A DNA stretch of 64,000 nucleotides from Octopus vulgaris (taxonomy: Eukaryota). Below, piece after piece: positions 1 through 64,000 of this stretch. Within the stretch, counting starts at the first letter, position 1. The number at the start of each line of letters is the position of its first letter. The translations under genes and the position numbers were made by a program. The stretch spans positions 46,500,001 to 46,564,000 of the forward strand of contig OX597822.1 of NCBI GenBank assembly GCA_951406725.2, written 5' to 3'. Under the pieces are notes generated by a model, which saw nothing but the letters and a program-made list of their open reading frames with translations, ran no database searches and was not told the DNA's origin.

Positions 1-114
1 TGCATTACATGTATGTTATGTTTGTTTCATAGGAAGTGGGGGGTGGGTTCTTTTTTGTTTGGCTTATTTTAGTTGTTTTTACAGTTTTTTTTTTCTGTCT
101 TTCCATTAATAATA

Positions 115-149
<35 letters not shown>

Positions 150-304
150 ATTTCACTTTTCATCCTTCTAAGAGCTGATAATAAGAAAAGTATCAGTTAA
201 GTACTGGGATCAGTTTCATGAACTCAAACCTGCACCTCAAAATGTCAGGCCTTGTACCTATGTCAGAAACAACTATCATTATTATTATTATTATTATTAT
301 TTAA

Positions 305-515
305 AGCAGCAAGCTGGCAGAATCATTAGCACTCCGGGTAAAATGCTTAGTAGTATTTCGTCCATCTTCACGTTGTGAGTTCAAATTCTACTGAGGTTGA
401 CTTTGCCTTTCATCCTCTCAGGGTTGATTAAATAAGTACCAGTTACACACTGGGGTCGATGTAATCAACTTAATCCCTTCCCCAAAATTTGAGGCCTTGT
501 GCTTCCAGTAGAAAG
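305..515 (+). mobile_element. tRNA-derived SINE family B (core gcctttcatcctttcggggtcgataaa)
   Basis: A-box-like tggcagaatc and B-box-like gagttcaaat; the same core recurs at ~1465-1860, 5745-5935, 31220-31480, 39200-43200 and 47879-48110. Confidence 0.75.
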
Positions 516-533
516 AATTATTATTATTATTAT

Positions 534-1202
534 TGAAGACGTCACACAGTAAACTAATGTGATGTAAATTGAAGATATTGTGTGTCCCAGGGATTTGTAC
601 TGTCTTTCAAATTGCAATAAGGTCCTCAGACAGACAACACTTTCATGTAATATGTGTGCAGTTCCAAGCAAAACTAATTTTTGCAATAAACCAAGACTGT
701 AGGGTATTTCTAAAGTGTCCGGATGTTTCTTCAGGTTGGGTGGTATTGAACCCAATACTTTTAGACAATGGGAACAGCCTTTATGTTTGACCCTTGTAGC
801 TGCCACTTGGCGATCTCAATTTTCAGGTCTCCACATTTGTTGACCCTTTTCTGTTTCCTCTATGACAATAAGTTGATTTCCTGGCACTGCCACATCAATT
901 ATTAGGCACTCGTGCTTGTCCCTCTTAAAAGCTACTATGTCTGGCCTTCGGTGCTCTTAATACTTTGTCTGGATCCCCCAGAGGATCTTTGCCTTCCCAT
1001 TTTTGTCCATTACTTTTTCCAGTGTATGTTGATTCCAAGCACCTGTTACCTCATATCCATACTGCTGGCACTGTAGCCAGTGAAGATCTAAGGCTATCTT
1101 GTCATGTCTGTGCCTGTACCCTTTCTGTATAAGACTTTCACAAGCACTAACAGTGTGAGACATTCTTTCAACCTTCTCCCCACACATTCTACAGAGGTCC
1201 AT
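534..1202 (-). mobile_element. 3' fragment of an R4/Dong-like non-LTR retrotransposon (CCHC knuckle + restriction-like endonuclease), degenerate
   Basis: Minus-strand pieces read CRMC..SH..SAC..YRHRHDKIA..LHW..KILW, then RRPDIV..CLIIDVAVPG and LQKLVLLGTAHIL, the C-terminus of RLE-type LINEs; stops and frameshifts present; 3' end abuts an (ATT)n tract, the target type known for Dong elements. Confidence 0.75.
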
Positions 1203-1672
1203 TACACTTGTGTATTATATTGTATATTATTATTTAGGTACACGGCCAGTAATTTGGAGGAAGGTAGGGAGTTAGTTGATACCATTCACATCAGTATATG
1301 ACTGGTATATTATTTCAGCAACCTAAAAGGATAAAAATGACAAAGTTAACTTGGAAGCAATTTGAACTCAAAATGCAAACAGCAGGAATAAATACCACAA
1401 AATATTTTGCCCCAAACTCTAATGATTGTGTCAGTTCAATTTAATAATTATTATTATTATTTCTACTCTAGGGACACAGCCTTGAAAATTTGGGGAGAAG
1501 GGGGCTAGTTTATTATATCGACCCCAGTGCATAACTGGTAGTTTTTTAATTGACCCCGAAAGGATGTAAGGCAATGTCGACCTCAGCGGAATTTGAACTC
1601 AGAATGTTACATCAGATGAAATACCGCTAAGTATTTTGTCCAGCATGCTAACAATTCTGCCAGCTCACTGCC

Positions 1673-1703
<31 letters not shown>

Positions 1704-1912
1704 GAGTGATTTCAAATTTTTGCCACAAAGGTACCTTGGGGGAGGGGATTAAAGTGATTACATTAACCCCAGTGCATAACTGGTACTTATTTAATCGACC
1801 CCTTAAAGGATGAAAGGCAAAGTTGACCTCGGCAAAATTAGGACTTAGAATGTAGCTATAGGTGAAATACCGCTAATGATTCCTCCAGCTCAATAATAAC
1901 AATAATAATGGG

Positions 1913-2070
1913 AGCACAGGAGTGGCTGTGTGGTAAGAAGTTTGCTTCCCAGCTACATGGTTCCAGGTTCAGTCCCACTGCATAGCACCTTGGGCAAGTG
2001 TCTTCTACTATAGCCTCGGGTCAACCAAAGCCTTGTGAGTGGATTTGGTAGACAGAAACTGAAAGAAGCC

Positions 2071-2126
<56 letters not shown>

Positions 2127-2335
2127 TTGTGTGTGTGTGTGTGTCTGTTTTCCCCTTCCCACCATTACTTGACAACGGATGTTGGTGTGTTTATGTCCCC
2201 GTAACTTAGTGGTTCAGCAAAAGTGATCTATATAATAAGTACTAGGCTTACAAAGAACAAGTCCTGGGGTCGATTTGTTTGACTAAAGGAAATGCTCCAG
2301 CATGGCCGCAGTCAAATGACTCAAACAAATAAAGG
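1913..2335 (+). mobile_element. tRNA-derived SINE family A with internal (TA)n/(TG)n microsatellite
   Basis: Head tggctgtgtggtaag...ggttcagtccc (pol III boxes), internal microsatellite, tail gctccagcatggccgcagtcaaatgact; other copies at ~5142, 11725(-), 15140(-), 26530(-), 29830(-), 45276, 54318, 55780(-). Confidence 0.8.
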
Positions 2336-3378
2336 AAAAATGGTTTCAAATTTTTACACAAGGCCAGCAGTTTCAGGGGAGGCACTCAGTCAATTACATT
2401 GACCCCAGAAATCAACTGGTATTTATTTTATCGACACTGAAAGGATGAAAAGCAAAGTTGACTTCAGTGGAATTTGAAACTCAGAACATGAGGTCAGACA
2501 AAATGCTGCAAAGCATTTTGTCCAGTATGCTAGCAATTTCTGCTAGTTTCCACCTTTGATAATAATAATTCCTTATTTAGGTACAAGGTCAGTGGTTTTG
2601 AAAGGTGGGGACAAAATATAATATTGGTCAAGTACTTGGGTTGATACCATTCACCACAGCACTTGCTTGGTGCTTTATTTTATTGACACCAGAGAGCTGA
2701 AAGACAAAGTCGACCTTCACAGAATAATAATAATAATAATAATAAATGCCCTGTTGAAAAACCAGGCAGTGGTTTTCATGGCTTCTCATCTTAACTGATT
2801 GTAAGTATTATTATGTACATGTTTTGTCTGAGTGTAAAAGGTAAGCTATAGCAAATATTCTGCTCAATACCATGCACTGTTTATCTTGATGTGAGGTTAC
2901 CATGTTGTGCACATATGGTTGTAATGCATATACCCAGTGTACCCTTATCAGATGGGTAATCGTAACAGTTATGTATTGGGTTTTGCATATTTGTACCTCA
3001 GTATGACTTTGATAACATGCACTGCTCTCCTATGCAATAACAGGTCCTAAGACAGACACAAGACCAGAAATTATGGAAGTGGAGTAAGTCTGTTATACAA
3101 AATGCTCTTGCAGTATTTAGTCTGCTTTACCTCCGTACCTTTGTGTTCTGAGTTCAAACCTCAGTGAAGTGAACTTACCTTCCATCCTCCAGAGGTTGAG
3201 AGAATAGTGAACCAGTCAAACACTGGCATCACAAATAATTGACTGTAGTTCAGCCCTTGTTTCTTCATCAGTAAACCATTTTTATATTTATTCAGCACAT
3301 TGGTTGCAAAAATCAGTGGAGCAAGGTACAAATTACTCTTCCAGTATTTCTTCTTTGGCAGCAGGACATTGGATAACC

Positions 3379-4040
3379 GACTAGGCAGAGGATTCCTAGA
3401 CAAGCAACTTGAAGCATACTGCAGCCAAGCAGAATATATATACTATTAGACAATGGTTGGGCATCAACTAGCAAGTGAACTGCTACTGCCGGGCAGCCCT
3501 GTCATTAACCTTGTTGGTTGTACTCTTGCAATATTTAGTTACAGTGCTTTCTGGGTGTCCAAGATCTAATCTTTCCTTGGTTAACTTTGCCGTTCATCAA
3601 TCTGTGTTCAATAAATTACAGTATTAGAGTTCTATATAATCAGCCAAATCCCTCATCCTTAATTTCTGGCTTTTTGCCAATGTCAAAAACCTTTCATTTT
3701 TGTCTTTCTGACAAGGCAGAGGTGTCTTAGACCAACGGCTTGAAGGTTATTGCAACCAAGCAGAAGATCCGTACCATCAGACAATGGTTGTGCATCAACT
3801 AGCAAGTAAACTGCTACTGCAGGGCAACCTCATCGTCAATCTTGTTTGTTTTATTCTTGCAGTATTTAGTTACATTGCTTTATGGATGTGCAAGATCAAA
3901 TCTTTCTTAGGTTGACTTTACCTTTCATCAATCCTTGTTCGATAAATTACAGTAATGGGGTCCTGTATAATCAACCATATCCCTTGTCCTTAATTTCTGG
4001 CTTCTTGCCAATGTCAAAAACCTTTCATTTTTGTTTTTGT
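3379..4040. repeat. Diverged tandem duplication, two units of ~331 bp
   Basis: agacaatggttg.gcatcaactagcaagt.aactgctactgc and aatttctggctt.ttgccaatgtcaaaaacctttcattttt each occur twice, ~330-340 bp apart. Confidence 0.8.
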
Positions 4041-6768
4041 AGTGATGGGTAGGCACATTTTCATGACGGGTCTCTCTCTGCTAATCTCAGCTACAGAACC
4101 AGGTGAGCGTAAGATGCATGCCACTGACCAAACTTGGCTGTTTGCATTTACTGACCTGTTCATTCTTGTTTGGACTTGATAGCATTCCAGTTGTCTTCAC
4201 TGGCTGATGAACACTCCAATTTTTATTTCTCTCAGCTCTCTATGTGATGCATATGTGTGTGTGTGTGTGTGTGTGTGCTTGTGTGTATGCACAACAGTCT
4301 ACTTGCTGTGTGTGTGCACGCACATTTTACTTGCTATGGCAGTGAGACAGTATGTGTCATTTAATAAGTGTGTGTCTGTATGTGCAAGTATGAATTATTA
4401 AGAGTTTTTGTATATGCGTACTTTAACTTCCTCATAAGTTAAAAACTAACGTACGACACATTGTTATCAACATGGAGGAGATAATCTCCCCATTTCAGAA
4501 TATATCCTACATGGAAAGGAAGAAAATGTAGTCTAAAAATCAGACAGTTATCTCCATGTATGACCAAATATGTCCAACAAAGTTTGATATAGTCTCACTA
4601 TGTTATCATTATCAACATGTAGGACACCGTGTGACCTACATTAGATTGGTGTGTTCTGTAACACATTGGATGGTGAGAGTGAAATAAAGAATTTAAATAT
4701 CTGAGGTGAGTTATTGTTCATAAGATTATAATGTATTATGATTTATTATAATTTATTACAATTTATTATAATTTATTTACTTTGTCTTTAGAGATGGGAA
4801 ATTTTCAATATTTACAACTACACTACAGCCCAGGCAGGTTAATTTCCAATCCTCATCAAATATTTTATTCCTGGATGTTTTCACAGTAATAGAATGGATT
4901 TGAACTAGGATCCTTCATTTCTTAAGTAAAGTTTATAACATTCTTATTAACTAGACCAGTGTTTCTCAGACAAGGGTAAAGATTTAAAAGGAAACAAATT
5001 GCCATGTTTAATAAAATCAAAATGGTTTCCAACTTTTTATAAACTTGTTAATTACCAGAATTAGTATCATTATCATTTAACATCCGTTTTCCATGGATTG
5101 GATATAACAACAAACTAACTATGAATTGTAAGAACTGTACTATGGCTGCGTAGTAAAAAGCTTGCTTACCAACCACATGTTTCCGGGTTCAGTCCTACTG
5201 CATGGCACCTTGAGCAGGTGTCTTTGGCTATAGCCTTGGACTGACCAAAGCCTTGTTAGTGGATTTAATAGACAGAAACTGAAAGAAGCCTGTCATATAT
5301 ATCTATATATGTATATATATACATAGATATATGTGTGTGTGTGTTTGTTCCTCACTACTGCTTGGCAACCAGTGTTAGTGTTTTTACAGCCCCTTAACTT
5401 AGTGTTTCAGCAAAAGAGAGTGATATGATAAGTACCACACTTTCTTTACAAAAGAGAAGTACTGAAGTTCATTCTATTAAACTAAAACTTCTTCAGGTGG
5501 TGTCCCAGCATAGCCACAGTCTAAGGACTGAAACAAGTAAAAGATAAAAAATGTGAATTCTTCATATTACTTTAATTCAGATTCAAATTTCCTATCCCAC
5601 CTCCCTGTGGGGAGATAGTTACCTCCTTTTGTGTTTATGGCCATCTAGAGGGCACCACATATTTGAAACTATTTTTGTCTTTCATTAATAAAAAGTTGGC
5701 AGAATGACAAAAAATTCCACTAATATTTCTGTTTGCTTACAGTGGTGAGCTAGCAGAAACGTTAGCACGCCAGACGAAATGCTTAGTGATATTTCATCTG
5801 TCTTTATGTTCTGAGTTCAAATTCCACCAAGATCAACTTTGCCTTTCATCATTTTGGTGGGGGTCGATAGATTAAGTACCAGTTGTGTAGTGGGGGGTCA
5901 TTCTCAAAAATTTCAAGCCTTGTGCCTAGCGTAGAAAAGAATATTGAGGGTAGGGTATTTGTCAATTTGAGAACCACTGCACTGAACAGTTCATGTTTGG
6001 GACTGACCACATAAATATAGATGTTGAAAGATATGTAAATATTGCAAAATCCATCATCTCTAAAGATGAAATTAACCTTTAGCATGCTGAAGGCACATCA
6101 TGTCACCATATAAGTTGTCTCCCTTCTCAGTGCAACACAGTATACCGTCAGCTACAGGGGAGAAAACTCATACAGCAACATGATGCATCTAAGCATATAA
6201 AGGTTACATATTGGGTAAACTGTAATTGTATAAAGACTGTATTTTCATATTGTATATATTTATGGTAAGTCACCTCTGGTTGAAGATACCTGCTTTTTCT
6301 ACAGCCAGATGTCTATTCTTTTGCCAAACTTCACCTCTTTCCATGCAATGTAATATTTCTCCATTGTCAGATATGTTTTTCATGAAAGATCAGAAATGAA
6401 GGACACTGCATGATAATGGCATCCATTTACAACTATTCTCTTAGCTTCCATCTACCAAATCTACTCATAAGGCTTTGGCAGATATGAGCCATAGAGGAAA
6501 ACGCTTGCCCAAAGTTGAATTTGAACTCAGGACATTGAGAATCAGAAGAAACAAGGATGATATTATTGATATCATTCATATGAATGCAGCTCTGTTCAAC
6601 TCACTACTTCACCAGAAACAATTCAGGAAATGAATGTGAAATAAAAGAAAAAACAAGGAAAACACAATCGCACTAAAGATAGTGCTTCAGCATGGCCACA
6701 GCCTCTGGCTGAAACCAATAAAAGCAAAAGTCTGATTCATTTATACGAAAAGAATAAATATCTGTTGC

Positions 6769-6780
6769 TTTATTTTTATT
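6769..6780 (-). terminator. Tandem AATAAA polyadenylation signals of the alpha-tubulin gene
   Basis: tttatt twice on + strand, ~280 nt downstream of the tubulin stop codon. Confidence 0.5.
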
Positions 6781-7057
6781 CTTGTTTAAATTACACTTCA
6801 AATGGTTTTTGTGGAAAAAATATAACAACAGGAACACAAGCAAATAGGTGCAAATGTGTAGAATGAAAAATGTTACACTGATGTGAGAGACAAATGTTGA
6901 AAAGAGAGAGTGTATATTTCAGAAGCTACGTGTAAATACAATGTTGAAATTGTTCCTACTTTCACATTCAGTGAAATAAATGAAAATTGTTCCTGTTCTC
7001 ACATTCAGTGAGTGTAATGTCATCCGACAGTCTAGAAGTGACTCTGTTTTAATATGT

Positions 7058-8016
7058 TCAATATTCTGCCACTCCTTGTTCCTCTTCATCCACAAATACT
7101 GTGTCAGCACCAGCCTCCTTGTAGTCTTCTTCCAGTGCAGCCATATTTTCTCGTGTCTCAAGAAATTCATCTAATGTCATGCCTTCAGAAATATACCAAT
7201 GAACAAAAGCTTTTTTGCGAAACATTAAATCAAATTTGTAATCAAGACGTGCCCAGGCTTCACGAATTGCTGTTGTATTACTAAGCATGCAAACAGCTCG
7301 AATAGAATTCCCTATGTCACTACCAGGAACTGAAAATGGGGGTTGACTGTTGATGCCTATTTTGAATCCAGTCGGACACCAGTCAACAAAATGTACCTTG
7401 CTTGATCGCTTGATGTTTTGCAATGCATAATTAACCTTACTTGGGCAAACATCGCCTCTGTAGAGGAGGCAACATGCCATGTATTTACCAGATTGAGGTG
7501 AACAATTAACCATTTGATTGTGAGGTGCAAAACACTGGTTGGTTAAATGTTGAATGCTTACCACTGAGCGTAAAATATTCACGTCTGACATTAGTGGAGA
7601 GTAAGTGGCCAGGGGAAAGTGAATTCGAGGATAAGGTACCAGGTTGGTCTGAAATGCACTAAGGTTTACTTGAAGGGAACCTTCAAAACGTAGTGGGGTT
7701 GTAATTGAGCTGAGTACATGAGAAATGACCTGGTTCAGGTTTTTGTACATTGGACGTGAAACTTTAAGCTTGTTATGACAGATTTTATAAATAGCTTCAT
7801 TGTCAAGAAGGAAACTGCAGTCGGAATGGTCCATAGTGCAGTGTGTGGTGAGCAGTGAGTTGTATGGTTCCACCATGCTTGTCGATAAATGAGGTGACGG
7901 GTAAACAATGAAATTAATCTTTGATTTCTTTGGAAAGAGCTGACTAAGAGCTTGTGCTAGGATTGCTGTGAAACCAGAACCGGTACCGCCACCTAAACTG
8001 TGAGAAATAAGGAAAC
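7058..8016 (-). CDS. TUBA: Divergent alpha-tubulin, last coding exon (G134 to C-terminal ..EEEQGVAEY*)
   Basis: GGGTGSG signature, [38 protein letters not shown], terminal Tyr; acceptor tttcag at 8017-8022; phase 1 matches the previous exon (G|GT). Confidence 0.95.
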
Positions 8017-8875
8017 CTGAAATGACAGCAATGTATATTGTCACTAGTGACAGAAATGATGTTCTTTATAGAAATACTGACATTGGAACATTGGTATATT
8101 GTCATTGTACTTGTTGTTTAGCCCCAGGTCAGCCTTGATCAAGCAGGTTTAGGATCAAAGACATTCAAATCTTGACCATTACACTGATTTTTGCCTTCTT
8201 TTTTCAGATAGCATATTCAAGATTATATTATCCAATGTGTTGGTCTTCCTTTTAAGACAGTAGGGTGTATTTTGAGGGGAAATTTGGTTGCTATTTATAG
8301 CTGTTTGAGGGACCACATAGAAGCTCCTTTGCTGTTTCATTAATCTACAGCGGATACAGGAGAAGTTCACCTTAGTACTGCAAGTTATTGAAACATTCAG
8401 CAATTACAGAATACCTCCACTACTTCCAGCAGTGAACTGTACTTCTCTACCTGACATATTGACCACGGGCTGGAATGTTAAGAGAAGAGTGTCATTACGA
8501 TAGACACAGTACAATACAAGAGGCAGGTAAAACATCAAACAATTCTTTCTAAACAAACATTATCAACACTGGAGAAAGCAAACCAATGAGAGAGTCACTG
8601 TGTAGTCATTTGAGTTGCTGGATACAACAGCCAGTTCTTCCTCGGATCACACTGCACCCTACTGTCTTAGGGAGGGCACATTGGATAATGTTGTCCTGGA
8701 TATGTTATGCCTGAATAAAAGACAGGATGGTCATGGCAGGTACATATGGCTATCCTAGACTAAACAACAACAACTCAATATACTATATAAACTCTATATC
8801 ATATTTAAGATAAACTACATATATACCTGATATACATATACATACAGACATGTACACACACACACGCATATATAA

Positions 8876-8923
<48 letters not shown>

Positions 8924-8977
8924 CGTTTTGGGATTTGGTTTGCAAGATTCTTTATGTGAGTTTGTGTGTTGAAGCAT

Positions 8978-9213
8978 ATTTTGTTGTGTCTGGGCAGAGT
9001 CATTCTCCTTTAGTGCCTTATTATTTAACACACTCACCGGTAAAGTTTCCACTAATTTACTTATTTATATTTTCCTAAAAGAGTCAACGATTATTGAAAA
9101 AGTTGCAAGATGCAATGAAAATTTTAAGAAAAATAAATGAGTGGAAACTTTACCAGTGAGTGTGTTAGATAATAAGACACTAAAAGAGAATGACTCTCCA
9201 GACACAACAAAGT
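8978..9213. repeat. Fold-back inverted repeat (~80-100 bp arms) inserted in (TA)n
   Basis: tttgttgtgtctgg..agagtcattctc..acacactcaccggtaaagtttccact is mirrored by agtggaaactttaccagtgagtgtgtt..gagaatgactctccagacacaacaaa. Confidence 0.8.
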
Positions 9214-10149
9214 ATATATATATATGTATATATAATATTTATATATATATATGTATATATAATATTAACATATATATATGACTAGAGCAGATAAGAGAGC
9301 TGAGGTGAGGGAGTACATGTTTATTCCATTATCTGCTCTGTTCATATGCATTCTCTCCGTTCCTGTATCTACTGGATTTTCAGAATCAAGCAAAGATTTA
9401 TCCTCACCCCAACCACAGTCATTCTTGTTAATTAGATCGAGGTGGGGCTCTTATTGAGAAGGTCTATGATCAAAAACATTCCAACTTCAAACATCACTCC
9501 ATATTTTCAGGCACTGTGTGTCTTGGATGACATTCTTCCAATGTCTTCCTTTCTTTAAAATGGTAGAGAATGATTTGAGGGAATTTAGCCACTATTTCCT
9601 GATAGTTGAGCAACTGCATAGGGGCTCCATCATTGGCTTTTAAAAATTTGCAAGATGCTGTCCTGAGACAGATTTAATCAGCCCTTGCTAGCAAGGAAAA
9701 ATGGGTATAAGACGATGATGATGAGGGTGGGGTTGGTATATACTAAACTGATAAACAGAGACAGAGGGGGAGGGTCTCATCCACCTAGGAAAACAAGCCA
9801 TCACCACTCCTCAAATGACACCCTTCAGTCTTAAAAGGAATGAAGAACACATTAATTAATGTAATCCTAGATACACTGTCTTCTGAAAGAAAATTGGCAT
9901 TGTCATGATGGAAATGTTATTGGTCATTGGTCTTCTGGATCAAGACTGACCCGAATCTAAACAACAACAACTGCAACTAATACAATATTAGAAAATATTT
10001 TATTTTCCTTCTTTCTTTACTTCTTTTTTGATCCACGCCATCTTTCATATTTTCCATTGAATTTCTTCTATGAAGAAAATGGTTTTCAATTGTGAAGCTC
10101 TCTCCATAAATTTCTCCCTGTACATTGATCTTCGTTGGCTGTGCTGATG

Positions 10150-10780
10150 AGTATCAAAATAGCCATCTATGCATCATATTTAATGTATACACAGTTGATA
10201 GGCTGTCTACTGCAGTATTTAACCTGAAGTAATATCTCTTGTGGACTTGCTGTGTTAAAAACAATAAGTATCAAAGAGAAGCGAAAATTCCTCCCAAAAG
10301 CGACCAGTGAGAGCACCAGATGTATTTTGACCATTTTGGACCTTTTCAATGGTACATACTCACAGCCAGTCACATGCTCAGATGGAAAAATGAAGAAAAG
10401 TTTCACTGGTATTACAAATAGTTGCCCGGTTGATTAAAACTTTGGTATAAGCAACTGAGACAGTATCAGATTAAAATAACCATCTATGTATAATAGTTAA
10501 TGTATACACGCTGTTGATAGGCTAGTTACTGCAGTATTTGTCCTAAGACATTATCTCTTACGCACATGCTAAAAAAAAAACTATAGGTATCGTAAAAAGC
10601 AAGAGAGACAAAAACTCATCTAGCAAAAACACCAAAGGCATTTCAGCATTTTTAGGCCCTCAGCCATTCATATTTTCAGCTGAATAATCATCATCCCTGA
10701 TACAGAGAAAAATAAGTAAAACACTCACTGTTTGATTAACTAAATTCATTGAAATTGTGTCTAAGTGACTAAATCAGCAC
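10150..10780. repeat. Diverged tandem duplication, two units of ~317 bp
   Basis: aaaata.ccatctatg.at.ata.ttaatgtatacac..gttgataggct...tactgcagtattt occurs at ~10156 and ~10473. Confidence 0.65.
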
Positions 10781-12957
10781 AATGACATTCCTGTATTTTT
10801 TAGGATACACAAAACTACATTATCTAATGGACCTTTTCCTTCTTTAAGGTGATATGATGTGATTTGAGGGATATTTTGCTGCTATTTCTAGCAGGTTGAT
10901 CAAGCAGAAAGAAGATCCTCCACTGGCTCATCCTACAGTGGGAGATAATATCTCCCCCTGGTGTTATGACAACTGCCAGAATCCTGTATGAAATTATTAC
11001 AATGGTTATTTATGAATGGCAGTGGGACAGTGTTTTGGCTGTAATTAATTAATTAATTCACTTAATTAGGGGGTTTAACACTTTGTATGTGGGAAGTGGA
11101 TGCCTCCACTCAACTATGGCTTCCAAAGAAAAAAACTCTCCTTAAGCTGTGAGAAATGGAGACTCGCCACTGGCATGTTTTGCAAATGACAACTTTTTAG
11201 ATTTTTTTTATTTTTTTCCCCCATGTTTCATCAAATATCTCTTTACAGAGGAAGAAACTTTAAGGGTGCTTATGAAAGCTGTATCTTCAGGAGACACTAA
11301 AAAAGTATTGCAGAAGCAGAAAATATCAACAATGACCATAAAATTTAATTATGCAGTCAAAGGGTTGATTTAAAATTCTTCTTCCCACAGCTGTAAAATC
11401 ATTGCCAAAGCTGACAGTGGAGTTTGGCACGTGCTTTGGCTCACCAGCTCCTGTCAAGCTGTCTAACCCATGCCAGCATGTAAGACTGATGGTAGTAAGG
11501 ATACACATGATCACACATTTTTGAGAGATGAAACGATTGATTATATCAATCTTCGCACTTGACTGGTTTTTATTTTATCAGCCCTGAAAGTATGAAAAAT
11601 AAAGTCAACTGAACAGGGTTTGGAATCGGTATGCCAATGATTACACTTTGTAACACTAATCGGACTGGTTTCACTACATAAGTAATTCATCCTTCAGATG
11701 CTGTTGTAAAGGAGTTATTCTTCTATTCTTTTATTTAACTGTGGCCATGCTGGAGCACCGCCTTTAGTCGAAAAGATTGACTCCCCAGGGCTTATTCTTT
11801 ATAAGCCTGATACTTATGCTATCAGTCTCTGTTGCTGAATTGCTAAGTTATGGGGACGTAAACACAGCAACATCCGTTGCCAAGTGGTGGTTGTGGTGGG
11901 ACAAATACACACGCACATACAAATATATATATATATGATGGGCTTCATTCAGTTTCCATCTACCAAAATCCACTCGCAAGGCTTTAGTAGAAGATATATG
12001 CCTAAGGTGCCACGCAGCGGGACTGAACCTGGAACCATGTGGTTGGTAAGTAAGCTATTTATCACACAGCCACATCTGTGCCTATTGCTTGTTTGAAAAT
12101 TTTTTTTCCCATCAAATTTCTCCTATTGCTTACAGCAGGTTTACACTTTGATTCAATGCTAGGACTTGTGGTTTTCTAACCAGGAAATAGATTTTTGACT
12201 GATAGCATTATCACAGATGTGTACAATAAGATATATTGTAGAGAGCATTAGAAAAAGACCAGATCTACAAAGAAAGATGGGGACAAACCAGAACAAAGAA
12301 ACAGGTAGGAGAACAGAGAACAGACACAGTCATGTGTCATGTCAGCGCTGTTCAAATTCTGCTGTTGTCTGACAACCAGAAATGTCAACCTAAAATTCTG
12401 CAACCAGTAGTGTAGCTGGTGGGGTGTGTGGCACTTTGGGGTATGCCATATAAATCTGTATAAGCTTGAGTAATGGTGGGGGTAGAGAGGGGAGGTTGAG
12501 TCAAGGGTTGCCCTAGGTTGTATATGTTTTACATACACCACTTTTTGCAACAATTGAACTGCTACTAAAAATCTCCCATGCATACTATGGCTGGGGACAC
12601 TAACATTCATTCACTCACCCTCTCTCTGCTTATCTCACTCATTCACACATAATCACAAAAGCTGTCCAACCAAGGTGATACTATGAACAGAACTTTCTGA
12701 TATTATTCTGTTGTTTTTCATTGGACCATCATGTCTAATACAAGCTTTAAGCAATAAACATATGATGAATTATCAACAACACTTTTCCTTTCATCTCATT
12801 CTTAATATCGTAACACATTCATTTCATCTTATTGTTAAATGTTTAAATAAAATAAACGGTAGAATTAAAGAGCTGCAGATACTTATGGATACTTACGTCG
12901 GATCTCAATTTTACAGAGAAGTGCAAGGTTTTGAGTGTAACAACTACATGCTAACAA

Positions 12958-13297
12958 TTTAGCTCTTTTGATCCCAGCCTGACTGAAACCGCCTCTGACT
13001 CTAGAGTACAAATGTCTTTTTTTCAAAAGTTCTGAATTAAAATCTTCCACCAAACCTTAGTCACAATTTATGTTCCTAACACTAGCTTAATTAATAACTA
13101 AATTATTTTACTAAATTCTTTGCTATATTTAAAATCAATTGAAAGAAACGCAAAGCATCTCAACAGAAATATGGTAACAAAAGGGTTAAAATATATAACA
13201 GAGAAACAATTCTTAACCCTTTTGATACCAACCCAACTGAAACTGCCTGTGGCTCTGTAGTGCAAATGTCTTGTTTTGAAAAGTTCTGAATTAAAAT
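12958..13297. mobile_element. piggyBac-like MITE (TTAA-flanked, CCCT termini) plus adjacent partial copy
   Basis: Ends ..ggtaacaaaagggttaa (13188) and ttaacccttttgatacc (13212); reverse-oriented copy at 35578-35785. Confidence 0.6.
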
Positions 13298-14266
13298 TGG
13301 AAAAAAAAACAAAAAACAAAAGAGCTATACACATGCATACACACACACACATACATATGCACGCGCACACACACACACACACACACACTCACACTCACAC
13401 ATACACATGTAACTGTTTAGCCCAAAGTGACCCTTGCTTTTGCTGAGATATAATCAGAGACATTTTAGCTGTGACCATTCCATCATTTGTTCAGACATAG
13501 TATATCTAGGAATACATTACCTGATGTGTTCTTTGATTTTTTTTTTTAAGGTGGTAAGGTATGACTTATGGGAGATTTGGCTGTGAAATCTTGCAAGATA
13601 AGTCAACTATGCAGAGGCTCTCTCATTGACTCAACAAGAAAATCTTTGCTGATCAGTTATTTAGTCTTCATTTAACTATCATCTGTGTGTGTGTAGCAGC
13701 TACATGGTCCCAGATGTGTGAGCAGCAAATTTGGCATATAAGCAAAACACATACACTACAGATCTGTGACCAATAACGTTTACATTACAAGAGCTGCTTT
13801 TAATTTGTAATTTAATAATCAATAATAATATATTTAAAATTATCCAGAGATGTCTCACAACTCATCATCAATCCCTGGACATTATTTTCTTAAGCCCTCA
13901 GACCCTTGGGCCAGTTACCTGGTTTTCATAACATGTGAGTGACCAGAATCCCAATGCTTCTCTTGAACAGAGTATCAATCTGTCATTTACAACTGGGACA
14001 AAAATGAAATGAAGAGTTTTGCTCTAGAGCACAACACACCACCCAGTCTGGGAATAGAAACCATGATCTTGCAACAATGAATACAACACTATAACCACTT
14101 GTTTACATGCCTTCACACCTTACAATTGATCTTTTTATAATATAGTTAGCATTATCAACAGATACCTCACAACTGTTGTATATGATCTGATAATACAATT
14201 AGAATTACAGACAGATATTTTGTAACTGATTTTGTAATTAATATAGTTAAAATTATCAACAGATAC

Positions 14267-14440
14267 CTTGTAACTGATCGCAGTCTTCAGCAAGTTTTTC
14301 TATTCTCTCAACAGCAACCTCTAACGCTTCTCGGCCAACCCCATAGTAGCCACGGGCAAAGTTATTGGCAGCATCTTCTTTCCCAGACAGAAAAGTGTTT
14401 GGATGAAAGAGGCTCTTGAATTTTCCGGAACGTACAACAT
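14267..14440 (-). CDS. TUBA: Divergent alpha-tubulin, internal exon (D76-Q133)
   Basis: DVVRSGKFKSLFHPNTFLSGKEDAANNFARGYY..CDQLQ; acceptor tttcag (14441-14446), donor gtatct (14266); both junctions phase 1. Confidence 0.95.
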
Positions 14441-16190
14441 CTGAAATCATGATGGCATGGTAAAAAAAAAAATAGACAGAAGATTACAAAAAAGAAAATG
14501 TTAATAATAAAAAGAAATAATATTAGGAGACAAGAGTATCGACCATGTTTTGAGTGAGTGCTGTATACTAACACAAAAAGAGTACAAAAGGAGTACAGGC
14601 ACAGACACAGGCATGACTGTATAGGCAAAAGAGTACATTGGGATGTCAGCCAAGTATGCGGCTTCAAAACAACTGAAATGTGGTGTGAATAAGAACCAAA
14701 GGCTATGATAGAAGATGAGAATTACAAGAGCTTGTGGGACTTCATTATAAAGACTGACTGTACTATTGAAGCAATATGACCAGACATGATAATAGAGGAC
14801 CTTCATAGCTATTCCATGTTTACAAAAATACCATTATGTCATTATGTTTTATTAATTAGCTCTTCAACCAGCCGGCCCTGATATACTACATGTGTCATGC
14901 TCAAACTGGTCATAGCTGGCCTCTCACACTTACATTGCAATGTTATTCTGAAAATAAACAACCACATCATCGAGATCTCAAAGCTGCAAAATAATTAAGG
15001 ATTAATACAAAACAATTTGGAATAAATAAGTATTACATTTGACAGATTAATCTGAATAATAGAGATTAAATGTTATTAGGAATTGTATCAAAAAATTGTT
15101 AAGATATTTGGTGTGTTGTACAAGCATAAGCAATTTATTCTTTTATTCTTTTATTTGTTTCAGTCATTTGACTGCAGCCATGCAGGAGCACCGCCTTTAG
15201 TTGAACAAATCGACCCCAGGACTTATTCTTTGTAAGCCTAGTAGTTATATCAGTCTCTTTTGCCGAGCTGCTAAGTTACAGGGACATAAACACACCAGCA
15301 TCAGTTATCAAGCAGTGGGTGGGTGGGGGGGACAAACACAGACACACAAACATATACATACTTATATATACACAACAGGCTCCTTTCAGTTTCTGCCTAT
15401 CAAATCCACTCAGAAGGCTTTGGTCAGCCTGAGACTATAGGAGAAGACACTTGCCCAAGGTGACACGCAGTGGGACTGAACCTGGAACCGTGTAGTTCGT
15501 AAGCAAGCTTCTTACCACACAGCCACTCCTGCTATTGCTCATAAATTTTAATAAGAAAATTTTATGTGGATCCCCAAGGGCCCTATGGACTCTGGTTGCT
15601 GAGAACCCCTTCTAGGTGATGCCTCAGCATGGTCACAGTCAAATGACTGAAACAAGTAAAAAAACAAATGAAAAATAATCACACAAAAAATAAAACATAA
15701 ATAAAAAAAACAAAATAAGAAAATACTCAATACAGTAGAAAGTCATTAATTATTTTATATTATATTAGTTAATGTCATTTGGTTATATTGTGTTCATTAA
15801 TGATCAATATTGTGTATTCACTTGCTGCTTAGCAATTACTGATTATTGATATACTCAACAATAAAACAATGATTTCTTTTATGAGACACAAAAATGGAGA
15901 CATGGCTGTGTGGTTTAGAAGTTTGCTTTGCTTCTATAAGATTTCAGGTTCAGTCTCATTGCGGGGCACCCTGGGCAATCCATAAGCTGACTAATGCCTT
16001 GTGAGTGCATTTGGTAGATGGAAACTGTATATATGTGTATGTTTATATATTCTTTTATTCTTTTATTTATTTCAGTCATTTGACTGCGGCCATGCTGGAG
16101 CACCGCCTTTAATTGAATAAATCAACCCCAAGACTTATTCTTTGTAAGCCTAGTACTTATTCTATCAGTCTCTTTTGCTAAATCGCTAAG

Positions 16191-16730
16191 TTATGGGGTA
16201 TGTAAAAGGTGCTCAGAGTTATTGTTAGTAAGATGGTTAATAATTTTATGGGTGTCTGCCAAGTCAGCTGCCAGACGTCGGAGTTTCAATGTGTCCATGC
16301 CCAAGGAAGTAAGGCGTTCAGAATACGGCAAATGCCTGATGGAGGGTATTCTCTTGGTTGCACGTCGTTGAACGATTTCCAGACGATTAATATCCTGGGT
16401 AAGATAGGGATTCCAGACCGGTAATGCAAACTCCAGGTGAGGCCACACCATAGCTATATAAAGTCTCCAATAGATAGCCGGAGAGCGGCTCACAAAGGAC
16501 TTGGTAAGTGATGCCAAGACACCCTCAACCTTCTTGGCACTTTCAGCAATCTGTTTTGTCCAATGCAAATTGCTGTTGACAATAATGCCCAGGTCACGTT
16601 CACAAGAAGACTTTTTGTGGAGGGAGTAAGTAGACGCTGGGTTTTTCCTCCCAAAATGCATGGTGGTACATTTGTCCACAGCCAGCTTGAGTTGCCAGTT
16701 CATGATCCATTGCTGCATTGTGTCCAAGTG
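16191..16730 (-). mobile_element. CR1-clade LINE 3' fragment
   Basis: WQLKLAVDKCTTMHFG, ERDLGIIV, PHLEFA..VWNPY, VQRRATK; near-identical to 52750-53130. Confidence 0.85.
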
Positions 16731-17038
16731 TTAAGTATGATAGAGGAAAAAACATCAGTGTCTCATTACGGAGGGAGGTAGTACTTGGTTCATACACAAT
16801 ATATAGGAGTGATTGGGAGTAGTTGGGAAGGTAAATATGATAATGATAAGGTGCCAGAGCAAACTCTCAGATACAGGAAGGTGAGCATATAGGAACAAAT
16901 AGTGTAAGGTAATGTATCCTATGCTTTAACAACTATGCCAATTTGCTGCCTAATAAATCAAACCAAAGACAATCAGTAAGTTGTTAATAAATGAGTTAAT
17001 CATCTGAACATAATTTCACATAACATTTCGTTACATAC

Positions 17039-17261
17039 CAATTACGGTTGGTTCAAGGTCAATAAACATAGCACGAGGAACAATTAAAGATTTCTCTGTT
17101 TCGTAAAATATTGAGTCAAGACGATTGTTTTTGTGCTCGTGAAAACAGTTACATTTTAGTCTGCCATCAGGCTCAACTCCATGTTCAAGACAATACAATT
17201 CCCAACAGGATTCAGCAAACTGAACGCCAGCTTGTCCAATATTGATGCTCACAATTTCTCC
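17039..17261 (-). CDS. TUBA: Divergent alpha-tubulin, exon encoding GEIVSINIGQAG...DLEPTVI
   Basis: GQAGVQ, CWELYCLEHG, VPRAMFIDLEPTVI; acceptor tttcag (17262-17267), donor gtatgt (17038); intron after the first codon(s) and at codon 76 phase 1 are classic alpha-tubulin positions. Confidence 0.95.
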
Positions 17262-17320
17262 CTGAAACATCAAACAATAAAACAAAATATTATTATATAT
17301 TATATATACGTATTTTCATC

Positions 17321-17351
<31 letters not shown>

Positions 17352-17503
17352 TTGAATGAATAAATGTCTAAAGTTAAATTTGGTTTGGTGTTTCTTTTTG
17401 TCAGTGTTTTTAACAGCTAAAATTTTTTTCAGATGTCCAGTTAAAATTTCATCAATATGGATTACCTTGATGATGTTGTGCTGATTATTATTAATTTTAA
17501 TAT

Positions 17504-17558
<55 letters not shown>

Positions 17559-20500
17559 CATCATCATCATCATCATCATTTAACGTCCGCTTTCCATGCT
17601 AGCATGGGTTGGACGGTTCAACTGGGGTCTGGGGAGCCCGAAGGCTGCACCAGGCCAGTCAGATCTGGCAGTGTTTCTACAGCTGGATGCCCTTCCTAAC
17701 GCCAACCACTCCGAGAGTGTAGTGGGTGATTTTATGTGCCACCGACACAGGTGCCAGACGAGGCTGGCGAACGGCCACGCTCGGATGGTGTTTTTATGTG
17801 CCACCGACACAGGTGCCAGACGAGGCTGGCGAACGGCCACGCTCGGATGGTGTTTTTATGTGCCACCGACACAGGTGCCAGACGAGGCTGACGAACGGCC
17901 ACGATCGGATGGTGTTTCTTACGTGCCCACAGCACGGAGGCCAGTCGATGAGGTACTGGCTACGGCCACGTTCGGATGGTTTTCTTGTGTGCCACCGGCA
18001 CTGGTACCACAATGATACAAATTCCATTGATGTTCATCTATTTTGATTTGATTTGATTTGATTTGATTTTCACTTGCCTCAACAGGTCTTCACAAGTGTC
18101 ACAAGAAGGAAGGAAGGTATGCACAGGTGAACTGACAACGTCCCAGGTAGGGGCCACGGGTTATGGCCTGACTAGTCTTGTCGGGTCTTCGGATGATGTT
18201 TTTATGTGTCTCCGACACAGGTGCCAGATGGATGGTGTTTGTTACGTGCCCACAGCACGGAGGCCAGTCGATGCGGTACTGGCTACGGCCACATTCGGAT
18301 GGTTTTCTTGTGTGCCACCGGCACTGGTACCACAAAGATACAAATTCCATTGATGTTCATCTATTTTGATTTGATTTGATTTGATTTGATCACTTGTCTC
18401 AACAGGTCTTCACAAGTGTCACAAGAAGGAAGGTATGCACAGGTGGACTGACTACGTCCCAAGTAGAGGCCACGGGTTATGGCCTGACTAGTCTTGCCGG
18501 GTCTTCGGATGGTGCTTTTATGTGCCACCGACACAGGTGCCAGATGAGGCTGGCGAACGGCCACGATCGGATGGTGTTTGTTATGTGCCCACAGCACAGA
18601 GGCCAGTCAATGCGGTACTGGCTACGGCCACATTCGGATAGTTATCTTGTGTGCCACCGGCCCTGGTACCACAAAGATACAAATTCCATTGATGTTCATC
18701 TATTTTGATTTGTTTTGATTTGATCACTTGCCTCAACAGGTCTTCACAAGTGTCACAAGAAGGAAGGTATGCACAGGCGGACTGACTACGTCCCAGGTAG
18801 GGGCCACGGGTTATGGCCTGACTAGTCTTGCCGGGTCTTCAGATGGTGTTTTTATGTGCCACCGACACAGGTGCCTGATGAGGCTGGCGAACGGACATGA
18901 TCGGATGGTGTTTGTTACGTGCCCACAGCACGGAGGCCAGTCGATGCGGTACTGGCTACGGCCACGTTCGGATTGTTTTCTTGTGTGCCACCGGCACTGG
19001 TACCATAAAGATACAAATTCCATTGATGTTCATCTATTTTATTTTGATTTTCACTTTCACTTGCCTCAAAAGGTCTTCACAAGTGTCACAAGAAGGAAGG
19101 TATGCACAGGTGGACTGACTACGTCCCAGGTTGGGGCCACGGATTATGGCCTGACTAGTCTTTCCGGGTCTTCGGATGGTGTTTTTATGTGCCACCGACA
19201 CAGGTGCCTAGTCTTGCCGGGTCTTCGGATGGTGTTTTTATGTGCTACCGACACAGGTGCCGGATGAGGCTGGCGAACGGCCACGATCGGATGGTGTTTG
19301 TTACGTGCCCACAGCACGGAGGCCAGTCGATGCAGTACTGGCTACGGCCACGTTCGGATGGTTTTCTTGTGTGCCAACGGCACTGGTACCACAAAGATAC
19401 AAATTCCATTGATATTCATCTATTTCGATTTGTTTTGATTTTTTGATTTTTTGATTTTTTTTTTTTTTTTTTTTTTTGATTTTCACTTGCCTCAACAGGT
19501 CTTCACAAGTGTCACAAGAAGGGAGGTATGCACAGGTGAACTGACTACGTCCCAGGTAGGGGCCACGGGTTATGGCCTGACTAGTCTTGCCGGGTCTTCG
19601 GATGGTGTCTTTATGTGCCACCGACACAGGTGCCAGATGAGGCTGGCGAACGGCCACGATCGGATGGTGTTTGCTATGTGCCCACAGCACGGAGGCCAGT
19701 CGATGCGGTACTGGCTACGGCCACGTTCGGATGGTTTTCTTGTGTGCCACCGGCACTGGTAACAAAGATACAAATTCCATTGATGATCATCTATTTTATT
19801 TTGATTTTCACTTTCACTTGCCTCAACAGGTCTTCACAAGTGTCACAAGAAGGAAGGTATGCACAGGTGGACTGACTACGTCCCAGGTAGGGGCCACGGG
19901 TTATGGCCTGACTACTCTTGCCGGGTCTTCTCACGCACAGCATACTTCCATAGGTCTCGGTCTCTAGTCATTTCCTTGGTGAGACCTAAAGTTCGAAGGT
20001 CGTGCTTCACCACCTCGTCCCAGGTTTTCCTGGGTCTACCTCTTCCACAGGTTCCCTCAACTGCTAGGGTGTAGCACTTTTGCACACAACTATCTACAGC
20101 CATTCTCGTCACATGACCATACCAGCGCAGCCGTCTCTCTTGCACACCACAATTGACGCTTCTTAGGTTCAACTTTTCTCTCAAGGTACTTACACTCTGA
20201 CGATTATGAACACTGACATTACACATCCATCGGAGCATACTGGCTTCATTTCTTGCAAGCTTACGCATATCCTCAGCAGTCACGGCCCATGTTTCACTAC
20301 CATGTAGCATGGCTGTATGTACACATGCATCATACAGTCTACCTTTTACTCTGAGCGAGAGGCCTTTTGTCACCAGCAGGGGTAAGAGCTCTCTAAACTT
20401 TGCCCAAGCTATTCTTACTCTAGCAGTTACACTTTCAGCACACCCACCCCCGCTACTGACTTGGTCTCCTAGGTAGCGGAAGCTATCAACTACTTCTAGT

Positions 20501-22890
20501 TTGTCTCCCTGGAACGTGGTAGAAGTTGGTCTCTGCACATTTCCAGTGTTTATTGCTCCTGAGCATCTGCCACAGACAAAAACTATTTTCCTAGTTAGCC
20601 TTCCTTTGACATTGCTGCACCTCTTATGTGTCCATAGCTTACACTTGGTGCACCTTATAGAGTTTCTACCTACACCTTTTTTACAGATCGAGCAGGGCCA
20701 TCTACCTGAAGTCGTTTGTGATTGGTCCACCTTCCTACTTATTAGGACTTTGGTTTTGGCTAGGTTGATTCTAAGGCCCTTCGATTCTAATCCTTGTTTC
20801 CACACCTGAAACTTCTCCTCCAGTTCTGATAGTGACTCAGCAATTAGAGCAAGGTCGTCAGCATAGAGGAGCTCCCAGGGGCATCCTGTCTTGAATTCCT
20901 CCGTTATTGCCTGGAGGACTATGATAAATAGGAGGGGACTGAGGACTGAACCTTGGTGGACCCCAACCTCTACCCGGAATTCTTCACTGTACTCGTTGCC
21001 AACCCTCACCTTACTAGCAGCGTCTCTGTACATGGCTTGCACAGCTCTCACTAACCATTCATCTATCCCTAGTTTCCTCATTGACCACCAGATAAGGGAT
21101 CGGGGGACCCTGTCAAAGGCTTTCTCCAAGTCAACAAAAGCCAGGTACAAGGGCTTGTCTTTGGCTAGGTATTTCTCCTGCAGCTGTCTTACCAGGAATA
21201 TAGCATCAGTAGTACTTTTCCCTGGCATGAACCCAAACTGCATATCATCTAAGCTAACACTCTCTCTAATTAGTTGGGCTATAACCCTCTCCGTAACCTT
21301 CATTACCTGATCCAGCAGCTTGATGCCTCTGTAGTTATTTGTATCTAGGGCGTCACCTTTACCTTTGTAGCAGTTGACTATTATGCTGCTACACCAGTCA
21401 TTGGGTATGACTCCCTCGTGTATCACCTGGTTAACTATACGGGTGACTAAGCTATAGCCGACACCACCAGATATTTTGAGCATCTCTGCAGTAATTCCTG
21501 ATGGGCCTGGGGCTTTCCCTGTTTTCATGCTTCTAATTGCCTTATCTACTAAGGAACTGTTAACTCGGATTGCTGGTCCCTCTGTTGGGTCGACATTCGG
21601 CAGACTCTCTTTATCCCATTCATTTTCTTCATTCAGCAACCTTTCATAGTGGCGTCTCCAAGCCTCTCTCTTTGCATCCTCATTTAGCGCAAGTGAACCG
21701 TCATCCTTGCGAACACACTTCTCTCCTACCACGTCACGGTTCTCTCTCACACACTGTCTTGCAACACGAAATACCTTAAGTCTTTCATCCTCACGGCTCA
21801 GGACATTGGCAAATTTTTCCTTATCTGCCTCCCCTCTGGCTAGATAGACCTGTCTCCTGGCTTCCCTTCTGGCAGTCTGATACACTTCCCTGCTACCACC
21901 GTTCTTCCAGGCCTTCCAAGCCTGTTTCTTTTGTCTAATAGCCCTGTCAACAATATTGTTCCACCACCACGTTATTTTGGGTCTTAAGGGGACTTTGCAC
22001 CAGCCACAGATCTGGTCAGCGGCTTTCAGCAGGTTGTCCCTCAGAAGCGTCCAGTTGTCTTCTACCCCATGCGTAGCTATACTCCCTTCCATTTCGTCTA
22101 AGGCTTCAAATAACATATCTCTAAATCTCTGTCCATTCGCAGGGTCTTTAAGCTTCCAGACCCTTCTTCTCCATGTTGGTCGTCTTCTAGTCGCCCTCTT
22201 AGTCCTGATCCTAAAGTCACTAACTACCAGTCTATGTTGTGGGGTGCATTCTTCGCCTGGGAAGGTTTTGGCATTTATAAGCAGCCATCTTTCCCTTTTT
22301 CTGGCAAGGATGTAGTCGATTTGGCTAGTATGCCGGCCCGATCAGTAGGTGACCAGGTGGCTTGTCGGTTTCCTGAAGTTAGTGTTGCAAACCATAAGAC
22401 TATTCGCATCGCAGAACTCCAGCAGCCTGGTTCCCTCCTCGTTGCGGGAACCATAACCGTAGCCTCCATGCACGCCATGGAAGCCCCCAGCACATCGTCC
22501 AACATGCCCATTGAAGTCACCAGCCACAAAGAGAAGGTCCCTGTCGTTCGTCAATGATGTGGTCTGCAGTAGGGTGTCGTAGAAACAGTCTTTCTGTCCA
22601 TCAGGTAGCCCTGGCTGAGGGGCATAGGCCGATATAATAGTTGCTAAACTATGATGGAGCACTAATCTAATCTTAATTATTCTGTCACATACTCTGACTA
22701 CCTCGATTACCTTATCTACCCATTTTTCGGCGATAAGCATGCCCAAACCCCCGACCCCATCAGTATTCCCAGCCCAGAAAATCTTGTACCTCTGTCCTTT
22801 GCCTGTGAGGAACCTAGCAGAACCTCCTCTCCACCTCACTTCTTGAATGCAGCATATATCCACACACCTCCGTTCAAGCAATTCAACGAT
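17559..22890 (-). mobile_element. RTE-clade LINE copy 1: near full ORF (APE endonuclease + RT + PHD-type finger), one premature stop, tandemly expanded 3' UTR, (GAT)n tail
   Basis: APE motifs IQEVRW, SAYAPQ, GDFNGH, QIDY; RT motifs NYRGIKL, QFGF, FVDLEKAFD, GVHQGSVLSP, YADD; TGA at 22342-22344 is in frame with ORF 19912-22116; 5'-truncated; inserted in (TA)n in tubulin intron 1. Confidence 0.95.
17905..19930 (-). repeat. About six tandem ~320-430 bp units of the RTE stop-codon/3' UTR region
   Basis: ttg(c/t)ctcaa(c/a)aggtcttcacaagtgtcacaagaagg recurs at ~18075, 18394, 18728, 19061, 19487 and 19818. Confidence 0.9.
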
Positions 22891-23537
22891 GAATATATAT
22901 ATGAATATATATATGTGTATTTGTATGTTTATGCAATTGAAACAATTGTTGGATTTTTAAAGTGTCAACTGAAATAAAGATATGATTTTCATCATACATA
23001 TCGATTGTTATATATATGTATATATATATATAAACAATATCAAACACACATACACAATGTATACATTTTGCTAGTTCATGTCATGGGTAGGCTGCACTGA
23101 TAGGCATAAAAGAATATATTCTCATTAATTTGCCTGGTGCACCAGAATGTAGAAATACTTGAGTTGGTGTCTGAAGGTGTAGTAAACCAACAGTGTATGA
23201 GAAACCTTGGTCCCTCATTCACTGTGGGTTTACTACATGGTAAGGGTGGTAATTAATATATAAAACCTGCCACTCTACTGAGTCGGATATCTTGCACTTT
23301 GCTTGTCTCTGAGATTCTTGGTAGTGCTAGTGAGAGTTGTCGTGGAATTGTGCAATCTGCACTCAACTTAGAACACTTGCATGGACTGAGACTCCTGTCA
23401 GTGATTGTCATGCTCATCTAACGAGCAGACAGCCATCATGTATTTTATGTGTGTGTGTGTGTGTGTGTGTGTATCATCATCATCGTTTAACATCCACCTT
23501 CCATACTGGCATGGGTAGGAACACACGAATATGTGTA

Positions 23538-25674
23538 TCATCATCATCATCATCATCATCGTTTAACGTCCGCTTTCCGCGCTAGCACGGGTTGGACGGT
23601 TTGACCGGGTCTGGGAAGCCAGGGGCCGCTCCAGGCTCCAGTCTGAATCTGGCAGAGTTTCTACGGCTGGATGCCCTTCCTAACGCCAACCACTCCGTGA
23701 GTGGATTGGGTGCTTTTTACGTGCCACCTGCACAGGGGCCGGAGGGTCCGGCATCGTCACGATCGGTTCGAGCATTTTAACGTGTCAGCGGCACGGGGGC
23801 AACGAGGTCCGGGGTACTTTGGGGATCGGGGTACTTTGGGGATCCAGGGTACTTTGGGGATCCGGGGTACTTAGAATGGGTAGGGGGTATGTGGAATTGC
23901 TGCAGAAAGCAGCCCGGGTCTTTGTAGTCACAGCATATCTCCAGAGATCTCGGTCCTTCGCCATTGCCTCAGTGAGGCCCAATGCTCTGAGGTCATGCTT
24001 GACCACCTCATCCCATGTCTTCCTGGGTCTACCTCTCCCCCTGATACCTTCAACTGTTTGGGAGTGGCACTTCTTCACACATCTCTCTTCATCCATCCGC
24101 AGCACATGACCATACCATCGCAAGCGTCGCTCTTGCACACCACATCTGATGCTTCTTATATCCAGCATTTCTCTCAGGATACTTACACTCTGTTTTGCAT
24201 GCACACTGACACTACACATCCAGCGGATCATGCTAGCTTCATTTCTTTCAAGTCTACGCATGTCTTCTGCAGTCACAGCCCATGTTTCATTACCGTGAAG
24301 CATGGCAGTTCGCACACATGCATCATACAATCTACCTTTTGCTCTGAGGGAGAGGCCTTTTGTTGCCAGTAGGGGTAGGAGCTTTCTGAACTTTGCCCAG
24401 GCTATTCGTATTCTAGTGGTGATACTCTCTGTACATCCACCTCCGCTACTAACTTGGTCTCCCAGGTAGCGGAAACTATCAACTACTTCTAGTTTCTCTC
24501 CCTGGAGTGTGATGGAATCTGTTTTCTGAGTGTCTGTTGTGTCTATTGTCCCTGTGCATCTGCCGCACATGAAAGCTATCTTATCTGTTAATTTCCCTTT
24601 AATGTTGCTGCACCTCTTATGTGTCCATAACTTACATTGGGTGCATCTTATGGAGTTTCTACCTGTACCTTTCCTACAGGTTGAGCAGGGCCACCTACCC
24701 GAGGGGATGTGTGTTGAGTACCTCTTGCTGCTTACTAATACTTTGGTCTTTGCTACATTTATTCTAAGGCCCTTTGATTCCAACCCTTGCTTCCACACCC
24801 GAAATTTCTCTTCTAGTTCCGGTAGTGATTCTGCTATGAGAGCTAGGTCATCGGCATAGAGGAGCTCCCAGGGGCATCCCGTTTTGAATTCCTCTGTTAT
24901 TGCCTGAAGGACTATGATGAATAAAAGGGGACTGAGGGCTGAGCCCTGGTGCACACCTACTTCTACTCGGAATTCTTCACTATATTCGTTGCCAATCCTA
25001 ACCTTGCTAACAGCCTCTCTGTATAGAGCCTGTACAGCCCTTATTAGCCATTCTTCAATCTCCAGTTTCCGCATCGACCACCAGATAAGGGAACGGGGAA
25101 CCCTGTCAAAGGCTTTCTCCAAGTCTACAAAAGCTATGTAGAGGGGTTTATCTTTAGCTAGGTACTTCTCCTGCAGTTGTCGGACCAGGAATATAGCATC
25201 AGTGGTGCTTCTACCTGGTACAAAACCGAACTGCATTTCATCTAAACAAATTCTCTCCCTAATGAGATTGGTTATGACCTTCTCTGAGACCTTCATCACC
25301 TGGTCCAACAGTTTGATACCTCTGTAGTTATTTCTATCTAGAGCATCACCCTTACCCTTGTAGCAGTTGACTATGGTACTGCTGCACCAGTCATTGGGTA
25401 TGGCTCCATTGTGAACTACCTGGTTTACAATGCGGGTGACTATGGCATGGCCCACATAGCCAGCTGTTTTAAGCATCTCAGCAGTGATTCCTGATAGGCC
25501 AGGGGCTTTGCCTGGTTTCATATCCTTAATTGCCTTATCTACAAGGGAGCTGTCTATTCGGGTAGCTGGTCCCTCTACTGGGTCAACATTTGGCAGGCTC
25601 TCCTCCTCCCATTCATTCTCCTCATTCAGCAGTCTTTCATAATGGCTTCTCCAAGCCTCTTTCTTTTCACTAGT

Positions 25675-25710
<36 letters not shown>

Positions 25711-26199
25711 TGCCCCATCATCCATGCGGACACATTTCTCTCCTATAACATCGCTATTTTCTCTGACACACTGTCTGGCAATCCGAAATACTTCAGCTCT
25801 TTGATCCTCGCGACGCTGGACATTGGCAAACTTCTTCTTTTCTGCTACATCTTTGGCAATGTATACCTGCCGCCCAGCCTCCCTTTTGGCTATCTGGTAC
25901 AGTTCCCTGCTGCCCCCATCCTTCCAGGCTTTCCAGGCCCGTCTCTTTTCACAGATGGCTTTATCTACTGCACTATTCCACCACCACGTAATTCTAGGTC
26001 TGGAAGGGACTTTGCACCATCCACAAACTTGGTCTGTGGCACTCAACAAGCTGTCCCGTAGGAATTCCCAGCTACCTTCTATGTCTGACGTCTGAAGCTC
26101 CTCTTCCCTCTCATCAAATTTCTTGATGAGTATGTCCCTAAATTTCTGACCATGCGAAGGGTTCTTTAGCCTCCAAATCCTTCTTTTCTGGATTGGTTT
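23538..26199 (-). mobile_element. RTE-clade LINE copy 2 (different subfamily), 5'-truncated, open RT + PHD-type finger frame
   Basis: ORF 23785-26049 with the same RT motifs; (GAT)n tail at 23538-23560; three ~18-19 bp repeats ggggtactttggggatc at 23811-23872. Confidence 0.95.
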
Positions 26200-26222
26200 A
26201 TGTAAATATATTTATAGACATG

Positions 26223-26274
<52 letters not shown>

Positions 26275-27528
26275 TAGATATAGATATATATAGACACGTA
26301 TTCATGTGTGTGTGTGCGTGTGTGTATGCCATGGAATCTCCCTAAAACTAGACAGCAATTTGTAAGCATTGTCTTAGCCTAAACAGGTTACCTATAAAGA
26401 AAACCAAATGATACCAAAGTAAGCAATCCTCATAAACTTTGAATCCACAAGCATTTTCCACTTTACAAGGACAATGCAAAATAGCATGAGTAAGGTATAA
26501 GAAATTCCCTATACAGTGTAGCTCTTACTCTTTTACTCTTTTACTTGTTTCAGTCATTTGACTGTGGCCATGCTGGAGCACCGCCTTTAATCGAACAACT
26601 CGACCCCGGGACTTATTCTTTTATAAGCCCAGTACTTATTCTATCGGCCTCTTTTGCCGAACTGCTAAGTGACGGGGACATAAACACACCAGCATCGGTT
26701 GTCAAGCAATGCTAGGGGGACAAACACAGACACACAAACACACACATGCATATAAATACATATATACGATGGGCTTCTTTCAGTTTCCGTCTACCAAATC
26801 CACTCACAAGGCTTTGGTCAGCCCAAGGCTATAGTAGAAGACACTTGCCCAAGGTGCCACGCAGTGGGACTGAACCCGGAACCATGTGGTTGGTAAACAA
26901 GCTACTTACCACACAGCCACTATGTATTCCCATCATCAGCTAGCCAAACAGATATCACTGTAGTTTCAACACCCAGGCAATATCATTCAATTTGGCAGTG
27001 TCTACAGCATTAAAAATATAAATATTGCCTGGGAATCCATCAGCTTATATATATAAACATATATATATACATTTGTGTGTGCGTGTGTGTGCATATTTAT
27101 CTATATATGCAAATTAATTACTATATTTATATAGTAATTGATATACAGATAAATTATCGTTCATTTTGTAGTTGTGAGAAATTTGGGTGGGAATAGCAAA
27201 AGCGAGCCCTTTTCAGCTGATTTTCATGGCTTTAATGCATGGGGAATGCTGATGGTGGAGGTTCCATATCTTTTGGGATTCAACTGAACTTCACTTGTGC
27301 CAGTACTGTGATGAAATGCATCCAGTGCACCCTGTAAAGTAGTTAAGACAGAAAGGACAGCTAGGTCTTAGAAATCAAACACAAAATGAAACATATAAGT
27401 AATACATGGTTCCCTGACTCCCACTAGAAGAATATAGTATGCTTGAGTAAGAACTGATTTGAACTCTGATGACCTGTCCATCTCATGGATGGATAGCAGA
27501 TATAAAACGAAGATGATAGTGGTGGTGG

Positions 27529-27561
<33 letters not shown>

Positions 27562-29474
27562 CGACGACAATGATGACAATAGTAATGGTGATATGTATAT
27601 GAGTGAAAAATAATATTTCATCTGATAGCGCCAAAATTTGCAAAATCATTGGGTTAGGCACCAAGGACATTCTAAATAGTAATTTCAAAATGTTACAAAC
27701 TGGAATTATATAGGGTTGGCTCTTTTGAAACCACTCAAAGGTGAAAAATTTGATAAATTCAATACGATTTACTCAGCATCTTCAACAGCTTCCAAATTAA
27801 CACCTCAGGATATTGTATTTTCTATTAGATGTAACTTTAAATTTTGGGATGAATATCTTACCAATTGTATTGTAATCCTAATTAAAATTTCATGTACATG
27901 AATAAGAAATCTCTACTCTCTTACCACTTCAAAATCTAGTTGAAAACATATGCAAAAGAATCTCTCATTTATCATTGAGTAAATAAATATTTGAATATTA
28001 CAATAAAGTTGTAAAGAAAAGCTGATCCATTGATAAAACCTTCAGCCATTACAATAATGCTCTGAAGAATAACAGATTCCTTGATAAGCTTCACTTTAGT
28101 CCCAAGCTCTTTGAATGTTAAACTAGCAATTCCCAATCAACCACATGTATAGCTAATTACTTAATAGCAAAGATAAAAAGAATTATGCAATTACTTAGGA
28201 GTAATATGAAAAATATGTTACCAAATTAGCAAATTAATTATGTCAAGCCTCCTCAAACAAAACTACATTGAAGTCAGTCTACATATATTTATTTAATAAT
28301 ATTGACACTACTATAAAGCACTAAAGAAGATTGACTGGTAAAACTTTCAAAGGCTGCTGCAATAATCACACTTCATCTTTTTGAAGCAAAAGACAAAAAA
28401 GGGAAATGTTACAGTCTATTTAAACTAATGATAATTTTAGTATGTTTTTGGATATCCTGAGCTAACATAAACAACAACAATAATAATGGTTTCTGATTTA
28501 GGCGCAGAGCCAGCAGTTTTGAGGGGAGCTGTTTCACCAATTACGTCAGCCCTACTATTTGACAAATAATTTGTTTTATTGACTCTGAAAGTATAGCCTT
28601 GATTGGATTTGAACTCAGGATGTTAAGATCCAGAACAAATTCTGCTAAGCATTTTCCTGACTCTATCAATTCTACCAATCCCTACTTCTGGTCAAAACAT
28701 AAGGTGCTTGTCAAGTAGTTTATTACATTGTCTCAATGAGGGGAAAACTATTTTAATCTTCAAAGTACAACAAAGCCAAAGACAAAAAGTAGAGAAAAAA
28801 AACCCCAAACCATAACCTGTCTCCCAACACTCTACAAAGCCTTAACTGCAGTAATATTGTGGAGCGTAAACAAATACCTTGTAGGAATAATCTGCATTAT
28901 TTAAGGGTGAGTGGGAGCAGCAGGAAAGAAGATAGAGACAGTAGTGACAAAATACTGACATAAATTGCTTCAGATTTACTCTCTCTCTGCCTAATTAAGC
29001 ACCATATTGCATACTATAACATGCCGTGTTGCAGGGTTGAAGCAGTTTATATGAACTACTAGAAATAATAGCTGAAGCTCCCTTTTTCTTTTCTTACCCA
29101 GGTGGCTTAATTAATAGATGAAATGACTGGATAAAGTAGTATAACAGAAAAGATGATAAATCTGTGTAATTTGGGAAAAGAAAAGACGTTGTCATCATTA
29201 TCATCACCATCACAATCATCATCATCATCACCATCACAATCATCATCACCATTATCATCATAATCATCATCATCATTTAACATCCATTTTCCATGTTAGC
29301 ATTGTTTGAACAGTTTCAGAGGACTGTTCCTAGCTCTACAGGGTTGGCATGGTTTCTACACCCTAGGAAAGGATAACAGACAAAAAAATAAGATAAAATA
29401 AAGAATTCTATGAAATTATTAATTATTTTGTAGTCATGTTGTAAAAAGTAGGATTCTAAAATAACACCACTTAC

Positions 29475-29480
29475 GGTCAT
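29475..29480 (-). CDS. TUBA: Probable first coding micro-exon of the alpha-tubulin (ATG ACC, Met-Thr)
   Basis: ATGACC followed by a perfect GTAAGT donor (29474-29469), phase 0, in-frame TAA three codons upstream, in non-repetitive CpG-containing DNA; gives a 453-aa protein; not proven without RNA data. Confidence 0.55.
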
Positions 29481-29770
29481 CAAGAGTTAATAAATATCGA
29501 AACTGCTAATTAATTTATTTCGAAACTTCTCTTCGAAACTCAACGAAAAAATCAAACTTTTTATTTAAGTTTGTTCTGTCTGCGAAATCATTGTTATTCA
29601 TTTCAGAAATGGCTGGGTTGTCTGTCAGACTGACAGACTGTATGACATCACAAAGATGACAGCATTTTATGATGACAATGCTGTTTTGTTGTTTCCCTGC
29701 CAACACTTCCTCCATGAGGAAATCTCATCTGATGATGTCATTTGTCATTCTTATGACATCATCAGATAAC
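29480..29770 (-). promoter_or_regulatory. Candidate 5' UTR/promoter of the alpha-tubulin with three TGACATCA (CRE-like) motifs
   Basis: tgacatca or tgatgtca at 29643, 29733 and 29754; palindrome tctgtcag-a-ctgacaga at 29621-29637; unique sequence just upstream of the candidate ATG. Confidence 0.35.
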
Positions 29771-31704
29771 GTTTAGTGGGAAATGACATTATAAGCATTC
29801 AGAGTATCAAGCTCATCTTGCTTCACACATTTTGACTGTGGTCATGCTGGGGCACCACCTTGAAGGTATTAGTCAAACAAATTAACCCCAGGACATTTTT
29901 CTTTTTAAACCTGGTATTTATTCTATTAGTCTCTTTTTCTGAACTGCTAAGTAAACACACCAACAGTGATTTTCAAGTGGTGGGGTGGGGAGAAAACACA
30001 TACACAAAGATACACACATAGATATATATGTATATACTATGGGCCTCTTTCAGTTTCTGTCTACCAAACCCACTGACAAGGCTTTGGTCAGCTCGAAGCT
30101 ATAGTAGATCCCAGAATCATGTGATTGGGAAATAAGCTTCTTACCACACAACCACGCCTGCACCTATATTTTTTATTTTTTTTAATAAATATTTAAAATT
30201 TCTTTTTATTATTTTATATTTTATATTTAAATATTTTATATTTAAAATTTAAAATTTTAAAAATATTTTATATTTAAAATTTAAAATTTATTTTTTTATA
30301 GATATATTTTTAGGTGAGTGAAGAGTGTGACCTAGTGGATCGGGTTTTGCACTCATGATTGCTAGATGGTTGGTTCGATTCCCAGATTGGGTGGTGCATT
30401 GTGTTTTTGACCAAAACATTTCGTTTTACATTACTCTGTAGGCGGGAGATTAGCAGAATCAGTGCATTGGCAGAAATGATTTATGGTATATCTTCTGGCT
30501 CCCCATATTCTGAGTTCAAATCCCACCTGTCTGAAGAATGCAAAGGAAACCACTCCAATATTCATCCCAAGTCTAGTCATGGGAGCTGAAGTTCTAATAA
30601 TCAACTTAATGGCAGCAGGGTGCGGTGGGGATGGCATGGCCCCTACCTGGAGAAGATTCACATGAACAGGTTCTGCCCAAGGGCAGACCACTGCTAGATA
30701 GGTGCAGTTGTGGCTGCGTCGTCAGAAGTATGATTCTCAACCACATGGTTTTGTTTTCACTCCCATTGCATTCAACTTTGGGTAAGTATCTTCAGTTATA
30801 ATCCCCAAGCTGACCAAAACCTTGTGAGTGGACTTGGTAGATAGAAACTGAAAAAAGCCCATCGTATGTGTGTGAATAAAAATATACATACATACATCGT
30901 TTTATTTAACGTCTGCTTTCCATGCTAGCATGGGTTGGATGATTTGACTAAGGACTGGTGAACCAGATGGCTGCACCAGGCTCCAATCTGATCTGGCAGA
31001 GTTTCTACAGCTGGATGCCATTCCTAACGCCAACCACTCCAAGAGTGTAGTGGGTGCTTTTACATGCTACCAGCATGAGGGCCAGTCAGGTGGTACTGGC
31101 AATGGCCACGCTCAAATGGTGTTTATTACATACCACCTGCACAGGAGCCAGTCCAGCAGCACTGGCAACGACCTCGCTCGAATGTACATACACATTATTA
31201 TCATTATTATTGTCATTGCAAGACAGTGAGCTGGCAGAATCGTTAGCACACTGGACGAAATGCTTAGCGGTATTTCGCCCGTCGTTATGTTCTGAGTTCA
31301 AATTCCACCAACTTTGCCTTTCATCCTTTTGGGGTTGATAAATTAAGTACCAGTGAAACACTGAGTCAGCTTTGTCTGTCTTTCTTTTGGGGTAGATAAA
31401 TTAAGTACCAGTTGAACACTGGCGTTGATGTAATCAACTACCCCCTTCCCCAAATTTTAAACCTTATGCCTATAGTAGAAAGGGTTATTATTATTATTAT
31501 TTAAAACTGTGATTTGGTCCCACACAGCTTTAAACATTTGTTTATGTTATAGCAGAGAAGCTGATCTCAGTCTGTCTGTCTGTCTGTCACAACATCTTTT
31601 GTGAGGGGAGGAACCAAATGGGGAGTTAAGAGGAGGAGTGGGAGCAGAAAAGTTGTTGAAAGAGAAATTCAGTGAGAGAGAAAGAGAGAGAGTGAAAGAT
31701 AGAA

Positions 31705-31737
<33 letters not shown>

Positions 31738-32269
31738 TAGATAGATAGGTAGACAGACAGACAGACAGAAAGACAGAACCCAATATTTTCATGCTATTAT
31801 TTATAGTTTTGTGTTTCAAGATCCACTATTGCAATTTATATGTGTGTGAGTGTTTGTATGTGTGTGTGTGTGTTTGTGTCCCCTTGTCTTGACATCACAT
31901 GAAAATTGTAACTAAGTTTCACTGTCATACAAGCAACATCATTCATTTCTAACATCCTGCAAAAACACATCTGTTCATTTCTAGTCTTCCATGAAACACA
32001 TGTTTGACCATGGGTAAGTATTACCTAGTTTGGAAACAGATGAAGGTTGGTGACAGGAAGGGCATCTAGTCATAGAAAATCTTTCTTGATAAAATTTATC
32101 CAACCTGTGCAAGCTTAGAAAAGTGGATGTTAAAATGATGATGATGATTTAGAATTTATTCTCTAACTCTTCAACAGATTCCACAACATGAGTTCAGTTG
32201 ATCATCAGTTCTGGTAAAAAAAAAAAAGAAATTATACCTCAAATTGCATTGATATTAATCATAGGTCAT

Positions 32270-33070
32270 GACCTGAACAATAAGGTATCTTATGGACTCA
32301 CCTGAATCATAGGTCTGTTATGTAAGGACTGCCTGGCCCCGTGCCGGTGACACGTAAAAGCACCATCCGTTCATGGCCGTTTGCCAGCTCTGTCTGGCAC
32401 CTGTGCGGGTGGCACGTAAAAAGCACCCACTACACTCACGGAGTGGTTGGCGTTAGGAAGGGCATCCAGCCGTAGAAACACTGCCAGATCTGACTGGGCC
32501 TGATGAAGCCTTCCAGCTTCACAGACCCCAGTTGAACCGTCCAACCCATGCTAGCATGGAGAACGGATGCTAAATGATGATGATGATGATGATGATTACC
32601 TGAATCAGATGTTGGTTTAGTAAGGATTCACCCGAATCATAGGTTTATTAAGGACTCACCTGAATCATAAAACTTATGTAAGGACTCACTTGAATCATAA
32701 GTCTCATGCAAGGACTCAACTGAATATATCTGTTAAGTAATGACTCACACGAATCATAGGTCTCTTGTTACATCAGGACTCACCTGAATCATAAATCTTA
32801 AGTAATGACTCTCTTGAATCATAGGTCTATAACATCAAGACTCACCTGAGTCATAAATCTTAAGCAAGGATACAACTGAATAATAGATCTATTAAGTAAG
32901 GACTCACCTGAATCATAAGTTTATTAAGTAAGGTCTCATCTGAAACATAAGTCTTAAGCAAGGATTCAACTGAATCATATATCAGTTAAGTAAGAACTCA
33001 CTTGAATCATAAGTCTTAAGCAAGGACTCACATGAATCACAAAGCAGTTCTGTAAGGGTTCACCCAAATC
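32270..33070. repeat. ~30-bp minisatellite (aaggactcacctgaatcata + variable ~10 nt) interrupted by an RTE 3' tail (32333-32596, +)
   Basis: More than 15 degenerate units visible by eye on both sides of the RTE-tail insertion. Confidence 0.85.
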
Positions 33071-34609
33071 TAAACAACAACAATTCTTCATTCCCAGTAA
33101 CAACAAAATCCAAAATAATTTTTTTTTTGCAGGTTAAAATTTTATTTCACAATAATATTTCTTTCACTTCTATTATTTTGTGTTATTTTTTAAAATCATT
33201 TTTCATTTTATTTTTATATAGATAATAATTAGTTTTTGATTTTGAAATTTTTTAAAGTACATTTTGTTTATATTTTATTTACTAATTAGATCATTTATTT
33301 TATTACTAATTAGATAATTTGTTTCAACACAACAAAAAAGTGTATAAAAACAATATTCATATTGAACAAATGTAAACACAATGATTTTTATTAAAAAATA
33401 TATTTTTTGACTTTAGTTCATATAAAAATGTCATTCTCATTGTTAAAAGAAATCAATATTATTATTATCATTATCAACATAAATATTATCATATTACAAC
33501 AATTCAAATATATATTGGAATATTATATGGGCACAATGCCTGAGCTTGTCTTTTGTTTTAGAGAATAGTAGGTGAAAAGAAAAATGGAAAACTGAGACAG
33601 TCATACTTTGTCAATGACATTGGAAATGTACAGAAAGTGAATGTGTTCCAAGTGAGAATTGAAACCCAAATGTTTGATGTTGGCAGATGAAGAGCTTTCT
33701 TAATCACCCACTTACTGGATACAGTGTACAATAAAGATACCCTTTAACATAGCACTGAGCCAGGAGTTTGTAAGAAAGGCTAGATACAGTCGATTGAGCA
33801 AAACCCAGTATATTACAGGTATTTGGCTGAGTTACCATAGAAGCAAGGAAGAGTGAAGTTGACCAGAAGAACAAAATTCAATACTCTAAGTGTAATTTGA
33901 AGAAGCTACCAATTCTACCAATCTGCTGACCTAATAAGGGAACCTCTAAGTGGTCAGGTAATGTGCTAGAGATAAAAAAAACAAATCTCACTCAAATTAT
34001 ACTATATTATATTAAAAAAAAAAGGAAGCAGCACATAGAATATGTAACCAAAAACATACAAAAATGGACAAGGCTGGAAGCTTTTGATCAGGTGGGGGCT
34101 AAACAACAATCCACAAGAAATAGGGGATAAATCTCCTTCAATTCCTTAGCATATAAAAAAAAAATGAAGGTCAAAATGGATAACGTAGTCTGAAACACGA
34201 TAAATGGAAAAATAAAAATAAAAACCTGAGACAGAATCATCCTAGAGACACGATTTCTGAATAAAAGTCAGAATGGTCCGAGATTTATTGTTTTTAATAA
34301 CAAGACAGGATGGTCGTGTCAGAAACACTTTTCGTCATAAGTTTGATAAGAGCTTAAATGGGGATAATTAGAAACTAAAGCATTATAATTTTTCACAGTG
34401 ATGACACCAGGTTAGAGAAGAGTACATTTATTGAATATACATTATATAAGTATATATATTTAATATTCAATGTATATTGTATATATATGCCTATGTATGT
34501 GTGTGTGTATGTATATATGCACACACATATATATACACATATATACATACATACACACATACATATATACATACACACACACATATACATACATATATAT
34601 ATATATACA

Positions 34610-35001
34610 CTAGCAGTATCGCCCGGCGTTGCTCAGGTTTGTAAGGAAATAACTATAAAGCATTTTTAGATATATACATACACACACACACATATACATA
34701 CATAGATATATTTATATATATACAATACACATTGAAAATTAAATAAATATACATTGCATCACCCTGTATACGATCTTGGTATATGTTTCTGATTCTCGAC
34801 CCCATGTCGAATTTATCGATTTTTTTCAGAACTGGGGGAACTTTTCAAAATTTTCGCTGCGTTAGTTTTGAATTATGACATTGGGCTATGTGTGTGTCAA
34901 GTTTCATCAGAATCGGTTGAAAGCCGTGGTCAGGGTGAGGGTACGAGAAAACAGACACACAGAAACACGCACAGACAAACTGCCGTTTATATAGAGAGAG
35001 A
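34610..35001 (-). mobile_element. Non-autonomous Helitron
   Basis: Minus strand starts TC(TC)..TATATAAACGGC, ends with hairpin CCTGAGCAACGCCGGG then CTAG; inserted between A and T without TSD. Confidence 0.75.
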
Positions 35002-35577
35002 TAAACACACACACATATATATACACACATATATACATGCACATACACACACACACACATATATATATACATACACACACACACATATACATACATAGAT
35101 ATATTTATATATATACAATACACATTGAAAATTAAATAAATATACATTGCATCACCCTGTATACGATCTTGGTATATGTTACTGAGACAGTTATATGATT
35201 GCTGCATTCACAAAGACTGGGTCTTTGGATTCCCTTATTATTGCTCTATTCCTGATAATAATATCTGTTAATCCTCCCCTGTCCCTGTTGCTTCATCCTT
35301 GGCCAAAACTCCCTCATCTGCATTTAGGAATCTTATAGGGTTAATGGATGCTATCATTTTTTTTTCACCCTTTCTCCCCATGTTTCAGATACAAGAAAAA
35401 AGTATCAACCCATGGTTTCATGACATTCAGGTCCTTAACAGTGAACACACAATACCAACACAACTGAAAAAATTATTAGGGATGTCAGTGAACTGTGGAT
35501 CTCAAACATAGCTTCCTGCCAACCAATACTGTGACCTGGTTTCAATTCACTGTAGCTTGCTGCATTAACATTCACAA

Positions 35578-35785
35578 TTAACCCTTTCATTACTGTGTGT
35601 TTCTTTCAATTACTTTAAATATAACAAAGAATTTAGTAAAATAACTTAATTATCATTAAGCTAGTGTTAGGAACATAAATTGTGATTAAGGTTTGGTGGA
35701 AGATTTTAATTCAGAACTTATGAAAACAAGACATTTGTACTCAGAGCCAGAGGTGGTTTCAGCCAGGTTGGTAACAAAAGGTTAA
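35578..35785. mobile_element. piggyBac-like MITE
   Basis: ttaaccctttcattac ... ggtaacaaaaggttaa termini; reverse copy of 12958-13188. Confidence 0.6.
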
Positions 35786-36530
35786 TATATTTAATTATTT
35801 ATTTTAAAAGAAAAGTTTCATATAACCACCCCAAAAAACACACACACACACACAAAAAAGAATGACATTAAGTTACAAAGTTTCTAGGAGAGAAGTGGGG
35901 GTTATTAATAGAGTTAGTATTGTATCACAAAAGGACAGGGGTAATAATGAAAATAACAATAATAATAAAGTAATTAAATAAACCATTTGATTTAACACAG
36001 CAATCTCAGTGGTCCATAAACCATTTGATATCCAGGGTTTTTCAAAATAAAATTTTCATACACAGAACGTTCTTGAAAAGTTTTGAGAAAACCATTATAA
36101 CATCAAGATGTGGAATATAGTGAAAAACAAAGCAACTATAAAATCATAAAACGTGTGTGTGTGTATATGCACACACATATATAGAAAAAAATTAATGACA
36201 ATTGACCTTTTAGCATTCAGATTACTCTGTCAAATGTAATGCTTATTTGTTCTTCATTGTTTTAAATTAATCATGCTTTATCATGCATTATCCTGATTAT
36301 TCTTAGAATGACATTGTAGGGTAGGTCTGAGAGGTCAGATCTGGCCAGTTTAAACATGAAACAGGTAGAATATTTTGGCTTAATGTGGCTGGTTTAAGTG
36401 CTAATGGGTTAATGGTATGGCCTTGTTTATACCAAAGACCATGAAAAACAAGCGTCAATACAGACTTATGTTGGAAAAAATACAAACCATTCACATTGAA
36501 CAATCAGTTTAGTAGATGTGTGCTACAGAA

Positions 36531-37003
36531 CAACGGTCCTTGACCCTCTTTTATTTATGGGCCCCTTTGGTTCCTATTTTATTCTACTGGACCCCTGTAG
36601 CTATTTGAAGTTTAAAAAAATTCTTTATATTTTTGACTAAATATAATTAGGAATTGTATTTTTGGCTAAATATAATTAGGTTTATTTATTATGGTAGTTT
36701 TGACTTTTAGAGTCCCTCCTAGCATGAGGCATTTATGTATAGTAATGCCCTTAATATAAGTAAATATATTTAAGAGGAATAATTGATGGCTTTTTCCCTT
36801 ATGAGGTTTTTCATGCTAACTACTTGATAAATTCTTATAAAGATTTTATCCTATTTTTCAATTATAATTAGGAATTGTGTAAAAATATTGTTAAAGGATT
36901 TTGTGTATTGTAGAAGTATTTCCAATTTATTGCACTTAGATTTTAACAACAAAATCTTACATAGACCCTTAAGGGTCATATGGACCCAGGTTGAGGACCA
37001 CTG
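36531..37003. mobile_element. hAT-like MITE, degenerate
   Basis: Termini caacggtccttgacc / ggttgaggaccactg with imperfect 8-bp flanks ctacagaa / ctgtagaa. Confidence 0.45.
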
Positions 37004-39129
37004 CTGTAGAATAAAAGATGTTTTTTTTTTGTCTGTTGAAATTTGTAGTGTTAAATCTGCTTTATTTGCACACAGAACAAAATGATTTCAGTGAAAAAAA
37101 AAAAAAAAAAGAAAATGGAGATGATCACAGAAATTTGAACCCAGGAACCTTGGGCAATGAACACATTGTTTCGGTATTTCGAATTATGCAAATACCGGTG
37201 TAATGTCAGATGCTGCACTAGTAATATGCTTCAAGTGAAACAAATGTTATGCACATAAATTATGTTGCATAAATGCATGTAGTTTTTAAAGTGCAACAGA
37301 AAATAAAAAATAAAAAACTTGAGTGAAATGAAAAATATATAAAGAAAATATATAAAAATTGCAAAAAAATTCTTCCCCCACCCCACCAAACAAAAATAAA
37401 TAAATTTTACCCATGTTTTCCTTTGCATTATCATCATTGTTATTCTGCTGCCTCCCACTATCAGACATCCCCTACTCCTCTACTCATTTCTACCCTCCTC
37501 CTATTTTGAAGGTATCTCCTAATACCTCATTACCACTATTATTACTTACTCTCCTGCTCAACCCAAACACTTCTCATTCTCTCTTCTAAAATATGAACAG
37601 TCTTTGTAGACCCAGTACAGCAAGAAACTTATTCTGATCTACTCCCACTTTTCCTCTCTCTCCATTCCACATCTTCTGACATAAAGTTGCCCTTCTTGGG
37701 GTTCATAGTCTTGCAAACTGCATCACAACTAAGAATAATCAATAATAAGTAAATTGATCCCTCTGATGTATGTAAGACTTTAGTAATAGATGGATTTAAA
37801 AGCTGTGTCTCAGTGAATCCCTAAAAAGAGAACTCAGTCGAAGAAGAAATTCCAACACAGGAGTGAAATATCTTTTTCTATTTTATTTGTGTCAGTGCTA
37901 CATTTTTTGTTCAACCTAATACTGCATCATCATCATCATCCTCATCATCATCAACAACAACATCATCGTTTAATGTTTGCTTTCCATGCTGGCATGGGTT
38001 GGACGGTTTGACTGAGGACTGGCAAGTCAGGAGGCTGCTGCAGGCTCCAATCTGATCTGGCACGGTTTCTTCAGCTGGATGCCCTTTTTAATGCCAACCA
38101 CTCTGAGAGTAGGGTAGGAGCTTTTTATGTGCCACCGGCACGGGGGCCAGTTAGGAAGCACTGGCATCAACTACACTTGAATGGTGCTTTTTACGTGCCA
38201 CCGGCACTGGCATCGGCTACACTTGAATGGTGCTCTTTACATGCCACCAGCATGGGTGCCAACCAACACTGGTTCTCAAGTGGTTATGACACACACACAC
38301 AAAGCCATGGATTTGATTCACTAAGAAATTTCCCACCATAACAAACTATATAATTAATTCTATGATTTTAAGCCCCCTACTCAGTCGAGATGGTGGGTCA
38401 TGATTTAAATGCATCGAATATTTTTTTCCTTGAATACAGAAGAAAAAATGTGTAACAATCATAAATCTATTCATTCATCCATCTTATCCATCCACTAATC
38501 TCATGAGAGCAGAATCCTCAGGTACCTCCTTCACAGGGTCCTATCAAAAGCAACCATCATTAAATTTTCCTACTCAATCTTTAATGGTTGCCCCTTCATT
38601 GGACCAACTTTGGGGTCCTGGGACATGCATCCTTTATTTTCCCGTTCCTACACCTCCCAGAACAAGTTACAGGATTATTGCTGGTTGTACTGGCATTGGG
38701 TGGAGACTACAATATATTTTTCAAACGGACTCCTCTACCTAAGATCTGAACAGGTCCCTTGTTCACACATGCAACAGGCAATGCAGTATGGTTCTTTATC
38801 TGGAACCCTTTCATATTGCAGGCACCAAGTTAGTATTTGTATTTGATTCATAAAAATAATGACAAAATAAATAAATTACAAAATATGAAAACATAAAAGA
38901 TACCAGAAAAAAAAAAATAATAATCTCAAGAGATTTTAACAAAAATTATCAAGAAATGTGATGTAATATTGTTGAAAATTTTTTTTGAATAAAAGACTAT
39001 GGTTTTATGGTTATTATTAGTTTATCACAGAAAAACTATAAGGATTTTAAACAGTAAACATCTCTAACTGGGACTAAAATATACTAAAATAAAAAAAAAA
39101 TAGCTGTGGACTTTCACCAAAGCAATCAT

Positions 39130-39182
<53 letters not shown>

Positions 39183-39199
39183 ATAATAATAATAATAAT

Positions 39200-39663
39200 A
39201 ATAATCTGAAATCTGGAGGAGGGGAACAGTTGATTACATTGACTCCCGTACTTGACTGGTATTTATTTTATTGACCCTGAAAGGATGAAAAACGAAGTCG
39301 ACCTCAGCAGAATTTGAACTCAGAATGTGAAGATGGACGAAATGCCGCTAAGCATTTTGCACAGTGTGCTGACAATTCTGCTAGTTCACTGCCTTAATAA
39401 TAATAATAATGATGATCCTTTCCACTATAGGCACAGGGCCTGAAAATTTAGGGGAGGAGACTGGTTGATTACATTGACCCCGGTATTCAACTGGTGCTTA
39501 GTTTATCGACCCTGAAAGGATGAAAGGCAAAATCAACCTTGGTGGAATTTGAACTCAAAACATCTTTAAGACAAATGAAATGTCGTTAAGCATTTTGCCC
39601 GACAAGCTAACGATTCTGCTAGCTTGCCACCTTAATAATAATAACAATAATAATAATAAGACC

Positions 39664-39709
<46 letters not shown>

Positions 39710-42498
39710 TTGCCATCGCCACCTCCAATACTGCAAATATTACCATGATTTTGCCTTTCATCCTTTTGGGGTCGATAAATTGAGTACCAATTGCATACTG
39801 GAGTCAATCTAATCAACTGGCCCCTTTCCTCAAATTTCGGGTCTTGTACCTAGTGTAGAAAAGAATAATTGTCACTGTCATACAAGCAGGGTCATTCATT
39901 TCAAATGTTCTGCAAGGCGGCGAGCTGGTAGAAACATTAGCATGCTGAGAGAAATGCTTAGCGGTATTTCGTCTGCCGCTATGTTCTGAGTTTAAATTCT
40001 GCTGAGGTCGATTTTGCCTTTCATCCTTTTGGGGTTGATAAATTAAGTACCAGTTATGCACTGGAGTTGATGTAATCGACTTAACCCCTTTGTCTGTCCT
40101 TGTTTGACCCCTCTATGTTTAGCTTCTTGTGGACAATAAAGAAATAAGGAAATATTGCCTTGTTTAGAAGCAGGTAAGGGCTGGTGACAGGAAGGTCATC
40201 CAGCTGTAGAAAATCTGTCAATAAACTCCTTCTGGTCCACGTAAGCGTGGAAACATGGACATTAAAATAATGATAAAATAATGGTTTCAAATCTTGCCAA
40301 AAGGGCAGCCATTTTGGGGTAGGGGATGAGTCAGTTATATTAAGCCCAGTGTTTCACTGGTGGCCCATTGATGGATACCTTTGATTATGAAATAGAAAAG
40401 GTGGGGCAAATATTTATCAAGTGGGGGGTGGTGGATGAATCTTTTATCATTTACTTGTTTTAGTTATTGGACTGTGGCGATACTGGGGCACCACCTCAAA
40501 GGGTTTTAGTTGAAGAAAACCTCATCTTTTATCTTTGATTCTGTCCAAATCGTTGGACTGTGGCCATACTGGGGCACTGATTTGAAAGATTTTAGGGGAA
40601 CAAATCAACACCATCCCTTATCTTTTATTTGTTGCAGTCACTGGCCATGCAGGGACACTGTCTTCAAGAGTTTTAGTCAAAGAAATTGACCAGTACTTTG
40701 TGTTTTTCTTTCTATTAATTCTGGTACTTATTCTATTAGTCTATTTTGCTGAACTGCTTAGTTACAGGGACATAAACAAACCAAGATAAATATTTTATCT
40801 CTCAATTTCTAGAATTGAGAGATAAGGCCAGCAATATAAGGGCAGGTGTTAGACAATTAAATCAACTCCAATACTTGAGTGGCACTTTATTTTTTTGTCC
40901 TGGAAGGATAACAGGAAAAGCTGACCTTGGCAGGATTTGAACTCAGAATATAGAGATGAAACAAAAACCACAAAGCTTGTTCACTGACATAAATAATTCT
41001 ACCAAGTCACTGTCTTATCTTTTGCTACATAATGATTTCTAATTCAGGAGCTGGAGATTAAGTCAGTTAATTTGACTCCAGTACATGACTTGCATTTTGT
41101 TTTACTGACCCCAGCAGGATGAAAGACAAAATTGCCCTCACCAGGATTTGAACTTAGAATGTAAAAACCCAAAACAAATATCACAAAGCATTGATTGATG
41201 CTCTAATGATTTGGTCCATTAACTATTGTTATGTTTAGTTTACTAAGGACAAGAACAAAAATAGGAGGAGACTTTCAAACTGGACCCCGACCCCTGCCCA
41301 TAGTGATATACCTTGATATGCTTAAATATAATGACATTAGGAAAGGCATCAAGCTGTAGAACACAGCTGGATGCTCTTCCATGCCAAAAGCAAACATTGG
41401 AGCATGCTGCAATCTACTGGTGTACTGGCTCCTGTCGAACCTATTTCTTTATTACCCACAAGGGGCTAAACATAGAGTGGACAAACAAGGATAGACATAG
41501 GTATTAAGTCGATTACATCGACCCCAGTGCATAACTGGTACTTAATTTATCGACCCCGAAAGGATGAAAGGCAAAGTCGACCTCGGCGGAATTTGAACTC
41601 AGAACGTAAAGACAGATGAAATACTGCTGAGCATTTCGCCCACGTGCTAACGTTTCTACCAGCTACCTGTCTTGGGTCGAACCATCCAACTCATGCCAGC
41701 ATGAAAAACAGATGTTAAATGGTGATGATGATGGTCTTTTAAGAGTCAGTTGTTAAGCTGTGGTTTTGTAGTATTAAACACAAAACACAAGACATTAACA
41801 TTCAATAGAGACCAATCTTTCATAGGCAACATACCCAAGAGATCTTGTACCTATTTCAAGAGACAGCAAAATGTAAACTGAGGTAATAAGGGTTCAAAGG
41901 GTTTTGCCTAGACAAAACACAACAGCACTGGAGTTGAAAATGCAACAATGATTTCATCTCATTATATGTATAAAGACATCACTCACACAGAAATGTTTTA
42001 CTTGTATGAGCCCCAAGTAGAGGAAGTTTGGAGGGAATGGACAAAGTTTATTAATTTCACAAGAGTGAGGACCTAAGACAAGACTGAAAAACTGGGTTTT
42101 GGGTCACATGATTGTGTTAACAACAACACGAACAACATAGATGGTTTCCAGCATAGGTAAAAGACCACAAATTTCTGGGAGGATGGAATGGTTAATTGAA
42201 TCAATCACAGTATATATAACTGATAGTATTTTATCAACTCCAGAATTTGAATTAATTATTTTGGCACAAGGCCAGCAATTTTGAGGGATTGGGAAATCAA
42301 TTACTTCAGCCCCTGAAAAGATGAAAGGCAAAGTCAACCTTTGCCAAAAGGGCAACTATTTTAGGGTAGGGGATGAGTCGATTATATTAAGCCCAGTGTT
42401 TCACTGGTGGCCCATTGATGGATTATGAAATAGTAAAGATGAAAGAAATGCCAATAAATATTTTATTCAGTGTTCTAATGATTCGGCCAGCTCACCAC

Positions 42499-42543
<45 letters not shown>

Positions 42544-43200
42544 GTTTCAAATTTTGCCACAAAGACAGCAATTTTGGGTGAGGGGATGAGTCGATTCCGT
42601 TGACCCCAGTGCTCAACTGGTACTTATTTTATCGACCCAGAAAGGATGAAAAGCAAAGTCAACCTTGGTGGAATTTGAACTCAGACCTAACAGCAGACAA
42701 AATACTGCTAAGCATTTCATCCAGTATGCTAATGATTCTGCCAGCTCACCATCTTAATAATAATAATAATAATAATAATAATCTTTTCTACTATAGGCAC
42801 AAGGTCTGAAATTTTGGGGAAGGGATTAGTCGATCACATCAATCCTAGTAACAGACTGGTACTTGTTTTATTGACCCTGAAATGATGAAGGGCAAAACTG
42901 ACCTCGGTGGAATTTGAACTCAGAACATAGTGGCAAATGAAATACCGCTAAGCATTTTGTCCGGCATGCTAACGATTCCACTAGCTCACTACCTTAATAA
43001 TAATAATAATAATTATTATTTTTAATTTTTGCCACAAGGGTAGCTTGGGGGAGGTGAGGATGTGTTGATTACATTGACCCCAGTGTTCATTTTATTGACC
43101 CCGAAAGAATGAAAGGCAAAGTTAACCTCAGCAGAATTTGAACTCAGAATGTAGCAACGGGCAAAATACAGCTAAGCATTTCGTCCAGCGTGCTCGCTGC
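39200..43200. mobile_element. Dense cluster of about 10 SINE family B copies separated by (AAT)n
   Basis: Repeated gaaaggatgaaaggcaaagtcgacctcggcggaatttgaactcagaac blocks, mostly minus strand, each next to aataataat tracts. Confidence 0.8.
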
Positions 43201-44157
43201 CTTAACAACGACGACGGCGGTGGCACCGCTGATAACAACAACAACAGCAACAATAATTTACCCTTAAAAAATTCTGCTACATTCCTCCCGCACATCTATA
43301 ACAATTATGAAATTGCTGCATCTCATCATGACATGAAATAATATGTTAATTGCGTCGTTGGCTATAATTATGTTTAATTTAATGTAAACGGATCGTTAGA
43401 AATTCCATGCTTCATTAACACATGGTGCACAGCTCGGAATGATCAAATATTATTTTTTTTTTAGCACATGCACGAAGATACACACTTTTAGATTTTAAAT
43501 ATTTCTTCCTTATTTACATAATTATTTTAAAAATCAAATGCAATCGCACATTTACACAAACACATATTCACACAAACACACACACATACACAGATATATA
43601 TGCATATATGTATGTATGAGTAATTATATTCAAATATTTATATAGAGGGAACGAGAAATTAATGTTTGTTTTTATGTCATAATAAAAACAAGTTAACACA
43701 TGCAATACTTTTTATAGAGCATATATTTATTACACTTTTACAAAAACAGGAGTGACCAGTTAATGCCATTTCTTGTAAAAGTATAATAAATATACACACA
43801 CAAACACATACACACAGATATATAATAGACATATGTTAAATACACAAACATAAAAAAAAAAAATACACATACACAATACATACACATATAGACATGTGTA
43901 TATGTATGTATATTTAAAGTTATTAAATCAAAACAACTTTAAGAATAACAACAGAAAATTTACCAATAGAGAAACTTGTTACTAAAAGTAGAGTCAAGTT
44001 TATAGAAGCCATTTTGACTAGGATTCCGAGCTTTGTCCGATACCCAGCTTGAAGGTTTATTCAACCAGATTGGTTCAATGAGCCATCGAGCAGAATGTGA
44101 AACGTCCCAATCCAAACAACAAAAATAATAGATACAGATACATATAAAGAGAGAGAA

Positions 44158-44199
<42 letters not shown>

Positions 44200-44658
44200 G
44201 TATACACAGACATATGTGAAAGGCTGTATGGAAAAACCAAGTAAAACAGTAGTAAAATATATAAAGGAAACAAGTTTTTCTACACCACCCATAAAAATGA
44301 AGTAATAAAGTCTTATACAAATACATGTGTGTATGTGTATACACACATACATGCACATATGTATACACACATATATGTGCATGTTTGCGTTTGTATATAT
44401 ACGCACACACACACTTATATGTGTATAACATCATCTTTTATACACATACATAAATACATATATATTTAAAAATGTATGTATGTATGAATATATATATATA
44501 TTTAAAAATGTATGTGTGTATATATAAATAGGTGCTATAGAAAAAAGGACTAACAATAAAAGGTGCATTTGGTTCCCTTCTAAGTTTCTTACAGTGTTTT
44601 CTATCCAACAGGATAGTTCCTGATTGGTTCTAGCACCAAGATGACCTAAAAAAAACAG

Positions 44659-44802
44659 CTACAGTTGCGTTGGCCCTGTTGTTGCCAGAAGCTTCTGTAG
44701 CTTCTGAAGGATTCTGGGTTCCTTATAGACTATGACGCCATTGGAATTACACCACTGGTCAATTCCTGATGTGGGCACTTCTGTTGAAATGTTGTATCGT
44801 AT
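44659..44802 (-). CDS. INPP1: Inositol polyphosphate 1-phosphatase, last coding exon (IRYNISTEVPTSGIDQWCNSNGVIVYKEPRILQKLQKLLATTGPTQL*)
   Basis: Acceptor ttcttcttgcag, phase 0 matches the upstream donor; GIDQWCNSNGVIVY corresponds to the INPP1 C-terminal G.D.W.N.GG.IAY motif; not in the ORF track. Confidence 0.9.
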   Translation of the reverse strand: MRYNISTEVPTSGIDQWCNSNGVIVYKEPRILQKLQKLLATTGPTQL

Positions 44803-45449
44803 CTGCAAGAAGAAGAAATAACGGTTACACATGATGCATGGATAGTGGAGGCTGGGAGAAGGTAGTCATTGGTGGAGTGACTTTTCAGGCCCTCCTGAGT
44901 CAGCTGGATATAGTTGAGGGATCTACAGCCTAATGGCTGCAGGTAAAACATAGATGGGAGTGTAAACTGAAGGTGAAAATGAAAAAAATATCCAAACATA
45001 ATGAACTCTACTTAAGGTACTTATGAACCAGACAGGGGTCCAGCTATGAGGAGGGGGGGGTCATCCAAAGTGCTTGTGCAGATGTCTCTCCTCTACATTT
45101 CCATTCAATCCCCTAGCAAATGATTTGTACTCTACCTTTCATTCAAAATATTCTTCCCTGTCCAATGAGTCATGCATATATAACTTCTGTAGATTTGCTG
45201 CATTGAAGACCTGGTGTCTCAATGGAATCCACTTATCATATTCTTTCAACTCTTTTGGGGTTAAAAACCCAGTAGTGTCTGTGTGGTAAGTAGCTTGCTT
45301 ACCAACCACATGTTTCTGAGTTCAGTCTCATTGCGTGGCACCTTGGGCAAGTGTCTTCTACTATAGCCTTGGGCTGACCAAAGCCTTGTGAGTGGATTTG
45401 GTAGACGGAAACTGAAAGAAGCCCGTCGTATATATATATATATATATAA

Positions 45450-46845
45450 CGGGAAGCTTTATGAAAATAGACAAAAGACGAAGGCAGGTGGAAAACAAAC
45501 ACACAATTGTATTAGTATGGCGCTCAGGAAATATAAATAAAACAAGTCTTTAACGTTTCGAGCCTACGCTCTTCAACAGAAAGATACACAGAGAAAAAAA
45601 ACACAGAAAGAAGGAGAGAAAAAAATGCGTGCAGTAACTAACGAATCAACATGGCGATCTGATTTCGGCCAGAAGTCAAAGATCAAACATGAGACGTGAG
45701 AGCGAAATTAGGGGAGATAATAGGGTTGAATGACCTACTCCAACATAAGGGTGTGTGTATGTGTGTGTGTGTATGAGAGAGTATTAGTGCGTATGAGAGG
45801 TCTGGACGTGTGTATGTATAGGGTTGGTGTATGTATTAGTTGGTGTATGTATTAGTATGGCACATCATATATGATGTGATGTGTAAAGTCCTGTGATGTA
45901 GTGTGGAGAGAGGAGAAGAGGGGGAAGGGGAGGGGGAGAAGAGGTGGAGTAGAGGAGGGGTGGGGAGGAGGGGGAGAAGGAATGGGGGAGGATGGGAGGA
46001 GGAAGGAGGAAAGAGGGAGGGGGAGGAGGAAGGAAGGGGGAGGGGGAGAGAGAAGGGGAGTGAGGGAGCAGAGGGAAGGGGAAGAGGGAAGGAGGGAGGG
46101 AGAAAGAGGGAAGAAGGGAAGGGGAGTAGGGGTGAAAGGATGAAGGACTGAAGAGAAGTAGGGGTCGGGGGGAAAAGTAGGTGAGGAGGGGGGAGAGGGG
46201 GGTTAGATGAGGAGGGGGAGAGTTGAGACCAAATGGCGTATAAGAGCGAAGAGAGAAGATTAATTCCTGTTCACGGCGCAAACGGGAATCTGGATGGCCT
46301 CTGTGTAAGGACAAACCGAACACAGACAGGTGTTGCAAGGAGTGACCAGTGGAGCGGAAATGGCGTGAGACCGGTGTGTCGTTCGCAAGGTGGATGTCAC
46401 GAAGGTGTTCCGCGAACCGGTCAGCCAAGCGGCGTCCCGTTTGTCCGATGTACAAGGAATGGCAGAGAGAGCAAGAGACGCAATAGATAATATTGCTGGA
46501 GGTGCAGGTGAAGGAGTTGATGATGCGATAGGGTCGATGATGGGTGCTAGTGAGGAGGGTGGTGTTGGAGAGGTAAGGGCAAGTGCGGCAACGTGGGCGG
46601 GAGCAGGGGAACGAGCCGGGTTGGGAGGTAGGGTCAGGGAAGGAGCTATGGACCAAAAGGTCTCGAAGGTTGTGGGCTCGTTTGAAAGAGGGGAGGGGTC
46701 GGTTAGGGAAGAGGTGTGAAGTGGACGGGTCGGACTGGAGATGACGGAAAGCTCGAAGAATGGTGCGTTGGAGAGGTAGGGTCGTGGGGTGGTAAGTGAG
46801 GGGAAAAGGGAGGCGGGAGACTACAGGGCGGGTTCGGGGAGAGAT
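45450..46845 (-). mobile_element. Penelope-like element 3' fragment with GIY-YIG endonuclease, nested in the (TA)n of a SINE A copy
   Basis: PCSRPRCRTC..FTCTSSNIIYCVSC..C..LYIGQTGRRLADRFAEH..PVSRHF..H..RE..LI..L...P.GLN; SINE head at 45276-45449 and tail at 47085-47295. Confidence 0.9.
45547..45584 (-). ncRNA. Minimal type I hammerhead ribozyme-like motif (Penelope), core variant
   Basis: TCTTT-CTGTTGA-A-GAGC gtag GCTC-GAAAC-GTT-AAAGA: stem I 5 bp, stem II 4 bp, palindromic AACGTT stem III; core CUGUUGA instead of CUGANGA. Confidence 0.6.
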
Positions 46846-46966
46846 ATATATATATATATAGAAAATTCAGGGTGAGTACTTGATAATTGTAAGCACCTGT
46901 ATATCCCGTTTGGTGGTGTAGGTGGTGGAGTAAATTAATCAAAATAAAAACATGATGCCAAGGATT

Positions 46967-47047
46967 CAGCGGTACGTATGTTTCGGGCCTTTATTAGACG
47001 GATTTATAACAATGCATAATGTGTGTCTATGGCCTTCTTCAGCTACT
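46967..47047 (-). ncRNA. Second hammerhead ribozyme-like motif with long stem II
   Basis: AGTAG-CTGAAGA-AGGCC..TAGAC..GTCTA..GGCCC-GAAAC-atac-GTA-CCGCT; core intact, stem I has one mismatch. Confidence 0.55.
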
Positions 47048-47307
47048 ACCTCAAGGACATGTATTACATCAAAAATTCTACGTTCATATATATATATGGG
47101 TGTGTGTGTGTGTTTGTCCCCTCAACATCGCTTGACAACCGATGCTGGTGTGTTTACTTAGTTGTTCGGCAAAAGAGACTGATTGAATAAGTACTAGGCT
47201 AACAAAGAATAAGTCCTGGGGATCGATTTGTTCAACTAAAGGGGTGCTCCAGCATGGCCATAGTCAAATGACTGAAACAAGTAAAAAAATAAAAGAATAA
47301 CTTTTAC

Positions 47308-47662
47308 CTGTTGAAGGTCAGGATCTCGATTCAAATCTGTCACACAATCCTTGTAGCTTGCAATTCCACCACCCATTGCCATGAGAATGGCATGGAGACC
47401 ACAGGTATCCCAGTGGTAAGTACTGCCTTTAGACACAAGGTAAGCATCAACTTTGTCGTCCAATACACACAAGGCCTTATATCCAGCACCAGCAGCATAA
47501 CACAAACTAAACGTTTCTTTAAGCTTTTCCTGAATACGCTGGTCTTCACTTGAACTAGTGACAATAACATTGTTCCCTGATTCTTTAGAATCTTCCTTAT
47601 CACTAAAGAAATGGACTTTGGTGTCTCCGTAGCATATTCCCCAGATGTAACGGCTTTTCCAC
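47308..47662 (-). CDS. INPP1: Inositol polyphosphate 1-phosphatase, internal exon
   Basis: AAGAGYKALCV and YHWDTCGLHAILMAMGGGI (IMPase-family WD..A..AIL..GG motif); acceptor ttacttag, donor gtaaaa. Confidence 0.92.
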
Positions 47663-48452
47663 CTAAGTAAAATAGAAATATAAAAAAGTACATTAACAAA
47701 AACCAATTTAAAACAGAAAAGAGCACCAGGACCATCCGTGGGACTTGAACCAGATATTCAAGGTTTGCCAAGCGAGCACATTATACGCTATATAACAAAG
47801 TTATTCCTTTCTCTCAAATACCAACTTGAGATAGAAAAGAGCAATATATCTATAGTGCTTTCAATGAAGCTACTGTCAAGGCGGCAAGCTGGCAGAACCA
47901 TTAGCACACCGGACGAAATGCGTAGCCGTATTTCGTCTGCCGTTACATTCTGAGTTCAAATTCCGCCGAGGTCGACTTAACCTTTCATCCTTCCGGGGTC
48001 GATAAATTAAGTACCAGTTACGCACTGGGGTCGATATAATCGACTTGATCCGTTTGTCTGTCCTTGTTTGTCCCCTCTATGTTTAGCTCCTTGTGGGTAG
48101 TAAAGAAATAGAAGCTACTGTCAATTACTGCCAAATCCATTCACCAGGCTTTGGTCAACCAGGGGCTATAGAAAACACTTGCGCAAGGTGTTGTGTAGAG
48201 CGACTGAACTCAAGACCACAGTGTCTACAAGCAAACTATTTAACCACACAGCCATTTCTGTGCTTGTTTTATTGTAAAATGATTACTAATGTTATTAGTA
48301 ACTTAAAATATAGACTGGTGGACTGACAGAATCAATGAAATGACAGTAAAAACGCCTTGTATACCATTAGGTTCTAAGTTCAAACACCACCAAGGTCAAC
48401 TTTGTCTTCCATCCTTCGTGGGGTCGATAAATTAAGTACCAGCTGAGTACTG

Positions 48453-48763
48453 TTGTTGTTGTTTGTTCCTTTTTCAGCCATGCCTGGCTCATAAGGGCCT
48501 GTTTCATGGTTTTATTGGCATATAGGTTCCCCACCTGGACAGGACGCCAGTCCGTCGCAGGTGAGCTGCTAGATGAAGGAGGAAAGAGTGAAAGAAAGCT
48601 GCAGTGAAAGAGTAAGAAGAAGTTTGTCAGGACCTGCTGCCACAGCTGCCTGGAGCTTAGGTGTTTTACTCATAAACACACACATCGCCCAGTCTGAGAT
48701 TTGAACCCATGATCCCTTGATCACAAATCTGCTGCTCTAACCACTAGGCCATGTGCCTCCACT
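48453..48763 (-). mobile_element. tRNA-derived SINE family C with (CAA)n tail, nested in a SINE B copy
   Basis: Head gtggaggcacatggcctagtggttag..ggttcaaatc; 12-bp TSD agctgagtactg at 48441-48452 and 48764-48775. Confidence 0.85.
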
Positions 48764-50338
48764 AGCTGAGTACTGGGATTGATCTAATCACCTTCAGCTG
48801 TCTAAATCAAAACTTTGTGCTTACTTTAGAAATCATAATACAATAATAAAAGTCCTTTGATTGTTTCATCACAAATTATTATAATTTAACAACTGTTACA
48901 TCATTATATTGTTCTATTTTGAGATGGTCATTTTTTTACTTCTTGTTAAATAGGAGCACTCCGTTAGTTACGACGACAAGGGTCACAGCTGATACGATCA
49001 ACAAACAGCTTGCTCGTGAAATTAATGCACAAGTGGCTGAGCACTCCACAGACACGTGTACCCTGAATGTAGTTCTCAGGGAGATTCAGCGTGACACAAA
49101 GTGTGACAAGGCCGGTCCTTTGAAATATAGTTACTACTCATTTTTGCTAGCTGAGTGGACTGGAGCAATGTGAAATCAAGTGTCTTGCTCAAGGACGCAA
49201 TGTGTCACCGGGAATTGAACTCATGACCTTACACTCATGAGCTGAATGCCCTAACCATTAAGCCATACAACTTCACATAAATTCATTCTTCACTTGTTTA
49301 TTATTGTTCTTAATTTATCTTATGTCCATTGTCTAAAAATCTTTCGTTATATATCTGTGACCTCTTCAGCGACTCTTCCATCCCATGTTTCCTCTTGTTT
49401 TGTTTAGTCCATTCTGTCTTTCTATGGTGTGCAGAGACGAGTGAAGAACGAACATATAAGGCATGTGTTTATTTGGCAAGAAAAATGAAAATGACCATCC
49501 AAAAGGTAAAAATATTTGTTCCAAAACATGATTTCATATCAGGACTCTAGCAAAACAAATTCATAAATGTGTTGTATTAACATCCGTTTTCCATGCTGGC
49601 ATGGGTTCGATGGCTTGACTGAAGACTGGCAAGCCAGAAGGCTGCACCAGGCTCCAATCTGATTTGGCAAGGTTTCTACAGCTGGATGCCCTTCCTAACA
49701 CCAACCACTCCGAGAGTGTAGTGAGTGCCTTTTACATGCCACCGGCACATGGGCCAGTCAAGCGGCACTGGCATCGACCATGCTTGAATGGTGTTTTTTA
49801 TGTGCCACCAGCATGGGAGCCAGCCAGGATAGTGAGTAAGCAAAGAAAAAAATATCAAACATGTATATTCTATGCATTTTCTTCCTTATTCTTTCATTTA
49901 AAATTCAAACTTCTAATCCCACCGAATACTATCTAGACATGATTATTTCCCTTACAGTAACTGACCACCAGGGGACGCCACTGATTTGATTAATGTCATC
50001 ATTCTGTAGTTGTTCTGATTTGATTATCACTGACCAAAGGGGGAAAACTGGCAGGGTTTTTAGGGTACAATGGTATTTGTTTTGGTTCTCTGTGATCAGA
50101 GTTCAAATACTGTCAAAGTGATTATTGTCTTTCAACCCTCTGGGAACAACAGAGTCCCATTCAAATATTTGGGTGATGGTGGTGGTAGTGGCGGTGGGTT
50201 TCACCTACTTGCCCCCTCCCTACCTCCCTCTCAAAATCAGCTAAGCAATGGAGTCCAAAAAGGAACATTTGATATCATGGCCTCACCAATCCTTTCACTA
50301 CCACTATGTGAATCTGACAAGAAAGAACAATCACCTAC

Positions 50339-50507
50339 CCATCGTCTTCCTGGTGATGGAATGGTTGGTAAGCAACACCAATAATTGGCAGACCGGTTTG
50401 TACATCATAGACTCCAATCAACACAGAGACACATTGCAGTCCTTCAGAAATAACGTTATGTTCATCTGCTTTACTTTCAGCTGCTTGGATATATTGGGCA
50501 GTGGAAT
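50339..50507 (-). CDS. INPP1: Inositol polyphosphate 1-phosphatase, internal exon ((D)STAQYIQ..GLQCVSVLIGVYDVQTGLPIIGVAYQPF)
   Basis: Second half of the DPIDST metal-binding motif and GLQCV..LIGVYD..TG.P..GV..QPF; acceptor ttttttccatag, donor gtaggt; phase 2 fits the next exon; upstream exons not found in the window. Confidence 0.92.
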
Positions 50508-51964
50508 CTATGGAAAAAAGAAGATTACAGATTTAAAGAAGCATCACAAATGGTTTAAGATTTCCTCTTTAGACCTCTTATACCTTTACATCACATCAAA
50601 TTGTGTTGAACAAATGGATATCATCATTGACATCATCATTATGTTAATCAGCATCATTGTTGTCATTATCATCATCGTCATCATCATTATCATCATTGTC
50701 ATCATCATCATCATTTAACATACATGTTTTGCACTGGCATGGGTTGGACAGTTCAACAGGACCTGACAAGCCAGAGAACTGCATCCAGCTCTCATGTCAG
50801 CTTTGGCATTATATTTAAAGCTGGATGCCCTTCCTAATGCCAACAACTTTACAGAGTGTACTGGGTGCTTTTTATGTGGCACCCGCATCGGCGAGGTCAC
50901 CAAGTAACTTGTAAGGCAGGACCCCTCAATTGGGAGGTAGTAGTATTGAAGAGGGAGGGGCAGCTTTTTGCCAGGTGATGGAAAGCTGAAGTATGACAAA
51001 GGAACAGAAACAGTTGTTTTGCAGTGGAAGAGGTGGGTAACCTCAGCTATAAAAGGAGAGAAGATAGTGGTGAAGAGGTGTTAGGGTGTAATCCTTGAGT
51101 TACAGGAAGGTGAACATAAGTGATGTGATCCAGAGGAGTGGAAGAGTGAATAGATAAGTTTGCGAAAATGGCCAATGGTACTAATTTCAGGCACACTCAA
51201 CAATTAAAATCGTTAGGGTTCATGATTCAAACTAGCTAGAAATAGAAGCGAAATCTCTCTCATCTCACCCTAACCTTCATATAAAGGGAAGGTGACATGA
51301 GAATTCAGAATAATATAGGACCGGATAAAGTAACCTTTAAACCGAGAATTGAAATGATCTTGGCACGAATGACTTTGATCATAGGTCTGCTCAATCAAGG
51401 CTTTGACTTGGAGCCAAAGCAACACCAACAAATGTTGAAATAAGTTGTTTAACCCTAGGTAATCTTCACTACAGCTGACCTCCATCAGCAACTTTCAGTT
51501 GTTGATGGTGTTTAGTTCTAGCCCAGTTGAGATCTAAAAAAGCAATTTATTTTGAACCAAGACAGCTCTGATTCAGCAGATAAAAGATGGCTTCCAGTCA
51601 TGATCATCCACCCTGCATTAAACATTTTCCAGACCCTATTCTTCTGAGAGTTATGACCTTTTGGAATTCCCTCCCTTGCTATTCTTTTGTTGTTGTTGTT
51701 TTCTTTGTGCAGCAAATTTACAGAAAGTTTTGTATAAACAACTGCACAGAACTCTTTGCAAAGTCTTTAAGTTGGAGAATTTGCTACAGCAAATACTCTG
51801 TCCTTCTTCAAATAATTAATTATACACCCATACATACACACACACATACAGGTGTGACTTTAGCATATAGTCTACCTGACCATTTACAATTTAGTGTGCA
51901 GTCTAACCTTTACCCTGATACTAAGTCTAATCCTAAACCCTAACCAAACCCTAATCTTAACCCA

Positions 51965-53330
51965 GATTTACACCTGCAATGCTGCGACGTCACCTTCAAA
52001 ATAAGCGCAACTATGCCTCCCCTGGTCTCGATGGAGTTACATACCTGCTTCTCAAACGTGGCAGGCACTTCCTTTTACACCAGCTTTCTATTTTCTTCCA
52101 GTACTGTCTCAACAATGGTGCTACTCCGGAGCAGTGGAAAACTGCCAGTGTCATTCCTCTGTTCAAAAAGGGTGACCGCACATCACCTGTCAACTATCGC
52201 CCAGTCAGTCTCACTAGCTGTATTGCAAAACTGATGGAATCGTGTGTCAGAGAAACACTCTGGAACTTCTGGAGCTCTCACAGTCTCATCCGACCCTCAC
52301 AATATGGATTTGTCCCTAACTCCAGCTGCAGTGACCAGCTTGTCGAGTTCCTTGAGGACATTACTCAGATCACTGACAGTGGCTCATGGGTGGATGTTGT
52401 CTACCTTGACTTTGCTAAGGCTTTCAACTCTGTGCCACACAAAAGGCTTATGGTGAAACTCTCTGCAATGGGTGTGGGGATGACCTTTTTAACTGGTTGA
52501 AATCCTTCATCCTCAGCCGAAAGGAGGTAGTCACAGTTCTAGGACAGCACTCTACACCATATGAGATGTCATCGGGTGTACCACAGGGATCTGTCCTTGG
52601 TCCCCTCCTGTTTGTGGCATACATTAATGACATAGATGCCAATTTAAAGAATGCCACAGTATTGAAATATGCAGACGACATCAAGCTGTACCTTGAAATC
52701 AAGAGGACTGATCCTGATGTCTACAACTCTTTCCTGCAATCAGACCTAGACACAATGCAGCAATGGATCACAGACTGGCAACTGAAACTGGCTGTGGACA
52801 AGTGTACCACCATGCATTTTGGGAGAAAAAACCCTGCGTCCACATACTCCCTCCACAACACTGATATCAAGAAATCCTCTTGCGAGCGTGACCTAGGCAT
52901 CACTGTCAGCAGTGATTTGCGTTGGACAAAGCATATCTCTAAAATTGTCAAGAAGGCCGAGGGTGTCTTGGCATCACTCAGCAAGACTTTTGTTAGCCGC
53001 TCTCCAGCCATCTATTTAAAACTGTATACAGCTATGGTACAACCACACTTGGAATTCGCATCATCAGTTTGGAATCCCTATCTTGCTCAGAACATTGACC
53101 TCCTGGAATCTGTCCAGAGACGTGCAACCAAACATTTTTTCACGCTCAGGGTTGCTGAAGCGTGGAATAAACTGCCTGCATCAGTTGTTGACTGCCATGA
53201 CACTGCATCCTTTAAGGCCCTCATGCTTCCCGAAATCCGTCGAAACTACACCTGATTATATATACACTTTAGATGAGTTGTAGTGCACCTGAGCACTGTA
53301 CACAATTATTATTATTATTATTATTATTAT
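51965..53330 (+). mobile_element. CR1-clade LINE RT fragment, frameshifted, with internal deletion and (ATT)n tail
   Basis: PGLDG, NYRPVSLTS, QYGF, YLDFAKAFNSVPH, SGVPQGSVLGP, KYADD; frame change near 52490; sequence jumps from RRATK to HFFTLRV. Confidence 0.9.
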
Positions 53331-53394
53331 CAGGTCATTTCACAAAATAGACTACAGATACTGCAATAGACTCCATGCCAAAGTAGCACCTATG

Positions 53395-54260
53395 TATAAG
53401 TGGTCTGATCAATAAGTATCCAGACTGTTGCTATAGTAACGAAGCTAAAGCACACAGTGAAGCTACTTGGCACAAATTGACCTTGAACTCTGCTGTGCAT
53501 GCACAATAAGTTTTAGCATTCTACCTCACTTCCACTGTTTACAGCAGTGCTTGGAAGGAAGATGTATAGCGCGTAATCATTGCATTGACCATGAGAATTT
53601 GCATCAAATTTTGCCAAAAGCTTGGCAATACCTGCTCAGAGGCCTTCGCAAAGTTTTCAATGTTCTTGACACAACTGAGGAGATCTTGTGCAACTGAAAC
53701 TCAAGTGTCCTTTTGGTCAGCTGAAAGCAGTTTTGGCACAAACTTGACAGACAAAGGTCTCATACCCAAATCTTCAGTGATAATGGACACAACCTTAACT
53801 AATCTGTACATTCTCTGATAACGCATGGATGGTGATTTGACGATTTCCTCTCATAGCTGCATGCACATTTGCAATGTTTTTCTCAGTTCAGCAAGTTGTG
53901 GGTCTTCCAGAACATTCGTCAATATCGACACTTTTTCAGCCATCCTGGAAACATCTGAACCACTCATACATTTGTGTGTGACTCATACACTCCTCTTTAT
54001 ATACTTCTGCAACATTGCATAGGCCTCTGAGCAGGTGTCCCCATGACAACTTTCTCTGTCAAGGTCAATGCGACGGTCACATGCCACACACCTTCCTTCC
54101 AAGCACTGCTGTAAACATTTGAAGAGAGCTAGAATTTTTAAAACTTAGTGTGCATGCACAGCAGAGTTCAAGGTCAATCTGTGCCAAGCAGCTTTACTCT
54201 ACATGCTTTAGTTTTGTTATTATGTCAACAGTCTGGATACCTATTGATCAGAACTTGTGT
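53395..54260. mobile_element. Mariner-derived non-autonomous element with both ends from the 5' end
   Basis: TIRs tctgatcaataagtatccagactgttg / caacagtctggatacctattgatcaga; transposase remnants RICIKFCQKLG (+) and IITEDLGMR..SVKFVPKLL (-). Confidence 0.8.
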
Positions 54261-54879
54261 ATATATATATATATATAGATATATATACCAGTGCCACCTG
54301 ACTGGCTCCCATTTTGGTGGCTGTGTGGTAAGTAGCTTGCTTACCAACCCCATGGTTCTGGGTTCAGTCCCACTGTGTGGCATTTTGGGTAAGTGTCTTC
54401 TACTATATCCTTGGACTAACCAAGGCCTTATGAATGGATTTGGTAGATGGAAACTGAAAGAAGCCTGCCGTATATATATATATATATATGTGTGTGTGTG
54501 AGTGCGCATGCGTGTGTGTGTGTGTGTGTGAGTGTGTGTTTGTATTTGTTTGTGTGTCTGTGTTTGTCCCCTCACCATCGCTTCACAACCGATGTTAGTG
54601 TGTTTACATCCCTGTAACTTAGCAGTTCAGCAAAAGAGACTGATAGGGTAAGTATTAGGCTTACAAAGAATAAGTCCTGGGGTCAATTTATTTGACTAAA
54701 GGCAATGCTCCAACATGGCTGCTGTCAAATGACTGAAACAAATAAAAGAATAAAATAATAGGTATCAAATTCAAAACACAACCAAAAGAGCTACTAATAA
54801 TTTCATACTGCTATGATACTTGAACAGGCATAGTTATAAAATATGCCAGATATCTTTGAAAAGTACCCTTGAATCATTG

Positions 54880-55265
54880 GGTGTTATGCTACACTTGAGA
54901 AGACCTATTGAGTCAAGTAAAATCAAAATGGAAATTGTAGTTATGGCTGATGCCAGTGCCGCCTGACAGGCATCCACGCTGGTTGCACACAATAAGCACC
55001 ATTCAAGCGTGGGTCGATGTCAGTGCTGCCTGACAGGCATCCGTGCTGGTTGCATGCAATAAGCACCATTCAAGCGTGGGTCGATGTCAGTGCTGCCTGA
55101 CTGGCCCCTTGTGCCGGTGACATGTAAAAAGCACCATCTGAACATGGTCAATGTCAGTGCCACCTGATTGGCTCCCATATCAGTGGCACGTAAAAAGCAC
55201 CGACTACACTCTTGGAGTGGTTGGTGTTAGGAATGGCATGCAGCTGTAGAAACCTTGCCAGATCA
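54880..55265 (+). mobile_element. RTE 3' UTR remnant with four ~60-bp subrepeats
   Basis: gaagacctattgagtcaagt then repeated gtgc.ggt.gcac..aa.aagcacc modules and ggagtggttggtgttaggaatggcatgcagctgtagaaac. Confidence 0.7.
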
Positions 55266-56393
55266 GGCAGAGGTTGACAGGTCCAGATAGATGCATTTAA
55301 TTTATGGGCGTTTGTTGGGGTCTAATGTAACTAAAACACTCCAATACCCCCCAGAATGCAAGGTGACATAATAGTCCAACTAATGACTTTTCAGATGATG
55401 TGAAACTTGCCACCATTATATACTAAGAAGATATTTTAACTATATTTTGTTTTTTTATGTGTGCATGATAGTCTCCTTTTCATAAAATGTGCTCAGCAGT
55501 CCGTGCTATGTAAGTGCAAATCCCAGCACTTTATGGGTGAAATACTGAGAGGGATTCATTCAGTTAAAAATGATGATAATGATGATATATATGATAGCTT
55601 GGGTCTTAGTTTTAGAATAAAGTATGCTGTGACCCAGTGTGTCATTGGAGCTGATTAAAAGGACTGGCACAGGAAAGTAATCTAATGGTAAAATAATGCC
55701 ACAAGAAACCAATGCATAAAATGGTGACACTTCACATACACCAAGACGCACACAAACATATATGTTCTCTTATTCTTTCATTCTTTTATTTGTTTCAGTC
55801 ATTTGACTGCGCCCATGCTGGAGTACACCTTTCAGTCAAACAAATCAACCCTAGGACTTATCTTTTGTAAGCCTAGTACTTATTCTATTGGTCTCTTTTG
55901 CTGAACAACTAAGTTACAACAACATAAACACACCAACATCAGTTGTCAAGTGATGGTGGTGGGGAAAAACACATACACACATGCATATATGACAGGCTTC
56001 TTTCAGTTTCCATCTACCAAATCCATTCACAAGGCTTTGGTTGGCCCGAGGTTATAATAGAAGACATTTGCCCAAGGTGTCATGCAGTGGGACTGAACCC
56101 GGGACCATATTGTTGGTAAACAAGCTACTTACCACACAGCCACTCCTGCACCTACACACACACACATACAAAACATATACATGTATCTAAATACAAATAC
56201 GTGTTCAACCCATGCCAGCATGGAAAATAGATGTTAAATGATGATGATGATATATATATAATTATATAGACATACATATAAATATAAATACACATACACG
56301 CATGTATATCATTAATTACTATGTTCTGTAGTGAGAGAAACAAGGTTTAGTAAGAATTATTATTAGATTATGTTTCTATGGAGTTAAGGCAAG

Positions 56394-56430
<37 letters not shown>

Positions 56431-56914
56431 ACATTAGTAATCTCTATAGTGAGACAGACTAGGATTAGTAAGAATCACAATTTCAATAATGCATTAATGA
56501 ATTTATGGAACCAAAACAGGGCATGTCTTCTGTGAGCAAACAATATTATTATCTCCCCTTCCAACATCAAGAGATTAATACGTTATAGTAACGTTAATAT
56601 ATTAGTTTATAAGTAACTATATTTAGCTATGAAACATTTAAAACCTACCTATGGCAATGTTTATGGTTAAAAATTTTGGATGAGGGGTAATCTCAACAAA
56701 ATACAGGATAGTTACCACTGCTGGAACTTCTGCAATCATAATTCTGCTAGATCAGATTCTGGGGTTAAACAATAACATATATACATATATATATGTATGT
56801 ATGAATGTATATGTGTGTGTGTCTGTGTGTATACATCATATGCCAGCGTATAAATCAATCCCACACATTAGTCAGCCTCTAAAATTCTGAGGTATAATAA
56901 AAAAAGATGGTAAT

Positions 56915-57440
56915 GAAATTATTGTGTACAGTGCTCAGGTGCACTACAACTCATCAAAGATGCATGTACAGTACATAGAATTATGTACAAAAGTCAGGAA
57001 AGTGGACAGTGTATGAGTCATGATATACATGTATGCATGTGTATGGAGGGCGGATATCAGGTGTAGTGTCGGCGAATTTCAGGAGACATGGAGCTTTTAA
57101 AGGATGCAATGTCTCAGCAACTAACAACAGATGCAGGTAGTTTGTTCCATGCTTCAGCAACTCTGAGTGTGAAAAATTGTTTCTGAAAGTCATGGGAGCT
57201 GTGCTGTTTTCTGACTTTGTAACCATGCCCATATGTGTTAGACACATGTAGCTCAAAAAGGTGTTCAAGGTGGTTGTTGGCATGATGGTTAATAATTTTG
57301 TGGGTGTTTACCAAGTCAGTTGTCAGACGTTGGAGCTTCAATGTATATATGCCCTGGGAAGCAAGGCGTTCAGACTATGATAGAGCGTATCTGCTTGGTT
57401 GCACATCACTGAACAGTTTCCAGGAGGTCAATGTTCTGTG
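56915..57440 (-). mobile_element. CR1-clade LINE 3' end fragment
   Basis: TYGHGYKVRKQHSSHDFQKQFFTLRVAEAWNKLPASVV; 3' UTR gtagtgcacctgagcactgtacacaataat shared with 53280-53310. Confidence 0.8.
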
Positions 57441-57559
57441 TCAGAGAAACACTCTGGTTTATGTTTATATTTGTCAGATAAGACAACCCACCCACCAAAT
57501 AAGGCAGCACAAAATTGTTGTAAAATAAAATACATGTGAAGAAATTAATACAATTTCTA

Positions 57560-58060
57560 AAATTTTGTAAGTTTCAAAGATACTAAAATTATTATCTTTA
57601 TTATTATTATTAAAACACGTTACGATTTTAAAAGCCTTCAGATTCGTCCTCCTTATCATCACCACCTCACGTAAACATTAGTGTTTTGTCAATCACGGTA
57701 TCATCATACAGATCATTCTCATTTAATTCAACACCTTCACCATCAGCAGAGTCATCATCATCGTCATTATCCTGCCACAGCATGTGATCTTCCATGCCAT
57801 CCATTGAATTTGATATCCCACATATTTTAAATGGTTTGATAACAGTTTCTGTTTTAACTGAATCCCATGCATTTACAACAAAGCTACACAAAACATCAAG
57901 TGAAGCAGCACGCATGCTCCCACCTTTTGTGAATCTCTTACAACCCTCAGCCATCCACTTGTTTAATGCATGCTGTCTTTGAATGGCTTACTGAGAGACA
58001 CATCTAATGGCTGGAGAACAGATATTAACGCCCACCTCCAGGTATAAGGGAAATTCTATC
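57560..58060 (-). mobile_element. pogo/Tigger-family transposase C-terminal remnant
   Basis: VLQPLDVSLSKPFK (57978-58020) and V.NAWDSVKTETVIKPFKICGISN..DG.ED..LW plus acidic tail. Confidence 0.75.
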
Positions 58061-58098
58061 CACCAATGTGGTCTTAAGCACTAATTCTCATTGTTCGA

Positions 58099-58484
58099 GG
58101 TGGAGGCGCAATGGCCCAGTGGTTAGGGCAGCGGACTTGCGGTCATAGGATCGCTGTTTCGATTCCCAGACCGGGCGTTGTGAGTGTTTATTGAGCGAAA
58201 ACACCTAAAGCTCCACGAGGCTCCGGTAGGGGATGGTGGTGATCCCTGCTGTACTCTTTCACCACAACTTTCTCTCACTCTTACTTCCTGTTTCTGTTAT
58301 ACCTGTATTTCAAAGGGCCGGCCTTGTCACTCTCTGTCACACTGAATATCCCCGAGAATTACGTTAAGGGTACACGTGTCTGTGGAGTGCTCAGCCACTT
58401 ACACGTTAATTTCACGAGCAGGCTGTTCCGTTGATTCGGATCAACCGGAACCCTCACCGTCGTAACCGACGGAGTGCTTCTCTC
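58099..58484 (+). mobile_element. Young tRNA-derived SINE family D
   Basis: Head ggaggcgcaatggcccagtggttag..gtttcgattcc; CpG-rich; 13-bp TSD tctcattgttcga at 58086-58098 and 58485-58497; older reverse copy at ~48955-49270. Confidence 0.85.
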
Positions 58485-58646
58485 TCTCATTGTTCGACAT
58501 TTATATATATACATACATGCGTGTGTGTGTGTATTTTCAATGTGTACAACTAACATAGAAAAAATATATAAATAGTTACCAGGGCAGCAAAAATTCAAGG
58601 ATGTAACAGCCAATTCCAGGGTTTAGTGAAATGTTTCAGTATTACA

Positions 58647-59008
58647 TAGATAAATAAAGAAATGGAGTTAAAGTCAGGTGTTATTCAAATCTTTATACTT
58701 CTGACATATGTTTCTAAGAAAACCTTAGTATTATTCCAGAGGGAATCAAACAATGTAAAACAATGCGAACTTCTCATTAGGGAAAAAAAGAGAAACAAAA
58801 CACATCAATAAGCCATTTTAACTGAATGTGATTACTGTATATATGATGAAGGGAACACTTGGTTAAAATGGCTTATTGATGTGTTTCGTTTCTCTTTTTT
58901 TTCCTCGTGAGAAGATTGCATTGTTTTACATCATTTCTTCGAAACATATGTCGGAAGTATAAAGAATTGAATAACACCTGTGTTTAACTCCATTTCTTTA
59001 TCTATCTA
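58647..59008. repeat. Long inverted repeat (~150-175 bp arms), each arm containing a decayed hammerhead motif
   Basis: tagataaataaagaaatggagttaaa..agccattttaac is mirrored by gttaaaatggct..tttaactccatttctttatctatcta. Confidence 0.85.
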
Positions 59009-59125
59009 GCTCTCTCTATATATAATTATATTTAAATATATATATATATATATATTTATATACATATATAATAATAATAATAATAATAATCTATCTAGCT
59101 CTCTCTATATATAATTATATATAAA

Positions 59126-59171
<46 letters not shown>

Positions 59172-59212
59172 TACTACTACTACTACTACTACTAATAATA
59201 ATAATAATAATA

Positions 59213-59772
59213 AATGCCGTGATGCAGTACCAGGCAGTGGCTCTCATGGCTTCTGATCTTAACTGATTGGAAGTGTTATCATGTACATTGTTTTGTCTTG
59301 GTATAAAATATGGGCTACAGCAAATATTCTGCTCAATACCACAGATTTGCTTGTCAGTTGTTTGACCTTAACCAGTTGAGCATGTCCCTTAGTGGCTGAC
59401 GATATGTGCATCTCTGATCACGAGCAGAAGTAGTGGGGGAGCATCATAGCCATGTGTTGAGAGGGATTCTTTGGGGTTTGAATAATTCAGCTCTGGAAAC
59501 ATGGGTGGTTCTTTCAACATCCTTAGACAACCCTTATTCAGGGACCTTTTGAGCGGGATGGGCTACTCAACCTGAAGAAAATTCTAACTGGGCCCCACCT
59601 GCAAGGTCATGTGCTGTTTATCTTGATATGAGATCACCATGTCGCGCACATATGGTTGTGATGCATGTGCCTGGTGTACCCTTATCAGACGAGTAGTCAT
59701 GATGGGTATATTGGGCTTCGTATATTTTACTCCAGTGTCACTTTGATGGCATGAACTGCTCTCTCACTCAAT
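59213..59772. mobile_element. Unclassified interspersed repeat flanked by (AAT)n on both sides
   Basis: accaggcagtgg.t.tcatggcttct.atcttaactgattg also occurs at 2744-3040 (internally deleted copy, also after (AAT)n). Confidence 0.6.
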
Positions 59773-59989
59773 AATAATAATAATAAAAAGTAAACACAAA
59801 AGAATGAGACCTCGATTAATAGCTGACAAGAAGGTATCATAGCTCTTTGCTCAGACATTCAAAACTCCAAGTACTATAATGACAACCTTTTACTGCTTAT
59901 TCTAAATTATATATATATATATATATACATACACACACAGACATAAATGTACGTTTGTATATATAGTATAATTTTTTATTTTATTTATC

Positions 59990-60465
59990 TGGCAGGACAA
60001 GTGAGGCCATAACCCGTGGCCTCTAACTGGGACGTAGTCAGTCCACCTGTGCATACCTTCCTTCTTGGGACACATAACTCTACTTGTGAAGACCTGTTGA
60101 GGCAAGTGAAAATTGAAATCGATCAACATCAATGGAATTTGTAGTTGTGATACCAGTGCCGGTGGCACGTAAGAGAACCATCTGAACGTGGCCGTAGCCA
60201 GCGCCGTATCGACTGGCCTCCGTGCCGGCGGCATGTAAAAAGCACCACCCGAGCGTGGCCGTTCACCAGCCTCATCTGACACCTGTGTCGGTGGCATGTA
60301 AAAAGCACCCACCACACTTACGGAGTGGTTGGCATTAGGAAAGGCATCCAGCTGTAGAAACACTGCCAGATCTGACTGGCCTGGTGCAGCCTTCGGGCCC
60401 AGACCCCAGTTGAACCGTCCAACCCATGCTAGCATGGAAAGCGGACGTTAAACGGTGATGATGAT
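59990..60465 (+). mobile_element. 5'-truncated RTE copy (3' UTR only, single unit) of the copy-1 family
   Basis: aggccataacccgtggcc..tgtgaagacctgttgaggcaagtg..ggacgttaaacggtgatgatgat matches one unit plus tail of 17559-19930. Confidence 0.85.
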
Positions 60466-60525
60466 ATATTTATGTGTTATGTATGACTGTGTCTGTATAC
60501 AGGCAAACATACAGATATATGTATA

Positions 60526-63500
60526 CATCATCATCATTTAATGTCCACCTTCCATGCTGGCATGGGTGGGACAGTTTGACAAGTGCTGGACAGGCAGAAG
60601 CTTGCACCAGACTTCTGTAATTGTTTTGGCAGCATTTTTACAGCTGAATGCCCTTCCTAACACCAACCACTCAGTAGAGTGGATTTAGTGCTTTTTATGT
60701 GGCACCAGCACAGGCGAGGCCAGTTTTGGCAAGGTTTTTACAGCTGGATGCCCTTCCAAATGCCAACCACTTCACAGTGTGGACTGGGTGATTTTAGGTG
60801 GCACCTGCACTGACAGGGTCACTAAGTACTTGCAAGACAAAAAAGAAAAAAAACTCTTGAAAGGGGAGGGGGAATTGGAGGAGGAAACGATTTGAGGCTA
60901 GATGATGTAAGATTATTGTGAGGCAGAGACAGAAACAGGTGCGCTGTCACAAAGGAAATATATAGTTATCCACATGAGGGAAGTGCAGGAGAAAGAGAGG
61001 GAGAGAGAGAGACAGCAGGATATAGATGATGGCAAAGTGCCAGGCATAAGCAATAATATAGTGAGACAGGGCGTGGATGGGACACAGGTTGGAAGCTAGC
61101 AGAGAGCAAAGATACAGTGGTACAGGGCTAAGAGGACAGGATTGGGGAGTGAGAGGTAAGCCTAGTGCATGAAGTGGAAAAGTGAGGAAGAGAAGAGAGG
61201 TAGAGATGTAATTTGGTTTGTTGTGGTAGGGTGTGTGAGAAAATTTCTTGTTAAATGTGGGTGAGATACACAGTGCTTCTAGAATTCAGTTTCACTGACA
61301 TGGATGGGTCTTCTCCAGAACTTCATATCACCAGATATCTCAGTCCATTGTCATTTCCTCAGTGAGGCCCAACATCCTGAGATTGGTCCTTACCACTTCA
61401 TTCCATGTCTTCCTGGGTCTCCCTCTTCCATGGGTATGATCTACTTCCAGTGATCAGCACTTCTTTATGCAGCTGTCCTCATTCATACGTATCACATATC
61501 CAAACCAACATAGTCTTCTCTCTTGCATGCTACATTTGATTCCTCTTATGCTCAACTTTTCTCTCAATACATTTGCATTTTGCCATACCTGTTCACAGAT
61601 GTTGCACATCCAATGGAACATACTACCTTCATTTCTCTCCAGTCTATGCATGTCTTCAGCATTCAGAGCCCATGTCTCACTACCATGGAGTAGAGCCATT
61701 GGCACATAAACACCATATAGTCTACCTTTCATTCTGAGAGATAGTCCTTTTGTTGCCAACAAAGGTAATAGCTCTCTGAACTTCCTCCACCCAATTTTTA
61801 TTCTAGAATCAATACTTTCAGAACATCCTCCACCATTGCTAATTTGGTCATCTAGGCAACAGAAATTATCTACAACCTCAAGAAAGCCTCCTGGGCATTT
61901 GAGGGAATCTAAGTCCTGTGTGCTCTTAGTGCTTACTGCTCTGGTAAATCTGCCACATACAAAGACGACTTTATCTGTTAATATACCTGTGATTCCACTG
62001 CACCTCTTATGTGTCCATAGTTTACACTGGGTGCAGCAAATGAAATTTCTTCCAACTACTTTCTTACATATTGAGCAGGGCTATTTACCTGACAGAAAGA
62101 AAGTTTTATCTTTTTTCTTACTAACAACAACTTTGGTCTTTGGTTAACTTTAAGGCCCTTTGATTCTAGGTTTTGTTTCCATACCTGGAATTTCTTCTCC
62201 AATTCTGCTAAAGATTCTGCAATAAGAGCAAAGTTATCAGCATATAGCAGTTCCCAGGGTATCCAGTTTTGAATTCCTCTGTTATGGTCAGGGGGACTAT
62301 AATAAATAAGAGTGGGCCGAGAACTGAGCCCTGGTGAACCCCTACCTGTATGCTGAATTCATCACTGCATTCATGTCCGACACTCACCTTACTGACAGCA
62401 CCACTGTACATGGCTTGTACAGTTCTAACAAGTCACTCCTCTACTCTTAACTTCCTTAGAGACCACCATATAACAAAGTGGGGAACTCTGTCAAAAGCTT
62501 TCTCCAGGTCAACGAAGGCTAAGTACAATGGCTTATTTTTGGCCAAGTACTTTTCCTGCAGCTATCTCACTAGGAAAATGGCACCTGTGGTACTCTTCCC
62601 AGGTACAAAACCAAACTGCATCTCATCTAGTTTAATTCTATTTCTAATCAATTGAGCTATAACCTTATCAATAACTTTTATGATTTGGTCTAGCAATTTA
62701 ATGCCTCTGTAATTGTTTCTGTCTAAAGCATCACCTTTACTCTTGTAGTAGCTACCTATAATACTTCTACACCAGTCATTGGGGATGGTGCCCTCTTGAA
62801 TAACCTGATTAACTATACGGATAACTAAGCTGTATCCTACACCACCAGAGATTTTAATCATCTCAGCTGTGATTCCTGATGGCCTAGGGGCTTTCTCTGT
62901 CTTCCTGTCCTTAATTGCTTTATCTCTTATGCTGTTGTCAACTCTAATGGCTGGTCCCTCAATTGGTTCAATATTTAGTAGACTTTCCTTCTTCCATTCA
63001 TTTTCCATATTTTGTAACCCTTCATAGGGACACTTCCATGCATCTTTCTTCTTTGAGTCACTAAGTGCAAGCATATCATTATCCATTCACACACATTTCT
63101 CACCTACCACATCCCTATTTTCTCTGATACACCGCTTTGCAATCCTGAACACCTCACATCTCTGATCCTCATGCTGTAGAACATTTGCAAATCTCTTACC
63201 TTCAGCTACTCCTTTTGCTATGTATACCTGATGCTTAGCTGCCTGATATAATTCTCTGCATCCACCATTTTTCCAGTCTTTCCAGGCTTGTCATTTTGCT
63301 TTTATAGCACTCTCAACCTCCATGCTCCACTATCATGTCACACTTGGTCTATCTGGGACTCTGCACCAACCACAGATTCCATCCATAGTCCACAATAAAT
63401 TGACCCACAGGAACTTCCAGTTATCCTCTAAGCTATATGTCCCCAACTCTTCCTCTCTTTCATCAGAAGCTTCCATTAGGAAACCTCTAAATTTTTGTCT

Positions 63501-64000
63501 GTTTGCTGGGTCTTTGAGCTTCCATAGTCTTCTTTTCCAGATTGGTTTATTTCTCCAAGCCTTTCTAACTCTAATTCTGAAGTCACTAACTAGTAACCTA
63601 TATTGGGTTGTACACTCTTCACCTGGGAAAGACTTTGCATTTTTAAGCATCAATCTATCTCGTTACCTGGGGAGGAGGTAGTCAATTTGGCTTATGTGCT
63701 CACCAGACTGATAAGTGATTAGGTGGCTGGCTGGTTTTTTGAAGTTAGTGTTGCAGATCATGAGATCATTTGCCTCACAGAACTCCAGTAGTCTTGTTCC
63801 CTCCTCATTTCTAGGTCCAAAACCATAGCCCCCATGCACTCCCTGGAATCCATGGGGATGATGTCCAACATGTCCACTGAAGTCCCCAGCCACATTAACG
63901 AAGTCTCTATCATTTGCTGTTGAGGCGGTCTGCAAAAGGATCTCATAGAATTGGTCCTTCTGCTCAGACTGAGGAGCATAGGCAGAGATAAATGTAACTG
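60526..64000 (-). mobile_element. RTE-clade LINE copy 3, old and frameshifted, runs off the window
   Basis: Fragments AGDFSGHVG, QIDY, NYRGIKLLDQ, QFGFVPGKST, GVHQGSVLGP, LHGSETW; multiple stops and frameshifts. Confidence 0.9.

Follow-up and report, generated by a model that had tools for sequence, protein, structure and literature searches.

The dynamic instability of microtubules rests on alpha-tubulin residue E254, and the locus described here raises the question of whether an animal can keep an intact alpha-tubulin gene without that residue and, if so, what the protein would do. The gene lies on the minus strand of the window, by which we mean the whole stretch of 64,000 nucleotides of the Octopus vulgaris genome that was analyzed (assembly GCA_951406725.2, contig OX597822.1, positions 46,500,001 to 46,564,000) and whose own numbering is used throughout. 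A preliminary description had reported an alpha-tubulin frame in which E254 is Ala, D251 is Asn, and N249 is Gln, had read these as three concerted changes, and had proposed an isotype evolved not to trigger GTP hydrolysis. The present analysis finds that the gene is real and conserved and that its mechanism can be predicted; the changes are more extensive than first described, as R2, K326, H283, and E414/E415 have been lost as well.

Gene structure and assignment to the alpha-tubulins

Three minus-strand exons (17261–17039, 14440–14267, and 8016–7058), all with GT-AG boundaries, join into 1356 nt that encode 451 amino acids with a single terminal stop, and by inspection the translation equals O. 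vulgaris CAI9727751.1 (P0121) from residue 14 of the latter onward. Exon 2 (17039–17261), placed by its AG/GT edges and its translation, reads GEIV...PTVI and begins with GGA, a Gly at the position of canonical R2; exon 3 (14267–14440) contains the T3 loop GKEDAANN and ends at a phase-1 intron at G134; and exon 4 (7058–8016) carries the GGGTGSG signature, T7/H8, the M-loop, H11-H12, and the acidic tail ending in AEY before the stop. The coding exon 1 is likely 29480–29475, where ATG ACC is followed by a gtaagt donor to give MT-GEIV; among three upstream ATG-ACN-GT candidates only this one has the GTAAGT donor, and it agrees with the N-termini (MTGEIV) of the RefSeq orthologues P0002 and P0122. 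The predicted N-terminus, MTGEI, is one residue longer than MREC/MREI and has Gly in place of R2. We rejected the GenBank first exon of O. vulgaris at 32822–32784, minus strand (MIQESHYLRFMIQ), which sits inside a decayed tandem repeat (approximately 32280–33060) rich in ATGATTCAGGTGAG, conflicts with both RefSeq orthologues, and is probably a mis-annotation.

A 3′ UTR was placed at 6769–7057 (minus strand), with candidate AATAAA signals read from the sequence at 6780–6769; contig X17 (see below) matches it down to 6852 and contig X1 down to 6821. A candidate promoter with clustered CRE-like sites is predicted at 29550–29800 (minus strand), where three of the window’s eight TGAYRTCA sites occur (29643, 29733, and 29754) together with its densest TGACA/TGTCA cluster (nine per 250 bp vs. 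a mean of 0.78). The likely intron 1 also holds two LINE-like reverse transcriptase open frames of approximately 810 amino acids each (19912–22956 and 23785–26211, minus strand), the first adjoined by an endonuclease part, and these frames adjoin a tandem array of ~300-bp units at 17700–20000. Further upstream, an inositol monophosphatase-family exon (PF00459; 47236–47757, minus strand), presumably INPP1-like, provides a synteny marker on the same strand, and an open frame at 45865–46866 (minus strand) bears a resemblance to what we take to be the GIY-YIG end of a Penelope-like element.

The protein is an alpha-tubulin by descent. It matches PF00091 (Tubulin, 198 bits) and PF03953 (Tubulin_C, 148 bits), both above cut-off, it is 58–61% identical to the alpha loci of the genome vs. 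35–37% to the beta loci, and 60 of the 60 PDB matches listed are alpha chains. Three hallmarks of the class are absent, namely E254, R2 with its MREI context, and the EEGE patch, and the protein is thus not a canonical hydrolysis-triggering alpha, the loss of hydrolysis being a prediction. AlphaFold2, run on a 42-sequence alignment, returned a mean pLDDT of 57 and a pTM of 0.49; these values probably stem from the shallow input, and the model, for which there was no canonical control, was set aside.

Verification of the codons

In the T7 loop/H8 segment (7655–7672, within the stretch 7693–7643 of the minus strand), the codons read CAA for Q249 (7672–7670), AAC for N251 (7666–7664), and GCA for A254 (7657–7655). 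In HMMER alignments to PDB chains the Ala falls on alpha E254, and the best match, 7sj9_A, likewise has Ala there. Contigs or reads of four runs (X15, X17, X1, and X24) were compared over 6720–8120 (1401 nt). Contig X15, which is DNA-type in that it includes the intron, agrees with the window over the full stretch except at 7396 and may be the source of the window’s own DNA, its run type not being on record. Contig X17 covers 6852–8018 at a depth of 477, and its 27 further letters match the 3′ end of exon 3, which demonstrates splicing of exon 3 to exon 4. Contig X1, from an organism approximately 97% alike (organism A), stops at the exon edge with a depth of 584, vs. 28 for the contig that covers the intron. 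Neither X17 nor X1 differs from the window at 7655–7672, and the same codons are present in X15, X17, and X1, where GAA or GAC was not seen; the three codons are therefore genuine, and the uninterrupted, spliced frame with its GTP-site motifs stands as it had been described.

Purifying selection is evident from exon 4, which differs from X1 by ten synonymous changes over 209 sites and by eight or nine non-synonymous changes over 745, the count of nine including one unlisted difference (omega 0.22–0.25; Fisher p = 0.003 with nine). Neither of the marks of a pseudogene that we looked for, a broken frame or a dN/dS near 1, was found, and intact orthologues are present in four named species besides O. 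vulgaris. Cephalopods recode heavily by RNA editing, and the AAC at 251 could be A-to-I edited to GAC (Asp); broken alpha copies also exist elsewhere in the genome (L019, L023, and L025). We nevertheless regard an assembly error, a pseudogene, or a rescue by editing as very improbable, given the identical codons in three contigs, the intact orthologues with an omega of ~0.25, and the lack of a majority edit at 7655–7672. Restoration of E254 by this route was rejected outright, as A-to-I editing cannot turn GCA into GAA or GAG.

Orthologues and age of the loss

A search of the genome gave 36 matches, of which 30 were fetched and six weak ones left out. Every one of the 23 other alpha loci fetched keeps N249, D251, and E254, which are also 100% conserved in 70 background alpha-tubulins, so Q249/N251/A254 cannot be put down to chance. 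Elsewhere in the genome, L016–L022 and L025 (G000:C11, 23.2–26.7 Mb) form a young, multi-copy, divergent alpha clade that keeps E254 and by inspection carries P325S, T223R, and R229P; L019 and L025 appear frameshifted, and L023 (G000:C1, 48.91 Mb) matches an alpha-tubulin but has either two internal stops or split exons and is possibly a broken copy.

At 249–254, Octopus sinensis, Octopus bimaculoides, and one Logan protein read QVNLSA, as does O. vulgaris, while Argonauta hians reads QVNFHT and Sepia pharaonis with its cluster RTDL(T/A)S. Position 254 is thus Ala, Thr, or Ser and position 251 Asn, Asn, or Asp in Octopus, Argonauta, and Sepia, respectively, and the idea of a concerted triad does not hold across the clade, since Sepia keeps D251 alongside R249 and S254 and Argonauta has T254. 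R2G is shared with Argonauta, the N-terminus being MTGEI in Octopus and GEI in Argonauta with canonical MREC/MREI and its R2 in neither; the mis-modelled Sepia N-terminus was left out of this comparison.

The orthologues formed one clade with an SH-aLRT of 100 in two trees, in the order (Sepia,(Argonauta,Octopus)), both trees being quick IQ-TREE runs without bootstrap. The clade was not drawn to other E254-less proteins, and it nested among animal alpha-tubulins in the second tree, which had no beta outgroup. Its members have in common 13 identical derived residues, all at positions where conservation among the 70 background alphas is 95% or more, and the Logan open reading frames of the Sepia cluster enter intron-like sequence at G134, which implies that they share the intron at that residue; 0 of the 22 other alpha loci printed have it. 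Long-branch attraction was rejected as the cause of the clade, because other long branches stayed out of it and the shared residues and intron back orthology. An intact, single-copy alpha-tubulin gene is therefore common to octopus, argonaut, and cuttlefish, and the single clade, the 13 residues, and the shared intron make it likely that E254 was lost once, before the octopod-cuttlefish split (~270 My ago), with D251N following later in octopods. No orthologue beyond Octopus, Argonauta, and the Sepia cluster was met among the best 120–150 matches listed by homologue searches, some of them capped at 8000 candidates, or in a search of 50% representatives; these lists are swamped by canonical tubulins and carry no weight on absence in Nautilus, squid, or other molluscs; a search of the ESM Atlas gave generic alpha clusters only.

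Remodelling beyond the loop

The protein of Octopus shares 58% identity with a canonical alpha, 40% of its residues depart from the consensus, and changes are found at 25 of 195 near-invariant sites (those with 99% conservation or more), among them R2G, K326S (7439–7441, minus strand), H283R in the M-loop (7568–7570, minus strand), and E414T, E415L, and G416D in the H12 motor patch (7169–7177, minus strand). Thirteen near-invariant sites are changed in all three lineages (E155, R156, V235, S241, N249, E254, H283, K304, K326, E414, E415, G416, and A421), and several replacements, including K326S, H283R, G410S, and D424N, are fixed identically across the clade. The catalytic set R2, N249, D251, and E254 is changed at four of four sites, as compared with 25 of 195 among all near-invariant sites (p = 0.0002), a value that is partly post hoc, three of the four sites having been so chosen. 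Octopod proteins have no acid between 246 and 260. In simulations by QM/MM, the salt bridge linking alpha R2 with beta E69 positions E254 (PMC10319017).

The H12 EEGE patch is replaced by TLDE, ILEE, or TMDQ across the three lineages, leaving TL, IL, or TM at 414–415. The yeast counterparts of E414 and E415, numbered E415 and E416 in that species, are reported to be needed for activation of the dynein ATPase (PMC4298687) and, as cited in the same paper, of the kinesin ATPase; G416D and V409I are among the variants listed for human tubulinopathies (PMC10707541). Of 245 search matches and 116 representatives in which these three positions could all be aligned, only 13 sequences have no acid at any of 254, 414, and 415; all 13 belong to the cephalopod clade, and no protein outside it combines these losses. 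Of the 22 sites in the published dynein footprint, 8, 7, or 12 are changed depending on the lineage, in octopods not above the whole-protein rate.

In the M-loop (272–288), 13 of 17 positions differ from the consensus in Octopus, as do 11 of 20 in the lateral pocket and 13 of 34 on the minus-end face, the last equal to the whole-protein rate; the contact lists for the pocket and the face are provisional. The N-site contacts with GTP, also from a provisional list, are unchanged at 24 of 26 positions in Octopus and 19 of 26 in Argonauta (changes in the latter including N101S and Y224L), and GTP binding is predicted; the features scored were Q11, D69, E71, D98, N101, GGGTG, T179, E183, N206, Y224, and N228. 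The H11-H11′ dimer face is kept (provisional list), as are residues 257–262, 346–352, K394, L397, M398, K401, F404, H406, and W407 in the three lineages. So is the acidic C-terminal tail with its terminal Tyr, which ends in AEY, EEY, KEY, or DEY and has five to seven acids in the last 12 residues.

Expression and candidate beta partner

The spliced or exon-bounded contigs at depths of 477 (X17) and 584 (X1) suggest restricted, high expression, although neither run is recorded as RNA and the depth of a contig is a poor guide to expression. The raw RNA-seq of X24 (four runs, 1934 million letters, ~6% read) gave 179 reads, all of them partial matches with loose ends of paralogue (canonical) type, and zero depth over 7660–7941, so that in these samples expression of the gene seems absent or very low. 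A run search returned no RNA run on record that holds the gene.

A candidate partner is the intronless, divergent beta-tubulin at L024:1105–2394 (plus strand; G000:C2 near 139.62 Mb), a putative protein of 429 amino acids that has no acidic tail and is conserved in two further species, O. sinensis and O. bimaculoides; a perfect CRE (TGACGTCA) lies 181 bp upstream. Differences fall at 110 of the 429 sites, plus-end-face residues 71–72, 177, 208–209, and 218–223 among them, and the protein carries T143S/S145G and D177E.

Fast-evolving tubulin isotypes are often testicular, and a link of CRE and CREM to spermatids is known from mammals, CRE sites being also common in housekeeping promoters. With the CRE-like sites of the candidate promoter and the microtubule sheath around O. 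vulgaris spermatid nuclei, this leads us to a guess, which we favor slightly, that the variant serves male germ cells (the spermatid perinuclear microtubule sheath, for instance) and that the tail-less beta is the partner. The sheath has been described in spermatids and testicular sperm (PMC11753710), but a KIFC1-like kinesin is reported to be present on the manchette in octopus (PMC3004946), and this speaks against a sheath that is wholly motor-inert. The gene was not identified in the accessible parts of an O. sinensis gonad paper with its supplement of GO tables (PMC11202624), of an O. maya testis paper with its six supplements (PMC6341066), or of PMC6522055, and term searches of the accessible text of PMC9048481, PMC11321004, and PMC4202323 gave no mention of it. 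No support was obtained for any of the tissues first suggested (sperm, cilia, or neurons).

Discussion

Our main reading, to which we give a probability of about 0.5, is that the gene encodes a hydrolysis-dead, motor-inert isotype of the stable microtubules of a restricted tissue. The variant alpha would dimerise with beta-tubulin and be incorporated into microtubules but would not set off GTP hydrolysis, and the resulting polymers would be long-lived and motor-resistant in one specialised cell type. If the protein polymerises, the beta beneath a 254 without acid would very probably keep its GTP, and kinesin and dynein ATPases would be poorly activated without E414/E415. That it still forms dimers and protofilaments, probably mosaic with ordinary alphas, and suppresses catastrophe seems rather likely, polymerisation being expected because the dimer and longitudinal surfaces and the Tyr tail are retained; the mosaic lattice would be long-lived and motor-poor. 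Engineered E254A blocks hydrolysis and gives hyperstable microtubules, as had been stated at the outset (PMC7018511); E254Q and E254N also block hydrolysis (PMC11893814), and polymers of all three mutants are stable (PMC7018511, PMC11893814). The likeness to a hydrolysis-blocked mutant holds for the loss of E254 itself, but this loss belongs to a much broader set of changes (affecting 40% of residues, and 25 of 195 sites that are near-invariant), so the cephalopod protein is not equivalent to a single engineered mutant. Toxicity in dividing cells would demand tight restriction of expression, which fits the present-or-absent pattern among the runs examined.

A normal lattice is not guaranteed, since the M-loop is rewritten and the lateral pocket differs at 11 of 20 positions, and this bears on a role outside the lattice, which we judge about half as probable as the main reading. 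The protein would then dimerise with beta while its altered lateral surfaces prevent normal tubes, and it would serve to cap or terminate plus ends, to sequester beta-tubulin, or to build another filament or sheet, with E254 and the motor patch decayed through disuse. Near-invariant sites are changed in the catalytic set, the M-loop, H3/H4 (R123E, E155Q, R156), and the H12 surfaces while the N-site and the dimer face are kept, and a similarly divergent tail-less beta exists in which the plus-end face and M-loop are also changed, all of which would suit such a role. However, the alpha-type minus-face segments 257–262 and 346–352 are unchanged in three lineages, and the acidic tail and terminal Tyr persist, as would be expected of a subunit that docks on beta in a polymer.

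Relaxed constraint, a little less probable again, would make the protein a fast-evolving isotype of microtubules that never disassemble, in which E254 loss is tolerated and GTP retention is a side effect with no function. The 58% identity to a canonical alpha is in keeping with this, as are the variation at 254 (A/T/S) and 249 (Q/R) and the loss of D251 in octopods only; position 254 is not acidic in 21 of 140 unnamed, divergent proteins of alpha type, which indicates that the acid is often lost with divergence. Yet the near-invariant changes concentrate on catalytic and motor residues (four of four vs. 25 of 195 for the catalytic set), K326S, H283R, G410S, and D424N are fixed identically across the clade, and neutrality is unlikely wherever the protein is co-expressed with dynamic microtubules, since yeast does not survive the E254A change (as cited in PMC7018511). 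The retention of D251 in Sepia tells against the main reading, as does the drift of 254 among small residues, which fits simple relaxation. There is a most ambitious form of the main reading, in which a coleoid alpha silenced for GTPase, kinesin, and dynein activation would form, with a co-evolved tail-less beta, an encoded permanent GTP-lattice in a motor-free microtubule and hence the first animal GTP-locked polymer by design; this form we consider doubtful.

The retention of an E254-less isotype since the octopod-cuttlefish split suggests that microtubule stability can be encoded in tubulin itself rather than through stabilising proteins. The gene offers a natural reagent for the long-standing question of whether stretches of GTP-lattice function in vivo, and motors may be unable to run on the polymer, which would be a kind of tubulin code that the literature searched does not describe.

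Comparison with known systems

Natural loss of E254 is recurrent, given coccidian alpha3-tubulin and the unnamed proteins mentioned above. Among 150 unnamed representatives, 140 are alpha-like and cover the loop, with 254 being Glu in 106, Asp in 13, and another residue in 21; these 21 are ~40–55% identical to canonical alpha, with some alignments shaky, and those tested in a tree fell outside the cephalopod clade. P0316, P0318, P0365, P0374, and P0393, all of them divergent and alpha-like and having Val or Ala in place of E254, form a supported clade (SH-aLRT 98) that is another independent natural loss. The non-cephalopod matches P0142, P0145, and P0234, also without an acid at 254, were set aside, two of them looking like mis-predicted models. 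Our search of open-access papers, bioRxiv supplements aside, found no published report of this gene or of E254 loss in an animal, and only the apicomplexan precedent for divergent E254-variant isotypes.

That precedent, the closest in nature, qualifies the novelty of an alpha without E254, which is real in cephalopods but had been reported for coccidian alpha3-tubulin (Toxoplasma TGME49_231400 and homologues; Eimeria ETH2_0609600), described from sequence only as lacking D251/E254 and proposed for non-dynamic microtubules (PMC10056924). Its N-terminus has a one-residue insertion (MPREI, or MPGEV in Eimeria), to be compared with MTGEI in the cephalopod protein. Alpha3 is a protist protein with a very long C-terminal tail (~40 residues), and the Toxoplasma protein keeps Glu at 253, whereas the cephalopod tail is of normal length and Tyr-ending, octopods have no acid at 246–260, and E414/E415 have been lost in addition. 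The difference in tail length and the nesting of the clade with animal alphas set the cephalopod protein apart from alpha3, and we infer that its loss was independent, coccidian sequences having been left out of the trees.

Engineered human alpha E254A, E254N, and E254Q (PMC7018511, PMC8764682, PMC11893814) have the same catalytic residue removed, with Ala also in Octopus, and the variant is predicted to work like E254A; these mutants are single substitutions in a wild-type protein, whereas the cephalopod protein is ~42% divergent, with M-loop, R2, K326, and motor patch altered. With canonical animal alphas (the 23 genome loci and the TUBA1A-like P0247) it shares the Pfam Tubulin and Tubulin_C domains, GGGTGSG, the N-site residues, the S9-S10 insert, introns near codons 1 and 76, and the terminal Tyr. 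It departs from them in that all keep N249/D251/E254, none of the 22 loci printed has the G134 intron, and E414/E415 are 100% conserved in the 70-sequence background. Loss of E254 was thus already known from coccidian alpha3, and what appears to be new, as judged from sequence, is an animal case of that loss together with loss of the motor patch.
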